From: Salinispira sp.
Lineage (GTDB): Bacteria; Spirochaetota; Spirochaetia; DSM-27196; Salinispiraceae
Length of the DNA stretch: 64,000 bases
NCBI GenBank assembly: GCA_965226555.1
Contig: CBDDDG010000022.1
Coordinates: 228,528 to 292,527, forward strand
Direction of reading: 5' to 3'
Below the pieces are notes generated by a model. It searched no databases. It saw only the letters and a list, made by a program, of their open reading frames with translations, and was not told the origin of the DNA. Positions 1 through 64,000 of this stretch are shown in pieces. Each line of letters starts with the position of its first letter. Position 1 is the stretch's first letter. A program made the position numbers and the translations under genes.

Positions 1-264
1 GATGGAAACATCGATCATGTTGTCATGTTCGATGATCAGGGGAATAAATCATTTGAAATTCTCGATTTCGATAAGGATGGAAGTATGGATGACTTTTATT
101 TTTATCGGGACGGAGTTCTCATTCGGCAGGAAATTGATCGGAACAACGATCATCAGGTTGATATCTGGATATACATTGTCGATGGGATTTATATAGAAGG
201 TTATGAAATGGATAATGACTTCGATGGCAGGATTGATCTGATCAAACTCTATAACGATGAATAA
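1..264 (+). CDS. 5'-truncated hypothetical protein with DxDxDG (EF-hand-like) repeats
   Basis: Frame is open from base 1; motifs DFDKDGSMD, DRNNDHQVD and DNDFDGRID; stop overlaps the start of the next gene. Confidence 0.6.
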   Translation, partial: DGNIDHVVMFDDQGNKSFEILDFDKDGSMDDFYFYRDGVLIRQEIDRNNDHQVDIWIYIVDGIYIEGYEMDNDFDGRIDLIKLYNDE

Positions 265-1015
265 GCAGGTTCTGTATATTATTCATGATATTGAAGAATT
301 TCTGAGGAGTACCGGAAGAGTCTCAGCCTGTGACGTAGTATATACTGAAAAACTCAATAGACGGGAAAAAGACATTCTGTCTGTTCTCAAAAAACGAAAT
401 ATAGCATCGCGCCAAGTTCCGGAACGTGAATTCAAAAAAATTGCCGCTGAAACATTTTCAGGAGATATCCCGAAACATCTCCGTCATATACTTCTGTTCT
501 GTCCGGCCGCGCTGCTTCAATCATCAAAACCGCTGAGTGCTCTATGGCCGCTTGTTGATGGTTTGAAACATTCTGTTATTCTTATTCTTGCGGGTATTAC
601 CGATCCGCATAATCTCGGCGCAATTATACGAAATGCAGACATATTTGAGGCATCGGCAGTTATTCTCCCCAAACGGCGCAGCGCTGTTATGAACGAAACC
701 GCGCGCAGAGTGTCTGCCGGAGCCGGGCACCATGTTCGGGTCTTTACTGTCGCAAACATTGTCCGCATTATCGAACAACTCAAGGAAAGAGAATTCTGGG
801 TCTACGGTACCGATGTACAGGGTAGGAATCTTAATGAAGTGAAGCTTACCGGCCGCATTGCCCTTGTTATGGGAAATGAGGAGCGGGGTATTCCACATGA
901 AATACGCCGTCATCTGGATGAAATTCTTACAATTCCTACAGGAGGTCACATTGATTCCTGCAATGTGTCGGTAGCAAGTGGAATTTTTCTGTATGAAATT
1001 AGACGGCAGAATTAA
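257..1015 (+). CDS. rlmB: TrmH/SpoU family RNA methyltransferase (RlmB-like)
   Basis: SPOUT motifs ITDPHNLGAIIR, VMGNEERG and IDSCNVSVASGI. Confidence 0.85.
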   Translation: MNKQVLYIIHDIEEFLRSTGRVSACDVVYTEKLNRREKDILSVLKKRNIASRQVPEREFKKIAAETFSGDIPKHLRHILLFCPAALLQSSKPLSALWPLVDGLKHSVILILAGITDPHNLGAIIRNADIFEASAVILPKRRSAVMNETARRVSAGAGHHVRVFTVANIVRIIEQLKEREFWVYGTDVQGRNLNEVKLTGRIALVMGNEERGIPHEIRRHLDEILTIPTGGHIDSCNVSVASGIFLYEIRRQN

Positions 1016-1785
1016 TCGGAAATGTTAAAAAATCTGCAGGCATTCTGATAACAGATTTCCCCCAGTTCCTCATTATCCATATTTCTGAGATCAGCAAGAA
1101 ACTCAGCAGTGGCTGAAAGATAGCTGGGTTTATTGCGTTTTCCCTTGTACGCTGCGGGTACCATGAACGGGCTTTCCGATTCAATAAGAATACGTTCCAG
1201 TGGAAGATTTTTTGCCGTTTCATGCAGATTCCGCGCATTACGGTACGTAAGATTACCGGCAAAAGAAATATATATGTTATGGTCCAGTGTCTTCTGGGCA
1301 AAGTTCCAGTCTTCGCTATAGCAATGAAGAACTGCACCCCGGCCCGGCATACGGTCACGCAGAATGTTAAGAATATCATCGCCGGCGTTTCGGTTATGAA
1401 TAATCACCGGCAGGTTGAATTTTTCAGCCATTTCAAGCTGACGAATAAATAGTTCAATCTGACTGTCTTTATCTCCGAATTTACGGTAATAATCGAGCCC
1501 GGTTTCTCCAATGGCAACAACACCCTCCATTTTTGCGCCGCGTTCAATTTTTTCTTCCCAATCGAGCCCGGGATTTTGAACTTCCGATGGAGAGACGCCT
1601 ACCGCATGATAAACATTTCCGGCTGTTTTCAAATTCTCATATACCACAAAAAAATCATGAAGATTATTACAGATACTTATAATACCCTTAACCCCTCTCT
1701 GACGAGCTTCCTGTGTAATAATGAGTTGTTCAATGGGGTCATTATGAATGAGCCCTATGTGAGCGTGAGTATCAAAAAGTTTCAT
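1012..1785 (-). CDS. tatD: TatD family hydrolase
   Basis: Motifs FDTHAH, AIGETGLDY, PVIIHNR and LHCYS. Confidence 0.92.
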   Translation of the reverse strand: MKLFDTHAHIGLIHNDPIEQLIITQEARQRGVKGIISICNNLHDFFVVYENLKTAGNVYHAVGVSPSEVQNPGLDWEEKIERGAKMEGVVAIGETGLDYYRKFGDKDSQIELFIRQLEMAEKFNLPVIIHNRNAGDDILNILRDRMPGRGAVLHCYSEDWNFAQKTLDHNIYISFAGNLTYRNARNLHETAKNLPLERILIESESPFMVPAAYKGKRNKPSYLSATAEFLADLRNMDNEELGEICYQNACRFFNISD

Positions 1786-1810
1786 AGTAAATTTCCATTA
1801 ATAAATTGAT

Positions 1811-1835
1811 GAAACTTTATCAAAGCAAAAGTTTC
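1811..1835. repeat. Solo hairpin of the GAAA(C/G)TTTTGC palindromic element family
   Basis: gaaactttatcaaagcaaaagtttc is a degenerate copy of the hairpin at 27054-27080. Confidence 0.6.
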
Positions 1836-1957
1836 TCAGTATTCATTCACAATTTATTGTAATTGTATTTATGTGTATCATCCTTCTGATGAAAAGTCAA
1901 TATAAATGCTTATATCCCAATATCCCATGAGACATGTATTGAAATATTCCAAATATA

Positions 1958-1996
1958 ATACTACAAAGTTTTGCATTCTGCAAAAGTTTGTAGTAT
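1958..1996. repeat. Solo hairpin element with inverted flanks
   Basis: atactac-aaagttttgca-ttc-tgcaaaagttt-gtagtat; the core is nearly identical to 27126-27150. Confidence 0.75.
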
Positions 1997-1999
1997 ACT
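1971..1999 (+). promoter_or_regulatory. Putative sigma70 promoter of the sugar ABC operon
   Basis: TTGCAT-17 bp-TATACT, followed by SD aaggagg before ATG 2027. Confidence 0.55.
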
Positions 2000-2026
2000 T
2001 TATACAATTAAAGGAGGCCATTCAAT

Positions 2027-3124
2027 ATGGACACTAAAAAACTTGTTGCAATTCTCATTGCTACATTGATATGCTTTTCAAGTATTTCACTTTTCGCTGG
2101 AGGTCAGGAGGAACCCGATACAGGTGACCTTGTTCTTGAAACAAGGGGGCCGCAGGGTGAATTGCCGACAAACTACGGTGAAATATACATCTCCCAGGAA
2201 GATCGTGATACAATCCGTTCCGGTAATTATCGTGCAGCCATCCTGATGCATACATCTGCAGACTGGACAAGCGCTGTTATCGCAGGAGCCCAGTCAACCT
2301 TTGATGATCTCAACATTGAGGTTGTTGCCGTTACCGATGCGGAATTTGATTCAAACAAGCAGAGAACAGATATTGAAACTGCTCTCGTACTTGATCCCGA
2401 TATTATCATCACATTGGTACTGGACACTGTTTCCGGTGCGGTTGCGCTCAAACAGGCGGTTGATCAGGGAGTAAGTGTTGTTCTTCTGAGTAATCTGCCA
2501 TCTGACTTCGTTCATGGCCAGGATTATGTGGGTATTGTAACTGATGATCTCTTCAAAATGGGTGAATCAGTTGCCGAAATGATCAATGATCACCTCGGCG
2601 GATCAGGTGAGGTTGCTCTTCTGTATCATGACGCAGACTACTACGTTACTAATCAGCGTGATCAGGCGGTTGAAACAGTTCTCAGACGCGATTATCCAAA
2701 TATCAACATTGTCGCCAGACAGGGTGTAGCAAATCCGACCGATGGTGAAACAGCCGCTTCTGCAATTCTTATACAGTATCCTGATGTTGATGCGATTTAC
2801 GCTCCCTGGGATACAATAGCTGAAGGTGTTGTTGCCGCGGCGCGTTCTTCAAATAGCGACGTTGCTGTTTTTACTATGGATTTGGGAGCAAACAATGTTC
2901 TTGATATGGTGAAAGGCGGCAACGTTCAGGGTATTGTTGCAGACCTTCCCTTTGCTCTTGGAGAAACCATGGCAAAGATGGGAGCATTAGGTATTCTTGA
3001 TCGTGCAGTCCCCCCGTTTGTAACTGTCCCTGCCATTAAGGTAACTCGGGATAATGTTGAACTCACATGGGAACAGTCACTTAATCGTACTCTTCCTCCT
3101 GAAATTATGGATGAGCTCAATTAA
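2027..3124 (+). CDS. Sugar ABC transporter substrate-binding protein (RbsB-like)
   Basis: Signal peptide ending LFAGG; periplasmic binding protein type 1 pattern; operon context. Confidence 0.9.
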   Translation: MDTKKLVAILIATLICFSSISLFAGGQEEPDTGDLVLETRGPQGELPTNYGEIYISQEDRDTIRSGNYRAAILMHTSADWTSAVIAGAQSTFDDLNIEVVAVTDAEFDSNKQRTDIETALVLDPDIIITLVLDTVSGAVALKQAVDQGVSVVLLSNLPSDFVHGQDYVGIVTDDLFKMGESVAEMINDHLGGSGEVALLYHDADYYVTNQRDQAVETVLRRDYPNINIVARQGVANPTDGETAASAILIQYPDVDAIYAPWDTIAEGVVAAARSSNSDVAVFTMDLGANNVLDMVKGGNVQGIVADLPFALGETMAKMGALGILDRAVPPFVTVPAIKVTRDNVELTWEQSLNRTLPPEIMDELN

Positions 3125-3155
3125 ATAACTTCAGAGGATCAGTGAAATCATAACC

Positions 3156-3188
3156 AAAAGGCAATCTTGGAACGAGATTGCCTTTTTT
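3156..3188 (+). terminator. Intrinsic terminator or stabilising hairpin after the binding-protein gene
   Basis: aaaaggcaatct-loop-agattgcctttttt. Confidence 0.7.
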
Positions 3189-3189
3189 A

Positions 3190-3218
3190 TTGACATTATT
3201 CATTGACCCAAGTATACT
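3190..3218 (+). promoter_or_regulatory. Putative internal sigma70 promoter
   Basis: TTGACA-17 bp-TATACT upstream of SD taaggag and ATG 3247. Confidence 0.65.
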
Positions 3219-3246
3219 AACTCCACAATGTAAGGAGATACGATCA

Positions 3247-4803
3247 ATGAGCTTGGGTACAGAGATAATAGATGATTTCTGGAAGAATTACGGTGCGCAG
3301 AAACCATCTATTACATTAAGCACGTGTGCCATCCGAGCGGAAAAAATCAATATCTCTTTCGATAAAGTGCATATACTTAAGGATGTTGATTTTTCACTTC
3401 GTGAAGGTGAAGTTCATGCGATTGTTGGTTCCAATGGCGCTGGAAAGTCTACTCTTATGAAGATCCTTAATGGAGTTTACAAGAATGACAGCGGGAAATT
3501 TTCGATATTTGGAAAGTCGGTAGATTTTGATTCACCTGAAATGGCACGGCAGGAAGGAATTGCAATGGTTTACCAGGACCTGAGCCTTATCCCGACTCTC
3601 ACGGTTGCTGAAAATATATTTCTTCGGAGCATGCCCTACCGACGTGGTGCTTTTCTTGACGATAAGACAGCTAATCAGAAAGCGCATGAACTGCTCCAAC
3701 TGGTTGGCGTGGGAACAGATGCTTTGCCCACAGAGAGAGTGGAGAATGTGAGCGCCGGTCAGCAGCAGATAATTGAAATACTCAAAGCCTTATCTGAAAC
3801 CCCTCGAATTCTCATTCTCGATGAACCAACTGCCTCTCTGACGTATGGAGAAATTGAAAATCTTTTTTCGGTAATACACAAACTGAAGGAAATTGGTATT
3901 TCAATTGTGTATATCACCCATTATCTGCAGGATATTTTCAAGATCTGCGACTCTGTAACTGTATTGAATGACGGCGTATCGGTACTCTCAGACAGTGTCA
4001 AAAATCTTACCCTAGAAAAAATTATTAATAGTATGGTTGGTTCAAAATCAACTCAGATAACGTGGTCGCATAAAGAAAATCTGCGCACCGATACTCCTCT
4101 GCTTGATATCCGGAACCTGAGCACTGCACATGTCCATGATGTTTCTCTACAATCGTACCCTGGGGAAATTGTGGGAATCGCAGGTCTTCTTGGAAGTGGA
4201 CGCACTGAGTTGATGAATGCCATCTTCGGAATTGATAAGCATATTGAGGGTAAGATACTCATCGCTGGAGAGGAAAAAAAGATATCCTCAACAAAGCAAG
4301 CTATCAACGCTGGTGTTACCCTTGTTCCGGAGAATCGACGTGAACAGGGGCTTGTACTTGACTTTAAGGTCTCAACTAATATCGTGATGTCCATCCTTGA
4401 AAAACTGAAACGTCTGTTATTCATGGATCGAAGTAAGGAATCGACACTTTCAATGTCGTATATTGATTCAATGAATATCAAAACACAGGGAATTCAGCAA
4501 ATTGTCCGCTTCCTTTCCGGCGGGAATCAGCAGAAAATTGTTGTTGCAAAATGTCTGGCCACAAATTCTTCCATTCTCCTGCTCGATGACCCGACCTTTG
4601 GCGTTGACATTCATGCAAAATACGAAATTATGAAAATAATTAAGGACTTTGCGGATCAGGGTAATACTGTATTATTCATTTCCTCAGAGTTCAAAGAGAT
4701 CGTTGAATTTTGCGATTCAATTTATGTGATGAAACGGGGAGAAATATCCCAATTCATTAGTGATCAAATAAGCGAAGGCAAACTTCTGCAGGTAGTTCAA
4801 TAA
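3247..4803 (+). CDS. Sugar ABC transporter ATP-binding protein (RbsA/MglA type, two ATPase domains)
   Basis: GSNGAGKST, LILDEPT and LSGGNQQK; start chosen at the SD-preceded ATG 3247. Confidence 0.93.
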   Translation: MSLGTEIIDDFWKNYGAQKPSITLSTCAIRAEKINISFDKVHILKDVDFSLREGEVHAIVGSNGAGKSTLMKILNGVYKNDSGKFSIFGKSVDFDSPEMARQEGIAMVYQDLSLIPTLTVAENIFLRSMPYRRGAFLDDKTANQKAHELLQLVGVGTDALPTERVENVSAGQQQIIEILKALSETPRILILDEPTASLTYGEIENLFSVIHKLKEIGISIVYITHYLQDIFKICDSVTVLNDGVSVLSDSVKNLTLEKIINSMVGSKSTQITWSHKENLRTDTPLLDIRNLSTAHVHDVSLQSYPGEIVGIAGLLGSGRTELMNAIFGIDKHIEGKILIAGEEKKISSTKQAINAGVTLVPENRREQGLVLDFKVSTNIVMSILEKLKRLLFMDRSKESTLSMSYIDSMNIKTQGIQQIVRFLSGGNQQKIVVAKCLATNSSILLLDDPTFGVDIHAKYEIMKIIKDFADQGNTVLFISSEFKEIVEFCDSIYVMKRGEISQFISDQISEGKLLQVVQ

Positions 4804-4821
4804 TTTGGAGGTATTAATTAT

Positions 4822-5862
4822 ATGAATGCTGAAACAAAAAATCCTAAAAAGCTCCCGATTTTTATCCGTAACTGGCAGGATTATGTTGTTTATTACATTT
4901 TCATTGGGGTGTTTCTATTTTTTGCACTACTCCCCTATATCCTTATAGTTATTGCACAACTTTTTCCTGAAAATGTCAGGCTTTTAGTTTTAGAGAAAGC
5001 GGATGGGCTGCGGGTATTTCCGAGTGCTAAGAATCTTCTCAACATTGGTCGGCAAAGTGCCATGCTCTGTATTCTTTCGGTCGGTATGACGTTTGTTCTT
5101 GCTGCCGAAGAAATAGATCTTTCCTTTGGTTCAATTGTCGCCCTTGCGGCGATCATCACCGCCTTGGTATTGAGAGCAACCGATAATATTTTCCTGAGTT
5201 TTGCCGCCGGCATTGCCTCAGGTACTCTGGTTGGATGCATTAATGGATTGTTTGTATCAAAAGTCGGTATCCCGTCATTTCTGGTTACTCTCGGAATGAG
5301 CGGAATTGTTATTGGTATAGCGCGATGGATAAGTAATTTACAGTCGATTGCAATTAATAATGATTTTTTTGTACTCCTTTTCGGTTCCGGCGACATTGGT
5401 CCAATACCTATATTGTTTATCTGGGTATTGCTCATTGGCGGAATTGGTCATGTAACCTTAACAAAAACTGCCCTCGGACGAAAAATTCTGGCTTCAGGCG
5501 GTAACCGTGTTTCCGCTCTTTATTCCGGTATTAATGTTCGTCAAATAAAACTTATAGTTCTCACGATTAATGGCGCCCTCGCAGGTTTAACAGGTATCTT
5601 GTATACGGGACGTCTTCACGGTGCCCGCTATACTCTTGGAGAAAATGACCTTCTCATTGTTATTGCCGCAGTCATTATCGGCGGTACGAGTATGTTCGGC
5701 GGTAAGGGCTCAGTTATCGGATCAATTTTTGGCGTGCTGATAATGGTTATGCTGAACAATGGGCTTATTCTCCTCGGTCTCTTTGTCGATCAGCAGTTGA
5801 TCTTCCGCGGGCTTATTATTATTGCTTCTGTTTCCCTGGCCATGCGCCAAAGGAAAAGCTGA
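4822..5862 (+). CDS. Sugar ABC transporter permease (RbsC type)
   Basis: IDLSFG, IPSFLVTLG and IAAVIIGGTSMFGGKG; hydrophobic throughout. Confidence 0.93.
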   Translation: MNAETKNPKKLPIFIRNWQDYVVYYIFIGVFLFFALLPYILIVIAQLFPENVRLLVLEKADGLRVFPSAKNLLNIGRQSAMLCILSVGMTFVLAAEEIDLSFGSIVALAAIITALVLRATDNIFLSFAAGIASGTLVGCINGLFVSKVGIPSFLVTLGMSGIVIGIARWISNLQSIAINNDFFVLLFGSGDIGPIPILFIWVLLIGGIGHVTLTKTALGRKILASGGNRVSALYSGINVRQIKLIVLTINGALAGLTGILYTGRLHGARYTLGENDLLIVIAAVIIGGTSMFGGKGSVIGSIFGVLIMVMLNNGLILLGLFVDQQLIFRGLIIIASVSLAMRQRKS

Positions 5863-7491
5863 GTGGATAATATTCAGAAAATTATTGATTCAATGAATGT
5901 TGACATGAAGGTCGGCCAGCTGTTTCTGCTGGCATATCCTGGAAAAAACCCGGAGAAAATTCAGCCATTGGTTGATCAGTTTGGTATTGCGGGCTGCTAC
6001 ATTAGTCAGGACAATGCCGAAACTTTCACAGAAGCGCGTGAGGTTTCTGAGCAGCTGCAAAACATGGCTTCACAAACTCCGCATGCCCTGCCAATGATAC
6101 TCGGTATTGATCAGGAAGGCGCGTGGGGTGTTCTGGTGCCGGAATCAACATCCGGGCCGGGAAATCTTGCGCTTACCGCTAATACCGATAGTTCAATAGC
6201 CGAGAAAATGTATCAGGTGATCGGAGAGCACATGCTGTCTGTGGGATATAACACAATCCTTGCTCCCTGCGCTGATGTAAATAGTGATCCGGATTCTCCG
6301 ATAATTGACACACGTTCATTTGGAGATGATCCGAAACGGGTTTCAGAATTGCTGCGTTATGCTGTCAGGGGAATAAAAAAAACTGGCGCTCTCTCGACGC
6401 TCAAACATTTTCCCGGTCATGGAGCTACGGGAGACGATACACATAGAAACATTCCGGAAGTCCATAAAACACTTTCCGAACTTTTTGAAACTGATCTTGC
6501 GCCATTTGCAGCCGGAATTGATGAAGGAGCAGACATAGTAATGACTGCTCACATACGGTATCCACGCATTGATTCCGAAAATCCCGCAACACTTTCCCGA
6601 ATTATTCTTGAAGATATTCTTCGGAAAAAATTGGGCTTCAACGGGGTTATACTTTCAGACAGCATGAACATGGGAGCTATCCGCCGATTTTATGAGCCGG
6701 GGGAATCCACAGTAATGGCGCTGAAGGCTGGTGTAGATATTGTCATGCTTTCAGAAGAGCACTATGATCACGATGAAAATTATCTTGAAAAACAGCTCAG
6801 ATCGCTCCGAAAAGTAAAGGATGCCATACTTCAGGGTTCATTACCTATGAAAGAAGTAGATGCCAAACTCAGACGAATCATCAGCATGAAAATGAATAAA
6901 ATGAAGGCGGCTCCCGTCAGTATGTCCTTATCTGAAAGTGAGGCTGCCGAAATTGAATCTCGGGCAGCTGCGGGAGCATGTACTGTTATCAGAGACGACT
7001 GGAACTTACTGCCGGCCAATTTACGGGAGGGCAGTGTGTGTGTTAATGCCACTCCCCGCGATGCCTATTCATGTCTCATGAATTCACGAGGCATTGGACC
7101 GAATCAGATGCTTCCTGCCTATGATTCATTTCACGATACTCTTGCGAGTCTTTGTCCTGCCATGAAGTTTATGGAATATGATGAAGCGCAAAAACGATCT
7201 GATGAGCTGAACGATGCGCGTATTGTTCTCCTCATTACGGAAAATTACCCACTCCCCGGTGAGGACATGGAAAAAAAGCGGCAGCAGTCATTTGTCCGAA
7301 AATGCCTCGAAAAATATCGGCAGAAAATCATTGTTGTCGGTTTACGAAGCCCCTATGAAATCCGGAAATATCCGGGAAAAATTACCTACGTTTCGGCCTA
7401 TTCAAGCAGAACATGCGCTGCAGTAGCGGCAGCCCGATTGCTTGCTTCAATGAAATCATTACGAGGTGTACATCATTTACAGTTTTCATAA
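5863..7491 (+). CDS. Glycoside hydrolase family 3, beta-N-acetylhexosaminidase (NagZ-like)
   Basis: IDQEG, RSFG and KHFPGHGxxxxDTH (NagZ signature), plus ILSDSMNM. Confidence 0.85.
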   Translation: MDNIQKIIDSMNVDMKVGQLFLLAYPGKNPEKIQPLVDQFGIAGCYISQDNAETFTEAREVSEQLQNMASQTPHALPMILGIDQEGAWGVLVPESTSGPGNLALTANTDSSIAEKMYQVIGEHMLSVGYNTILAPCADVNSDPDSPIIDTRSFGDDPKRVSELLRYAVRGIKKTGALSTLKHFPGHGATGDDTHRNIPEVHKTLSELFETDLAPFAAGIDEGADIVMTAHIRYPRIDSENPATLSRIILEDILRKKLGFNGVILSDSMNMGAIRRFYEPGESTVMALKAGVDIVMLSEEHYDHDENYLEKQLRSLRKVKDAILQGSLPMKEVDAKLRRIISMKMNKMKAAPVSMSLSESEAAEIESRAAAGACTVIRDDWNLLPANLREGSVCVNATPRDAYSCLMNSRGIGPNQMLPAYDSFHDTLASLCPAMKFMEYDEAQKRSDELNDARIVLLITENYPLPGEDMEKKRQQSFVRKCLEKYRQKIIVVGLRSPYEIRKYPGKITYVSAYSSRTCAAVAAARLLASMKSLRGVHHLQFS

Positions 7492-7495
7492 ATAT

Positions 7496-8503
7496 ATGGA
7501 ACCCGTAATCAAAGTGTGTTTTATATTTCTCTTTATTATACTATTCGTGAATTTCTATCTTCCTGCTCAGACAGTAAGCACTGAAGTTCCTGAGATCATT
7601 GAGGACTACACCGCTGATGCCCCCGCATGGCTTTTACGGCGTTTGGGGAGGATTGCAAGAGAGGAGCGTAAATTGACCGACGCATTTATTCTTTTGAACC
7701 GTTCACTTGAATCCGATCCGGAAAATCCCGAAACCCTGACCGAACTGGCTCTGAGCTATTTTGCCAGCGGCGATCTGCATCAGTCCCGCGCATATCTTAA
7801 TAGAGCTCTTGAAAATCGTTCGCGACTCAGCAGCCCGGATATGGAGTATTATATACTTTATCAGTTTGCTGAAATATATTCACAAAGTGATACCTATGAT
7901 CGGGAATATGAAAACATCCTCCGTGATCTAATCAATGCCGATGAGCAATTTTCTTCAACTGACATTACCGATGTCAGTCTTCGGAAAAACATTCGCGCAA
8001 TCCTGAACCAACCTGCGCCTTCAGGGATGAGCAGCTTGGATCAGACAATTGTTCTCTATCGAATAGCAGATTCCTTCAGCTTGGAAGCACATCTGCGGCT
8101 CGGACGGTTTTACGTACACTCTGGACGATATGATGAAGCACAGCAGCATCTCATTTTTGCAGTTTTGAAAATGTACACAAAACTTATCAGTTCACTGCGT
8201 GATATAAACATTCTCTATTCCTTTACCGATAGCGAAGATCTCTTTAACAGGATCAGGAACAATGAGACATTTCTTTCATATGTAAAAACAGCCGGTTTTG
8301 ATGAAGCATTATACTATCTTGGATCTGCGAGTTATGGATTTAACCCTAACCGCCAGTACGTATATCGCGGAATATGGCAGACTCTGCAATACCTTCCGTA
8401 TCAATCCGCATATATTTCTCGTGCGTCACTTCAGCTCAGGGATCCGCAAAAAGAGGACATTCTTTACGGGAGTGAGCAGTTCAGGGAATCGGTTAATGAA
8501 TAA
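7496..8503 (+). CDS. Exported tetratricopeptide-repeat protein
   Basis: N-terminal hydrophobic signal and TPR-like helices; overlaps the uvrA start. Confidence 0.7.
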
Positions 8504-11363
8504 GCTTATTATAAAGGGTGCCCGCGTGCACAATTTAAAGAATGTTGATCTCGAACTTCCCCGTGATACACTCATTGTCATTTCCGGACTCAGTGGAAGC
8601 GGAAAATCAAGTCTGGCTTTTGACACAATATTTGCAGAAGGCCAGAGACGCTATGTGGAATCTCTTTCTGCTTATGCCCGTCAATTTCTCGCCAGAATGG
8701 ATAAGCCGGATGTGGATTATATTGAAGGGCTTTCTCCGGCGATATCAATTGAACAAAAAACAACCAATCGAAATCCGCGTTCGACTGTGGGAACTATTAC
8801 CGAGATATACGATTACCTCCGACTGCTTTATGCTCGGATCGGTATACCCCATGATCCAATAACAGGTGTTGTTATTGAAAAGCAGAGCGTTGATCAAATT
8901 ATTGAACGTGTTCTTCAACAGCCTGATGATGCCCGATTGATGATCATGGCTCCTGTAGTCCGCGGACGGAAGGGAGAACATAAAAAAATTCTTGAAGACG
9001 CAAAAAGGGCAGGTTTCGCGCGCTGCCGCATTGATGGCGAGATAATGCTGCTGGAAGATACCATTGCGCTCCGTAAAAACATGAAGCACGATATTGATAT
9101 CATTATTGACCGTCTCATTAATAAAGAAAAAAACAGGAGCCGTATTGCCGAGGCAGTTGAGCAGGGGCTTGAGCTGGCTTCAGGCCTTGTCAAAGTATAT
9201 ATCAGGAAGGATAAGGAAGAAACCGAGATTTCCTTCAGTGAACACTATTTCTATCCCGATAGCACAGTGAGTTTTCCTGAACTCGAACCGCGCCTTTTTT
9301 CCTTTAACAATCCCCTTGGCGCCTGCTCTGCTTGTTCCGGTCTCGGTACAACGCTGGAATTTAATCCAAAGAAAATAGTTCCCGATGACACACTCTCTTT
9401 TAATGAACGGGCTTTTCCCGCGTACAATCCTGATGCCGCCTGGAGTAGAAGCAGGTTTGAGGGACTCGCCAATTATTATTCATTTAGTCTGGATACTCCA
9501 TTCAGGGACTTACCGGAGCATATACGGAATGTTATTTTTTACGGTGGAAAGGATGAAATTGAATTTGAATATGTTAACAAGAGCAATACAGGACGTTTTC
9601 AGTTTCGGAGGATGTTTCCGGGTGTTGTGAATGACCTTGCGCGGCGTTACCGTGAAACGAATTCATCGGGCATAAAACAGTGGTTGGAGGGGTTCATGAC
9701 CATGAGTTCCTGCCCCAAATGTAAGGGCAGACGCCTGCGGCCGGAGGCTCTGGCAGTTCGGATTGGAGATGTGGGCATTTTTGAAATTTGTGAAATGTCC
9801 ATACGCGATGCATTGAAATTCTTCAGGAACATCAAACTTACCGGAGCCCGAAAGGAAATTGCCAGACAAATTCTCAAGGAGGTAATTGACAGACTTTATT
9901 TTATGGAATCTGTTGGTCTTGATTATCTCACTCTGAATAGAAATGCGGGAACACTGAGCGGAGGTGAGGCCCAACGCATTCGACTGGCAACACAGATCGG
10001 CAGTCAGCTTATGGGGGTTCTCTATGTACTTGACGAACCCAGCATTGGTCTGCATCAGCGGGATAATGAACGGCTTATAAAGACACTCCTGCATCTTCGG
10101 GACATTGGCAATACATTAATTGTTGTGGAGCACGATGAGCAGACCCTGCGTTCTGCCGATTATATTGTTGATCTTGGAATAGGCGCCGGAGTTCATGGCG
10201 GGAATGTCGTTGCAGCCGGATCAATTGATGAAATTATTGAATCGGATGATAGTCTCACGGGTCAGTATCTTCGGGGTGATATTTTTCTTGAGCCGCGGTC
10301 TGAACGCCGCCCGGGAAAGAACGAATGGATTGAAATAGTCGGGGCAGGGGAGCATAATCTTCAAAACATTAGTGTGCGCTTTCCTCATGGCGCCCTTTCG
10401 GTTATTACCGGAGTTTCGGGTTCAGGAAAGAGCACGCTCATGTCTCATATACTCTATCCGCGAATTGCCAATTTTCTTAACAGAACAGATCACTTTGAGG
10501 GCGCGGCAGACGATGTCCGCGGAATTGATTCCCTCGACAAGATCATAAACATTGATCAAAGTCCGATCGGACGCACTCCCCGTTCAAATCCGGCAACCTA
10601 TGTTGGTCTTTTTACACCAATCCGTGAACTATTCGCTCAAATTCCCGAAGCGCGGGCGCGGGGATATAAACCGGGACGTTTCAGTTTTAATGTAAAGGGA
10701 GGACGCTGCGAAAATTGTGAGGGCGCTGGCACCATACAAATTGAAATGCACTTTCTTCCCGATGTTTTCGTTGTGTGCGATGTGTGCGGAGGTAAGCGCT
10801 TTAATCGGGAAACTCTTGAAATTCAGTATAAGGGTGTAAATATCCACAATGTCCTTGACATGACCATTGAAGAAGCCGAACAGTTTTTTGCATCAATTCC
10901 CATTATTTATCGGAAACTTGAAACATTATTATCAGTTGGTCTGGGATACATAAAACTGGGACAATCGGCGCTTACTCTTTCAGGCGGTGAGGCTCAGAGA
11001 GTGAAACTTTCGCTCGAACTTTCGAAGAAAAGTACCGGTAAAACTCTCTACATCCTCGATGAACCGACAACCGGACTCCATTTTGCCGATGTAAAACTTC
11101 TCATGACAGTTATCCAGCGTCTGGTTGATAAGGGAAATACCATTATTCTTATTGAGCATAATCTGGATGTTATTGCCCAAGCCGATTGGCTTGTCGATCT
11201 CGGACCTGAAGGAGGCGATAGGGGAGGACAGCTTGTTGCCATGGGTACTCCAGAGCAGGTCATGGATGTTGAAGCATCGTATACCGGATGTTTCCTCGCA
11301 GCCTATGTTCAAAATCATCCTGCTCTGCGTATGAAGCAAAGAGCCGGTTCTCCCGTATCATAA
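8496..11363 (+). CDS. uvrA: Excinuclease ABC subunit A
   Basis: [14 protein letters not shown], zinc fingers, two LSGGEAQR signatures and GVSGSGKST; real start is MNKLII at 8496. Confidence 0.98.
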
Positions 11364-11365
11364 GA

Positions 11366-14300
11366 ATGCTCCTGTTCCGCAGACAATACATTTTTATTAT
11401 TGCTCTTCTTGTTTTTTCATTGTTTTTTCTGGGAAGTCAGGAAGATGATATGATCTACGAAGAACTGGTTGAAATGGCTCGCCAATTTGGTCTTGAAGCA
11501 ACAGGAAATCGTCTGATACTTCAGGAACGCCTGCGTGATCTTCTCGATAACCCAATTCAGGCGCGGGAATCGCTTCCGGCTGCAGATAATGCCCTTGCCC
11601 GAGTTAGTCAGTCGGATGCAGGGTCATATGTACAGGGAAAAGAGGGCGATGAGCTGGAACTTCAGGGGAATGTTATAGTCATCGTCAATAGTGAAGAATA
11701 TCAGACAACACATACCATTTCAGCAGACCTCATTCGGTATAATGAGACACTCCGGCAACTATCCGCGGAGGGAAATGTTAGTTATCTTATGGAAGGCGAA
11801 TCGAGAAATGATCGGTTTTTTGGTAACCAGCTGCTTTTTCTTCTGGATGAAAACGAAACCTTGTTTCTTGAGGGAAGCGGAGAAAATGAATCTTCCCAGG
11901 AAAGTGTTGCCATTGACATTGCCCGGGAATTACAGGCAGATACATCAGATACCCTGGGGGTGGAATTTTCGTACCGAAGTGAATTTATTTCCCGGAATCA
12001 GGATAATGTCATTGTAATGGATAAGGGGTTTATTTCCTCGCCTCGAACAGAATCGCCGAACTACCGGCTATCGTTTGAAAAAATCTGGATTCTTTCGCCG
12101 GGAGAATGGGGTATTGAAGGAGCTGGTTTGTATGTCGGAAACATTCCCCTTTTCGCTCTTCCATTTCTTTATTTGCCGGGAAACGAAATTATCTTTCATC
12201 CTGCCTTTGTTTTTGACGATATCAGGGGCGACGGTCTTAATACAACAACCTATTTCTTTGGAGAGAAAGAAAAGGAAGATAATCCCTTTCTCTTTTTTCA
12301 ACTAACCGATAATCAGAATGTTGAAAGTTACTCTCCAATGGGGATTTTCCTCCAACCGGATAACAATTATGAAGAAGATAACAGCGAGGAAGAGGTTTTT
12401 GAATATCTTAAATTGTATGCGGATATTTACAGTCTCCGAGGGTTTAGTATTGGGCTGGGTTTTGATCTTGTTCCGGTGGATGTCTTTGATGCGGATGGGC
12501 TCATCCTCTTCTCCCTGACCCGGGAAATGTACGCCGGTAATAACGGGCAGGATAACACGTCCCTGTATAATTCCCCTGAAGGGGAATTAATATCTGTGTG
12601 GCATGAATCGCGTTTTGCCGGAATTACCATACCGTTTCGGTTTATTGTTGATCTTCAACTTTCACTTTCCTTCCCCGAACTCAGTTTTTCACTGACACTT
12701 CCGATATATTCGGATCCCTTTATCAGCGGCGAATTTAATGAGCGCGCTGAAGATATTCCCTGGGATGCAATCTTACTCGGCGGTGTGAGCGGCGCGCAGA
12801 GCCTGTCGTTTCCATCAACATCGATGAATTGGGGCTTATCGGCTTCCCTTACACCGACCATGCCGGAGTTTCTCCGCCCCCTGTTTAATTCTTTCTCAAT
12901 TCGGGATTTGAAAACGCAGTTTTCCTGGAATACCGCAACAGCAGGCGATCTTCCAGTTGAGAATAGTTCGGCCATAAACAGTCCAGAACGGCAGTACTTT
13001 GTCCCACAGCAACTGCGCCTGCCATCGGGCACCGTAGCGCTTTCCGGTACAATTCTCCAGTTTCCCGCGAAGAATACTTCGTCGGCTACAGCATCTGAAG
13101 AGGAGAATGAAATGCCTGAATATTTTGAACAATTTTACGTGCCGGAAAAGCGAATAGATGACGATAGGGCTTCATCCATAGACGATGACTATTCGGGTGC
13201 TGCGCAAAACAATGAATTTATTCGCCCGGCAGCTCTCAATACGCCAGCCTTCACGAAAGATGATGATCTGGGCTATAAACTTTCATACTCTCTCTCCAAT
13301 AAGCATTTTCTTGTAATGTTCTTTGAGAATTTTACTGAAGATACCTATTCAATTTCGCATAGCAATTTCCAGGATGACATTAATATCTCACTTTCTCAGA
13401 ACCTCAAGCTTGTACAATCTCTTTTCAATATGCAAACAGGGCTTACCTATCGAGGCGTTTTCAGGGAATCCTTTGGATTTTCCGATATGCTTACCGATTC
13501 CATACGCGACGATTTAATACGGCAATCGGAGATGCAGAACTCGCAGCGCCTGAATCTGAGCAATACCACAACAGTAAATCCTCTGGCGCTTGTGTATACT
13601 GATCTGGGTTTTTTACTTACCCACAGCCTAGATCTGAAGCTCTGGAGTTGGTCTGATACCGGCGGTGGAAATTTTGTCGACGATACATTTATGTGGGATG
13701 CCGACCATGTAAATCAACATCAATTACAGAGCAGTGTTTCCTTTTCATTGTTTGAAATTATCGGACAGGAAATGTCGTTCCGCTATGTTCTTCCGCCTCT
13801 GAACGAGGTTCTCGATATTTCATATGCGCTTACCAGTAATCCTTTCCGAACATCACTGAAACTCACAATGCGGCAGGAAACCACTGAAGATTCTCTCAGC
13901 GCCCATGATCTTCTCTGGAATAATAAATTATCTCTCATGGATGATCTGAATCTCGGAGCTGATTTTCGCTGGGCCTTTGACCCGGATATTGTTCCGGAAG
14001 AATATAAGTTTTCTCTTAAGGCCTTTTGGTACGATGCCTCAGTAGCATTTAAAAACAGAAATATTCTCACCCTGAACAGTACACAAACTGCCTGGCTGCA
14101 GCAGAGTTCTCAGGAATTTCGTCTCTCGAATATGCAGCATAATCTTAAAATACCATTTAAACTGCCTGAAAATAATTCGGTACGGTTCAGCGGTTCGGTA
14201 AATACAGGCTGGAAGCATGATTTTGTTGAATTTACCTCATCAAGTTTGAGTTTCAAAACATCATTGGATATTCTGTTCCCCAATTTTCTTGCGCTGCGCC

Positions 14301-14665
14301 TCTCCGTCAATAGTGTAAATAATGCCATCTATCAGTATTTTCCAGATTATACCCGGCAAATTGGAATTCCCACCCGTAATTTATTTGAGGATTTACTGAG
14401 TAGTTTCAATTTTTTCGATATTTCGGAACGCCGAAAAAGTAACTTTAAACTTCAGTCAATTTCTTTGCAGCTTTTTCATGATCTCGGAGATTGGATGCTG
14501 AAGATGGAATATAATTGGCTGCCAAAAATTGTAACGACCGATGGAATACGGCAATATGAAATTGAAAATAAATTCAAATTTTTTCTTCAGTGGCTGCCGA
14601 TTTCCGAAATCAAAAATGAAATTGATATTGATATTATTGAAGATAAATGGGTTGTTGATTATTGA
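11366..14665 (+). CDS. Large outer-membrane protein, LptD-like
   Basis: Signal peptide, OstA-like N-terminal region, motif LYVGNIPLFALPFLYLP and beta-strand-rich C-terminus. Confidence 0.65.
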   Translation: MLLFRRQYIFIIALLVFSLFFLGSQEDDMIYEELVEMARQFGLEATGNRLILQERLRDLLDNPIQARESLPAADNALARVSQSDAGSYVQGKEGDELELQGNVIVIVNSEEYQTTHTISADLIRYNETLRQLSAEGNVSYLMEGESRNDRFFGNQLLFLLDENETLFLEGSGENESSQESVAIDIARELQADTSDTLGVEFSYRSEFISRNQDNVIVMDKGFISSPRTESPNYRLSFEKIWILSPGEWGIEGAGLYVGNIPLFALPFLYLPGNEIIFHPAFVFDDIRGDGLNTTTYFFGEKEKEDNPFLFFQLTDNQNVESYSPMGIFLQPDNNYEEDNSEEEVFEYLKLYADIYSLRGFSIGLGFDLVPVDVFDADGLILFSLTREMYAGNNGQDNTSLYNSPEGELISVWHESRFAGITIPFRFIVDLQLSLSFPELSFSLTLPIYSDPFISGEFNERAEDIPWDAILLGGVSGAQSLSFPSTSMNWGLSASLTPTMPEFLRPLFNSFSIRDLKTQFSWNTATAGDLPVENSSAINSPERQYFVPQQLRLPSGTVALSGTILQFPAKNTSSATASEEENEMPEYFEQFYVPEKRIDDDRASSIDDDYSGAAQNNEFIRPAALNTPAFTKDDDLGYKLSYSLSNKHFLVMFFENFTEDTYSISHSNFQDDINISLSQNLKLVQSLFNMQTGLTYRGVFRESFGFSDMLTDSIRDDLIRQSEMQNSQRLNLSNTTTVNPLALVYTDLGFLLTHSLDLKLWSWSDTGGGNFVDDTFMWDADHVNQHQLQSSVSFSLFEIIGQEMSFRYVLPPLNEVLDISYALTSNPFRTSLKLTMRQETTEDSLSAHDLLWNNKLSLMDDLNLGADFRWAFDPDIVPEEYKFSLKAFWYDASVAFKNRNILTLNSTQTAWLQQSSQEFRLSNMQHNLKIPFKLPENNSVRFSGSVNTGWKHDFVEFTSSSLSFKTSLDILFPNFLALRLSVNSVNNAIYQYFPDYTRQIGIPTRNLFEDLLSSFNFFDISERRKSNFKLQSISLQLFHDLGDWMLKMEYNWLPKIVTTDGIRQYEIENKFKFFLQWLPISEIKNEIDIDIIEDKWVVDY

Positions 14666-15201
14666 CCACCTTCCTATTTGAAAGTAGACTAATGGTATTA
14701 ATGGCTGATCAATTATCAGTGGCACAGAGCGAAGATACTCCTGCCTCATTTCACACTGTGGAATTATTCTGTATTAATATTATGCCCCCCGCATGGCTTG
14801 AAAATGTTATTCCCTTTGTCGTAAAAGTTCTTGAATACCAGAAGTATCGCCGCTGGACTCTTTCAGTTGTTTTCTGTGACGATACATACATACAAAATCT
14901 GAATATGCGCTATCGGCATCAGAATTACCCGACCGATGTTCTTAGTTTCCCCCAAATTAGTACTCCCGCAGAACTTCCTGCGGATCATTTTGATGCCGGC
15001 GATGTTATAATTTCCCTGGAAATGTTATCGGAAAATGCCCGGTATTTTCACGTTGAAGAAGAGGAGGAATTAAAGCGCCTTCTTATTCATGGTATTCTGC
15101 ACCTTGGCGGTTGGGATCATGCAGATAATAATCCTGGACAGATCATGCTTAAAATGCAGGAGGAGATTCTGCGCACCCTTTTGGAGGAGAAGATATATTG
15201 A
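14662..15201 (+). CDS. ybeY: rRNA maturation endoribonuclease YbeY (start uncertain)
   Basis: LNxxYR, PTDVLSF, GDVIIS and HGILHLGGWDH. Confidence 0.93.
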   Translation: MTTFLFESRLMVLMADQLSVAQSEDTPASFHTVELFCINIMPPAWLENVIPFVVKVLEYQKYRRWTLSVVFCDDTYIQNLNMRYRHQNYPTDVLSFPQISTPAELPADHFDAGDVIISLEMLSENARYFHVEEEEELKRLLIHGILHLGGWDHADNNPGQIMLKMQEEILRTLLEEKIY

Positions 15202-15202
15202 T

Positions 15203-15982
15203 ATGAAGAACTTTTTTTCTCAATTATTTCGTTCAAACAATAAGGACCCAGCCTTTCATTCTCTTAATATTGATGAACGGGATATGATTAAAGGCGTTTT
15301 CGAACTATCGGATACAAATGTCAAAGAAATTATGGTTCCCCGTATTGATGTTGTGAGTCTTTCGACAGATACAGACGAAGAATCTCTTATCCGTAAGGTT
15401 ATTGAATCAGGCCATTCCCGATTTCCCATATATCAGGAAACCATCGACAATGTCATCGGTATCGTATATGTAAAAGACATTACGGCACGGCTTATCCGTA
15501 AGCAATCTGCCGGTATTAAGGAAATCAGCCGCAACGCGTATTTTGTTCCCGAAAGCATGAAACTGAATGTTCTGCTTAAGGAAATGAAGCGGCGGCGTGT
15601 ACACATTGCGGTGGTTGTTGATGAATACGGTGGAATGAGCGGAATTGTCTGTATGGAAGATATTCTCGAGGAAATAATTGGCGATATTCAGGATGAATTT
15701 GATAATGAAACTGAGGACATCATTAAGATCGGAGAGGGTGTTTATCTCTGCGATGCGAGAGTTAGTGTCAGCGATCTGAATGAGCAGATCAATGTGACCC
15801 TCCCTGAAGATGATTTTGATACCCTCGGCGGATATGTATTTGATCTTTTTGGGAAAATACCGGTGAAATTTGAGAAGGTTGAAAAGGATTCATACATTTT
15901 TATTATTCAGGAGATGGACGGTCATAAAATTCGAAGCATCAAATTGCTGATCTCCCGGGAAGGAAATGATGCCAAAGAATAG
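15203..15982 (+). CDS. tlyC: Hemolysin C / CorC family CBS-domain protein
   Basis: VKEIMVPR, HSRFPIY, VVDEYGG, EDILEEIIGDIQDEFD and FDTLGG; follows ybeY. Confidence 0.9.
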   Translation: MKNFFSQLFRSNNKDPAFHSLNIDERDMIKGVFELSDTNVKEIMVPRIDVVSLSTDTDEESLIRKVIESGHSRFPIYQETIDNVIGIVYVKDITARLIRKQSAGIKEISRNAYFVPESMKLNVLLKEMKRRRVHIAVVVDEYGGMSGIVCMEDILEEIIGDIQDEFDNETEDIIKIGEGVYLCDARVSVSDLNEQINVTLPEDDFDTLGGYVFDLFGKIPVKFEKVEKDSYIFIIQEMDGHKIRSIKLLISREGNDAKE

Positions 15983-17987
15983 ACCTCTTTTATACTACTG
16001 TATTTTTGCGTTTATTCTTCTTGTCTGTCAGCTCAACGCTCAAACTGTCAGAAATGATGCTGTCCGATTCTATCAGATGGGACGTGAAGCACTCAATCAG
16101 AACCGTATTCTTGATGCAATCCAATTTTTTCAACAGTCGAGTGAGTATAATGAGAATTACAGTGATGCGTACAGGGAAACTGCCCGCGCGTTTTATTATT
16201 TGGATGAACTCGATGAAGCCGAAGACTATATCATGCAGGCGCTTAATCTTGCTCCCCTCGACAGCCGTAATCTTAATTTACATGGGCGAATTCTTATAAC
16301 GGGCGGAAAATTTGATGAAGCAGAAATCATTTTTACCGATATTATCTCCCGGGAACGTTTTAATGTCGAAGCCCGTATCGGTCTGGGAGAACTTTCGGCA
16401 GCTCGGGGTGATATTGTTCAGGCACGGGAATATTATCAGGATTCTCTTGATCTCTTTCCCGATGATTATCGGGTTCTTTTGAGCCTTGCCTTTGTATATC
16501 AGGAGCAGGGGCGCCTGAACAGGGCAGAAGATTACATTACTGCCGCATTAGATATTGAAAGTCAGAACCCCTGGGTTTATATATACGCCGCAAATTTTTT
16601 CATGCGTATTGGTGAACTTTCAGAAGCTGAGCCTTATGCCCTCAGGGCATTGAATTTACAGGAAAATTTTATTCCGGCATTGGAAATTCTCAGTAGAATT
16701 TATGTGAAGCTGGAAAAATATGAATCGGCGCAATTGGTTTTAGATCAACTCGATATCAATGCTTTGGCAGATAATGCCCATACACTCTATACTCGGGCTC
16801 TTGTCGAATACTACCGTAATAGAACCGATGAAGCCCTGCGAACTCTTGAAACAATTCTTCGCGATAATCCAGATAATGAAATTGCCAGACTTCTTCTTGA
16901 AGATATTCTGCTGAACGAAAAAGATTTTGATGATCCTCAGCGTATTACCCACGCAGATTTTCACTTTGCCCGGGCCCTTGAGTATGTACAGCGGAATCAA
17001 AATCAATCGGCGCGATACCACTACAATCGCGGTCTTATGCTTGAACCGTTTTCACCTGAGGGCCGGCGTTCCTATGCCCGTTTTTTTCGTGAAACAGGAG
17101 AATATGCTCAGTATGTGAATCAGATCAATTTTCTCAGACAGCAGATATCGGTTAACAATACCAGTCTGGATGATGACTATGAAATATACACTGATCTTCT
17201 TCGCAATTCGGTTTCCCGGAAATGGAAGACTGATCAATTTACCGTTGAACGCGATAAATTCAATATGATCCTGTTCACTAACAATGAGAGCAGGGTGCTT
17301 CATAACGAATTAGACAGACTCATTGCAAGCCTCCTCATGGATCAATTGTATAGTAGTACCCGAATAGACTTCGCTGCACAAGAGAATACAGCAGGCGCCT
17401 TTTCATTTGAACCCGTTCACATGGACAGTGATTCTGAGGCATTTATCCGGGCGCGGACAGAGCAGGCCGATTATTACCTGTTTCTTGTAATCAATGAACG
17501 CACAGACAGCATTACTGCGAGCGCTGAACTTCATTTAGGGCGAACAGGGAGAATGCTTCAGAATTTTGTTGTAAGCCGCAGCGGAAATACCCGCATTAAA
17601 GATACGGTATTCCAGTTGAGCGCGCACATACTCCAGGCCTTGCCCATTAGGGGGAGTATTCTTGAGCGTAATTTTGAAACTGCGCTTATCAATCTCGGTC
17701 AGAAAGATGGTCTCATTGCAGGAGATTCACTCAATATCATAAAATCTGCTGATTTAGCCCAGAATCATGTAAATCTCAATTTTACATACCGGCAGGAAGA
17801 TATTGTCGGCACTGCAACCGTAAATCGGGTCGATGTTTTGCTCAGTGAAGTTGAGATTGAGCCGGCTGGTTTCTTTGATAATGTAAACCGCGGCGACACA
17901 GTATTCAGTATCGGAAATCCTGAAATTGACGATGGCATAACAGATAATAATTCCGGACTGTATGAACTTCTCCGTGACATTCGTTAA
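15966..17987 (+). CDS. Exported tetratricopeptide-repeat protein
   Basis: Signal peptide and multiple 34-aa TPR-like repeats. Confidence 0.8.
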   Translation: MMPKNRPLLYYCIFAFILLVCQLNAQTVRNDAVRFYQMGREALNQNRILDAIQFFQQSSEYNENYSDAYRETARAFYYLDELDEAEDYIMQALNLAPLDSRNLNLHGRILITGGKFDEAEIIFTDIISRERFNVEARIGLGELSAARGDIVQAREYYQDSLDLFPDDYRVLLSLAFVYQEQGRLNRAEDYITAALDIESQNPWVYIYAANFFMRIGELSEAEPYALRALNLQENFIPALEILSRIYVKLEKYESAQLVLDQLDINALADNAHTLYTRALVEYYRNRTDEALRTLETILRDNPDNEIARLLLEDILLNEKDFDDPQRITHADFHFARALEYVQRNQNQSARYHYNRGLMLEPFSPEGRRSYARFFRETGEYAQYVNQINFLRQQISVNNTSLDDDYEIYTDLLRNSVSRKWKTDQFTVERDKFNMILFTNNESRVLHNELDRLIASLLMDQLYSSTRIDFAAQENTAGAFSFEPVHMDSDSEAFIRARTEQADYYLFLVINERTDSITASAELHLGRTGRMLQNFVVSRSGNTRIKDTVFQLSAHILQALPIRGSILERNFETALINLGQKDGLIAGDSLNIIKSADLAQNHVNLNFTYRQEDIVGTATVNRVDVLLSEVEIEPAGFFDNVNRGDTVFSIGNPEIDDGITDNNSGLYELLRDIR

Positions 17988-18113
17988 GGAAGTTGTCTAT
18001 CACTTATTGCGATGGGATATTGCGTATTTCCGTATTTGGATTTTTCAGGGCTTGCTGTACTCTCCGGTGTAGAAATATGGTGAAAAGAAAATATTCATAA
18101 ACGGAGGGCGAAT

Positions 18114-18389
18114 ATGAAAAAATGTATTGTTGCTTTGTTATTGCTCATGTCATTCGGCATGACAAATGTATACTCTCAGTTGCGTTCAGTTAGTGAAATT
18201 ATTGATTCAGAATGTGTAGGAGTCGATAATTACACAATATACGATACAACAGAAATGAACCAAAGAGAAATACACGCTATTATTAGTGAAAAAAAACGTT
18301 TGGCGCTTGAGTTACGGGTGCCGCCGCAGCATATTTTTAACAAATTGTTTAATAAAAACGCTGTGTATGAAGCGGCCTTGGAGAAATAG
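18114..18389 (+). CDS. Small exported hypothetical protein (possibly a remnant)
   Basis: SD ggaggg and signal peptide MKKCIVALLLL. Confidence 0.5.
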   Translation: MKKCIVALLLLMSFGMTNVYSQLRSVSEIIDSECVGVDNYTIYDTTEMNQREIHAIISEKKRLALELRVPPQHIFNKLFNKNAVYEAALEK

Positions 18390-18568
18390 TTGAATTCTGG
18401 GAAAATATAGAAACACTCGAAGAAGTTATAGATTCATTTAAATAGAACGTTTGAAAAAAGAAATAAATAGTGAGAAATTTTTTCTTGCGCCATGGTGATA
18501 TATCTGATTGACAGTCGCTCAGCCTGCATAGTAAGGTAATGCTACTATTACACAAGAGGAGGTTATTG

Positions 18569-20230
18569 ATGAAATTGATAACTAATATACCAAGCAACAA
18601 GAACAGAAACAGCAGGAAGCATTCCGGCCAGCATCTGCCGAAGAAATTCCTGTCCATATCCATTCTTTTTTTCGCGGTCGGCGGACTCGTGTTCGGCATG
18701 GGCCGGAACGATGATTTTAACGCGATCTTCAATACGAATAATGAAGTCGGGGACGATTGCAACACACTTGCGGATACAGGGGATGATTTCAACACGCTTG
18801 GTGCTGCTGGGAATGGTTCCCCTGAAGGAATTTGGTCAGATGGAACAACGATGTGGGTGTTAGATGGTAGCGATGAAAAAATTTATGCCTACAATATGAC
18901 TACTAAAGCCTGCGATAGTAGTAAAAATTTCAACAAGCTTCGGAATGATCGCTCTACAGGCATCTGGTCGGATGGGACAACAATGTGGGTGGCAGATTTT
19001 AGCGATGCCAAAATATATGCCTACAAGATGAGATCAAAATCCCGAGATAGAAGTAAAGATTTCAACACACTAGAGGATGCTGGAAATTATTTATCCGCAG
19101 GCATCTGGTCAGATGGGACAACAATGTGGGTGGCGAATTATGGACTTGACCTCGGTGGGAGTACTATCAATGCCAAAATATATGCCTACGACATGACTAC
19201 CAAAGAGCGCGATAGTAGCAAAGATTTCGACACGCTTGATGCCGAGAATACTTCCCCCCAAGGAATTTGGTCAGATGGGACAACAATGTGGGTGGTAGAT
19301 TCTTATCCTGTGCCTTTTACGACATCCAGCAAGAAGATCTATGCCTACAACATGATTACGAAAGAGCGCGATAGTAGCAAAGATTTCAACATGCTACAGG
19401 ATGCTGGAAATCATCACGCCCGCGACATTTGGTCAGATGGGGATACAATGTGGGTGGCAGATTATGGCGATAACAAAATCTATGCCTACGACATGTCTTC
19501 ATATTCTTACAAGATGAGTGAAAAATTGGGCGATATTGCAAAATATTTTAACACACTAGATGATGCTGGAAATGATTACGCCCGCGACATTTGGTCAGAT
19601 GAAACAACAATGTGGGTGTTAGATACTATCGATGACAAAATCTATGCCTACAAGATGACTACCAAAAAACGCGATAATAGCAAAGATTTCGACACGCTTG
19701 ATGCCGAGAATACTTCCCCCCTAGGAATTTGGTCAGATGGGACAACAATGTGGGTGGCAGATCTTAGCGATAGAATCTTTGCCTACGACATGACTACCAA
19801 AGAGCGCGATGAGGAGAAAGATTTCACCCCTAATGGTTTATCTGTGGATATCTGGTCAGATGGGACAACGATGTGGGGGGCAGGTTATAGCGAAAAAATC
19901 TTTGCCTACGACATGACTACCAAAGGGCGCGATGATGATAAAGATTTCGACGCGATTTTTGAAGTTGAGGAGATTAGCAGTATCTGGTCAGATGGGACAA
20001 CGATGTGGGTGGCAGATGAGGATGATCGCAAAATCTATGCCTACAATATGACTACCAAAGAGCGCGATGAGGAAAAGGATTTCAACATCAACGCGCTACA
20101 GAATGCAGGGAATTATTTCCCCGTAGGCATCTGGTCGGATGGGACAACGATGTGGGTGCTAGATGGTGAAGATAGCAAAATCTATGCCTACGCCATGGGA
20201 GACAGATATACTTCTCCAGCTGCTCAATAG
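18569..20230 (+). CDS. Exported repeat protein with ten (G/D)IWSDGTTMWV repeats, predicted beta-propeller
   Basis: SD gaggagg before ATG 18569; signal peptide; ten repeats of about 42-55 aa. Confidence 0.85.
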   Translation: MKLITNIPSNKNRNSRKHSGQHLPKKFLSISILFFAVGGLVFGMGRNDDFNAIFNTNNEVGDDCNTLADTGDDFNTLGAAGNGSPEGIWSDGTTMWVLDGSDEKIYAYNMTTKACDSSKNFNKLRNDRSTGIWSDGTTMWVADFSDAKIYAYKMRSKSRDRSKDFNTLEDAGNYLSAGIWSDGTTMWVANYGLDLGGSTINAKIYAYDMTTKERDSSKDFDTLDAENTSPQGIWSDGTTMWVVDSYPVPFTTSSKKIYAYNMITKERDSSKDFNMLQDAGNHHARDIWSDGDTMWVADYGDNKIYAYDMSSYSYKMSEKLGDIAKYFNTLDDAGNDYARDIWSDETTMWVLDTIDDKIYAYKMTTKKRDNSKDFDTLDAENTSPLGIWSDGTTMWVADLSDRIFAYDMTTKERDEEKDFTPNGLSVDIWSDGTTMWGAGYSEKIFAYDMTTKGRDDDKDFDAIFEVEEISSIWSDGTTMWVADEDDRKIYAYNMTTKERDEEKDFNINALQNAGNYFPVGIWSDGTTMWVLDGEDSKIYAYAMGDRYTSPAAQ

Positions 20231-20484
20231 GCATTTCTCTGTTCCGGCATTGTCTTGTGCAGGGGCATTGCCATGCCTGTTACAATTCATAAAGGAAAAT
20301 AAAATTATGAACAAAGATGTTGTTATAAAGAATCGGGGAATCGGAAAAATCATTTATGAGAAAATTATCCTTCAGGGAATATAGTCTGATGGCTTGTTGC
20401 TGATACAATAACAGGAGGCATTGTCTGTTGATCCGTATTTTTTAGATTCCTATTGATACTTACTCCATCCTTTGGTATATTTAA

Positions 20485-20997
20485 ATGATGATTGATACCC
20501 TCAGAACATCAAAAAAACTGCTGGAAAACGGCTTTTCTCCCCAGCAATCGGAAGTGCTGGTAGATGTCATTGCCCTGCATAACGAAGAACTGGCAACACA
20601 GCGCGATATCAGCTCCCTGAAAAAAGACATCCATGCCCAAATCAGCTCCCTGAAAAAAGACAGTTATGCCCAAATCAGCTCCCTGAAAAAAGACAGTTAT
20701 GCCCAAATCAGCTCCCTGAAAAAAGACATTTATGCCCAAGGCAAAGACATTCATGCCCAAGGCAAAGACATTCAGGAATTGAAAACATCTGTGCAGGAAT
20801 TGAAAGCAACTGCGCAGGCCCAAGGTAAAGACATTCAGGTGCTCAGGGAAGAAACACAAACGAGCATTCAATCCCTGAAGGAGTCTATGGAGAAATCGCA
20901 TAATATTATCCTCTGGATATTAGGATTGTCTATTCCTTCTTTAATAGCGGCAACGGTTGCGGTATTGATATTTTTGATATTATGTAGTAGTCTTTAA
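20485..20997 (+). CDS. DUF1640/CCDC90/Bdr-like coiled-coil protein with C-terminal membrane anchor
   Basis: IDTL..KKL..GFS.QQSE and ELATQRDI head, heptad/hendecad repeats, hydrophobic C-terminus. Confidence 0.75.
   Translation: MMIDTLRTSKKLLENGFSPQQSEVLVDVIALHNEELATQRDISSLKKDIHAQISSLKKDSYAQISSLKKDSYAQISSLKKDIYAQGKDIHAQGKDIQELKTSVQELKATAQAQGKDIQVLREETQTSIQSLKESMEKSHNIILWILGLSIPSLIAATVAVLIFLILCSSL
20608..20775 (+). repeat. In-frame tandem repeats (33 bp x4, then 21-bp units)
   Basis: atcagctccctgaaaaaagac(a..)(t/c)atgcccaa repeated. Confidence 0.85.
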
Positions 20998-21054
20998 GAA
21001 AGGTTTCAACGCGTATTCGCACTGAAACATATTTTTATGAAAAGGAGTATTAAA

Positions 21055-23501
21055 ATGATGTTTAATCTTTTTAATCCACTACGAAAGTTATGGGGGGGGG
21101 GACGTCCTCTGTATTGATTATAATGAGCGTGGTGCTCGTTGCCGTGCTTGCCGGATGTCCAATGCCGGAACCAAGCCCTGAACCCGAGCCAATGACGGAA
21201 CCCGATCCAATGCTGCCGGGCACCATGGCTGCTCCAAGCCTTGGAGTGGGGAATAGTCAACTAAGGGTTAACTGGACTCCGCCGGAAGATAAGGGCAGCA
21301 GCGAAATTACCGCGTATGAACTTCGCCATAGCGATGACGGCGGGAGCAACTGGTCGGAGGACATTACTACAGCCGACGCGCCAGCCACAGAAACCATTAT
21401 CACGAACCTGACAAACGGCACCCCCTACGTCGCGCAGGTGCGCGCTGTCAACGCGCAGGGTGCGGGAAACTGGTCGGAATCGAGCATGGAAGCAACACCT
21501 ATTGCCGCCGTTCCCACGGAGCCGAATGGGTTCATGCTTGCAGTGAGTATGCAAACAATTACCGCGTCATGGACTGCGCCGACCGATACTGGCGACAGCG
21601 CCATTATTCGCTATGAACTGCAACATCACGAAGTTGGAGCAGGCGAGTGGGAAAATCCCGTTTCTATTGCTGTGAATGCCGACCCCAACCACACCTACAC
21701 CCACCCCATCATGGAACTGACAAACGGCACCGAGTACGAGGTGCGGGTCTACGCTGTCAATGAAGAGGGCAATGGTAACTCAGCGACTGGCACCGCAACC
21801 CCTATTGGGCCTCCTTACGCGCCAAATACACCTACGCTCACAGCCGGAAACACCGAACTTGTTGTTGAATGGACAGCGCCCAATGACGGAGGCAGCGCCA
21901 TTACCGGGTATGAACTGGAATATAAGCTGAACTCTGGCGACTGGAATACTCCTGCCGATGTTACTCAGCGAACAACTGATGCCGATACCACCACCGATAC
22001 CATTACCGGGCTGACAAACGGTACCACCTACAATGTGCAGGTGCGCGCCGTCAACACGCAGGGTGAAAGCGAATGGTCGGCATCTGCCGCTCTAACCCTT
22101 CCTACCAAGCCCAGCGCGATGAATGCTCCCACGCTCACAGGCGGAAATGCCCAGATCACCGCGACATGGACAGCGCCGACCGATACTGGCGGCAGCTCCA
22201 TTACCGCGTACCATGTGCAGCACAGAACAAACGCCGCTGGCACATGGTCAACGACCGATACCGATAACATCGCCACTATTACTGACGGTACTGCCACAAG
22301 CCACCCCATTACCGGGCTGACAAACGGTACCTCCTACGATGTACGGGTGCGCGCTGTCAATGCTCAGGGCACTGGCGACTGGTCTACATCCGCAACGGGA
22401 ACAACGAAAATTTCTGCGGCGCAGGCTACTCCTTCGGGTACGGCAGCGACGGTAAGCCTTTCGGCTGCCTCTAATGCCATTATTACCGCTCAGAGCCCAA
22501 CCGTTGCTTTGATCACCGTGGAACCGGGCACTCTCGCTGTTAGTGCATCAGGAGACATTACGGTCACCGCCGCAACTGCGCCCGATGGGGTTACCGTTCC
22601 GACAGTTGATTCGGGTACCGGAGATGTTTCGGTTGCTACAGGTACAACGGCAGGAACATATCTGGTATACGGCAGCAAAGCCGGAAACATACTGTTTGCC
22701 GAGTATTTCTATGTTACCGTGAGTCCTGCTGATAACACTGAACTGGACACAGCGGTAACTGCGGGAATAACAACCTGGGGCAATACTGCCGATCTCAACT
22801 ACATTGTTACCACGGTAGTAACGGATATGTCCAATGTGTTTATTAGTAGCGCATTCAATGGCGATATCTCCGGCTGGGATACCGGCGCGGCAACGAGTAT
22901 GTATAGGATGTTCGGTGGAGCAACTGTATTCAATGGCGATATCTCGGGCTGGGATGTCAGTAAGGTAACGAATATGTTCCAGATGTTCTATCAGGCAAGC
23001 GCATTCAATGGCGATATCTCGGGCTGGAATGTCAGCGCGGTAACGACTATGAGCGATATTTTCAATGAAGCAAGCGCATTCAATGCCGATATCTCCGGCT
23101 GGAATGTCAGTAAGGTAACGCATATGAACCAGATGTTCCTGTCTGCAAGTAACTTTAATGGCAATATTTCGGGCTGGGATGTCAGTTCGGTAACGAGTAT
23201 GTCCGCTATGTTCAATGGAGCAAGCGCATTCAATCAGAATATTTCCGGCTGGGATGTCAGTAAGGTAACGAATATGTCCACGATGTTCCGTGGAGCAAGC
23301 GCATTCAATGCCGATATCTCCGGCTGGGATGTCAGTAAGGTAACGAATATGCAAAGTATGTTCAATTCAGCAACCGCATTCAATCAAGATCTTGAGGAGT
23401 GGAAGGATCATTGGACGCTCGATGCCGCTGGAAAATATACCGGAACCAAAACAAATATGTTTACGGATTCCGGCGTAACAACGCCGCCATCATGGTATTA
23501 G
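21055..23501 (+). CDS. Surface lipoprotein with four fibronectin type III domains and BspA/DUF285-type repeats; frameshifted at a G10 tract in the signal-peptide region
   Basis: SD aaggag plus ATG 21055 is out of frame with ORF 21090-23501 across G10 (21092-21101); lipobox LAGC; WTxP...LTNGTxYxVxVRAVN x4; FNxDISGWDVS repeats. Confidence 0.85.
22850..23400 (+). repeat. 75-bp (25-aa) tandem BspA/DUF285 repeats, about 7.5 copies
   Basis: gcattcaatg(g/c)cgatatctc.ggctgggatgtcagtaaggtaacg recurs every 75 bp. Confidence 0.9.
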
Positions 23502-23559
23502 GAGCAGTTTCATAGCCCACAGCGGCTAATTGAAACATTGCAATTCAACTCAGGCAGGC

Positions 23560-23750
23560 GCGGGGCTGGTCGGCGCTCCGTGCCTGCCTTTTTTCGATCA
23601 AGACGGCTGGTCGGCAGCGGCGTCTCCTGCTCGCAATGCGACTGTTGCTGAGACGATGGGCTGCTCGCTCTTGCCCTCATGTCGCCCGGCTCGCCATGCG
23701 ACTGTTGCTGAGACGGTGGGCTGGTCGGCGCTGCTCGCCCATGCGTCCGT
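23560..23750 (+). mobile_element. Scrambled, partly duplicated remnants of an IS transposase 5' region
   Basis: ttcgatcaag.cggctggtcggc...cctgctcgc.atgcg matches 37574-37621; a 60-bp-period duplication is present. Confidence 0.55.
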
Positions 23751-23753
23751 CAG

Positions 23754-23844
23754 GAATGCTTTCTTTGTTCTTAGCATTCTCCTATTTTATAGAAGTTTTG
23801 CCTTGGAAAATTGTGCAAGCACAATTTTCCAAGGCAAAACTTTG
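23754..23844 (+). mobile_element. Left-truncated hairpin element (MITE-like) with a perfect 24-bp stem
   Basis: Spacer resembles 27088-27124; palindrome at 23793-23842. Confidence 0.75.
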
Positions 23845-23874
23845 TACCATTCATATTTTACCCGTCTATATGGT

Positions 23875-24027
23875 ATGAGCAAAAAGTATAGTGGCATGGT
23901 ACATGACAAAAGCTGGAAATATGTTTTCGGGAATGCTCAGATATTCAGAAACTTCACATACTCCTACTTCAATAAGGAACTCGCGCTGAGCATTGTCCCC
24001 GGGATCGTGCGTCAATACACCCTATAA
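23875..24027 (+). pseudogene. N-terminal fragment of an Rpn/YhgA-like nuclease
   Basis: MSKKYSGMVHDKSWKYVF resembles the Rpn HDxxFKxxF start; the ORF ends after 50 aa. Confidence 0.5.
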
Positions 24028-24414
24028 TACAGGGCGAATTCAACCATACGCTCACCCCCATTCCCGACTCCCCGAAAAAAATTCACAACATTCTTTCAAC
24101 ATTCTTTCAAAATACATAGTCAAAAATGACTTTTTACCCGTTATGGATATAGGAGGAATAATATGAAAAAATCATCCCACAGGACAGGCCATATCCACGA
24201 CATAGCCTTCAAGATCGCCTACTACAGAACCCCCCGTATGATTTTCGACCTGCTGCGGCTGTTCTGTGAGGATACGACTCTTGCCAAGCTGGACATGGAC
24301 AAAATCCGCATTGAAACCCCCAGCTACATTGCAGGAAAAAAGAACCTTCACTGCGATCTCGTTGTCAGCGCTCCCTTCCTGTCAGACCCCGACCGGAAGG
24401 CCCTATTTATTATT

Positions 24415-24538
24415 GAAAATTTTGCTCCGCAAAATTTTCAAATAAGGATTCTCTCATCTATACTCTTGATTCTCTCACGGTATAGAAAGTTTTGCCTTGG
24501 AAAATTGTGCAAGCACAATTTCCAGTAGCAAAACTTTT
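24415..24538 (+). mobile_element. 124-bp hairpin-ended element
   Basis: Flanked by ttatt/gtatt; terminal hairpins; its spacer is the reverse complement of the spacer in 24876-24973. Confidence 0.8.
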
Positions 24539-24875
24539 GTATTGAACACAAAAGCTACCAGCACAAACATGCTCTCACTCAAATCGATAACTATCAATAT
24601 GCCCTCAGAAACAGCAATGTGTACAATGAAAATGATGCTATCTATATACTGCTGCTCTACCATGGAAAAAATGAATGGAACCTCCCACTCACATTTTACA
24701 GTTCGCATGGAAATGCTGCTTCCGAATCTATGACTGAAGGCACGGTAGATGTCAGGGTGAGCGTATCGTACATTGTGCGCGATCTTAGGCGAATGACAAA
24801 GAAGCAGTTGGCATGGCGTTCCGATGAAAAACGATATACATCGACTGCATTGTGGTATATAATGCGAGATAATAA

Positions 24876-24973
24876 CAAAGTTTTTCCTTTAGGAAAAACT
24901 TTCTATACCTTGAGAGAATCAAGAGTATAGATGAGAGAATCCTCATTTGAAAATTGTGCAGAGCACAATTTTC
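24876..24973 (-). mobile_element. 98-bp hairpin-ended element, opposite orientation
   Basis: Flanked by aataa/agtga; 98+5 bp accounts exactly for the observed +1 frameshift. Confidence 0.8.
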
Positions 24974-25401
24974 AGTGAAATGAACGATGAGGGGCTGAAA
25001 GAGATTGCGCAGCTCCTGAACGGTCTGTCTTCACAAGACTTTACTGATCTAGCAGAGAGTGTGCTAGGTTATATCAAAGATCTAGATCCAAAACTGTATG
25101 AACAGTTTGAGAAAATTGACAGGGAACTGTTCCCTGAAGGAGAAAACAGTATGCGGACATATAACATAACCAACGCCTTCGTCAGAGAAGGCATTGCGAA
25201 GGGCATTCTGAAAGGAATGGAGAAAGGCATTGCAAAAGGAATGGAGAAAGGCATTCTGAAAGGCCGGGTTGAGGGGCATATTGAGGAGCGGAGAAAAAAC
25301 GCCCGCAGTATGTTTTCCAAAGGATTTTCAGCCCATGACATTCAGGATGTTACCGGGCTGAGCGATGAGGAAATGCGGACAGTGCGGAACGGATCGCATT
25401 A

Positions 25402-25530
25402 TTCTTTTTTTACCGAAGATCCTCATCGCCCTAAGGGCATAACGGTTCAGAGCGATAACGGGGCGAAGTTCATCGTTCGGCATCTGAGTAAGACCCGAAA
25501 GTAGGGGGCAGCTCAAAGGTTTATTTCCCA
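25402..25530 (+). mobile_element. IS481-like transposase core remnant plus right terminal inverted repeat
   Basis: Encodes ITVQSDNGAKFI (DDE second-Asp motif) and ends gggggcagctcaaaggtttatttccca. Confidence 0.65.
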
Positions 25531-25584
25531 GTACTTTAATATTTATACCATCATATGACCGCTATGAATGTGAAATCAAATAAG

Positions 25585-25658
25585 CGCGTCCAGCACGATT
25601 CGAACGTGCGACCTACGGCTTAGAAGGCCGTTGCTCTATCCGGCTGAGCTATGGACGC
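25585..25658 (-). tRNA. tRNA-Arg(TCT)
   Basis: Reverse complement folds as a cloverleaf: acceptor gcgtcca/tggacgc, anticodon loop cttctaa, T-loop ttcgaat; CCA not encoded. Confidence 0.95.
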
Positions 25659-25665
25659 AATAAAG

Positions 25666-25738
25666 TCGGGATGACTGGACTCGAACCAGCGATCTTCTGC
25701 TCCCAAAGCAGACGCCTTAGCCACTAGGCTACATCCCG
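25666..25738 (-). tRNA. tRNA-Pro(TGG)
   Basis: Acceptor cgggatg/catcccg, anticodon loop tttggga, T-loop ttcgagt. Confidence 0.95.
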
Positions 25739-25781
25739 AAAAAATTGAGAAACTTTTTACATTTTACAATGCTTTGTCATT

Positions 25782-25836
25782 GAAACTTTTGCCTTGGAAA
25801 ATTGTGCAAGCACAATTTTCCAGTAGCAAAACTTTA
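25782..25836 (+). mobile_element. 55-bp nested-hairpin element with perfect 5-bp direct repeats
   Basis: tcatt|gaaacttttgccttggaaaattgtgcaagcacaattttccagtagcaaaacttta|tcatt. Confidence 0.8.
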
Positions 25837-25927
25837 TCATTAAATATAACAGAAAATTTGTACGTGTACATCCCCCCTCACAATATTCCCCAATGAAACC
25901 TCCAGTGAAATAGAACGTGCCCAAAGG

Positions 25928-26283
25928 TTATGCAAAAGTTTCAATGGTTATCTGGAAGAGCAGAATATGAACGGCGGTACCGCCTGTTATGCTCAGCAGA
26001 ACATTTCGGAATGCGAGATGAAGTATGACAACCACCGCAAGTGAGGGGAGCTGTATAGTCAGTTGGACGGGGTCTTGCCAGGGAAGGGCGGTGAAAAGGA
26101 GTACCATCATTACCGCGCCCGGAATGAGCCGGGCGGACTCAAGGAGTTTTTCAGGTATTCTGAATCTGCTCCAGCGGGCTGAAAGATATATGAGAATAAA
26201 GGGAAGGCGCGGGTGAACTGCGTTGCGAGGGTCATGAGGGCGATGGCTGCGATGAGGGGAGGGGTGCTGATGATTTCAGGCAT
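25928..26283 (-). pseudogene. azlD: AzlD branched-chain amino acid exporter small subunit, frameshifted near 26200
   Basis: TQFTRAFP, followed in another frame by LIPGAVMMVLL...HLAFRNVLLSITGGT. Confidence 0.75.
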
Positions 26284-27034
26284 TGTCTGCCTCCCGTTTT
26301 TTGCCTGCGGTATGCAATTTGAGAAAGCAGCAGCCCGCGGCGCTGCCGATAATGCCCAGAAGCAGGGATTGATTACCCAACTGCAGGAAATACAGTGCGG
26401 TGCATACCCCGAGGGCAATGAGAAAGGGGGCAGGGCGCTTAAGGGCATGTATCTGTTCAATGAGTAAAACGGCGAACAGGGCAGTCATGGCAAATTCGAG
26501 TCCCGGAATGGGCGGAGCAATGACCGTTCCGCCAATTGCCCCGATCGTGCTGCCCGTTACCCAATATGACTGATTGAGCAGAGTCACAAAAAAGTCGAAG
26601 CGCCCGGGATCAGCTCCCTCCGGCGGATTGTTGCTGGTGAGCAGGCCGTAGGTTTCATCAGTAAGACCGAATATGAGATAGGGCCGAAATTTGCGAAACT
26701 GCGAAAAGCGCTCCAGCAGGGAAAATCCGTAGACAATGTGGCGGGCATTAATGAGCAGAACCGCCAGCCCCATTTCCAAAGGCGCCTTTTCTGCGGTAAT
26801 CATGCCGATGGCAGCGAACTGCGCGGCGCCCGCGAAAATGCTCAGGCTCATTACCGGCGCCCATATCCACGGAAGACCTGCCTTTGCGAGGAGAAATCCG
26901 AAGGCAAATCCAATCGGAACATAGGCAAAAAGAACGGGCAGCGAACAGCGAAGCGCCGCCCTGAAAGCCCCGCTCCCCCGGGGTTCCCCGCACGGTGAAA
27001 GCTTTTCGGCTTTTTTGGATTCTTGCTCATTCAT
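26276..27034 (-). CDS. azlC: AzlC branched-chain amino acid exporter permease
   Basis: FAGAAQF, LINARH, FGLTDETYG and YWVTGS. Confidence 0.92.
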   Translation of the reverse strand: MNEQESKKAEKLSPCGEPRGSGAFRAALRCSLPVLFAYVPIGFAFGFLLAKAGLPWIWAPVMSLSIFAGAAQFAAIGMITAEKAPLEMGLAVLLINARHIVYGFSLLERFSQFRKFRPYLIFGLTDETYGLLTSNNPPEGADPGRFDFFVTLLNQSYWVTGSTIGAIGGTVIAPPIPGLEFAMTALFAVLLIEQIHALKRPAPFLIALGVCTALYFLQLGNQSLLLGIIGSAAGCCFLKLHTAGKKREADNA

Positions 27035-27053
27035 GCGAAAATAATATCGCATA

Positions 27054-27151
27054 GAAACTTTTGCATAAAGCAAAAGTTTCACATTTTGAATGACTCTCTG
27101 TGCTTAGCATTCTCGCATTTTGTAGAAAGTTTTGCATTCTGCAAAACTTTG
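27054..27151 (+). mobile_element. 98-bp two-hairpin element with perfect 5-bp target duplication
   Basis: gcata|gaaacttttgc..gcaaaagtttc-spacer-gaaagttttgca.ttc.tgcaaaactttg|gcata. Confidence 0.85.
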
Positions 27152-27294
27152 GCATAGTTCACCTTTTGAGTAGTACAGGGAGAAGGCGGGATATCAAATG
27201 TTTATTTGCCACTATTTGTGCTTTACGCGCTTTACACTGTTTCTGACCTATGCTACACTCATTTTAATATTTTCATTTTTTAAGGAGAAATTAC

Positions 27295-28407
27295 ATGCGA
27301 AAAATTATTTTTGCGTTTTTAATTGCTTTTATTATTCCGTCTGTTGTATTTGCGGGCGGGACTTCAGAAAGCATCAAAATTGGGGTATCGGGTCCCTATA
27401 CTGGCGACTTGGCATCCTTCGGCATTCCCGCCTCCAAGGCTGCGGAATTGGTAATTGCAGACTGGAATGAACGGGGTGGTCTTCTCGGTCGGGAAATAGA
27501 GATTGTTGTTGAGGACGATGTCTGTGATCCCAAGGTCAGTCCCGATGTTGCGACCAAGCTTGTCGGGGAAGGTGTTGTGGCGGTTGTCGGGCATATTTGT
27601 TCAGGAGCGACAGAAGCTGCTCTCGGAATTTACCGGGACTCGAACATCGTTGCTATTTCGCCCTCGGCGACAAATCCGCCTCTGACCAAGAGCGGAGACT
27701 ATCCGAACTTCTTCCGGACAATTGCCCCTGATGATGCGCAGGCGCGGCTCGAAATCGACTTTGCCAAAGGCCTCGGAGTTCGCCGTCTTGCCATACTTCA
27801 CGACCGGCAGTCCTACGGAAAGGGGCTTGCGGAGTTTGCGAAGAGTTTTGCCGATGCGGACTCGTCCATTGAAGTTGTGCTCTTTGAGGGTATTCAGGCC
27901 GATGCCATAGATTACTCGGCAATTCTCAACAAGGTTGCAAACAGTAATGTCGATGCCATTCTCTATGGCGGATATCATCCAGAGGCATCCAAATTGGTCA
28001 CCCAGATGAATGAGAAGGGAATGGATCAGATATTCATTTCTGGCGATGGTGTGAAGGATGATACCTTCATTCAGATTGCCGGCGTGAATGCCGAGGGTGC
28101 CTATGCCTCGGGTCCGAACGATACTACCAGTGATCCCATTGCCGTAAAGGCGTTTCAGGATCATATTGATGCATTCGGCGAAGATCCCGGCACCTTCTTT
28201 TACAATGCCTACGCGGCAACAGAAGCACTGCTTCAGGCAATTGAACGGGCAGGAAGTACCGACTACGAAGCAATTCGCAGCGCTCTTCAGTCTGACTATG
28301 TGGCAACCAGCCTCGGTAATATCTCCTTTGACAGCAAGGGAGATGCCATAGGTGTCGGTTTTACCATGTTTCAGGTACAGAACGGGCAGTACGTACCGGT
28401 ACAGTAA
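27295..28407 (+). CDS. livK: Branched-chain amino acid ABC transporter substrate-binding protein
   Basis: IKIGVSGPYTG, DDVCDP, VVGHICSG, SPSATNP and FFRT. Confidence 0.92.
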   Translation: MRKIIFAFLIAFIIPSVVFAGGTSESIKIGVSGPYTGDLASFGIPASKAAELVIADWNERGGLLGREIEIVVEDDVCDPKVSPDVATKLVGEGVVAVVGHICSGATEAALGIYRDSNIVAISPSATNPPLTKSGDYPNFFRTIAPDDAQARLEIDFAKGLGVRRLAILHDRQSYGKGLAEFAKSFADADSSIEVVLFEGIQADAIDYSAILNKVANSNVDAILYGGYHPEASKLVTQMNEKGMDQIFISGDGVKDDTFIQIAGVNAEGAYASGPNDTTSDPIAVKAFQDHIDAFGEDPGTFFYNAYAATEALLQAIERAGSTDYEAIRSALQSDYVATSLGNISFDSKGDAIGVGFTMFQVQNGQYVPVQ

Positions 28408-28419
28408 GGCAATTTCAGT

Positions 28420-28447
28420 AAAACAGGGTGGTAATCCGCCCTGTTTT
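28420..28447 (+). terminator. Hairpin after livK
   Basis: aaaacagggtgg-taat-ccgccctgtttt. Confidence 0.65.
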
Positions 28448-28461
28448 CATTCACGGGCGCC

Positions 28462-29364
28462 ATGGAGTATTTTCTTAACCTTCTCATAAGCGGTCTGACC
28501 CGCGGCAGTATTTATGCGCTCATTGCCCTAGGGTATACCATGGTCTATGGTATTGTTCAGCTCATTAATTTTGCCCATGGTGAAATATACATGATCGGGG
28601 CCTTTGTTGCCCTCATTTTTTCTTCTCTTTTTACATATCTTGGAATGCCTGCTTGGAGCATCTTTTTTCTTGCTTCGGTGCTGGCTATTGTGTTTTCGGC
28701 TGCCTACGGTATTACTGTGGAGAAAATTGCGTATCGTCCGCTGCGGAATGCTCCGCGGCTTTCGTCTCTCATTAGCGCCATTGGCATGTCCATTTTTCTT
28801 CAGAATTATGTTCTCCTCGTGCAGACGGAGAAATTTCTGGCCTTTCCGCTGCTCATTTCGAACTTCTCTTCCTCCGAAACATTCGGCGGACTTCTGAGCT
28901 CCCGTCAGCTCGTTATTTTTGTTGTTACTGCCCTCATTATGATCGCTCTCACCATTCTCATCCGCTTCACCCGCACCGGCAAGGCAATGCGGGCGACTGC
29001 CGCCGATCAGACAATGGCGCGGCTGCTGGGCATAAATATTGACCGCATTATCTCATGTACCTTTGTTATTGGTTCGGTAACAGCCGCTATGGGCGGGGTA
29101 CTCATTGCCATTTACTCAGGGCAGATCAATTACAAAATAGGCTTTCTCGCGGGCATTAAGGCCTTTGTCGCCGCAGTCCTCGGCGGAATTGGTTCCATTC
29201 CCGGCGCAGTGCTGGGGAGTTTTATTCTCGGTATTTCCGAGAGTTTCGGCGCTGGGTATATTTCATCGGATTATGAAGATGTTTTTGCCTTTCTCATTCT
29301 GATAATTGTGCTGACGCTGCGTCCATCTGGTATTCTCGGCTCGGCGGATCAGCAGAAGGTGTAA
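28462..29364 (+). CDS. livH: Branched-chain amino acid ABC permease
   Basis: GSIYALIALGYTMVYG, INFAHGE and VLGGIGSIPGA. Confidence 0.95.
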   Translation: MEYFLNLLISGLTRGSIYALIALGYTMVYGIVQLINFAHGEIYMIGAFVALIFSSLFTYLGMPAWSIFFLASVLAIVFSAAYGITVEKIAYRPLRNAPRLSSLISAIGMSIFLQNYVLLVQTEKFLAFPLLISNFSSSETFGGLLSSRQLVIFVVTALIMIALTILIRFTRTGKAMRATAADQTMARLLGINIDRIISCTFVIGSVTAAMGGVLIAIYSGQINYKIGFLAGIKAFVAAVLGGIGSIPGAVLGSFILGISESFGAGYISSDYEDVFAFLILIIVLTLRPSGILGSADQQKV

Positions 29365-29369
29365 ATAGT

Positions 29370-30732
29370 ATGTCAACAATTCATGGAAACACGTATTCAT
29401 CCAAACCCGGGCTGGAGGCGCGGGCGCTGTCTTGGCAGGACCTGCGGAGGGCCCTGCGCAGAGCGCTGAAAACCACGCTGTGGACGGTGATCATTACCTT
29501 TCCTTTTATCGTACTAAAGGATGATACTGTCAATAATGAAATAACGTGGCGCTGGAGCGGTTTGCTGCTCATGGCGGTGGGGGGGCTTTAGTCTCACCCT
29601 GCTCTGGTATGTTTTTCGGGAATGGAGGGGAGTGAGCGGCAGGGAATTTCGCCTTCCTCCCCTGTTTGAGCGGGCAGGAACCGAGCAGAATGCGCGGCGA
29701 AAAACGGCCATGGTCATTCTGGTCGTTTTTATGCTGGCCTATCCTTTTCTGTTCAATTTGTACAATACGAGCATTATGATTACCGCGCTCATTTACGTTA
29801 TTCTTGGTTTGGGTTTGAACATCATTATTGGGTGGGGTGGGCTTCTCAACCTCGGCTATGCCGCGTTTTTCAGCGCGGGCGCCTATACCTATGCCCTGCT
29901 GTATAAGTACGCAGGCATCGGGTTTTGGCTTGCCCTTCCCTTGGGTGGGCTTGTTGCGGCGATTCTCGGGGTGCTTGTGAGTTTTCCGGTGCTCCGGCTC
30001 CGCGGCGACTATTTGGCCATTGTTACTCTTGGTTTTGGGGAAATTATTCGTCTTGTTCTCAATAATGCCGGTGAAGTGACCGGCGGACCCGATGGTATTT
30101 CTCAAATTCCCCGTCCGGATATTTTCGGGCAGGCACTCGCTCTCAGACCTGCCTTCATTCTCACCTATTTTGCCGCCTTTCTGGCAACGGTATTGACTAT
30201 TTGGATTATGAGGAGAATAGAGAACAGCCGCTGGGGAAGGGCCTGGGAGGCGATGCGTGAAGATGAAATTGCGGCGCGGGCCATGGGGGTCAACATTACC
30301 AGAGCAAAATTGACGACCTTCGCATTGGGGAGTTTTTTTGCGGGTATTGCCGGGGTTATTCTGGCGGCCAAGACAACGAAGGTAACCCCCGACAGTTTCG
30401 GCCTTCTGGAGTCGTTCATTGTTCTTTGCATTGTTGTGCTGGGGGGTATGGGTTCCATTCCCGGAGTTGTTATTGGGGCGCTCATTCTCAAATTACTTCC
30501 TGAATACTTCAGGGCCTTCAGTTCCTACCGAATGCTTGTGTTCGGACTGGTGCTTGTGATCATGATGGTCTTCAAGCCCGATGGTCTCATTCCGAAAGTC
30601 CGCAATGTGTTCAGAATTCAGGGAACTCATAAATCTCCTGCGCCTGCGCCCACTCCTGCGTCCGATCCGGCTCCTGCTCCTGATCCCGATCCCGCAATCA
30701 AAGCAGCCGACAGGGGAGAAAAAAAGCAATGA
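29370..30732 (+). pseudogene. livM: Branched-chain amino acid ABC permease with an extra G in a G7 run (29579-29585); may be an assembly error
   Basis: The two ORFs join if G7 becomes G6; motifs LRLRGDYLAIVTLGFGEI and VVLGGMGS. Confidence 0.8.
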
Positions 30733-31544
30733 GTACCGCGCCCATTCTTGAACTGAACGAGCTGAGTATGGTGTTTGGCGGGCTCAGGGCTGTCGATGAG
30801 GTGAGCGCCGTTGTCAATTCCGGCGAAATTGTGAGCATTATCGGCCCGAATGGGGCAGGAAAGACCACCCTCTTTAATTGTGTTACGGGGTTTTATCGCC
30901 CGACATCGGGAAACATTGTTGTGCATGTTCCTGAGGACAGCAGGGAAGGGAGAAGCGGCAGGAGCTTTCAGCTGAGAGGGGCGAGTGTGGATCGCATATC
31001 AAACATTGGTCTGGCTCGTACCTTTCAGAACATTCGGCTTTTTCAGAATATGACTGTTCTGGAGAATGTGCTCATTGGTCGGCATACGCGCATGAAGCAG
31101 GGACTGTGGGCGGCAATTATCCGTTCGAAGGGCTTTCTCGCTGAGGAGGCGCAGTCGGCGCAGTCGGCGGTGAAATATCTGCGAATTATGGGACTGGAAC
31201 AGAAGCTCAACGATCTTGCAAAGAACCTCTCCTACGGCGATCAGCGGAGGCTTGAAATTGCCCGCGCTCTGGCAACGGAGCCCTTCCTCCTCCTGCTCGA
31301 TGAACCGGCTGCCGGCATGAATCCGCAGGAAACAGCCGCGCTGAACAGAGATATTCAAGGTCTGCGAGATGAGGAGAACATGACCATTCTCCTCATCGAA
31401 CACGACATGAACCTCGTCATGGCACTTTCAGAGCGCATTTATGTTATGGACTATGGACGTCTTATTGCCAGCGGCAGGCCGGAGGAAATTCGCAGGAATC
31501 CCGATGTCATACGGGCATACCTCGGAGAGAATCCCGATGCTTGA
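30729..31544 (+). CDS. livG: Branched-chain amino acid ABC ATP-binding protein
   Basis: GPNGAGKTT, ARTFQNIRLF, LSYGDQRRLE and LDEPAAGMN. Confidence 0.95.
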   Translation: MSTAPILELNELSMVFGGLRAVDEVSAVVNSGEIVSIIGPNGAGKTTLFNCVTGFYRPTSGNIVVHVPEDSREGRSGRSFQLRGASVDRISNIGLARTFQNIRLFQNMTVLENVLIGRHTRMKQGLWAAIIRSKGFLAEEAQSAQSAVKYLRIMGLEQKLNDLAKNLSYGDQRRLEIARALATEPFLLLLDEPAAGMNPQETAALNRDIQGLRDEENMTILLIEHDMNLVMALSERIYVMDYGRLIASGRPEEIRRNPDVIRAYLGENPDA

Positions 31545-32245
31545 ACTTAAGAATGTCAATACCTATTACGGCAATATCCATGCACTCAAAGATATTTCGC
31601 TAACACTCAATGAAGGAGAAATTGTCACGCTCATTGGCGCGAACGGGGCGGGGAAATCGAGCGCGCTCATGTCCATTTCGGGAATTACGGCGGCGAGGAG
31701 CGGCAGTATTAATTTTGAGGGGAAGGAAATATGCGGCATGCCTCCAGATGAAATTGTTCGGCTCGGCATTGTTCAGGTTCCCGAAGGGAGGCGGATATTT
31801 CCGCAGTTGAGCGTTTATGAGAATCTGGAGCTGGGCGCCTTTCTCCGGCGTGACGCCCGGGAAGTTACCCGCGATATTGATCATGTATTCGGTCTCTTTC
31901 CCCCGCCTAGCTGACCGACGGAGACAGCAGGGCGGTACGCTTTCGGGGGGCGAGCAGCAGATGCTTGCCATATCGCGAGGACTCATGGCCCGTCCGCGTC
32001 TTCTTCTGCTCGATGAACCCTCTCTCGGTCTTGCGCCCCTGCTTGTTCAGCAAATATTTGAAATTATTACCCGCATTAACCGTGAAAGTTCGGTAACCAT
32101 TTTTCTGGTGGAACAGAACGCGCACATGGCTCTGAAGGTGGCAGCGCGGGCCTATGTTCTTGAAACGGGCAAAATCATTATGGCAGATAGCGCTGGGAAT
32201 CTTGCTGAAAATGAGGACGTGAAAAAGGCCTACCTGGGAATATAG
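31537..32245 (+). pseudogene. livF: Branched-chain amino acid ABC ATP-binding protein with an extra C in a C5 run (31900-31904); may be an assembly error
   Basis: GANGAGKS in one frame and FPRL..LSGGEQQMLAI in the next. Confidence 0.85.
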
Positions 32246-32340
32246 GGCGTGCCGTGGTCAGAGCGCTTGTGCGGGGGTTACTGAAAGCCTGCGCAATGCC
32301 TGCCTTTTGCAGGATCAGCGCCTGTGATCGTGCGCGGGGG

Positions 32341-33249
32341 CTACTGGAGGGGGCGGAAGTCGCTTTGCGGTACTTTTTTTTCCGCTTCTATCCGGGGATC
32401 GGCGGGTTCTTTTCCGTCATAGATCCCTGCGGTAGTATTTCTTTCTATATGTTCAATAATTTTCTGTATTATGTTTTCGAAGGCAGCGGCAAGCGGTTCT
32501 GATGAAGGGCCTTCAAGAAAGGGAACCCCCGAATCTCCCGCTGCGACAATTGCCGGGTCCATGGGAACTTCACCAAGAAAGGGCAGCCCTGTTTCTTCCG
32601 CAGCGCGTTTTCCTCCCCCATCTCCAAAGAGCCGGGTCTTCTCTCCGCAGCTCGGACAGATATAGGTACTCATATTTTCAATGATGCCGAGAACGGGTAA
32701 ATTGAGTTTACGGGCAAAAGTGATACTTTTCCGACTGTCAAGAATCGCCACATCCTGAGGAGTGGTAACAATAAGCACTCCCTTCATCTGGGGAATGAGC
32801 TGGGCGGTAGTCAATGCCTCATCGCCTGTTCCCGGAGGGGTATCGATGATGAGATAGTCCAGTGCTCCCCACAGGACATCGCCGAGGAACTGCCGGACAA
32901 GGCCTATTTTCATGGGACCCCGCCATATGAGCGCTTCTTCCGGATTATACCCAACCAGGGCAATACTGGCTGCATGGAGATTCGGTTTAACCTCCACCGG
33001 AGTAACGGATTCCTCGGTGCCTCCAAAGCGTTTCTGTTCAATGCCGAGCATCTTGGGGATGTTCGGACCGTGAATGTCTACATCCATAATACCGACCCGA
33101 TGACCTTCGCGGGCAAGTGCATAGGCCAGATTCACCGACACCGTACTTTTACCCACACCGCCCTTTCCGCTGAGCACAGTAATAATGTTACCGATTTTTT
33201 TCAGATTTTCATAAATGCGAATGTCCTGTACATGTTTGTTGGATTGCAT
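32341..33249 (-). CDS. mrp: Mrp/NBP35 (ApbC) iron-sulfur cluster carrier ATPase
   Basis: SGKGGVGKST, DVDIHGP, WRGP, DTPPGTGD and ENMS..CPSC. Confidence 0.95.
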   Translation of the reverse strand: MQSNKHVQDIRIYENLKKIGNIITVLSGKGGVGKSTVSVNLAYALAREGHRVGIMDVDIHGPNIPKMLGIEQKRFGGTEESVTPVEVKPNLHAASIALVGYNPEEALIWRGPMKIGLVRQFLGDVLWGALDYLIIDTPPGTGDEALTTAQLIPQMKGVLIVTTPQDVAILDSRKSITFARKLNLPVLGIIENMSTYICPSCGEKTRLFGDGGGKRAAEETGLPFLGEVPMDPAIVAAGDSGVPFLEGPSSEPLAAAFENIIQKIIEHIERNTTAGIYDGKEPADPRIEAEKKVPQSDFRPLQ

Positions 33250-33266
33250 ACTTCATGTATACTGTA

Positions 33267-34037
33267 ATGGATATGAGCGGACATACACAAGGCGCCCTTC
33301 CTGAACCCTCTGAAAGAATTATTATTGCTCATGAACTATTGCGAAAAGAATACGATGAATATACGACCCTTCTGGAATACCGGAATGCCTGGGAGCTTTT
33401 AATAGCGGTTTCACTTTCTGCCCAGACAACAGATGCGCAGGTAAACAAAGTAGTCGGGCCCCTGTTCGCCCGCTGGCCGGAACCCGGCGATCTGGCTGAG
33501 GCGCCCCTGTCGGAAATTGAAGAGCGTATTCACGGTACCGGATTTTACCGGAACAAGGCCAGGAATGTTCGGGCTGCGGGAAGGGTTATACGGGATAATT
33601 TCAACGGAGTAGTACCGAATACCATTGATGAACTTGTTACCGTTCCGGGAATTGGGCGTAAATCGGCAGGAGTTATCCTCCATCATATTTTCAATAAACC
33701 AGCTATTATTGTCGATACCCACTTTGGCAGGGTCTGCAGTCGCTTGGGACTTCTACACTGTGGCCCCGCGGAAAAAAAGCCCGATCCTCTTCGCAGCGAA
33801 CAACGAATTGCGGAACTCATGGAACCTTCGCGCTGGGGCAGCTTTTCCATGGTTGCAAACCTCCACGGCAGACGCTACTGCATGTCCCGCAACCCCAACT
33901 GCGCCCCCTGCCCCCTGCGGGAAATATGCGCCTACAAGCGTCTGTACCATGGGCAGGAAACCCCGACCCCGCCTCCGACCCCGACCCCGCATCCGACCCC
34001 GCCTCCGACCCCGAAGACCGGTAGCCCTCATGGCTGA
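33267..34037 (+). CDS. nth: Endonuclease III (start uncertain)
   Basis: LSAQTTD, HhH motif PGIGRKSA, VDTH and C-x6-C-x2-C-x5-C. Confidence 0.92.
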   Translation: MDMSGHTQGALPEPSERIIIAHELLRKEYDEYTTLLEYRNAWELLIAVSLSAQTTDAQVNKVVGPLFARWPEPGDLAEAPLSEIEERIHGTGFYRNKARNVRAAGRVIRDNFNGVVPNTIDELVTVPGIGRKSAGVILHHIFNKPAIIVDTHFGRVCSRLGLLHCGPAEKKPDPLRSEQRIAELMEPSRWGSFSMVANLHGRRYCMSRNPNCAPCPLREICAYKRLYHGQETPTPPPTPTPHPTPPPTPKTGSPHG

Positions 34038-35118
34038 TGTAGGGGCGCTTATCCGCAATGAGGGCATAAAATACTGGGCTGTTGCCGATGTGGAATCTGC
34101 AAATTCCCGTGAGAAAGTAATTTCGCAGTATAGGCAATGGATTATGGAAAAACGTCATGGCGACATGCGCTATCTTGAAAACCATGAACCCATGAAATAT
34201 CACCCTGAAAAAATTCTGCCCGGCACCCGTTCAATTATTGTGATGGCGCTGAGCTATTTCACCGGCCGTCAATCTTCAAAACCCAACACACCCCCGGAGA
34301 AGGGCGGAACCTCCGCCCCCGCAGCTGAAAAAGATGGTAAAATTTCAAACTATGCGCTTGGAAGAGACTATCATCGGGAGTTTGGCAAGCGACTGAAACG
34401 TATTGTACGGAAACTGCAGGCATCCTTTCCCGAGGATCAATTCCGTTCCTTTACCGACACCGCCCCGCTGCATGAACGCTACTATGCTGAACGTGCGGGT
34501 ATGGTTTTCACCGGCCGCAACACGCTGAGCCTCCACCGCGAACTCGGCAGTTTTTTCTTTCTCGGCGAAATACTGAGCACCCTCCGCTTTCCCGCGCTCC
34601 CCCGGCAGAACGAAGCCTGTTCCCACTGCCCGCAGGGCTGTACCCGCTGCATTGATGTGTGCCCGACCGGCGCCCTTGAATCGCCCTTTCGCATCAATGC
34701 TTCCCGCTGCATCTCCTATCTGACCATTGAACACAGCGGCCCAATTCCCGAGGAACTGCGTCCGCTCATGGGAAATTGGATATTCGGCTGTGACCTTTGT
34801 CAGGATGTCTGTCCATTCAATATCCGTGCAAAAATAACAGATGTCCAAGCATTCCGCCAGCCGCTCATCAGCTCACGACAGAATTTAGCCCGTATTCTCG
34901 CGCTCAAAACCCATGAAGAATTTTCCCGAACATTCGCCGGAACCCCCGTTATGCGCGCAGGACGGGTAAAGCTCATACGCAATGCCCTCATCGCTGCGGC
35001 AAACACAGATAATCGGGAACTCCTGCCGCGCATCCGCTCCCTCAGCGCCGATCCTAATGACACAATACGCGATGCTGCTGTCTGGGCGCTCAATAAAATA
35101 GAATCTCGGGCAGGGTAA
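34030..35118 (+). CDS. queG: Epoxyqueuosine reductase
   Basis: YALGRDYH, DTAP, CTRCIDVCPT, CISYLTIE and FGCDLCQDVCPFN; start MADV overlaps the nth stop. Confidence 0.93.
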   Translation: MADVGALIRNEGIKYWAVADVESANSREKVISQYRQWIMEKRHGDMRYLENHEPMKYHPEKILPGTRSIIVMALSYFTGRQSSKPNTPPEKGGTSAPAAEKDGKISNYALGRDYHREFGKRLKRIVRKLQASFPEDQFRSFTDTAPLHERYYAERAGMVFTGRNTLSLHRELGSFFFLGEILSTLRFPALPRQNEACSHCPQGCTRCIDVCPTGALESPFRINASRCISYLTIEHSGPIPEELRPLMGNWIFGCDLCQDVCPFNIRAKITDVQAFRQPLISSRQNLARILALKTHEEFSRTFAGTPVMRAGRVKLIRNALIAAANTDNRELLPRIRSLSADPNDTIRDAAVWALNKIESRAG

Positions 35119-35202
35119 TTTCTCAGCTCATTGCCGGAATAGGATGAGTAGTCGCGGTTGCCCTCATGCTGTTGGACGGGTAATTTCTCAGCTCATCGCC
35201 GG
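35113..35202. repeat. 25-bp direct repeat pair around a 40-bp insert
   Basis: gggtaatttctcagctcat(t/c)gccgg at 35113-35137 and 35178-35202. Confidence 0.8.
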
Positions 35203-35891
35203 CGATATTGTTTCAGATCAATGTGTATGAGAGATTTCCAGAAGATATTGAGGCCGCCCATCTCTTTTTCTATCTCCAGCTTAACAAGATGGATGGTACA
35301 GCGCCTAATATGCATCGTCATCTCTGTGAAAAGAGCAGAGCTATCATTCTGTTTATATCCTTCCAATTTCCAGATCAGGGGGGCGCAAATCTGAATGTCA
35401 GTATCCATGAGAGGGAAGGGCGGCGATTGTGGAGAAGCATCGCACATACGATTACCGTATGTACCGCAAAAATACCGCAGATCAGGTAATGCCCCTCCCT
35501 GCGCTTCTACTGCCAGCCCGCCCAAAGAACCCGGCAGAGAACCCTGCAAGCCCGCCGCTGCCGATCCGCCCGGCAAACCCGGCACCCGGGAACCCGCCTC
35601 CGGCAAAGAACCGGAAAAGTCCAGCAGGCGGGGAAGTACAGTAAACAGGGGAGACGAATAATAAGCCGAACTTCGGTCGCGGCGAATAATCATATCCGAT
35701 GCCTTCTGTCTATTCGGGAGCCAGAAGGGTCTTTGGGGGGAATGCGGCAAAGAAAAATCACTCAGGAGAAAAAGAAACCAAGGGGGAAGTGCCAGCGCAA
35801 AATTATACTGCTGTGAATCAGAAAACAGGCGGCGGCTTCTTTCAATAAAGTGTTTGATCGTTCCCTGCGGTTCTATCCAGATACTGAACAT
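35193..35891 (-). CDS. Hypothetical protein
   Basis: Open frame of about 232 aa convergent on queG; no motif recognised. Confidence 0.5.
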   Translation of the reverse strand: MFSIWIEPQGTIKHFIERSRRLFSDSQQYNFALALPPWFLFLLSDFSLPHSPQRPFWLPNRQKASDMIIRRDRSSAYYSSPLFTVLPRLLDFSGSLPEAGSRVPGLPGGSAAAGLQGSLPGSLGGLAVEAQGGALPDLRYFCGTYGNRMCDASPQSPPFPLMDTDIQICAPLIWKLEGYKQNDSSALFTEMTMHIRRCTIHLVKLEIEKEMGGLNIFWKSLIHIDLKQYRRR

Positions 35892-35996
35892 GTTATGTGT
35901 ATACATTGGGATATACGCATTTTGAACTGGGAATAGCCAGATCCACATCGGTATTCCGCTTCTTCAAAGGTTTCAGCGCAGGCCGAGCAACACCAA

Positions 35997-37121
35997 TTAA
36001 TGCGATCCGTTCCGCAATGTCCGCATTTCCTCATCGCTCAGCCCGGTAATTCTCTGAACAGCCTCGGTCGACAACCCTTCCAAAAACATACTGCGGGCAG
36101 TTTCTCGAATGCCTTCTTCACGACCTGTTCGCAGTCCTTCCTGTCGACCTGTCTGTAGCCCCTTCTGAAGTCCTTCTTCACGGCCTGTTTGCAATCCTGT
36201 CTGAAGTCCTTCCTGCCGACCTGTCTGCAATCCTTCTTCACGACCTGTTCGCAATCCTTCCTGCCGACCTGTCTGAAGTCCTTCTTCGCGGCCTTCCTGC
36301 CGACCCATCTCCGCAATGTGAGCTCTGAATGTTTCCGCATTCATTCTGAACATTTTCGCTACCTCCTTACCTCTCGGTTCTTTTGTTCTTTCTAATCTGT
36401 TCATTAACGTATCGAAGTCTATAACAATTCCGAACATCGAATCTACCACGCCGACAAATTCCTTTATCAGCTCCAGCGATTCCTCATTCAGCATTTCTGC
36501 TATCGCGTTCTCCACCTTCCGAATGTCCCAATCCGTATTCAGCAGATTTTTCGAGTACAGATCAAGGTACATAACAGCCGCAAACATTCTTCCCCGCTGC
36601 TGCAACTGCTCCGCAGAATAATCGGTCACGCGTATCAGATCGTAGGGAAAAGGAGCAAGATACTGCGGGAATTCCCGCTTCCGTTGCTTTCTGACATTCC
36701 CGGGCACCTTCCACCTTTGCTCTCCATTATAAAATACAATGGGCAGAAATACCAACTCGCAGTCATCGGGAATTGTTCCGGAGCTGCGAATGTTCCGGCA
36801 GAGAAGGTGCGTGTATTCCAACATGCGGAAGGGCATGTCTTTGTCCACTCCGGACTGATGCTCAAGGAGCACATAGATAGCAACATCTCCCGTGTGATCC
36901 CGAGTCCTGATTTTGCAGACAATGTCGGCCATTCGTGTTTTCGCATGGTCAATGAAAAAGGTACCGTTTTCAATGGTTATGTCCTCGGTTCGGAGTTTTT
37001 TCGTCCATGCGCCTCCGACAAAGCGTTGAAGAAATTGGAGCATTATTGCGGGTTGGAACAGCAGGGAGCGGTATCCTTGGTCGTAGGGAACGGGGGCGGG
37101 TTTTTCTTTGAAATCGATCAT
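35997..37121 (-). CDS. Intact Rpn family PD-(D/E)XK nuclease with a nested C-terminal ORF (35997-36353)
   Basis: SD aggagg plus ATG 37121; YDQGYRSLL, RMADIV, YVLLEHQS, MPFRMLEY, PIVFYNG and GR(Q/E)EG repeats. Confidence 0.92.
   Translation of the reverse strand: MIDFKEKPAPVPYDQGYRSLLFQPAIMLQFLQRFVGGAWTKKLRTEDITIENGTFFIDHAKTRMADIVCKIRTRDHTGDVAIYVLLEHQSGVDKDMPFRMLEYTHLLCRNIRSSGTIPDDCELVFLPIVFYNGEQRWKVPGNVRKQRKREFPQYLAPFPYDLIRVTDYSAEQLQQRGRMFAAVMYLDLYSKNLLNTDWDIRKVENAIAEMLNEESLELIKEFVGVVDSMFGIVIDFDTLMNRLERTKEPRGKEVAKMFRMNAETFRAHIAEMGRQEGREEGLQTGRQEGLRTGREEGLQTGRQEGLQTGLQTGREEGLQKGLQTGRQEGLRTGREEGIRETARSMFLEGLSTEAVQRITGLSDEEMRTLRNGSH
36110..36305 (-). repeat. 24-bp/12-bp in-frame tandem repeats encoding GR(Q/E)EGL(Q/R)T
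   Basis: About eight units visible in both DNA and protein. Confidence 0.85.
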
Positions 37122-37373
37122 ACAATCCTCCTGAAGGTTTTTCTGAACGTTTCTTTCTGAATAGGGGAGCTCCCATGGCGACATGGTCCCATGGTGAATT
37201 CTCCCCTCTATAATCTGTGACGGGTAAACTGTCATTTTTGATTGTGTATGTGGAAAGAATTTTGCAAAATGTGTGAATTTTTTGGGGGCGGGACGGGGAG
37301 GGCTCGGAAATGCGGGTAGTGGGACGGGAAGGATGGGCTCTCAAATGTTTATATCCCAAATTTGCAGAAATTA

Positions 37374-37631
37374 TGGGAAATAAACCTTTGGACAGACCCC
37401 TCCTCCCCAGTGTAAAACGAAGGTTATTCGTATACACTGGGGGTTAATGAAAAACATAAAAGGAGGGAAACAGTGAACAGCAGTATCACATATTCTCAGT
37501 ATCATCTCAAGTCTCGGAAGTATCAGGCGACTTCGATGTATGATTGGCGGATGGTTCGGTATGCCCAAGAGCATTCGATCAAGGCGGCTGGTCGGCGCTG
37601 TGCATCCTGCTCGCCCATGCGACCGGGATGA
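37374..37631 (+). mobile_element. Left end of an IS481-like element: inverted repeat, hairpin, SD and truncated transposase start
   Basis: tgggaaataaacctttggacagacccc is inverted relative to 25504-25530 and 54577-54603; SD aaggaggg plus GTG 37473 encodes RMVRYAQEHSIKAA (HTH-like). Confidence 0.65.
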
Positions 37632-38151
37632 AGTTCGCCGAGTACCTGCTGGAGCACCTGCGGAATCATGGCGGGGGGTCGACCGGAGTGAGGACATGGT
37701 ACTGAGCTGCATCCGCAAGGGGCTGTCGGTGTTCCAGGGCGATCTTGATGAGGGGCTGCGGGACTATCCGAGCCGGAGCTATGACTATGTCATTCTGAAT
37801 CAGACACTTCAGATGCTCCACGATCCCATGTTCCTGCTCAGGGAGATGAGCAGGGTCGGTAAGCGCGTCATTATCAATTTCCCGAATTTCGGGCATTATC
37901 TCAACCGGTTCCAGCTCATGTTTCTCGGACAGATGCCGGTGAACAAAAACATCCCCTACAGATGGCACAATACTCCCAACATCCATTTTTGCACCCGAAA
38001 AGACTTTATCCGCCTCTGCGCAGAACTCAAACTGCGCATTATGGGCGAAATCTGCCTCAACTCCCACGGTAAAACCGTAACACTGGGCAAAAACGTGCGC
38101 GCTTCCCAGGTTTGCATGCTTTTGCAGGGAGTTGATTCAGGGGGCGCGTGA
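37632..38151 (+). pseudogene. metW: 5'-truncated methionine biosynthesis protein MetW
   Basis: QGDLDEGL, YDYVILNQTLQ, FPNFGH and TPNIHFCT are present; the N-terminal SAM-binding DLGCG motif is absent. Confidence 0.8.
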
Positions 38152-38200
38152 TTATGGGTGATCCCCGGCCGTATGTGTTAACAGCAGCATTCGCATGGCG

Positions 38201-41124
38201 TCAATTATTTCCGTCATTGGCCAGATCATTGAGTATTGTTTTGATGTCTTGGTAATGGGTTTCTACAAAACGGATGCTAATTTTTTCCTCGCCGAGTGAT
38301 ATTGGAATTTCACAATTTTCCCTGCTGATAATTGCCTTTTTCAGGTCGTTCATTGCGGCATCACTTGGTATTATGAATTCAGTGTATTTGGCGGCGCAGA
38401 GAGGACAAAGGGCTAGGTACTGGGCATTATGTTCCTTTGGCAGGGACTCGGAGAGCAGCTCTTTTTTCTCGAAATAGTGTTGTCCGTCGTTTTTCCGAAA
38501 GGGCATTTCATTTTTGCAGATTTGGCAGACCATCTGGTCATCTTCGTTTGTATATTGGTTTCGGAGCCATGTTTTCGGGTCATTGTTGGGAGCGGATATG
38601 CGCACAATTCTTGTTCGTTTGTCATATTTCTTCGCTGGGGCATTGGATAATTGCTTGCCAATGCGCTCTTTACGTCGTTCGGGATTCTTCACCGGCCTGG
38701 TTGGGAAGTCCGGGCGGGCATTGCGGGCGGCCATGAATTTCCTGAATTCGGCGCGGTTGTCCCGGTACTCAGTAATCTCCTGAGGGCTGAAGCCAAGGTT
38801 TTTCTCAAATTCGCGCTGGTCGGTACTATCAACAATTTCAAGAATTTCGATAAGTTCAGTTGCGCCCAGGAATTCTTCACGGAGCTGGTCTGCGCTAATG
38901 TTACCCGGCTTTTCAAGTGATCCGTTCTTTGTTGGAATCCAATTGGCCTTTTTCAGCCGCACAAGGATCATGGATGAAATAGTGTCTACCCGTGATCTGT
39001 GATAGTACCATTCACACCTAGCTTTGAAAAAATGCGGGTCATGTTCTACGTGGCATTGGAGAAAACCCCATAACACGAATGCTAATGTTTTTTGTTCTTC
39101 GAAATTCGGGATATCCCTGATGGATTCCAGAAACTGCTTGAGCCCCTCCAAATAGTACGTTTTGATGATCAGTGGTGTAGTTGATCTTTGTGCTTCATCT
39201 GTCAATCCTCTTGATTTCAGCTCCTTCCACCGCTGTGGAGAAATTTCCCGTGTCTCTTTTTGTATTTGTTTGGAAAGTTTCCGCGGCAGTTTGGAAATTC
39301 CAAGATCGAGCCAGATATTGTCATCTATAGAGAAGGAGGCATATTCATCATGCAGAAACCATACTTCCTTGGCACTGGAAAAGTATTGGCGCAGTTCTGG
39401 CGTGTTGAGATAGATATTTTTGGGCGCTTCAAATACTATGTTGCCAGATACATTAATGGCCTTCAGAAAGGGTGTTTTCAATGCCGTGCTGCGGATATTT
39501 ATTCTTTCATCCTGAGGGCGTGTGCGCATGGCGTGAAGAATTTTGTGTATGTCTGAATGATGTTCGGCATTAGGAATTGAGTATCCGTCATCGTTTGTGT
39601 ACTTGGGAAGAATTTTCCTCACAATATCGTCAAAGACATTGAATTCCGAAAGACCAAGCTTTTTGAGGAATGCGCGAGCGTGTTCATCATCGGCGATGGA
39701 TCGTTTTACAATTGGGTAATCTGTTTTCTCCGGCAGCGGCGGGGGTAAAAAGGCATTGGGCTCGTTGGAAGTTCTGCCATCAGATATGAAGGGAATTACC
39801 TGTTCGCCAGTGTCCAGACGAATAATGGGCTTCGACCGCAGAATTTTCAAAAGGCTATCGTGGCTGTGCAGATACTTATAAAAACTAACAAACCACTCAT
39901 CTGGCTGCTCAGAAAGAAAGGATTGACTGATGCTTCGGGCAAAAATTTCAGAAGTCACTTCTGTCACTCCAAGTTCATCAGTCAGGTAGCGGTAGAGGTC
40001 ATATTTTCCGTTCTCAGTTATTTCCTTGGAAAGCCATTGTAGTGTGGTTTGGGATTGAAACAACTGGCAAAGCTGATCCTGCGTCAGTAACTGTTGGAGT
40101 TCAGCGCCGCGGGCCAGCCGAGCATTTGCGGGGGAAACAAAGGAACCGTCAGCGGCCGGGAGCAATTCGTTTTCAGTTAATGTCGTCATTATCGACTCAA
40201 CAATGGGGTAAAACATATCATCGTCTGAAAAATCTTCCATTCTGATCGGAAGCACCTCAAGGAATGACACCGAGAGCAAGCCAAGTTTCTTTATTTCAGA
40301 CAGAACATCTCCAACGAGCGCTGCGGTTTCCTTTACGAGTGTCTCATTCCATTCATCGTTTTTCGGGATATTGTCGCGAGCCGGTGTTGTTCGGTACGGT
40401 CCCTGAATAAGGAATCTAAACCGTGTTTCTTTCTCTGTGGGGAAATACACGATGAGAGGAGACTTTACAATTCTCATTATGCGCTCGGAGCTCTTTCCGA
40501 ACTTGTCATCCTCTGTCCCTAGGTGGAAACTAACCTCGACCCGGACTGATTCTGATGTGTCAGGCACAGTTGCCTGCCGTTCGAAAACAAGCCAGTGTTC
40601 CTCTTTCTCTTCATCCTCGTCTGTACTTTTGCCAATAATGCTAATTTTCCGGGCTGACCCCCGCGTATTTTCTTCACGGAGGTATATTCCGTCTGTTGCG
40701 TCCGGCAGTTTGTACTCAATTTCTCCGATGTTTCGGAGAAACAGAAGTGTTCTCCCGCTGAGGTTGCGCAGGCATTCGCCAATTTCCTTGCATGCGATTT
40801 CCGGTAATATTTCCTTGTGATTAAAAGGAAAAATAAAACGTGTGGTCTGCGATTCCCCTGTTGGTTTGGGATGCGCCTTGTAAGGGCGCACAATCCTCGT
40901 ACATCCTGCTCGTTGAAAAGGCGTCCGTCATGGCTGACCTCCAACCTGTCGGCGAAAAGGTTGAAGCGTATTCGGGTAGCGCCTGCGTCCTCAGCGTTCT
41001 GAAGAAGCTCAAAAACGAAGTGCGTTCGCTCTGTGTATAGTTGCCCCAGAAAAGACAGGTGGCGTGTTTCTTCACCGTACTTGCGGATATTGTTCTCTCG
41101 TATGTTGTCGTAGTCAGCGGGCAT
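38201..41124 (-). pseudogene. Sacsin-N/GHKL-like ATP-binding protein with C-terminal Zn/HNH-like domain; internal deletion and frameshift near 40890
   Basis: FELLQNAEDA and HDGRLF are in one frame; the remainder (TRFIFPF, LLFLRNI, FPT, IQGPY.TTPAR, CQIC, CPLC) is in another; the GxFGxGFKS motif is missing. Confidence 0.8.
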
Positions 41125-44100
41125 TGGCAGTGCCCCCCAAAACGTGAATTATGCCGTAGGCGACCGCATCGGCGTCAATATCTGCGCTTTCCAATGCCTT
41201 ATCTAATTTTTTGATCCGCCTTGCGTAATCCGCCTCCGCGGAGACAATTTGAGATCGGTATATTTTTTGTATTTTTTCGTGGGTTGCCTTACTGAGCTGT
41301 TCTTCGAGAAGGGCAATGCGCGCCCGGTGGCTGACGGACAGGCTTTCCCTCCGGTACTCGGCCAGTTCCAGTGTTTCCTGTCTGTGCTTGTCGGTGAACT
41401 CGTTCCACAGGCGGTAGTGCAGGGCGTCCAGAGTGTTCCGGACTGAAGCATCGGGTCCGGCAAAATCATCAGGCATTGCATCAGAATAATCTGCGGCATT
41501 TTCCAGAAGATGTTCAAGTTCTTCGGTCACCATGGCATTGGAAGCAATTGACTTCAGCAGTAAGTCCTCCCTCATACCGCGAAAACGCCACTGATAAATG
41601 GCGAATTCGTAAGACCCCGCGGGTATTTTGTCCGATATGACCGACAAATTGGCAATAACCGGTTGTTTGGTATTAAAAGACATGGCCGCCTGCCTGACCA
41701 AGGGGTGGAGGGGCATAATAAAGTCGGCTTGAGGATGCTGCATGGCGCAATGAGACTCGAAGGTAATTGTCCGATGCTGATTCCCGCCCTTGAGCCAGTT
41801 TTCCCATTCTCGGGAGATAGAAGTTTTTTGTCGGGGGAGCTGCTGAAAATCTTTGAGAAGATTGCTGCGGAATTTCCCCGATAGCCGGAGCGATTTGAGC
41901 GGATTTTTTCCCTGAATAAACTCCTGATCTTTTTCACACACACTCCGCAGGTACAGTTCCACCAGCCTTTGGATCGAAGCCGGCAACAGCCAGAAACTTG
42001 TCGCATCGGCAATTTCCCGATTCATCTGCTTCTGAGGGAGGCGAATACCGAACAATTCCGCCTGCCGTTCTTCCAGTTCTTCCTGCTCCTGAATGACTCT
42101 GATTTTATTGTCGGCAAGCTGTTGGAATTTTTTTCTGCGCTCCTCTTCGCTCAATGTGTAATTTTCTGCGATATTTCTGATGTCGCGGGTAATTTCTCCA
42201 AGTATCTCCTCACTTCCGCCGAGGGCATTATTGAAAACACCAATGCGCAGCAGGCAACGATCGTAGATATCCGCATCTACGGTTCCGGGAGTAATGAGAT
42301 TGACAATGGCAACACTTTCGCTTTTCTGTCCTTTCCTGTCGATGCGGCCGATGCGCTGTTCAACCCGCATGGGATTCCATGGGAGATCGTAGTTCACTAT
42401 ACAGTCACAGAACTGGTAATCGAGACCTTCGCAGCCAATTTCTGAAAACAGCAGCAGATCAAGGCTGTCCCTGTTTATTCTCGGTCTTTCAAAGCGCTCT
42501 CGAAGCTCCACACGTTCATCATCGGGCGTCCCCCCATGAATCAGCCCAACGCGGAACCCATCCGCGCGGAGGTGGCTGAAAAGGTATCGCAGGGTATGCC
42601 GGAAGCTGCTGAACAGCATAATCTTGTTATTTTTGAGGTTTTGCTTGTCGCGGATAATGTTCCGTAAACGTTCGAGCTTTGGGTCCTGCGAGTCATTTTT
42701 TTCCAAAGAATGAGCGCCCCTGAGAAGTTTCTTGATTTGGGACTCAATGAGGATTATGGCATTATCATCAGGGACACCAGTATTATCAGCCTCTTCCCAT
42801 TCAAGTTCATCCAGATGACGGGTGAGAATTTCCTCAAGAAAAGGCGCCAGACCAAAGATGCAGCTTGCCGCCTGTCGTCTAATGGTAGTCATCATAAAAT
42901 TTACCCTGTTTCCATCGTGAATCTGACTGAATATTTCGGACTGAATTCTCAGCAGTTCGTCATGCAGATGTTGTTGTGCCTGAGTAAAACGAACCTCGAC
43001 CGTCTCAGGTTTCCGAACTGTGAAATTTTCAATGTCGCTGCGGCGGGTTCTGTTAATGAGTCCCGCAAAGGTGTGCAGCGCTTCGGTATCGGATATTAAT
43101 TTCACACGTTCCGCGTGTGAAATTCTGCGCTCCAAAAGCTCGGAGCGTACGCGAATGAAATGCGGACTGTTTTTGAGTATGGCCTGTCCCCATGGCGTGG
43201 AAGCTGCCTCGTCAAGTGCCTTTGATGCCAGTTTTTGCCATTTTTGTTTCTGAGACCGTATTGCCGATACTGCCGTATTGATAAACGGATTCGGCTCCGC
43301 TATACGAGCGAAACTTTCCTGATCGATAATGAGGTCGGGACGGAGCGCATTCAGGAGAACGAAGAGATCGTGACTCCCGAGCTGAATTGGGGTTGCCGTC
43401 AGAAAAATGACCGCCTCGGAGTGATCGCAGAAAAATTTTACTGCCCTGTAATTGCTTGTGTCCTGATTCCGAACATGGTGGGCTTCGTCCACGATTACCA
43501 CATCGAAACGCGGCGGCGGGTCGAGATCCATCAATCCTTTTCCGCGCGTATACTTTCCCACGGAGGTGGAATCGGTGAGAAGTGATTTAGTGAGAATGGA
43601 GTATGGAAGAATGACTTTTTGATATTACTCCGGCCAAACCCCATCAATATCCATCTCGCTAATGCAATACCGCAATGCCGCGCCGTCCAAATGAGTAAAA
43701 CGCTCTTCGAAGCGCTTCATCTCCTTCTCCCATTTTTTCTCGGTAATGAGCGGTCGCGGACAAATAATGAGCACGGAGCGTATTTCACGGCGAGCCTGAA
43801 GTTCCCGCAAAATAAGCCCTGCTTCAATGGTCTTTCCAACACCAACGCCATCGGCGATAAGCAGACGCGGTCGATCAGATTTAATAAAGCGTAGTACCGG
43901 CCTGAACTGATACGGAATAAAGTCGACGCGGGCAGCGTTCAGCGAGTAGAGGGTAGATAAGTTCGGATATCGAATTTGCAATGCGGTAAGCCAAGCATGA
44001 AAGTGATCGCAGGACAGGGACTCTTCTCTTTCTTCATGCTGATTCTCAACCTGTAATTGCGATGCGTAAAACATCCGGGTCGAGCCATCCATGAAAACCC

Positions 44101-44284
44101 TGAAACGGTTCTCCGGTCTGCCGGACAGCACGCCAACCACAGCCCCTCGATCCGCTGGATTCGATTTAACAAAGACAATTTGCCCCATCGTAAATTCGTA
44201 CGTAGTATTTTCAGGTTCCACATACCGAGGAGGATTTTCGGCTACACAATCGGAATGCGTTCGTTTTCCTCTTTCATAACCCAT
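41114..44284 (-). pseudogene. SNF2/RapA-like SF2 helicase with a premature in-frame TAA at 43625-43627
   Basis: ADGVGVGKT, DEAH, TATP, EGLDYQ and WNPMRVEQRIGRIDR; both ORFs lie in the same frame. Confidence 0.88.
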
Positions 44285-44330
44285 AATATGTGTTTAGCAC
44301 AAAATAGAAATGTAATCAATTTACAAAATG

Positions 44331-44359
44331 TTGAATTCACCAAAACTTTCAGATATACT
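44331..44359 (+). promoter_or_regulatory. Putative sigma70 promoter giving a leaderless lysS mRNA
   Basis: TTGAAT-17 bp-TATACT-6 bp-ATG, with no SD. Confidence 0.55.
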
Positions 44360-44365
44360 CGCGGT

Positions 44366-46150
44366 ATGGTTGAATATCATACAGCGCTCTCGCATTGGGC
44401 GGATCAGAATGCCCAGAAGATCATTGGAACCCGCAAAAATGCTGACGGCAGCCCGCGGGGGCGCTATGTCTGCGCCTCGGGAATTACCCCCTCAGGTACG
44501 GTGCACATTGGTAATTTCCGTGAGATAATTTCGGTTGACCTTGTGCATCGCGCCCTGTTAGACCGGGGAATTGAGTCGCGGTTCATGTATAGCTGGGATG
44601 ATTACGATGCCTTCCGCAAGGTTCCTGCCAACATTCCCGATAGAGAAAAGTTTGAGCAGTATCTCCGTCAGCCGATTGTTGATATTCCCGACCCCTGGAA
44701 CAGGGAGAGCAGCTATGCGCGGGCGCAGGAGCGGGCGGTGGAGATAATTTTGCCTACTGTCGGCATTGAACCGGAGTATCTGTACCAGACCGAAAAATAC
44801 CGCGCTGGCGAATATGCTCATGGCATACGGCGGGCGCTTGAGAACCGGGAAAAAATCCGTGTCATTCTCAATGAAAAACGTACCACCCCCCTCCCCGCAG
44901 ACTGGTGGCCCCTATCAATATTCAGCGCGTTCACCGGCAGAGATACCACAACCGTGCTGTCATGGGACGGCGAATGGGCGCTGACCTACCGCTGCAGCGA
45001 AACCGAACAGGAAGAAACAATCGACTTCAGAAACATCGGGCAGCCCGCCGCCCCCCAAGCTGCCCCTCAAGCTCCCGCCGCCCGCCCATCTCCCGCAGGC
45101 GTCAAATTGTTATGGCGCGTCGACTGGCCCATGCGCTGGGCATTTGAGCAGGTCGATTTCGAGCCGGCGGGCAAGGAGCACCATTCTGCCGGCGGTTCCT
45201 TCGATACGGCAAAGATCATTGCCCGTGAAGTGTATAATTATGAGGCGCCGGTTACGTTTAAGTACGATTTCATCAGTATCAAGGGAAGGGGCGGCAAAAT
45301 TAGTTCCTCGCTCGGGAACGTCATCAGCCTTGCGGAGACCCTCGAAATATATCAGCCGGAGGTGCTGCGCTATCTCTTCGCAGGCATCCGCCCGAATGCG
45401 GAGTTTGCCATCAGCTTTGATCTGGATGTTATCAAAATTTATGAAGATTATGATCGCTGCGAGCGGATCTATTATGGTCTGGAAGATGTCAATGAAAAGC
45501 GCCTGCTCAAGGAAGGGCGGATTTATGAACTGAGTCAGGTTGACCGTCAATTCAGCCCACTCAGCAAAGAGAAGTTGCAGCAGTTTCCCTTCCGGCATCT
45601 CTGCAACCTGCTTCTCATTCATAACGGCAATGTTGATGCAGCCCTGCAGGCCTTTCCCTCCCCCCCTGACACTCCCGCCAACGATCCCGCGCGTGCCCGC
45701 GACACTCCCGCTCGTGCCCGCGGGAACGCGCTGCTCGAAGGGGCACGGCGCCGCGCCCAATGCGCATGGAACTGGCTTAAAAAATACGCGCCGGAAGATT
45801 TTCGTTTCACGATCAACGAGGTCGGTAAAGCTATTAATCTCAGCCCTGCAGAAAAGGATGCCATTTCAACGCTGCACACCGACATCGGCAATGGCGCTCT
45901 GGAATGTTCCGACAAGGAATTACAGGATCGAATCTATGATATTGCCCGGAAACATGAACTTGAGCCGAAGGATTTTTTTGCGGTAATTTATATGGTATTA
46001 ATTACGAAGAAGGCGGGACCGCGTCTGGCTTCGTTTCTTAAGATCGTTGGAAAGGAGCGCCTGCGGGAACTTCTTCAGTCCGCCATCACCCGAACCAACC
46101 CGCGCCATCACCCGAACCACCCGCAGCCAAACCCCGAAGGAGGCCGATAC
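44366..46150 (+). CDS. lysS: Class I lysyl-tRNA synthetase; no stop codon, reads in frame into rpiA
   Basis: HWAD, SGITPSGTVHIGNFRE, KLLWRVDWPMRW, FEPAGKEH, KISSS and GPRL. Confidence 0.95.
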
Positions 46151-46885
46151 ATGACGCCGAACACCAATGAACTGAAGAAACAGGCAGCGTATCGGGCTGT
46201 GGACGATATTATCCGCAGCGGCTCCAAAGTCGGACTCGGTACCGGCAGTACTGCCAGGCATGTCGTGCATCGTCTGGCAGAACATCTGAACAGCGGCAGA
46301 CTGAAATCCGTCCTCACGGTGGCCACCAGCAACAATACGCGGGAACTCTGCCGTGAACTCCACATTCCGGTATTCAGTCTGAACGACAGCCGCATAGCGG
46401 GAAGACTCGACTACGCCATAGACGGCGCCGATGAGGTGAGCCCGATGAACGATCTCATAAAGGGCGGGGGAGCAGCTCATCTCCTTGAGAAAATTGTTGC
46501 ATACAGCGCTGAACATTTCTATGTGGTTGTGGATGAGAGTAAACTTGTTACTGTTCTGAACAGAGCCTTTGCTGTTCCGCTGGAAATTATTCCTGAGGCG
46601 CAGGCGAGCCTTATCCGGGTGCTTGAAAAAGAGCACTTCAGTGTGAGGCTGCGGATGATTGGGCAGATGGACGCGGGCACCCCCGTCCTTACCGACAGCA
46701 GAAACCGTATTCTCGATCTTTTTGCGCCGGGGAAAGAAGGGATGGAAAAAGGAGGACCCTATGATCCCGCTCGGATGGAAAGCTATTTTAACAGTCTGCC
46801 GGGAATAGTTGAATCGGGTCTGTTTACCTGTCCGGTGCGGGCGGTCTACATTGGCGCAGAAAATGGGGTAGTGGTCAGAAAGTGA
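46151..46885 (+). CDS. rpiA: Ribose-5-phosphate isomerase A
   Basis: GLGTGST, DGADE, IKGGGAA and GIVESGLF; own SD gaaggagg before ATG 46151. Confidence 0.95.
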   Translation: MTPNTNELKKQAAYRAVDDIIRSGSKVGLGTGSTARHVVHRLAEHLNSGRLKSVLTVATSNNTRELCRELHIPVFSLNDSRIAGRLDYAIDGADEVSPMNDLIKGGGAAHLLEKIVAYSAEHFYVVVDESKLVTVLNRAFAVPLEIIPEAQASLIRVLEKEHFSVRLRMIGQMDAGTPVLTDSRNRILDLFAPGKEGMEKGGPYDPARMESYFNSLPGIVESGLFTCPVRAVYIGAENGVVVRK

Positions 46886-46905
46886 ACGGCGGCAGACTGC
46901 GCTGT

Positions 46906-47952
46906 TCACATACTTTCAAGAGCTTTTTCAACCATCTCCCAGTACGCATCTTTTTCTTCCGCGCTGAGAAAGGTAGCATACAAGCCGTTCTTTGCTATCT
47001 GTATCAGATCTGCCTTACTGAAATGAAGGAATTTATAGAGCTTAAAGTATTCCCTGTTAAGATTGATATCGAAGAGAAGAGGATCATCGGTATTGAGAGT
47101 AACAACAACCCCGCTATCATAAAATTGCCGAATAGGGTGATCGGTAATTGCCTGCACATATTTTTTGGTTATAATGTTACTTGTCGGGCATACTTCAAGC
47201 GGTATTTTACGTTCAGTAAGATAAGAAATGAGTTCCTCGTCATATATCGCGCTGGTGCCGTGTCCAATTCTTTCCACCTTAAGAACATGTATGGCGTCCC
47301 ATATGGACCGTGAGTTTACTTCTTCTCCCGCATGGGCAACAAGATGAAGATCATGCTTCTTTGCCCGCGCAAAAACCTGCTTGTAGTCCACGCAGGTATT
47401 ACCCTTTTCCGCCCCGCCGAGACCAATGCCGATAAAACGTTTATTTGGGGTTTTCCTGAGATATTTCAGAAGTAGATTCAGGTTGTTCATTGCGTTCTTC
47501 GCTCCGAATGAACGCGACACATCAATAATTACCCGAACATCAATGTTATATATCTCCTGCATATTATCAAATGTCTTGATAAAAAGATCCATAATTTTGA
47601 AGAAGTCGACATATCCAAGCTTAATGAGCTTTGAGGGAGAAAAGAATATCTCCATATAATAAATATTATTATTCAGGGCGTAATTCAGCAGATCATTGGT
47701 CATAAGAAGGTAGTCGTCTTCATCCCGAAAAAAGGTTTGAAGATGGAGAAAATACTGTATCATTTCAGAGAGATTGTTGAAGTTCATGCGGTTCTTGTAA
47801 TCGTCAATGGTAACAAGAGAGGGGTCGATATTATATTTCTGATTGAGCTCCATGAAGGTTTTAAACCGTACAACGGCTTCAACATGAAGGTGAATTTCAG
47901 TTTTGGGGAGATGTTTAATCCAATTGATCATGTTATCCGATTTCTGAACCAT
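46906..47952 (-). CDS. add: Adenosine/adenine deaminase
   Basis: PKTEIHLHVE, HAGE, RIGHG, EVCPTSN and NTDDP. Confidence 0.92.
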   Translation of the reverse strand: MVQKSDNMINWIKHLPKTEIHLHVEAVVRFKTFMELNQKYNIDPSLVTIDDYKNRMNFNNLSEMIQYFLHLQTFFRDEDDYLLMTNDLLNYALNNNIYYMEIFFSPSKLIKLGYVDFFKIMDLFIKTFDNMQEIYNIDVRVIIDVSRSFGAKNAMNNLNLLLKYLRKTPNKRFIGIGLGGAEKGNTCVDYKQVFARAKKHDLHLVAHAGEEVNSRSIWDAIHVLKVERIGHGTSAIYDEELISYLTERKIPLEVCPTSNIITKKYVQAITDHPIRQFYDSGVVVTLNTDDPLLFDINLNREYFKLYKFLHFSKADLIQIAKNGLYATFLSAEEKDAYWEMVEKALESM

Positions 47953-48047
47953 ACGTTCCCTTTCGTAAATACTACATACATATATCGGCAGGTATTGCCT
48001 ATAAGTTTATTTTTTTATATGCTATGCAAAAGCCTCTAATAGATATT

Positions 48048-48686
48048 ATGAAATCTGAATGTTTCCGTCGTTTCGCTTGTACATACCTTATGCTTCTTTT
48101 TCTGTTGTATTCCTGCGCGGGGACAATGAATCCCGATATGCCGGGAACAGCAGATGGCCCTGTTTTGTCATCCGATAGTTTTGATGATAATGGCCCGGAA
48201 GGGGCAGAAGAGGAAGATAAACCCGCTCCTGAAGAGGGGCAGGAAATTATTTCCCGAAATTCCTCTATTATTATTGTGTTTCTGGAAACCGATATTGTCG
48301 GTAATCCCATTGAAAGTGAACGAGTGGGGGAGACTATATCCGCGGAACTTTCTGCAGCCGGTTATACCATCATGGATAGTGATATTCGGGCTGAAGATTT
48401 TCTTCCCGGGAATGTTGGCGAATTTTATACATTTGTTCGGGAAGAATATGACGCGCAGCGTATAATTTACGGTACAGCGGGTATTGTTGAAGTTAATGAA
48501 AGCAACGGCTTTACCATTAATGTGCGCGGTTCTTTGCGGGTATACGATGTATTTCGTGACCGTATTGTTCTTGTGATCAATGAGAATGCCAATTCGCAAG
48601 CGGCCGACAGCGCCCGCGCGGTCTATTCAGCCTTCATGAATCTTGGCAGAAATCTCGCAAAAATCCTCATGGAAAATACTCTTTGA
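48048..48686 (+). CDS. Putative lipoprotein
   Basis: Lipobox-like LYSC and an acidic linker. Confidence 0.65.
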   Translation: MKSECFRRFACTYLMLLFLLYSCAGTMNPDMPGTADGPVLSSDSFDDNGPEGAEEEDKPAPEEGQEIISRNSSIIIVFLETDIVGNPIESERVGETISAELSAAGYTIMDSDIRAEDFLPGNVGEFYTFVREEYDAQRIIYGTAGIVEVNESNGFTINVRGSLRVYDVFRDRIVLVINENANSQAADSARAVYSAFMNLGRNLAKILMENTL

Positions 48687-48689
48687 ATA

Positions 48690-50081
48690 ATGGATGCTGA
48701 TGTATTTCCAAACCTTCACGATACCATTGCTTCTCTTGCTACTCCCTCAGGCAGGAGCGCCCTTGCCGTTATCCGTACGAGCGGAAAAGAGAGTATTGAG
48801 CGGATAAGCACCTGTTTCTCACATCCTGAAAAGCTTCGAACTGCGCCGGGTCATACCATGATCCATGGCTGGCTGAAAGATGGAGAGCATAAAATTGATG
48901 AGGTAACCCTCGGAATTTTTCGGTCTCCGCGAAGTTATACCGGGGAAAACAGTGTTGAGATATACTGTCACGGAAGTGTTCCCGGGGTCAGGAAGATTAT
49001 GGACATTCTTTTCCGAAGCGGATTCCGGCAGGCTGAGCCGGGCGAGTTTACCCTCCGCGCATTTATACATGGAAAAATGGATCTCACCCGAGCAGAGGCT
49101 GTGCAGGAACTGGTAAATGCCCAGACATCCCGGGCACAGAACCTTGCTCTGCACCGTCTCGCCGGCGGGGTGTATGAGGAAATCGGCCGTATAACTTCAA
49201 ATGTGGCAGATATAACGGCAGCGGTATCGGTTCAGCTCGACTATCCTGAGGATGAACTTCCGAGTGACAGTTCGGACTCACAGGAATTGGCGTTCATTCC
49301 TGTCGGAAAGCTCAATGAAACAGTCCGTTCTCTTCGGCGATTATGTAAAACGTACAAAACCGGACGTCTGTATCAGGAGGGTGTGCGGGTTGCGCTCGCG
49401 GGAAAAACGAATGCGGGAAAATCCAGCCTGTTTAATCTCCTTTTGAGAGAAGATCGGGCCATTGTTTCGGAAGTTCATGGGACGACCCGCGATTATCTGG
49501 AAGCGGCTGCGGTATTGGATGATATTCCTCTCCGACTCTACGATACTGCCGGTTTCCGGGCAGCCGATGAATTTGTTGAACAGGAAGGCATTCGCCGCAG
49601 CGCCGAAGTACTACAGAGTTCAGGTATCATTCTCTATCTTGTTGATGGGAGCAAAGACGATGAATTTGAGCATGATCAGCTTGCAGAAATACGCGCGCTC
49701 GGCATACCGCTTCTCCCGGTATGGACAAAAACCGACGTACCGCATACTCCCCCGGCGCCTGAAGGTTTTATACCGTTGTCCACGGTAAGCGCTGAGGGGC
49801 TCGGAGAGCTGCAGGCAGGCATGAAGGAACTCATTCTCGGCGATATTGAACAGGGCTCAGAGTCGGACATTCTTATTGATTCACTCCGGCAGAAACAGCT
49901 GCTGGATCGCGCTGTTGGAAGTCTGGAGCAGGCATTATCCGATATCGGAGAAGAGCGCGCGCTCGATATTATTGCCCTTGATCTTCAGGATGCCCTCGGG
50001 GCTCTCGGAGAAATTACCGGAGAGGTAAGCTCGGAGGAAATACTCGACCGCATTTTTTCAGAATTTTGTCTGGGAAAATAG
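48690..50081 (+). CDS. mnmE: tRNA modification GTPase MnmE
   Basis: SYTGE, GEFTLRAF, GKTNAGKSS, GTTRD, DTAG and terminal FCLGK. Confidence 0.97.
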   Translation: MDADVFPNLHDTIASLATPSGRSALAVIRTSGKESIERISTCFSHPEKLRTAPGHTMIHGWLKDGEHKIDEVTLGIFRSPRSYTGENSVEIYCHGSVPGVRKIMDILFRSGFRQAEPGEFTLRAFIHGKMDLTRAEAVQELVNAQTSRAQNLALHRLAGGVYEEIGRITSNVADITAAVSVQLDYPEDELPSDSSDSQELAFIPVGKLNETVRSLRRLCKTYKTGRLYQEGVRVALAGKTNAGKSSLFNLLLREDRAIVSEVHGTTRDYLEAAAVLDDIPLRLYDTAGFRAADEFVEQEGIRRSAEVLQSSGIILYLVDGSKDDEFEHDQLAEIRALGIPLLPVWTKTDVPHTPPAPEGFIPLSTVSAEGLGELQAGMKELILGDIEQGSESDILIDSLRQKQLLDRAVGSLEQALSDIGEERALDIIALDLQDALGALGEITGEVSSEEILDRIFSEFCLGK

Positions 50082-50313
50082 GCGAAGTATCTCCCAGCCA
50101 ATGCTGTCGGGATACGGCAACACCGAAAAACAGGGTCGCAGAACAAAAACCTATGCAAAAATGGCAAAATGGCAAAAGTGTTTGACATACACGTATTTTT
50201 TGGTAATACTCAGAGTACAGTGGAGCGTAAAAAAACGCTATTTCCGCTATGCAGTGTGAAATACCAGCGTTTCCAGAGCTTCCCTGTCAAACTGTTATCG
50301 TAAGGAGGTACAT

Positions 50314-52569
50314 ATGAATAGTACATTAAACAAGGGAGTGCGAATTCTCTTCTGCGCAATGTGTATTGTATTGATTTCTACATGCCCACTGCCGGAACCA
50401 ACCCCGGAACCCGAGCCGGCTGTGGAACCAACCGCGGAACTAACCGCGCCGTCTGCCATGGCAGCGCCGGAGCTTGCCGCAAGGAATAATTCGCTTGCTG
50501 TTACGTGGAGCCCGCCGACCAATAACGGCGGCAGCGCCATTACTGCCTACAACCTGCGCCACCGCGCGGAGGGAAGTCCAGCAGAAAACGCGGAAAATGC
50601 GGAGTGGACAGAGCTCAGCTACGGTATTATCGGCGCTGGCTACACCATTGGCGAACTGACAAACGGAATTGTCTACGAAGTGCAGATGCGCGCAGTCAAC
50701 GCTCAGGGGGGGGGGCCATGGTCGGAATCGGCGGCATTGGCGCCCGCGCATGTTCCCGGAGCGCCTGCCCCTCCCGCGCTTGAAGCGAACAACACAGCGC
50801 TTACTGTTACATGGAATGCCCCGCCGGACATTGGCGGCAGCGACATTACCGCCTACGACCTGCGCTACCGCGAGTCCCGCGATGCGGGCAATGCCGAATG
50901 GACGGAAATTGAATGGGCGAAAATTATCGAAGGCATTACCCCCACCCCTAGTATTACTGACACACGCTACACCATTGGCAGCGGACTGACAAACGGGCTC
51001 ATGTACGAAGTGCAGGCGCGCGCCATAAACGGTGAGGGAACTGGGCCGTGGTCGGAATCGGCAGTATTGGCGCCTGCCACTGTTCCCAGCGCGCCAGTTG
51101 TAACCCTCGAAGCGAACGATAGGGAACTTGTTGCGACATGGACGGTTACTGATGACGGCGGCAACGCCATTAGCGCCTACAACCTGCGCTATCGCGAAAC
51201 AGTTGGAGAAGGCGAAGAACCCGTGGAATGGACGGAGCTCAGCTACGGTATTATCGGCGCGCGCTACACCTTCACAGGCCTCACAAACGGCACCGAGTAC
51301 GAGGCGAGCATACAAGCCATTAACGCTCAGGGAACCGGCGGCTGGTCGGCGGCAGTAGCCGACACCCCATGGTACTTCCCCCTACAGGAAGAAATTACGG
51401 CTTCCGATGCGGCTTTGGGCGATCAATTTGGAAACAGTGTCGCTATTCATGGGAATACCGCAATTGTCGGAGCGCCGTTTGATGATACTACTGCTACTGA
51501 CGGAGATAATATCGCAGATTCCGGCAGCGCGTACATATTCACCAAGGGAAGTACTGGCAACTGGAGCCAGCAGGCGAAACTTGTCGCATATGACGCTGCG
51601 GCGGGTGCTAATTTTGGAGGCAGTGTCGCTATTTATGAGAATACGGCAATTGTCGGCGCGTATGGCTACGATCCTAATGGTCCTAATGCTGCTCTAGAAA
51701 ATTCCGGCGTCGCATACATTTTTATCCGAGACAACAATGGCAACTGGAGCCAGCAGGCGAAACTCACTGCAACTGACGCGGCGACGGGCAATAACTTTGG
51801 AAACAGTGTCGCTATTTATGAGAATACGGTAATTGTCGGTGCGTGGTATGGAGATAATGAGGGGAATACAAATTCTGGAAGCGCATACATTTTTACCCGA
51901 AACAGCACTGGCAACTGGAGCCAGACAAAAAAATTCCTTTCCACGGATGCAAATGCTAATTTTGGAACCAGTGTCGCTATTTATGGGAATACGATAATGG
52001 TTGGCATTCCTGGCGCAGGTAGTAGTAAAGGCGGTGTACAGGAATATCTCCGGGAAGGGACGACTTGGAGTGATGATATTCAAGGCAACATATCCGCAAC
52101 TGACCGGATTGAGGGTAATGAATTTGGAAGCAGTGTTGCCTTCGATGGAACAACAATAATTGTCGGAGCTGATGGAAATTTTGATAATGGACCTGCTACC
52201 GGCGCCGCGTACATTTTTACTAAGGGGGAAGTAGAATGGGACCAGCAGGCGAAACTCACTGCAACTGACGCGGCTGAGAGTGATGGCTTTGGAGCCAGTA
52301 TCGCTATTTCTGGAAATACCGCAATTGTCGGGGCATCTAGGAATGATGCTGCCGGAGTCGACTCCGGCAGCGCCTACGTTTTTACCCAAGGAAGCGATGG
52401 TGTGTGGAGACAACGCGACAAACTGCGCGCGCCCGACGCGGCTGCGGACGATAATTTTGGATACAGTGTTGCCTTCAATGGAGAGACGGCAATTGTCGGC
52501 GCGCCGTTGACTGATGATGTTGGGACCAAGTCCGGCAGCGCCTATCTGTTCTCCCAGCGCGAGCAGTAG
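50314..52569 (+). CDS. Surface (lipo)protein with three fibronectin type III domains and seven FG-GAP (integrin-like) repeats
   Basis: SD taaggagg; signal ending in C followed by PLPEPTPEPEP; FG.SVAI.GNTAIVGA x7; in-frame G10 at 50706-50715. Confidence 0.9.
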   Translation: MNSTLNKGVRILFCAMCIVLISTCPLPEPTPEPEPAVEPTAELTAPSAMAAPELAARNNSLAVTWSPPTNNGGSAITAYNLRHRAEGSPAENAENAEWTELSYGIIGAGYTIGELTNGIVYEVQMRAVNAQGGGPWSESAALAPAHVPGAPAPPALEANNTALTVTWNAPPDIGGSDITAYDLRYRESRDAGNAEWTEIEWAKIIEGITPTPSITDTRYTIGSGLTNGLMYEVQARAINGEGTGPWSESAVLAPATVPSAPVVTLEANDRELVATWTVTDDGGNAISAYNLRYRETVGEGEEPVEWTELSYGIIGARYTFTGLTNGTEYEASIQAINAQGTGGWSAAVADTPWYFPLQEEITASDAALGDQFGNSVAIHGNTAIVGAPFDDTTATDGDNIADSGSAYIFTKGSTGNWSQQAKLVAYDAAAGANFGGSVAIYENTAIVGAYGYDPNGPNAALENSGVAYIFIRDNNGNWSQQAKLTATDAATGNNFGNSVAIYENTVIVGAWYGDNEGNTNSGSAYIFTRNSTGNWSQTKKFLSTDANANFGTSVAIYGNTIMVGIPGAGSSKGGVQEYLREGTTWSDDIQGNISATDRIEGNEFGSSVAFDGTTIIVGADGNFDNGPATGAAYIFTKGEVEWDQQAKLTATDAAESDGFGASIAISGNTAIVGASRNDAAGVDSGSAYVFTQGSDGVWRQRDKLRAPDAAADDNFGYSVAFNGETAIVGAPLTDDVGTKSGSAYLFSQREQ

Positions 52570-52647
52570 GATCGATCCATCCCAGAGGCCTGTCCCGAGA
52601 AATGCCCCGAAAAAAACCAGCAAAAAATCAGGGAACACTGAGGCAGA

Positions 52648-52807
52648 ATCATCCCACAGCACAGGCCACATCCACGACATAGCCTTCAAGATCGCCTACT
52701 ACAGAACCCCCCCCGTATGATTCCCGACCTGCTGCGGCTGTTCTGTGAGGATACAACTCTTACCAAGCTGGATCTGGACAAAATCCGCATTGAAACCCCA
52801 GCTACAT
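52648..52807 (+). pseudogene. Rpn N-terminal fragment, near-copy of 24170-24329
   Basis: High DNA identity by eye (HIHDIAFKIAYYRT), with indels in C-runs. Confidence 0.85.
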
Positions 52808-52890
52808 GGACAGCGCCCGATAACGGCGGCAGCACAATTACCGGGTATGACCTGCGGTTTCGCGTAAATGATGCAGACTGGACTGAAGGT
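52803..52890 (+). pseudogene. Fibronectin type III domain fragment
   Basis: TWTAPDNGGSTITGYDLRFR, joined directly to the Rpn fragment. Confidence 0.75.
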
Positions 52891-52979
52891 GTTATTTTTA
52901 ACGCTATCTTGAGCATATATAACGCTTCAAGTTGATTTCAGTACCGGAAAAGGCTATTATACATGAGAGGAGACAGACA

Positions 52980-53798
52980 ATGGCAGAACTAACCGTACAA
53001 GAAATTAAAGACATGATGGCAGAAACGGCAGAGGCCCAAAGGGAGTCCCACAAGGAGGCTGAGCGTCGAGGGAAGGAACTTGACCTTCGAATGGAAAAAG
53101 ACAGACAAGAGGCTAAGCGTCGAGAGAAGGAGGCTAAGCGTCGAGGGAAGGAACTTGACCTTCGAATGGAAAAAGACAGACAAGAGGCTAAGCGTCGAGA
53201 GAAGGAGGCTGAGCGTCGAGGGAAGGAGGCTGAGCGTCGAGGGAAGGAAATTGACCTCCAAATGAAGGAAACCGACCGTCGAATGAAGGAAACCGACCGC
53301 CGAATGGAAGAGTCCCGACTGGAGTCTCGGCGTCGAGAGAAGGAAACCGACCGCAGGCTAAAAAAGCTCGATGAACTCTTTACCTCCCAGTGGGGCAAGC
53401 TGATTGAGAGCTTGGTGGAGGGCGACTTGGTAAAGTTGCTCAAGATGAGAGGAATTACCGTAGACAAAACTTTGGTTAGAAGAGAATATATAGAAGTTCC
53501 GGGAAAACCGCTTGCCGAGTTTGATCTTATTGCCTGCAACGGCAATGAAACGGTGGTAATTGAAGTCAAAACCACTCTCAGGGTAGAAGATGTGGATCAT
53601 TTTCTCAAGAGCATGAAACTATTTCGAACAGCCATGCCCCGCTTTCAAAACGATATTATTTACGGGGGTGTTGCCTACATAAATGTTGTTGGATCGGCCG
53701 ATAAATACGCTCAAAAAAAGAAGCTCTTTGCCATTAAAGCCACGGGTTCCAGTGCCTCCATTATCAACGCCGAAGACTTTGAACCGCAGACATTTTAA
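52980..53798 (+). CDS. Coiled-coil repeat protein with C-terminal PD-(D/E)XK-type domain (DUF3782-like)
   Basis: SD gaggag; 81-bp and 21-bp tandem repeats; WGKLIESLV and EFDLIA...VIEVK. Confidence 0.75.
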   Translation: MAELTVQEIKDMMAETAEAQRESHKEAERRGKELDLRMEKDRQEAKRREKEAKRRGKELDLRMEKDRQEAKRREKEAERRGKEAERRGKEIDLQMKETDRRMKETDRRMEESRLESRRREKETDRRLKKLDELFTSQWGKLIESLVEGDLVKLLKMRGITVDKTLVRREYIEVPGKPLAEFDLIACNGNETVVIEVKTTLRVEDVDHFLKSMKLFRTAMPRFQNDIIYGGVAYINVVGSADKYAQKKKLFAIKATGSSASIINAEDFEPQTF

Positions 53799-54098
53799 TT
53801 CAAAGAAAAACCCGCCCCCATTCCCTACGACCAAGGCTACCGCTCCCTGCTGTTCCAACCCGCAATAATGCTCCAATTTCTTCAACGCTTTGTCGGAGGC
53901 GCATGGACAAAGACATGCCCCTCCGCATGTTGGAATACACGAATCTGCTCTACCGGAACATTCACCGCTCCGGCGCAATTCCCGATGACTGCGAGTTGAT
54001 ATTTCTGCCCATTGTATTTTATAATGGAGAGCAAAGGTGGAAGGTGCCCGGGAATGTCAGAAAGAACAAAAGAACCGAGAGGTAAGGATGTAGCAAAA
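53799..54098 (+). pseudogene. Deletion derivative of the Rpn at 35997-37121 (nuclease part)
   Basis: Three blocks match the reverse complement of about 37113-37003, 36846-36688 and 36392-36354. Confidence 0.85.
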
Positions 54099-54311
54099 AT
54101 GTTCAGAATGAATGCGGAAACATTCAGAGCGCGCATTGCGGAGATGGGTCGGCAGGAAGGACTTCAGACAGGTCGCGCTGAGGGGCATATTGAGGAGCGG
54201 AGAAAAAACGCCCGTAGTATGTTTTCCAAAGGATTTTCAGCCCATGACATTCAGGATGTTACCGGGCTGAGCGATGAGGAAATGCGGGCATTGCGGAACG
54301 GATCGCATTAA
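54099..54311 (+). CDS. 70-aa chimaeric Rpn C-terminal (RpnS-like) protein
   Basis: gagaggtaagga upstream of the ATG; first half matches 36353 downward, second half matches 25270-25401. Confidence 0.6.
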   Translation: MFRMNAETFRARIAEMGRQEGLQTGRAEGHIEERRKNARSMFSKGFSAHDIQDVTGLSDEEMRALRNGSH

Positions 54312-54576
54312 TTATCGCCGCTCGGCCTGCGCGCAGAGCGGATAATATCAATATCTGGATCAATGCAAAAGTTTCTGTGAATGGATAAGCATACGGTTTT
54401 ATGGTACGATAACGAAAGATGAGGCAAAGAAATTATTTGCTGGTCGGAGGCTTGCGCCTCCTGCTCGCCATGTAGCCGGCTGGTACATCCTGAGGAGGCA
54501 AAAACTATGTTGGTAGACCTTTTCGATAAGCCATTCTTGGCAGGTGTTGAGCAAGGACTTCAGCGCGCCCCGCGCA

Positions 54577-54603
54577 GGGGTCGGCTCAAAGGTTTATATC
54601 CCA
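54577..54603 (+). mobile_element. IS right terminal inverted repeat
   Basis: ggggtcggctcaaaggtttatatccca. Confidence 0.65.
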
Positions 54604-54629
54604 GGCGTGTCGGAAGCAATGCAGATGAA

Positions 54630-55685
54630 TTGAAACTTCTGCCGATTCTTTGTATTCTCATTATCGTCTCCTGTGTTCAGGGTCCTGTGAGCCGTTCTGC
54701 CCAGAGTCTTGGGACAGTTGTTGTTATTACGCTCTACGATCGAATTAAACCCCGCTATTTCAGAGAATCTTTTGCTATTGCCGATGAGATTTATCGGCTT
54801 ATGAATCGTGAAGAGGAAGACAGCGATCTTGTGCGCCTGCGGGAGGCAGCGGGAAATGAAGCCGTGGGTATCAGTTCTCATACTTTTACCGTACTCGATG
54901 CTGCCCTCGAAGTTGCAGAACATTCTGCCGGGGCATTCACGCCCCTTATTGAGCCCCTTGTTAATCTCTGGGATATTGGAGGGGCCAATCCCCGGGTACC
55001 CGCTGATGCCGAAATTGCCTCTGCGCTGAGCACAATGCAGCGGAAAAATCTGCAGATCATTCCATCGGATCATCTCCCTGAACATCTACCAGAACATCCG
55101 CATCGGGTCTTTCTGACAGAAGAGGGAATGGGGGTGGATCTCGGAGGTATTGCCAAGGGATACGCTGCCGATCGTGTGGCAGAGTATCTCCGTTCTCAGG
55201 GAGTCGAACAGGCAATACTCGATTTTGGCGGAAACATTGTCACTATCGGCGCCAAGGGTGAGTCGCTCCCCTGGATTATCGGCATTCAGCGTCCCGGCGG
55301 AGAACGGGGAACCTATCTGGGAACTCTTCCTTCGGTAAGCACTTCCATTGTTACCGCGGGTGTGTATGAGCGTTACTTTACCGAAAACGGCAGGCGCTAT
55401 CATCATATTCTTGATCCTGCGAGCGGATATCCTGCGGAACAGAACGTGGATGCAGTGGTTGTTGTCGCCGAAGAGAGTATGACCGCCGATGCCTGGTCAA
55501 CTGCTCTGTTTGTGCTGGGACAGAAAGCGGGGTCAGATCTTGTTGAATCTCTTGAGGATATTGAAGCCGTATTTATTGGCAGTGATAAGAGTATTTATCT
55601 CAGTTCCGGGCTCAGAGATATATTCACATTACTCGATGACGATTATCGGATTGCTCCACTATCAACTGAGAATGACGGCAACTGA
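54630..55685 (+). CDS. apbE: FAD:protein FMN transferase lipoprotein
   Basis: DLGGIAKGYAAD, DFGGN, YERYF, YHHILDP and ADAWSTA; likely TTG start before the lipobox IVSC. Confidence 0.92.
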   Translation: MKLLPILCILIIVSCVQGPVSRSAQSLGTVVVITLYDRIKPRYFRESFAIADEIYRLMNREEEDSDLVRLREAAGNEAVGISSHTFTVLDAALEVAEHSAGAFTPLIEPLVNLWDIGGANPRVPADAEIASALSTMQRKNLQIIPSDHLPEHLPEHPHRVFLTEEGMGVDLGGIAKGYAADRVAEYLRSQGVEQAILDFGGNIVTIGAKGESLPWIIGIQRPGGERGTYLGTLPSVSTSIVTAGVYERYFTENGRRYHHILDPASGYPAEQNVDAVVVVAEESMTADAWSTALFVLGQKAGSDLVESLEDIEAVFIGSDKSIYLSSGLRDIFTLLDDDYRIAPLSTENDGN

Positions 55686-55726
55686 GAATGATGGCAACTG
55701 AGAATGACGGCAACTGAGAATGACGC
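55663..55726 (+). repeat. 16-bp tandem repeat x4 spanning the apbE stop
   Basis: caactgagaatga(c/t)gg. Confidence 0.9.
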
Positions 55727-55824
55727 CGATCCTATTGACTGAAGCATGGTGTATCTGTTATACATCTAAAAATGATATTTTCAAAAGTCAATTATGGTAA
55801 TAAAGCCTATAGGAGTTACATGGC

Positions 55825-56898
55825 ATGGGAAAAATGAAACTTAAGCCCGGAGTACTGACCGGCGCGCAGTTCGATGAAGTTCTGGAATACTGCAAGGAAC
55901 AGCAATGCGCTCTTCCATCTGTTAATGTTGTCGGGTCGGATAGTATTGCCGCTGCCCTGCAATCGGCCAAGGAGGCAGGGGCGCCGATAATGATTCAGTT
56001 TTCAAACGGCGGAGCGCAATTCAATGCCGGTAAGTTTGCCGATAACACGAATTACCGCGCCGCCATTGCCGGAGCCATTGCCGGAGCCTATCATGTGAGG
56101 CGGCTCAGCGAGTTATACGGTGTTCCGGCCATTCTCCACACCGATCATGCCGCGAAAAAGCTCATCCCGTGGGTGGAGGGCATGGTCAGTGAAGGTGAAG
56201 CCTATTATCGTCAGCATGGAGAACCCCTCTATTCTTCACACATGCTCGATCTTTCCGAAGAGCCCATCGATGAAAATCTGAAACTCTCGGTCAAAATGCT
56301 TGAACGCATATCAAAAATTGATATGACCCTTGAAATTGAACTTGGAGTTACCGGCGGTGAGGAAGATGGAGTGGACAATAGCGATGTTGACAGTTCCCGT
56401 CTCTACACGCAGCCGTCTGAGGTTCTTCAGGCCTATGACGCGCTGACGCCGGTGGGGAAGTTCACCGTTGCGGCTGCCTTTGGTAATACACATGGTGTGT
56501 ATAAGCCCGGTAATGTTGTTCTTCGTCCCATTATCCTGAAAAACAGCCAAGATTACATTGCCAAAGAACGCGGAACAGGCCCCAAGCCTGTTAACTTTGT
56601 GTTCCACGGGGGCTCCGGTTCACAACGGAAGGATATTCGGGAAGCGTTGGGTTACGGCGCGGTAAAATTTAACATTGATACCGATACTCAGTGGGCCTTC
56701 ACGCACCCTATTGTGAAATACATTGAAGAAAATTCGGCATATCTTCAGAGCCAGATTGGTAATCCTGAAGGCCCGGATAAACCCAACAAGAAGAAGATTG
56801 ATCCCCGCGGCTGGCTGCATCTTGGCGAGAAGGGTATGGTTAAGCGCCTCTATGAGGCCTTTGATGATCTCAACGCCGTGAATAAGTTCGATTTCTAG
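55825..56898 (+). CDS. fbaA: Class II fructose-bisphosphate aldolase
   Basis: HTDH, SSHMLDLS, EIELGVTGGEEDG, FGNTHGVY and FHGGSG. Confidence 0.96.
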   Translation: MGKMKLKPGVLTGAQFDEVLEYCKEQQCALPSVNVVGSDSIAAALQSAKEAGAPIMIQFSNGGAQFNAGKFADNTNYRAAIAGAIAGAYHVRRLSELYGVPAILHTDHAAKKLIPWVEGMVSEGEAYYRQHGEPLYSSHMLDLSEEPIDENLKLSVKMLERISKIDMTLEIELGVTGGEEDGVDNSDVDSSRLYTQPSEVLQAYDALTPVGKFTVAAAFGNTHGVYKPGNVVLRPIILKNSQDYIAKERGTGPKPVNFVFHGGSGSQRKDIREALGYGAVKFNIDTDTQWAFTHPIVKYIEENSAYLQSQIGNPEGPDKPNKKKIDPRGWLHLGEKGMVKRLYEAFDDLNAVNKFDF

Positions 56899-56899
56899 A

Positions 56900-57937
56900 T
56901 CACTGCTGCCGTGGAATACCTGTGATTTCTAAGTCGGTGTTCAGCGGCAGGGAATGTTCTGCACTGTAGATTGACAGCCGCTCCCGTATTTCCTGTGCTG
57001 ATTTTTCATTCCGGCACAGGAGATAAAAAGCGCCTCCCCCCCCCGCCCCGCTGAGTTTTCCGCCCAGCGCGCCGAGCCGGATTCCCTCATCCAGAATTGT
57101 ATCCATATCGGGATGATTAAGCCCGAGACGCTCAAGTTCCCGCCGCGCCATGCAGATCAGTCCGCCCAATTCCGCCAGGATCGCGCCGGGTTGGGGCGGC
57201 AGCGTTCCGGGTTGGGGCGGCAGCGCGCTGGGTTGGGGCGGCAGCGCGCTGAATATATCTATGCTGCGTCTGCTGTATTCCCCGAGGCGGTCTATTGCTC
57301 TGCGGATTTCAGGTTGATGAATGTTTTTCAGAATGCGCGTAATGAGCTTCCGTGATGTTCCGCTTCGCTGAACAGAGCCCACTATCAGATATATGGTATT
57401 CCCCCGGTAAGGCAGGGGTACAGCCTCCGGCAGGTTTTTTTCTTTTCCCTGAGAGGGATGATCATGGAAAAAAAAGGCGTACAGGCCTCTTCTGCAGGCA
57501 AGCCCCGTGTCAATGCCGGATGATTTGCCGTGAAACAGTTCTTCAAGCCTGTTCGCGTCCTGCCATACACGCGCGGTGCCGGCGCTGAGTTCGGCGATAT
57601 AGCGGGCAAAACATACGCAGACAGCTGCTGAGCTGCCGAAGCCCGAAGAACGGGGAAGATCGCCGTAAAGGCTGTACTCAGCAGGCGGAAAGGTGATGTC
57701 TGGCCGCAGCTCCCTGACACGGGCAAGCAGTTTTCGTGCCATGTTCTGTTCATCCCTTGAGAGTCCGGGGAAGGCAGTTGTATCGGCACGGCATATCTTC
57801 AGGGTAAGTTCATTGTCCAAACTCATACCGAGTGCCGGATGACCGTAGACGGCTGCATGCTCACCGAAGAGAAGAAGCTTTCCATGACTCCTGAAAATCT
57901 GCGGCGCCAATTCCTGTGCAGCTCCCTGATTTTTCAT
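56900..57937 (-). CDS. mvaK1: Mevalonate kinase
   Basis: GKLLLFGEHAAVYG, PRSSGFGSSAA, HGKSSGID and KLSGAGGGG. Confidence 0.9.
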   Translation of the reverse strand: MKNQGAAQELAPQIFRSHGKLLLFGEHAAVYGHPALGMSLDNELTLKICRADTTAFPGLSRDEQNMARKLLARVRELRPDITFPPAEYSLYGDLPRSSGFGSSAAVCVCFARYIAELSAGTARVWQDANRLEELFHGKSSGIDTGLACRRGLYAFFFHDHPSQGKEKNLPEAVPLPYRGNTIYLIVGSVQRSGTSRKLITRILKNIHQPEIRRAIDRLGEYSRRSIDIFSALPPQPSALPPQPGTLPPQPGAILAELGGLICMARRELERLGLNHPDMDTILDEGIRLGALGGKLSGAGGGGAFYLLCRNEKSAQEIRERLSIYSAEHSLPLNTDLEITGIPRQQ

Positions 57938-58006
57938 TATCCTATGATGATACCATTGTATAGTTGCCAAGTATACGGCGAAAAAAATCTTGAAGTTGGC
58001 GGATAA

Positions 58007-58068
58007 GTTGACACTATTGCAAACAATGGAATATGCTCTCATTGAACTCATGGGGGGTGTTCCATGCC
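58007..58068 (+). promoter_or_regulatory. 62-bp promoter/leader block, copy 1
   Basis: TTGACA-18 bp-TATGCT through to the ATG; 61/62 identical to 59534-59595. Confidence 0.8.
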
Positions 58069-59407
58069 TATTGCGAAACCTGAAAAAACCGATATTGACC
58101 GCAACAAAATTGACAACGCGCTGAACTTTATTCTTAACGAAAAATTTATTACGGTAGTTGAGCACTATAAAGCAGAAACACAAAAAAATGTGGCGAGTGT
58201 TGATGAAGGCCTCAACATTTTCGCAATTATTTCCACGAATAAGCAGATAAACGAAACCTTTCAAAACAAATTACTGCACGCCATTCTCAACCATACCTGC
58301 CAAAACCATTCGGGCAAAAAGATTTTCCTGCACAAATTTATTGAGCATATAAACCAACTGCCAAAGCTGCCAAATAAAGACGAGGAACCCTCAAAAAATA
58401 ATTTAATTACTCCTTCCGATTTTGAAGACGCATGCGTTGAACGAGAAAAATATTATAGAGATAGCACTGGAAAGATGTGGATTGATGTGCTTATAACGAG
58501 CAAGAGACGTAGAAAAGCCATTATTATAGAGAGCAAACTGAATTATGCAAAAGATCAGTATCGCCAAATACCTCGATATTATGATGCAGTAGTAAAACAC
58601 AAGTATGAAGTCGTTCGTATTATCTATATTCCCCGCAATGAGCGAAAAGGCCCTGATCGTACTACATGGACAGAAACAGACAAGGAGAATGTTAATTCAA
58701 AGCTCCAAATTTTCCCAAGCTACGATGAAAAAGACCTTGATCTTGAAAAATGGCTTGTTGCTTGTGAGAAACTATATTCCGAAAACGATCTTATGAATTC
58801 TGGTGAACAAAATAACGAAAGCCGAAACGCGGCGACAATACTTAATCAATATGGCGCTTGGTTACAAGCGGAAAGGAGAAATGATATGGATAAGCAATTA
58901 AAACGAGATTCTTACAAGAAATTGTTGGATGAGAAGGTATCACGATCGCTATTAGAGGGAGTACAGCAGGTAGGCTGTGGTTTGGCAGAGGGTGAGGCAC
59001 ATTTTATTTTTAACGAATGGAAAGATACATTCCGTGACGCAGGTTTTACCGATGAAAGTGAGTTGACTATTGAGAATACCGATGATCATTGGTGGATTTA
59101 CTTTAAGGGATTTATGATAAAGCAAGGCGATAAAACAAGAAAACAAAAATTGGAAGTATGGATACAACTTGCCATGCCAGAAGATTCAGAGTACAGCTAC
59201 CGAGTATTTGTGGCTGCGAGTAATGGCACTCAAAAGGATTTTAAGAAGTTAATTCATACGATTAGGAAAAATAAAGATGAATGGTCTGACGATGGTTGGT
59301 CATTTTACCACGATATCTCCCGCGGCGAATCCCTTAAAGCCGAGCAAGAAGAACTTGAAGAGTGTCTTAAGAATCTCCTCAATAAACTGAAGCCCTTTAA
59401 GGCATAG
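58064..59407 (+). CDS. PD-(D/E)XK nuclease superfamily protein (PDDEXK_4-like), paralogue 1
   Basis: VERE..WIDVLI...AIIIESK..AKDQ..QIPRY. Confidence 0.85.
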   Translation: MPIAKPEKTDIDRNKIDNALNFILNEKFITVVEHYKAETQKNVASVDEGLNIFAIISTNKQINETFQNKLLHAILNHTCQNHSGKKIFLHKFIEHINQLPKLPNKDEEPSKNNLITPSDFEDACVEREKYYRDSTGKMWIDVLITSKRRRKAIIIESKLNYAKDQYRQIPRYYDAVVKHKYEVVRIIYIPRNERKGPDRTTWTETDKENVNSKLQIFPSYDEKDLDLEKWLVACEKLYSENDLMNSGEQNNESRNAATILNQYGAWLQAERRNDMDKQLKRDSYKKLLDEKVSRSLLEGVQQVGCGLAEGEAHFIFNEWKDTFRDAGFTDESELTIENTDDHWWIYFKGFMIKQGDKTRKQKLEVWIQLAMPEDSEYSYRVFVAASNGTQKDFKKLIHTIRKNKDEWSDDGWSFYHDISRGESLKAEQEELEECLKNLLNKLKPFKA

Positions 59408-59480
59408 AAACTTTTGCATTGATAAAGTTTTTCCTTAGGCAAAACTTTCTATACCTTGAGAGAAGCAAGAATATAGTGAG
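59407..59480 (-). mobile_element. Truncated hairpin element between the two nuclease paralogues
   Basis: aaactttctataccttgagagaagcaagaatatag matches 24896-24930. Confidence 0.75.
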
Positions 59481-59533
59481 AGGGCAGGGAGGTGATGCAC
59501 TTATGGTTGAATTTACCCGAATTGGCGGCGGGG

Positions 59534-59595
59534 GTTGACACTATTGCAAACAATGAAATATGCTCTCATTGAACTCATGGGGGGTGTTCCATGCC
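59534..59595 (+). promoter_or_regulatory. 62-bp promoter/leader block, copy 2
   Basis: Direct repeat of 58007-58068. Confidence 0.8.
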
Positions 59596-60847
59596 GACAA
59601 ATATTGCTGATGTTACAGCGAAATCTGATAGCAACATTAATGCTGCCATTACAATAATACGCGCTGCGAAAGCTGCCATCGAAGCCACTGCCAGCGATAC
59701 GAGATACAATGTTTTTGAGACATTGAATATGAAAGAAACGCAGCATTCGCACATGATTCATGGACTGCTTTGTTATAACAAGAATTATTTTCTCCCGAAG
59801 TTCATTGATCACATAAACACATTGAAAAACAAAAATGGAAACAGCCTCAATCTACGTCCATCTGATTTTACGGATGCGCGCGTTGAACGAGAAACGAATC
59901 GTATTGATGTGCTCATAACAGACAGAAAGAGCAGAAAAGCCATTATTATTGAGAATAAACTGAAGGGAGCGAAAGATCTGCTCCGCCAAATACCTCGGTA
60001 TTATGATGCAGTAGTAGACGACGGTTACAAAGTTGTTGGCGTTATCTATATTCCTCCCAATAAGGAAAAAAAGCCTACTTATGCTGGTTGGAAAGATGAA
60101 GACAAAAAGTCCATTAATTCAAAGCTCCGAATTTTTCCGGGTTACGATGAACAGGGTCCCGATCTTGAAAAGTGGCTTGCGGACTGTGAAGCATCGTATT
60201 CAAATGACGATCTTTCACATGTCGACAACCAGAATGTGAAAGCAATACTTACGCAATATAGAGATTATTTTCGACATACGGAGGATATGTACATGGAAGC
60301 AATGCCAAAATTTTACGAACGTTTACGGGCCGAAAAAGTGTCGGTAAAAGATATGACGGACGCTCATAATATGCTGGGTAATAATTTAGGAAAGTATGTC
60401 GCACAGTCCATTTTTGAGAAATGGAAACCCCAGTTTTGTGAAATTGGGCTTGCGGCTGACTCAAAATTTGAAACCGAGATAGATAGCAAAGGGTGGTGGG
60501 TTTTCTTCCCCGGTCTTCGGGTGGGGGTGAAGCAGGACGATGGAACATCAACAATTCTGAAATTAAAAATAGGAGTATGGGTCAATATACCAAAACATCC
60601 AACATTCAATTACCGATATCAAGTTCGTATAGAGCAGGAGTCCTCCAAAGGCGATGCTCGGAATATGACAAAGATGTGTTCAATGTTTATTGATGAAGAA
60701 ATTCGGAATGAAAAATATAACGGCAATTATAGTGACTGGTGGTTTGAACAATGTATTATTGGAGGCGACTCCCTTGAAGCCGATGAACGAGAGCTTTCCG
60801 ATTATCTCACATATCTCCTCAAAAAACTGAAGCCCCTGAGGGCATAA
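59591..60847 (+). CDS. PD-(D/E)XK nuclease superfamily protein (PDDEXK_4-like), paralogue 2
   Basis: ETQHS, VERE..RIDVLI...AIIIENK..AKD...QIPRY. Confidence 0.85.
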   Translation: MPTNIADVTAKSDSNINAAITIIRAAKAAIEATASDTRYNVFETLNMKETQHSHMIHGLLCYNKNYFLPKFIDHINTLKNKNGNSLNLRPSDFTDARVERETNRIDVLITDRKSRKAIIIENKLKGAKDLLRQIPRYYDAVVDDGYKVVGVIYIPPNKEKKPTYAGWKDEDKKSINSKLRIFPGYDEQGPDLEKWLADCEASYSNDDLSHVDNQNVKAILTQYRDYFRHTEDMYMEAMPKFYERLRAEKVSVKDMTDAHNMLGNNLGKYVAQSIFEKWKPQFCEIGLAADSKFETEIDSKGWWVFFPGLRVGVKQDDGTSTILKLKIGVWVNIPKHPTFNYRYQVRIEQESSKGDARNMTKMCSMFIDEEIRNEKYNGNYSDWWFEQCIIGGDSLEADERELSDYLTYLLKKLKPLRA

Positions 60848-60918
60848 TTATTCTCATACATCGCAATGTCAGGGAAATTGAGCATTGGCCGACCGGAATT
60901 ATGGTATAATATATTCAT

Positions 60919-62073
60919 ATGACAAGAGTATCTGACCATGTACAGCTGAATCATGACATTCTCAAACAGTGCCGGGAACAGATGGGTCTGACATTGGAAA
61001 TGGTTAAAGGTAAGATTAAAAAAATTGAGAAAATTGAATGTAATGAAATACGCCCCACATACAAACAGTTGGATGAACTGTCGAATTTATATCAGGTGCC
61101 GCGATGGGTATTTATTTCTCAGGAAATACCAGAGGAATATCAATTTAAACAAAAACCGTCATTTAGAATATTCAAAGATTCTCCGGTATTTCGAGATACA
61201 TCAATTCGTACTTTAATACTTCGTGTAGAACAATACCGGAACTTATACCTTGAGTTGAGACAGGATCTGGATGATCCGCTTGAACCCTTTATGAGGCCAA
61301 GTATTAATAATATTGATAATATTCCTGATGTTGTAAAAACTGTACAGAAGTGGTTATCCCTATCATCCAACTACATTGATTCAGAAACCTATCCCGATTT
61401 TTCTATACTGAGAGATAGACTAGAGCAAAGGGGTATTTTCATATTCCTGACCAGCAAGTATAAGGGGTGGTCACATTGCAACATATTTCGCGGATTAACT
61501 ATTATTGATGACAAAATGCCAATTATTATCATTAACGATGCCGACAGTAAACGTGCCCAATCGTTTACATTGATGCATGAGCTGGGACATATTCTCAGGA
61601 ATGAGATGAATATTGATAGTGAAGATAATGATCGGCAGACAGATGATCCTGAAATAGAAAAATGGTGTGATCACTTCTCTGGTGAATTTCTCATGCCTTC
61701 TTCCTCTTCTATTTGGAATTCAGTAGATGGATATGAGTTATCTGATATAAAAAAAATGGCAAAACGATTCAAGGTTAGCCCACATGCCTGTTTAGTCCGA
61801 GTTCATATTTTAAACAAAATTAATCAGACCACATATAATGAGCTGGTAAAACACCTGAACAATGAATACGAGAACCTCCGGGTAAAACGTAAACAAAGTA
61901 AAGGAGGACCTCAAAGAGACAGAGTGAAGGAAATATCCACTCAATTTGGAGGTGCTTTTGTACACACAGTTTTAACTGCCTGGCACAATCAAGAAATAAC
62001 TTTGTATAAGGTAGCTAAGCTATTTGATTTAAAGCGTCCGCAGCAGGTATTGGAACTGGATAAACGTGAATAA
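60919..62073 (+). CDS. XRE-HTH plus ImmA/IrrE (DUF955) metallopeptidase
   Basis: N-terminal HTH; FTLMHELGH (HExxH); E.WCDHFSGEFLMP. Confidence 0.9.
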   Translation: MTRVSDHVQLNHDILKQCREQMGLTLEMVKGKIKKIEKIECNEIRPTYKQLDELSNLYQVPRWVFISQEIPEEYQFKQKPSFRIFKDSPVFRDTSIRTLILRVEQYRNLYLELRQDLDDPLEPFMRPSINNIDNIPDVVKTVQKWLSLSSNYIDSETYPDFSILRDRLEQRGIFIFLTSKYKGWSHCNIFRGLTIIDDKMPIIIINDADSKRAQSFTLMHELGHILRNEMNIDSEDNDRQTDDPEIEKWCDHFSGEFLMPSSSSIWNSVDGYELSDIKKMAKRFKVSPHACLVRVHILNKINQTTYNELVKHLNNEYENLRVKRKQSKGGPQRDRVKEISTQFGGAFVHTVLTAWHNQEITLYKVAKLFDLKRPQQVLELDKRE

Positions 62074-62578
62074 ACTGAGAAAATTCTGCTTGGATGCTAA
62101 TATTTTTATGACTGCGTGGTATATTACATATCCAAAAGATGTATTTTCTGAGGTGTGGAATGATCTGGCTAAAGTGCGAGACCAATTAATCATAATCTCG
62201 CCAATTTTTGATGAAATTGAACCTTATGCAAGTACAGACAAGATAAAACCGAGGAATGAGCTTGAGGATAAGTATCCACTACGTTTATGGCTGGAAAGAA
62301 ATAATTTTAACAGTGTAGATATTGAAACATCAATAAAAGATGAAGCAATTGATCTGGAGCGCAAATATGAAATTGAAGATAGAGGTAAGGGAGTAAACAA
62401 AAATGATATTTTACTGATTACATATGCCAGAAAAAATAAATATTGTGTTGTTACTTTTGAATCTAAACAACTCCAACCGCCCACAGAAAAGAAAAACTAT
62501 AAAATTCCTTTAGTATGTGAAATTGAAAAAGTCGATTGTATGAGCTTTGTTGAAATGCTTCGTGAACTCAAGAAATAA
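62066..62578 (+). CDS. PIN-domain protein (DUF4411-like)
   Basis: LDANIF, YP.DVF..VW, D..LI..A, VVTFE and KIP.VC; overlaps the upstream gene by 8 bp. Confidence 0.85.
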   Translation: MNKLRKFCLDANIFMTAWYITYPKDVFSEVWNDLAKVRDQLIIISPIFDEIEPYASTDKIKPRNELEDKYPLRLWLERNNFNSVDIETSIKDEAIDLERKYEIEDRGKGVNKNDILLITYARKNKYCVVTFESKQLQPPTEKKNYKIPLVCEIEKVDCMSFVEMLRELKK

Positions 62579-62589
62579 CGATAGAAACT

Positions 62590-63588
62590 TTACCCATGCA
62601 AAATAATTTCACCGCTGCTGTTAAATAGGCGCAGTCCCAATCGCTCACATTCTATTCTGCTGTAATCGTTTGGGATATCGGATTCGCTGTTTTTGCTGAG
62701 AAAGAGCAGGCCAAGTTCGTTTCCTGCGCCGCTTCCCTTCCATGCGGCAGGTTCATAGAAGGCGCTGGGAGGCGACAGCCAGCTTTCAACACCGATCTGC
62801 TCGCCCAGTTCATTGGAGAGAAGACGAAGTTGGGTAATGTTGCGGAAAAAATGTTCTTCAGTGCTGCTTTTTTCAAAGATATTCACTAATTTCTGAGAGC
62901 GGGTAAACATATCCGCTGCCTTTTCCCCGGATATCTTCTTCCATTCCTGATAATTCTGAACAGCTTCACGGCTGTCGATTTCATGCGGACCTGAAAACGC
63001 ATATGTTCTGGCAGAAAAAAGGGGGTGATCCTCTCTGAGCGGCGACCAGCGCGGTATTTTCCCCCCAGTGAACATACCTGCGGCGCCGTAACAGCTTGTG
63101 AAAATATCGTATCCGCTCCCCTGTTTTCCCTGAGCATGCCGATGAGCTTCAAGAGCGGCTCTGGCAATTATCGCCCTGTTCAATGTGTTTTTCTCTATGC
63201 TCGAGGCAAGCATTAATCCTGCAAGGAGAACTGTTGCGGCAGCAGATGCTCCGAGTCCGAGTTTCCGCCCGTCCGAGAAGAATTCGACCGTGTCAATTTC
63301 TACCTCAAGAGATGGTGATTCATGCCCCATGTTCTTCAGGTATTGGATGAGCGAATGGTACACCCGTATAATAAACGGAAAGCGTGTGTGGGTCATGTTA
63401 GTGTTCAGGCTGATCCGCCCCGCATCTGTTTTTACATGAATGCAGCTGCCACCGGAAGAGGGCTGCGACCTCCCTCGGGCAAGGGAATTTGTTGCCATGC
63501 CGATGCCGATGCCCCTATCTTCCAGTATCATATATTCGCCGCAGATCAGCAGATTTCCGGGAACACAGGCGGTAATTTCATTGCGCAT
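62590..63588 (-). CDS. mvaK2: Phosphomevalonate kinase
   Basis: VPGNLLICGEY, KLGLGASAA, QGKQGSGYDI and KGSGAG. Confidence 0.85.
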   Translation of the reverse strand: MRNEITACVPGNLLICGEYMILEDRGIGIGMATNSLARGRSQPSSGGSCIHVKTDAGRISLNTNMTHTRFPFIIRVYHSLIQYLKNMGHESPSLEVEIDTVEFFSDGRKLGLGASAAATVLLAGLMLASSIEKNTLNRAIIARAALEAHRHAQGKQGSGYDIFTSCYGAAGMFTGGKIPRWSPLREDHPLFSARTYAFSGPHEIDSREAVQNYQEWKKISGEKAADMFTRSQKLVNIFEKSSTEEHFFRNITQLRLLSNELGEQIGVESWLSPPSAFYEPAAWKGSGAGNELGLLFLSKNSESDIPNDYSRIECERLGLRLFNSSGEIILHG

Positions 63589-63621
63589 GCAGTATCTCGA
63601 ATCTCTTATTTCTGTCGATAT

Positions 63622-64000
63622 TCATGCAGACCCTCTTGAGGATTGTCCATCAGCCCCGCGTACTTCCAGACCGCCGCCGATTGTGCTTATGAGATATTTC
63701 AGACCGGGATATCCGGCCTGTAGCCTGCGCAGTATTTCCGCGCAATATTCATCTGTTGTGAGTACCTTGACCTGAGGCCCGGCATCCATGGTTTCAAAGG
63801 CGGGTATCCCGCTGCCGCGTATTTCCTCAAGCGTCTTAATTATTCCAAGGCTTTCAGCTTCCCAGAACATGAGCGGGCGGGGCATGGAAAACATTGTTGA
63901 AAACATACATAAATAGCTCTGCCGCACAAGATTCCCCAGTTCCTGAATGTTTTTTTGACTGAGCGCATGGAGGGCTCCATCATATAGTTCCTGAGAGATT
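63622..64000 (-). CDS. mvaD: Diphosphomevalonate decarboxylase, C-terminal part (runs off the window)
   Basis: TMDAGPQVK motif; lies upstream of phosphomevalonate kinase. Confidence 0.88.
   Translation of the reverse strand, partial: ISQELYDGALHALSQKNIQELGNLVRQSYLCMFSTMFSMPRPLMFWEAESLGIIKTLEEIRGSGIPAFETMDAGPQVKVLTTDEYCAEILRRLQAGYPGLKYLISTIGGGLEVRGADGQSSRGSA

Follow-up and report, generated by a model that had tools for sequence, protein, structure and literature searches.

An internal start conserved in PF14281/PDC-S26 nuclease genes and its possible role in a gene-within-gene toxin-antitoxin

Two neighboring genes in the window, a 64,000-nucleotide stretch of a Salinispira sp. contig, raise the question of whether a single nuclease gene can encode both a nuclease and a protein that restrains it. 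Gene A (58064–59407, + strand, 447 aa) is an open reading frame (ORF) with matches to PADLOC PDC-S26 and Pfam PF14281, and its full-length product (L) consists of an N-terminal helix, a PD-(D/E)XK nuclease domain with catalytic residues D141, E156 and K158, a helical linker and a variable alpha/beta C-terminal domain. Gene B (59591–60847, + strand, 418 aa; PF14281 match, model pLDDT 86) is laid out as a helix (residues 5–33), the PF14281 nuclease (39–223), further helices (230–283), a beta-rich domain (294–390) and a C-terminal helix. Its D...ExK motif is intact, with residues D106, E121 and K123 invariant across 137 homologues.

The original prediction had called both genes PDDEXK_4-like nucleases, and profile searches bore this out. 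Protein B matched PF14281 with 53.4 bits against a curated cut-off of 22.3 (E 4e-14, Pfam profile search) and gene A also passed the cut-off in a six-frame search (52.6 bits, E 6e-14); hmmscan of protein A against Pfam listed no family at E ≤ 1. Assigned by E-value and without PADLOC's own rule thresholds, A and B are distant members of PDC-S26 (E 2.5e-19 and 1.6e-21, with other family members down to E 1e-116), and the match to PDLC04983 spans model positions 8–371 in A and 19–360 in B of 413. The function of this family is given as unknown in PMC3424549. The nuclease model aligned with BspD6I, Cap4, Hna and McrC at Z 5.6–7.1 (restriction-endonuclease-like fold); nothing in the VIA-align fold comparison reached Z 8, and all fold scores reported here thus fall in the range of common fold arrangements. 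A Foldseek search yielded nothing at E ≤ 0.001, and no solved relative was found by sequence in the PDB. Another nuclease in the window, at 52977–53795, is unrelated to genes A and B.

Each gene is preceded by a 62-nt element (58007–58068 for gene A and 59534–59595 for gene B, both + strand), the two copies being 98% identical. The element comprises a promoter-like TTGACA-18-TATGCT (58008–58037 in the gene A copy), a G-rich ribosome-binding site and the start codon. The promoter-like sequence matches the consensus at 10 of 12 positions, and such sites are about as numerous in the window as chance predicts (13 found, 9.9 expected). The GGGGGG site of the main starts had been regarded as the weaker Shine-Dalgarno (SD) sequence, but at a duplex energy of −12.6 kcal/mol against the genome's own 16S tail it is not weak.

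Inside both genes, a strong SD and an in-frame ATG were confirmed just past ILxQY, the end of the nuclease domain, and both ATGs (58886 and 60293) lie 12 codons past the Tyr of this motif (+12). The internal SD of gene A, GAAAGGAG (58871–58878, + strand, −13.4 kcal/mol), stands 7 nt before ATG 58886, from which a nested in-frame ORF (58886–59407, + strand) would encode a short product (S) of 173 aa. In gene B the SD is GGAGG (60280–60284, + strand, −9.5 kcal/mol), 8 nt before ATG 60293, and the nested in-frame ORF (60293–60847, + strand) would encode an S of 184 aa. With SD strength taken as duplex energy against the genome's own 16S tail, each of these SDs outranks that of every other internal in-frame ATG in its own gene; among 10,836 internal ATGs of the genome, 0.18% reach −13 and 2.8% reach −9 kcal/mol. 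Gene B has a further in-frame ATG at 60287, but this lies just 2 nt past the SD, which makes 60293 the start that fits. The corresponding M233 had been considered as the family Met on the basis of gapped alignments and was dropped, since anchoring on QY places M235 (60293) at +12. The SD core is read in different frames in A (AGG AGA) and B (ACG GAG GAT) and is therefore not a by-product of one peptide, in agreement with the earlier claim that the signal persists despite peptide turnover. All six paralogues in the genome keep the internal start (five at +12 and one at +8), and three close gene B paralogues located elsewhere carry AGGAGG or GGGAGG at −10.8 to −11.2. Local RNA folding at the internal ribosome-binding site revealed no consistent openness in five paralogues. 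Contigs from two DNA runs of one sample, which may be the source sample, cover the stretch piecewise with identical internal starts; no RNA run was listed for it.

We examined whether SD and ATG are enriched at this boundary among PF14281 homologues, as the original prediction had proposed, and found enrichment family-wide, far beyond the two paralogues. An ATG occurs at +10 to +17 after QY in 78 of 83 homologues below 70% identity and in 41 of 46 below 50% identity, against about 10% expected in either set; five of the 83 have no boundary ATG. Of 22 boundary ATGs from the phylum of the window (four of them from the genome's own paralogues), 21 have an SD at −6 or stronger, as against only 6 of 91 other internal ATGs, and the same comparison at 50% identity gives 16/17 and 6/73. 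Conservation of the Met does not count as evidence by itself: another Met, 27 codons downstream of the boundary, is similarly conserved (71–80%) yet lacks any start signal (SD in 0 of 60). Across the family the SD core is found in all three frames (11, 7 and 3 cases) and follows the ATG where the latter moves to +13 to +17. Synonymous codon choice is also skewed at this site. Gly at codon −4 is encoded by GGA in 22 of 23 cases against 8.5 expected (P 4e-10, P values being overstated because the homologues are kin), whereas codon use at 12 other Gly columns is as expected, and Ile at −1 is encoded by ATT in 22 of 25 (11.2 expected). Leu at −5 is TTA or CTA in 32 of 47 (20.6 expected), an effect that reflects regional A/T richness, since an upstream Leu column (224) has a similar excess.

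Translation signals other than the SD were considered for SD-poor hosts. Initiation in Bacteroidota is determined by A−13, A−12, A−6 and A−3 (PMC6847099). At non-spirochaete, SD-poor loci all four are present at 22 of 51 boundary ATGs, compared with 6 of the 246 other ATGs and none of the 48 control Mets. In other PF14281 clades, 24 of 28 boundary-reaching ORFs have an SD-start (six counted before, 11 close kin). Seven named records from Pseudomonadota and Campylobacterota keep the ATG at +14 to +17, only one of them with an SD of −6 or stronger (five further records were left out because the motif pattern missed the catalytic ExK); boundary SDs are weak in Proteobacteria. Bacteroides ovatus has no ATG at +10 to +18. 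Eleven metagenome loci have an internal SD, mostly as GG-x-x-M, but other starts on the same contigs have an SD in 0 of 41 cases, so that the GGA preference there may reflect A-richness rather than SD pairing. On a quick tree with 36 of 80 inner branches open, the SD label changed 12 times and the no-SD label six times.

A search for an internal promoter found no conserved motif position in 68 homologues, and the one promoter-like site in the gene B region (60222–60249, 9 of 12 positions) is at chance level. No orphan S gene was found in the homologue loci or the genome with a profile of low sensitivity, which missed even the C-terminal part of gene A. Five short protein predictions beginning at the boundary Met were not counted, as their contigs of 1.3–4.6 kb may hold cut genes. 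ATG position, host-appropriate signals and synonymous-codon constraint hold across the family and strongly support the internal start, its initiation signal being under nucleotide-level selection; the internal start is very likely real.

The C-terminal parts of A and B are homologous (tblastn 31%, E 6e-17) yet more divergent than the catalytic core, as had been noted from the outset (28–29% identity versus 52% for the nuclease). Of the large parts of the protein, the beta domain varies most (mean family identity 18%; nuclease, 41%), and it has been shuffled between paralogues: four of the genome's six are mosaic, and pN exceeds pS in this domain in two of six paralogue pairs. A word-index homologue search returned nothing beyond the genome's own five paralogues. 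At 50% identity the family has 1,256 representatives; cultured Vibrio, Chryseobacterium, Segatella and Cetobacterium carry members, as do two E. coli genomes. Searching phage records by tblastn gave no record for one member and one for another. Defence-type neighbors occur at 26 of 66 loci (RM, Abi, BREX or TA at 11, WYL at 8 and others at 7) in a tally that covers 145 of 220 neighbors and is without a random-gene control. PDC-S26 itself belongs to a set derived from genes embedded within defence systems (10.1101/2024.01.29.577857). The PDC-S26 match, the neighbors and the mosaic paralogues lend circumstantial support to a role in defence.

We used structure prediction to ask whether S could bind L. 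The S of gene B is predicted to fold alone (pLDDT 90), and the predicted L+S complex scored 0.67 versus 0.00 for the best control. Solved complexes reach the mark of this test in 116 of 157 cases, mismatched pairs in 2 of 215. The runs shared at least 94% of their contacts, partner pLDDT was 78 or higher, and in the predicted complex the first three helices of S lie against the N-terminal helix of L and its linker helices. These models support binding of S to full-length L, but the interface may simply mirror L–L dimerization, S being itself part of L, and it does not speak to inhibition. The 59 S sequences have no Pfam family in common. Comparison of S with DUF4268 and YbjN/T3SS-chaperone-like domains gave fold scores of Z 5.5–7.1, none of them 8 or above, and hhalign of S against a DUF4268 protein gave 1.1%; a DUF4268 gene beside the Cetobacterium copy has no detectable kinship to S.

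The toxin-antitoxin interpretation originally given to these genes thus stands in part: the family-wide signals uphold the internal start, and the controlled complex prediction favors S–L binding, whereas the role of S as an antitoxin is one towards which the balance tips only slightly. We lean, by a similarly modest degree, towards the view that PF14281/PDC-S26-type nuclease genes use the internal start to make an S that binds L and holds it inactive until phage infection. The conserved start would likely yield S as a separate C-terminal protein, and S, predicted to bind L, would likely keep it inactive. The surface of L contacted by S would be the L–L dimer interface, S would substitute for one L protomer, and the resulting L:S would lack the second nuclease domain required for efficient cutting. 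The last steps are the least certain: infection might remove S, either through translation shut-off or through a phage protein that binds the fast-evolving beta domain, and the freed L might then cut DNA and abort the infection. A broader proposal is more tentative and, on balance, doubtful, namely that the whole family is a second, independent gene-within-gene anti-phage toxin-antitoxin family in at least five phyla, with the start adapted to the way each host initiates translation (by SD in spirochaetes and fusobacteria, by an A-rich signal in Bacteroidota), an S of 140–200 aa that poisons dimerization by helix swap, and a shuffled beta domain that serves as the phage sensor releasing the nuclease.

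Alternatively, the internal start might be real but S a negative tuner, with L a restriction-like nuclease that is non-toxic to the host and reads modified or foreign DNA through its variable domain, and with S titrating assembly like McrBS. Consistent with this, fold comparison pairs the nuclease domain with enzymes of the restriction type (BspD6I at Z 7.1, rmsd 3.6 and 122 aligned; McrC at Z 5.6) and the C-terminal domain with the C-terminal, DNA-binding domain of T4 MotA (Z 6.8–6.9, rmsd 3.8, about 109 aligned), PDC genes were taken from RM, BREX and DISARM loci, and McrBS comes from internal initiation and suppresses restriction (PMC12707154). Every one of these fold scores is below Z 8, however, and a start that 78 of 83 homologues and all six paralogues retain would fit an obligatory safeguard better than optional tuning; we regard this alternative as rather unlikely. 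It is unlikely, too, that S is an activating or structural subunit and the working enzyme an L:S complex. The start-site data and the predicted complex fit such a subunit equally, and Cas11d, made from within cas10d, sets a published precedent for a nested product that is required (10.1101/2023.05.02.539157), but S is predicted to occupy a surface to which the equivalent helices of L itself contribute, suggesting that S and a second L would compete for it, and no catalytic motif or known family was detected in S. A function of S apart from the regulation of L, for instance as a decoy that soaks up phage inhibitors of this variable region or as a sensor acting unbound, appears quite improbable: the variable, shuffled beta domain would suit it, as would, weakly, the ESM Atlas neighbors of S (stand-alone proteins of 178–187 aa with a low recognition score, one named DUF4268), but the start always lies just ahead of the predicted L-contact helices and not ahead of the beta domain. 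Highly improbable is the absence of any second protein, with the Met kept structurally as a helix start and the upstream bases due to peptide or codon bias, or with the site a relic of an old gene fusion; the second conserved Met without a start signal and the weak SD in six of seven proteobacterial records fit this, but the synonymous constraint is specific to the boundary, the SD falls in any of three frames and follows the ATG as it shifts, the signal type differs between SD-using and SD-poor hosts, and a relic would not outlast divergence to about 25% protein identity.

The toxin-antitoxin reading follows the logic of Rpn, whose motifs and repeats A and B had been said to lack. Searches agreed: A and B have no match at E ≤ 1 in Pfam to PF04754 or PF12784, which we take to be the Rpn-type nuclease profiles, 16 family members have no NCBIfam Rpn match at E ≤ 0.01, and there is no tandem repeat within 58064–60847. 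Rpn (RpnL/RpnS; COG5464; Zhong et al. 2023, 10.1101/2023.05.02.539157; PMC10400941) is likewise a single PD-(D/E)XK nuclease gene with an internal ribosome-binding site and in-frame ATG ahead of a variable C-terminal part (here a sequence signal), an S interface formed by the first helices (here predicted), several paralogues per genome, tandem copies, patchy spread and defence neighbors. In contrast, the nuclease family here is PF14281, S has 140–200 aa with an alpha/beta domain and no four-residue repeats (RpnA-S has about 50 aa and three helices), the predicted interface extends to the N-terminal helix of L, and no internal promoter or orphan S gene was found, both of which Rpn has; the A/B arrangement is a prediction from sequence and structure models.

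Other nested products offer partial parallels. McrBS of McrBC also originates at an in-frame start inside a defence gene (McrBS/McrBL), joins the complex and dampens the nuclease, but it is a GTPase domain and acts by drawing off a separate nuclease subunit (PMC12707154), whereas the nested product here would come from the nuclease gene itself and has no catalytic domain. Cas11d in cas10d is likewise the C-terminal part of a defence protein, translated from within the gene, and it binds the full-length protein, but it is required for activity, whereas inhibition is the best reading of S. A and B share a protein family with PADLOC PDC-S26 (Pfam PF14281, PDDEXK_4), which is catalogued as a one-protein phage defence candidate; we found no mention of an internal start or second product, nor any description of one for PF14281/PDC-S26 in the literature searched, the supplementary files to Zhong 2023 and Payne 2024 lying outside that search.

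The switch between SD and A-rich signals may provide a general, sequence-only route to nested genes in other families. Cloning PF14281/PDC-S26 genes would co-express the likely inhibitor S, which could mask activity in defence screens. Koonin's commentary on Rpn (PMC10400984) named as the most important open question whether internal starts of other systems make dominant-negative regulators or Rpn is unique, and the PF14281/PDC-S26 family offers a concrete and widespread test case. If true, the proposed action of S on L would supply a mechanism for an uncharacterized PADLOC candidate.

Genes A (58064-59407, 447 aa) and B (59591-60847, 418 aa) are tandem plus-strand nuclease genes whose proteins are 41% identical, and a near-identical 62-nt promoter/RBS element precedes both. 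Within each, a Shine-Dalgarno (SD) sequence and in-frame ATG are predicted to start a short C-terminal product (S) of the full-length nuclease (L): GAAAGGAG, 7 nt and ATG 58886 in A (173 aa up to the stop) and GGAGG, 8 nt and ATG 60293 in B (184 aa). The feature is real in both paralogues, as the original prediction held: pairing with the genome's own 16S tail is -13.4 kcal/mol in A and -9.5 in B. Each site is the strongest internal SD-ATG of its gene, and among 10,836 internal ATGs genome-wide 0.18% reach -13 and 2.8% reach -9. The SD cores of A and B lie in different reading frames. Three more close paralogues elsewhere in the genome carry this site (-10.8 to -11.2); in a sixth, distant paralogue an SD-ATG (-10.3) lies at +8. 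The statement that the main starts have 'only' a GGGGGG SD is contradicted by its pairing energy of -12.6. One paralogue (contig C10:477652, minus strand) begins about 170 nt past the 3' end of a 16S rRNA gene, an odd site for a nuclease gene.

B matches PF14281 (E 4e-14, residues 39-223), A exceeds its cut-off in a six-frame search, and the PADLOC model PDC-S26 is matched by A, B and 9/9 other members tested. Relatives at E<=0.001 number 1,256 among 50%-identity representatives, and D106, E121 and K123 are invariant across 137 aligned proteins (members of 340-460 aa, out of 153). An Rpn profile search of A, B and family members gave no match and a search of both genes for tandem repeats found none, in agreement with the earlier description. 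Elsewhere in the window, a gene at 52932-53798 with 21- and 75-nt tandem repeats encodes a charged coiled coil followed by a nuclease-like domain (weak AHJR-like match); comparison ruled it out as a relative of A and B. At 53882-54311, a short ORF at 54012 has QEG-x-QTG-x-AEG-type repeats, with PIVFYNG in an upstream frame; we take these motifs to resemble a broken Rpn-family gene whose small C-terminal product is intact.

At the protein level, the boundary column just past the nuclease domain is Met in 118/137 sequences. A test at the DNA level was needed because a second Met, 28 residues further on, is also 71% conserved. The 131 loci yielded 114 non-identical boundary-spanning ORFs, reduced to 83 (<70% identity) and 46 (<50%). 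An ATG lies 10-17 codons past the Tyr of QY in 78 of the 83 (exactly +12 in 63; none in 5) and in 41/46, against about 10% expected from the genes' own ATG rate. In the Spirochaetota, the window's phylum, an SD of -6 or stronger precedes 21/22 boundary ATGs vs 6/91 other internal ATGs of the same genes (16/17 vs 6/73 in the 50% set); the 22 include four paralogues from the window's genome, and the best ATG was taken where several fell in range. Placement of the window in this phylum is suggested by a homologue named for Brachyspira, by low-GC relatives within the phylum and by a 16S signature. A conserved downstream Met used as control had no such SD (0/60). The SD core occurs in all three frames (11, 7 and 3), across many peptides, and shifts with the ATG when this moves to +13..+17, so the signal is indeed kept despite peptide turnover. 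Other PF14281 clades of the phylum have an SD-start in 24/28 ORFs reaching the boundary, a set with six loci already counted and 11 close kin, and with two truncated ORFs left out. The enrichment proposed as a check on the original prediction was thus found, and the internal start is very probably genuine.

Codon choice points the same way. Gly at codon -4 is GGA in 22/23 genes, not sorted by SD, vs 8.5 expected from each gene's usage (P 4e-10; kinship among homologues inflates every P value of the start-signal and codon tests), and GGA use is at expectation in 12 other Gly columns. Judged by this, the bases at the internal start are under selection. In 35 genes that lack an SD and come from SD-poor hosts, A is found at -13 (86%), -12 (97%), -11 (89%), -6 (91%) and -3 (86%), positions that a passage of PMC6847099 describes as driving initiation in Flavobacterium johnsoniae. 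The four determinants A-13, A-12, A-6 and A-3 are all present at 22/51 non-spirochaete boundary ATGs vs 6/246 other ATGs and 0/48 control Mets. TTA/CTA encodes Leu at -5 in 32/47 (20.6 expected) and ATT encodes Ile at -1 in 22/25 (11.2 expected); this bias is partly regional A/T richness, because Leu column 224, just upstream, has an equal TTA/CTA excess. Seven named Pseudomonadota/Campylobacterota records all have an ATG at +14..+17, with an SD of -6 or stronger in Massilia only; named Bacteroidota have one at +12..+18 in 4/5 (exception Bacteroides ovatus), and a good SD (-8.2) is present in Cetobacterium. Five named records in which the catalytic-motif pattern found no match were left out.

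The idea that the signal follows the host is not clean, because 11 metagenome loci with an internal GGAGG-type SD (L022, L039, L049, L054, L063, L069, L071, L073, L077, L078 and L090) sit among genes without SDs: 0/41 neighbouring starts reach -7, vs 54% of 48 starts at spirochaete loci. These loci use GGA in 14/15, a synonymous constraint. A-richness may be what preserves GGA on such SD-less contigs, or else these hosts may lie outside Bacteroidia. A neighbour in L049 carries a Bacteroidota secretion tail. Since Bacteroidia ribosomes, according to a passage of PMC13000453, ignore SDs unless bS21 is missing, the start in these 11 loci might, speculatively, respond to ribosome state. No conserved internal promoter was found among homologues or in the window, and no orphan S gene in the loci examined. 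Distant PF14281 genes occur two in tandem at L001:3872-6269 and L015:1625-4134; the two in L001 differ, one starting internally from an A-rich signal and the other from an SD-type signal.

The family is patchily spread, being present in 32/301 genomes of the phylum and, the window's genome apart, in 1 of 60 closer relatives, as well as on plasmids and viral contigs. One member (L023:223-6611; also L132-L143) lies within a prophage head-gene cluster, downstream of a Gp49/HTH toxin-antitoxin pair. A Moellerella plasmid gene (L178:2839-4050) matches a chromosomal gene of 2/5,426 E. coli genomes at 100% identity; by that identity it is a recent transfer, with a family member already resident in E. 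coli. PDC systems are described, in a passage of 10.1101/2024.01.29.577857, as candidates whose genes were picked out from within BREX, DISARM and type I RM loci, and part of 10.1101/2024.05.22.595293 lists PDC-S26 among the frequent defence systems of enterobacterial pipolins. Scanning 145/220 neighbouring ORFs from 66 loci, we found RM, Abi, BREX or TA genes at 11 loci, WYL regulators at 8 and other conflict-type domains at 7, a tally that stands without a control set.

Directly 3' of B (60919-62578), an HTH + IrrE/ImmA metallopeptidase gene (PF06114; PADLOC RmrA and CapP models) overlaps a PIN/DUF4411 gene, which looks like a toxin-antitoxin module. Given A, B and this pair, the low-GC stretch at about 58000-62600 looks like a small defence island; its flanking genes are, by motifs, presumably mevalonate-pathway-like. 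Between A and B (59401-59520) lies a multi-copy intergenic repeat that contains a short inverted repeat and is apparently REP- or MITE-like (238 blastn matches in the genome, mostly partial; summed contig depth 489 vs about 7 for genes), and a similar 30-mer lies at 62581-62610. Short minus-strand ORFs at C10:7138 and C18:104817 (75 and 25 aa) have their RBS and about the first twelve residues in common with the nuclease paralogues before unrelated sequence, suggesting a shuffled leader cassette; their tails have what we take to be an NYN/PIN-like look. Mosaicism is seen among the four close paralogues. Across the family the nuclease keeps 41% identity, the S helices 24% and the beta domain 18%, which confirms that the C-terminal part diverges more than the catalytic core. 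In the beta domain pN exceeds pS in 2/6 paralogue pairs, and an arms-race role would fit.

In the model of B (pLDDT 86), a long N-terminal helix and the nuclease come first, then three helices (230-283) with the internal start at their head; a beta-rich domain and a last helix complete the protein. Modelled by itself, S is predicted to be well folded (pLDDT 90). A sequence search found no solved relative, and we assign no function from the fold because its likeness to solved structures is middling (Z 5.5-7.1; Atg10, Pfu 1yb3, the T4 MotA C-terminal domain and YbjN-like DR1245). The L+S complex scored 0.67 vs 0.00 for the best control, a mark reached by 116/157 solved complexes and 2/215 mismatched pairs (approximate counts with the alignments used here), with contact agreement of at least 94% between runs and partner pLDDT of at least 78. 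S residues 3-39 mainly contact L 12-30 and L 230-273, and the second conserved Met takes part in these contacts; L 230-273 is the stretch of S helices that L itself contains. The S-L surface would be the L-L dimer surface, for which the nuclease-less S may compete. The prediction supports binding and says nothing on inhibition.

The working principle would resemble that of RpnL/RpnS, as described in the Zhong 2023 preprint, but A and B belong to another nuclease family, lack the four-residue repeats, and have a much larger, alpha/beta S. Koonin's commentary on Rpn asks whether that design is unique (PMC10400984). A full-text search, largely of open-access papers, found none that reports internal initiation in PF14281 or PDC-S26 genes; PF14281 is listed merely as 'unknown' in a passage of PMC3424549.

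Among the alternatives, McrBS-like tuning of an L that is a non-toxic restriction-type enzyme survives best and is still unlikely; part of PMC12707154 makes McrBS a second precedent for such a nested product. Next, and also improbable, is that S is an activating subunit, as with Cas11d, which predicted binding would equally allow. An independent decoy or sensor is very unlikely beside the predicted L:S contacts. That no second protein is made is the least likely reading.

We favour, at somewhat better than even chances, S as the antitoxin of a toxic anti-phage L. L would be a DNA nuclease, likely working as a dimer, and S, made from the internal start, would likely sit on the dimer surface and keep L inactive. 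On infection the balance would shift, either because S synthesis stops or because a phage ligand binds the beta domain, and L, once freed, would cut DNA.
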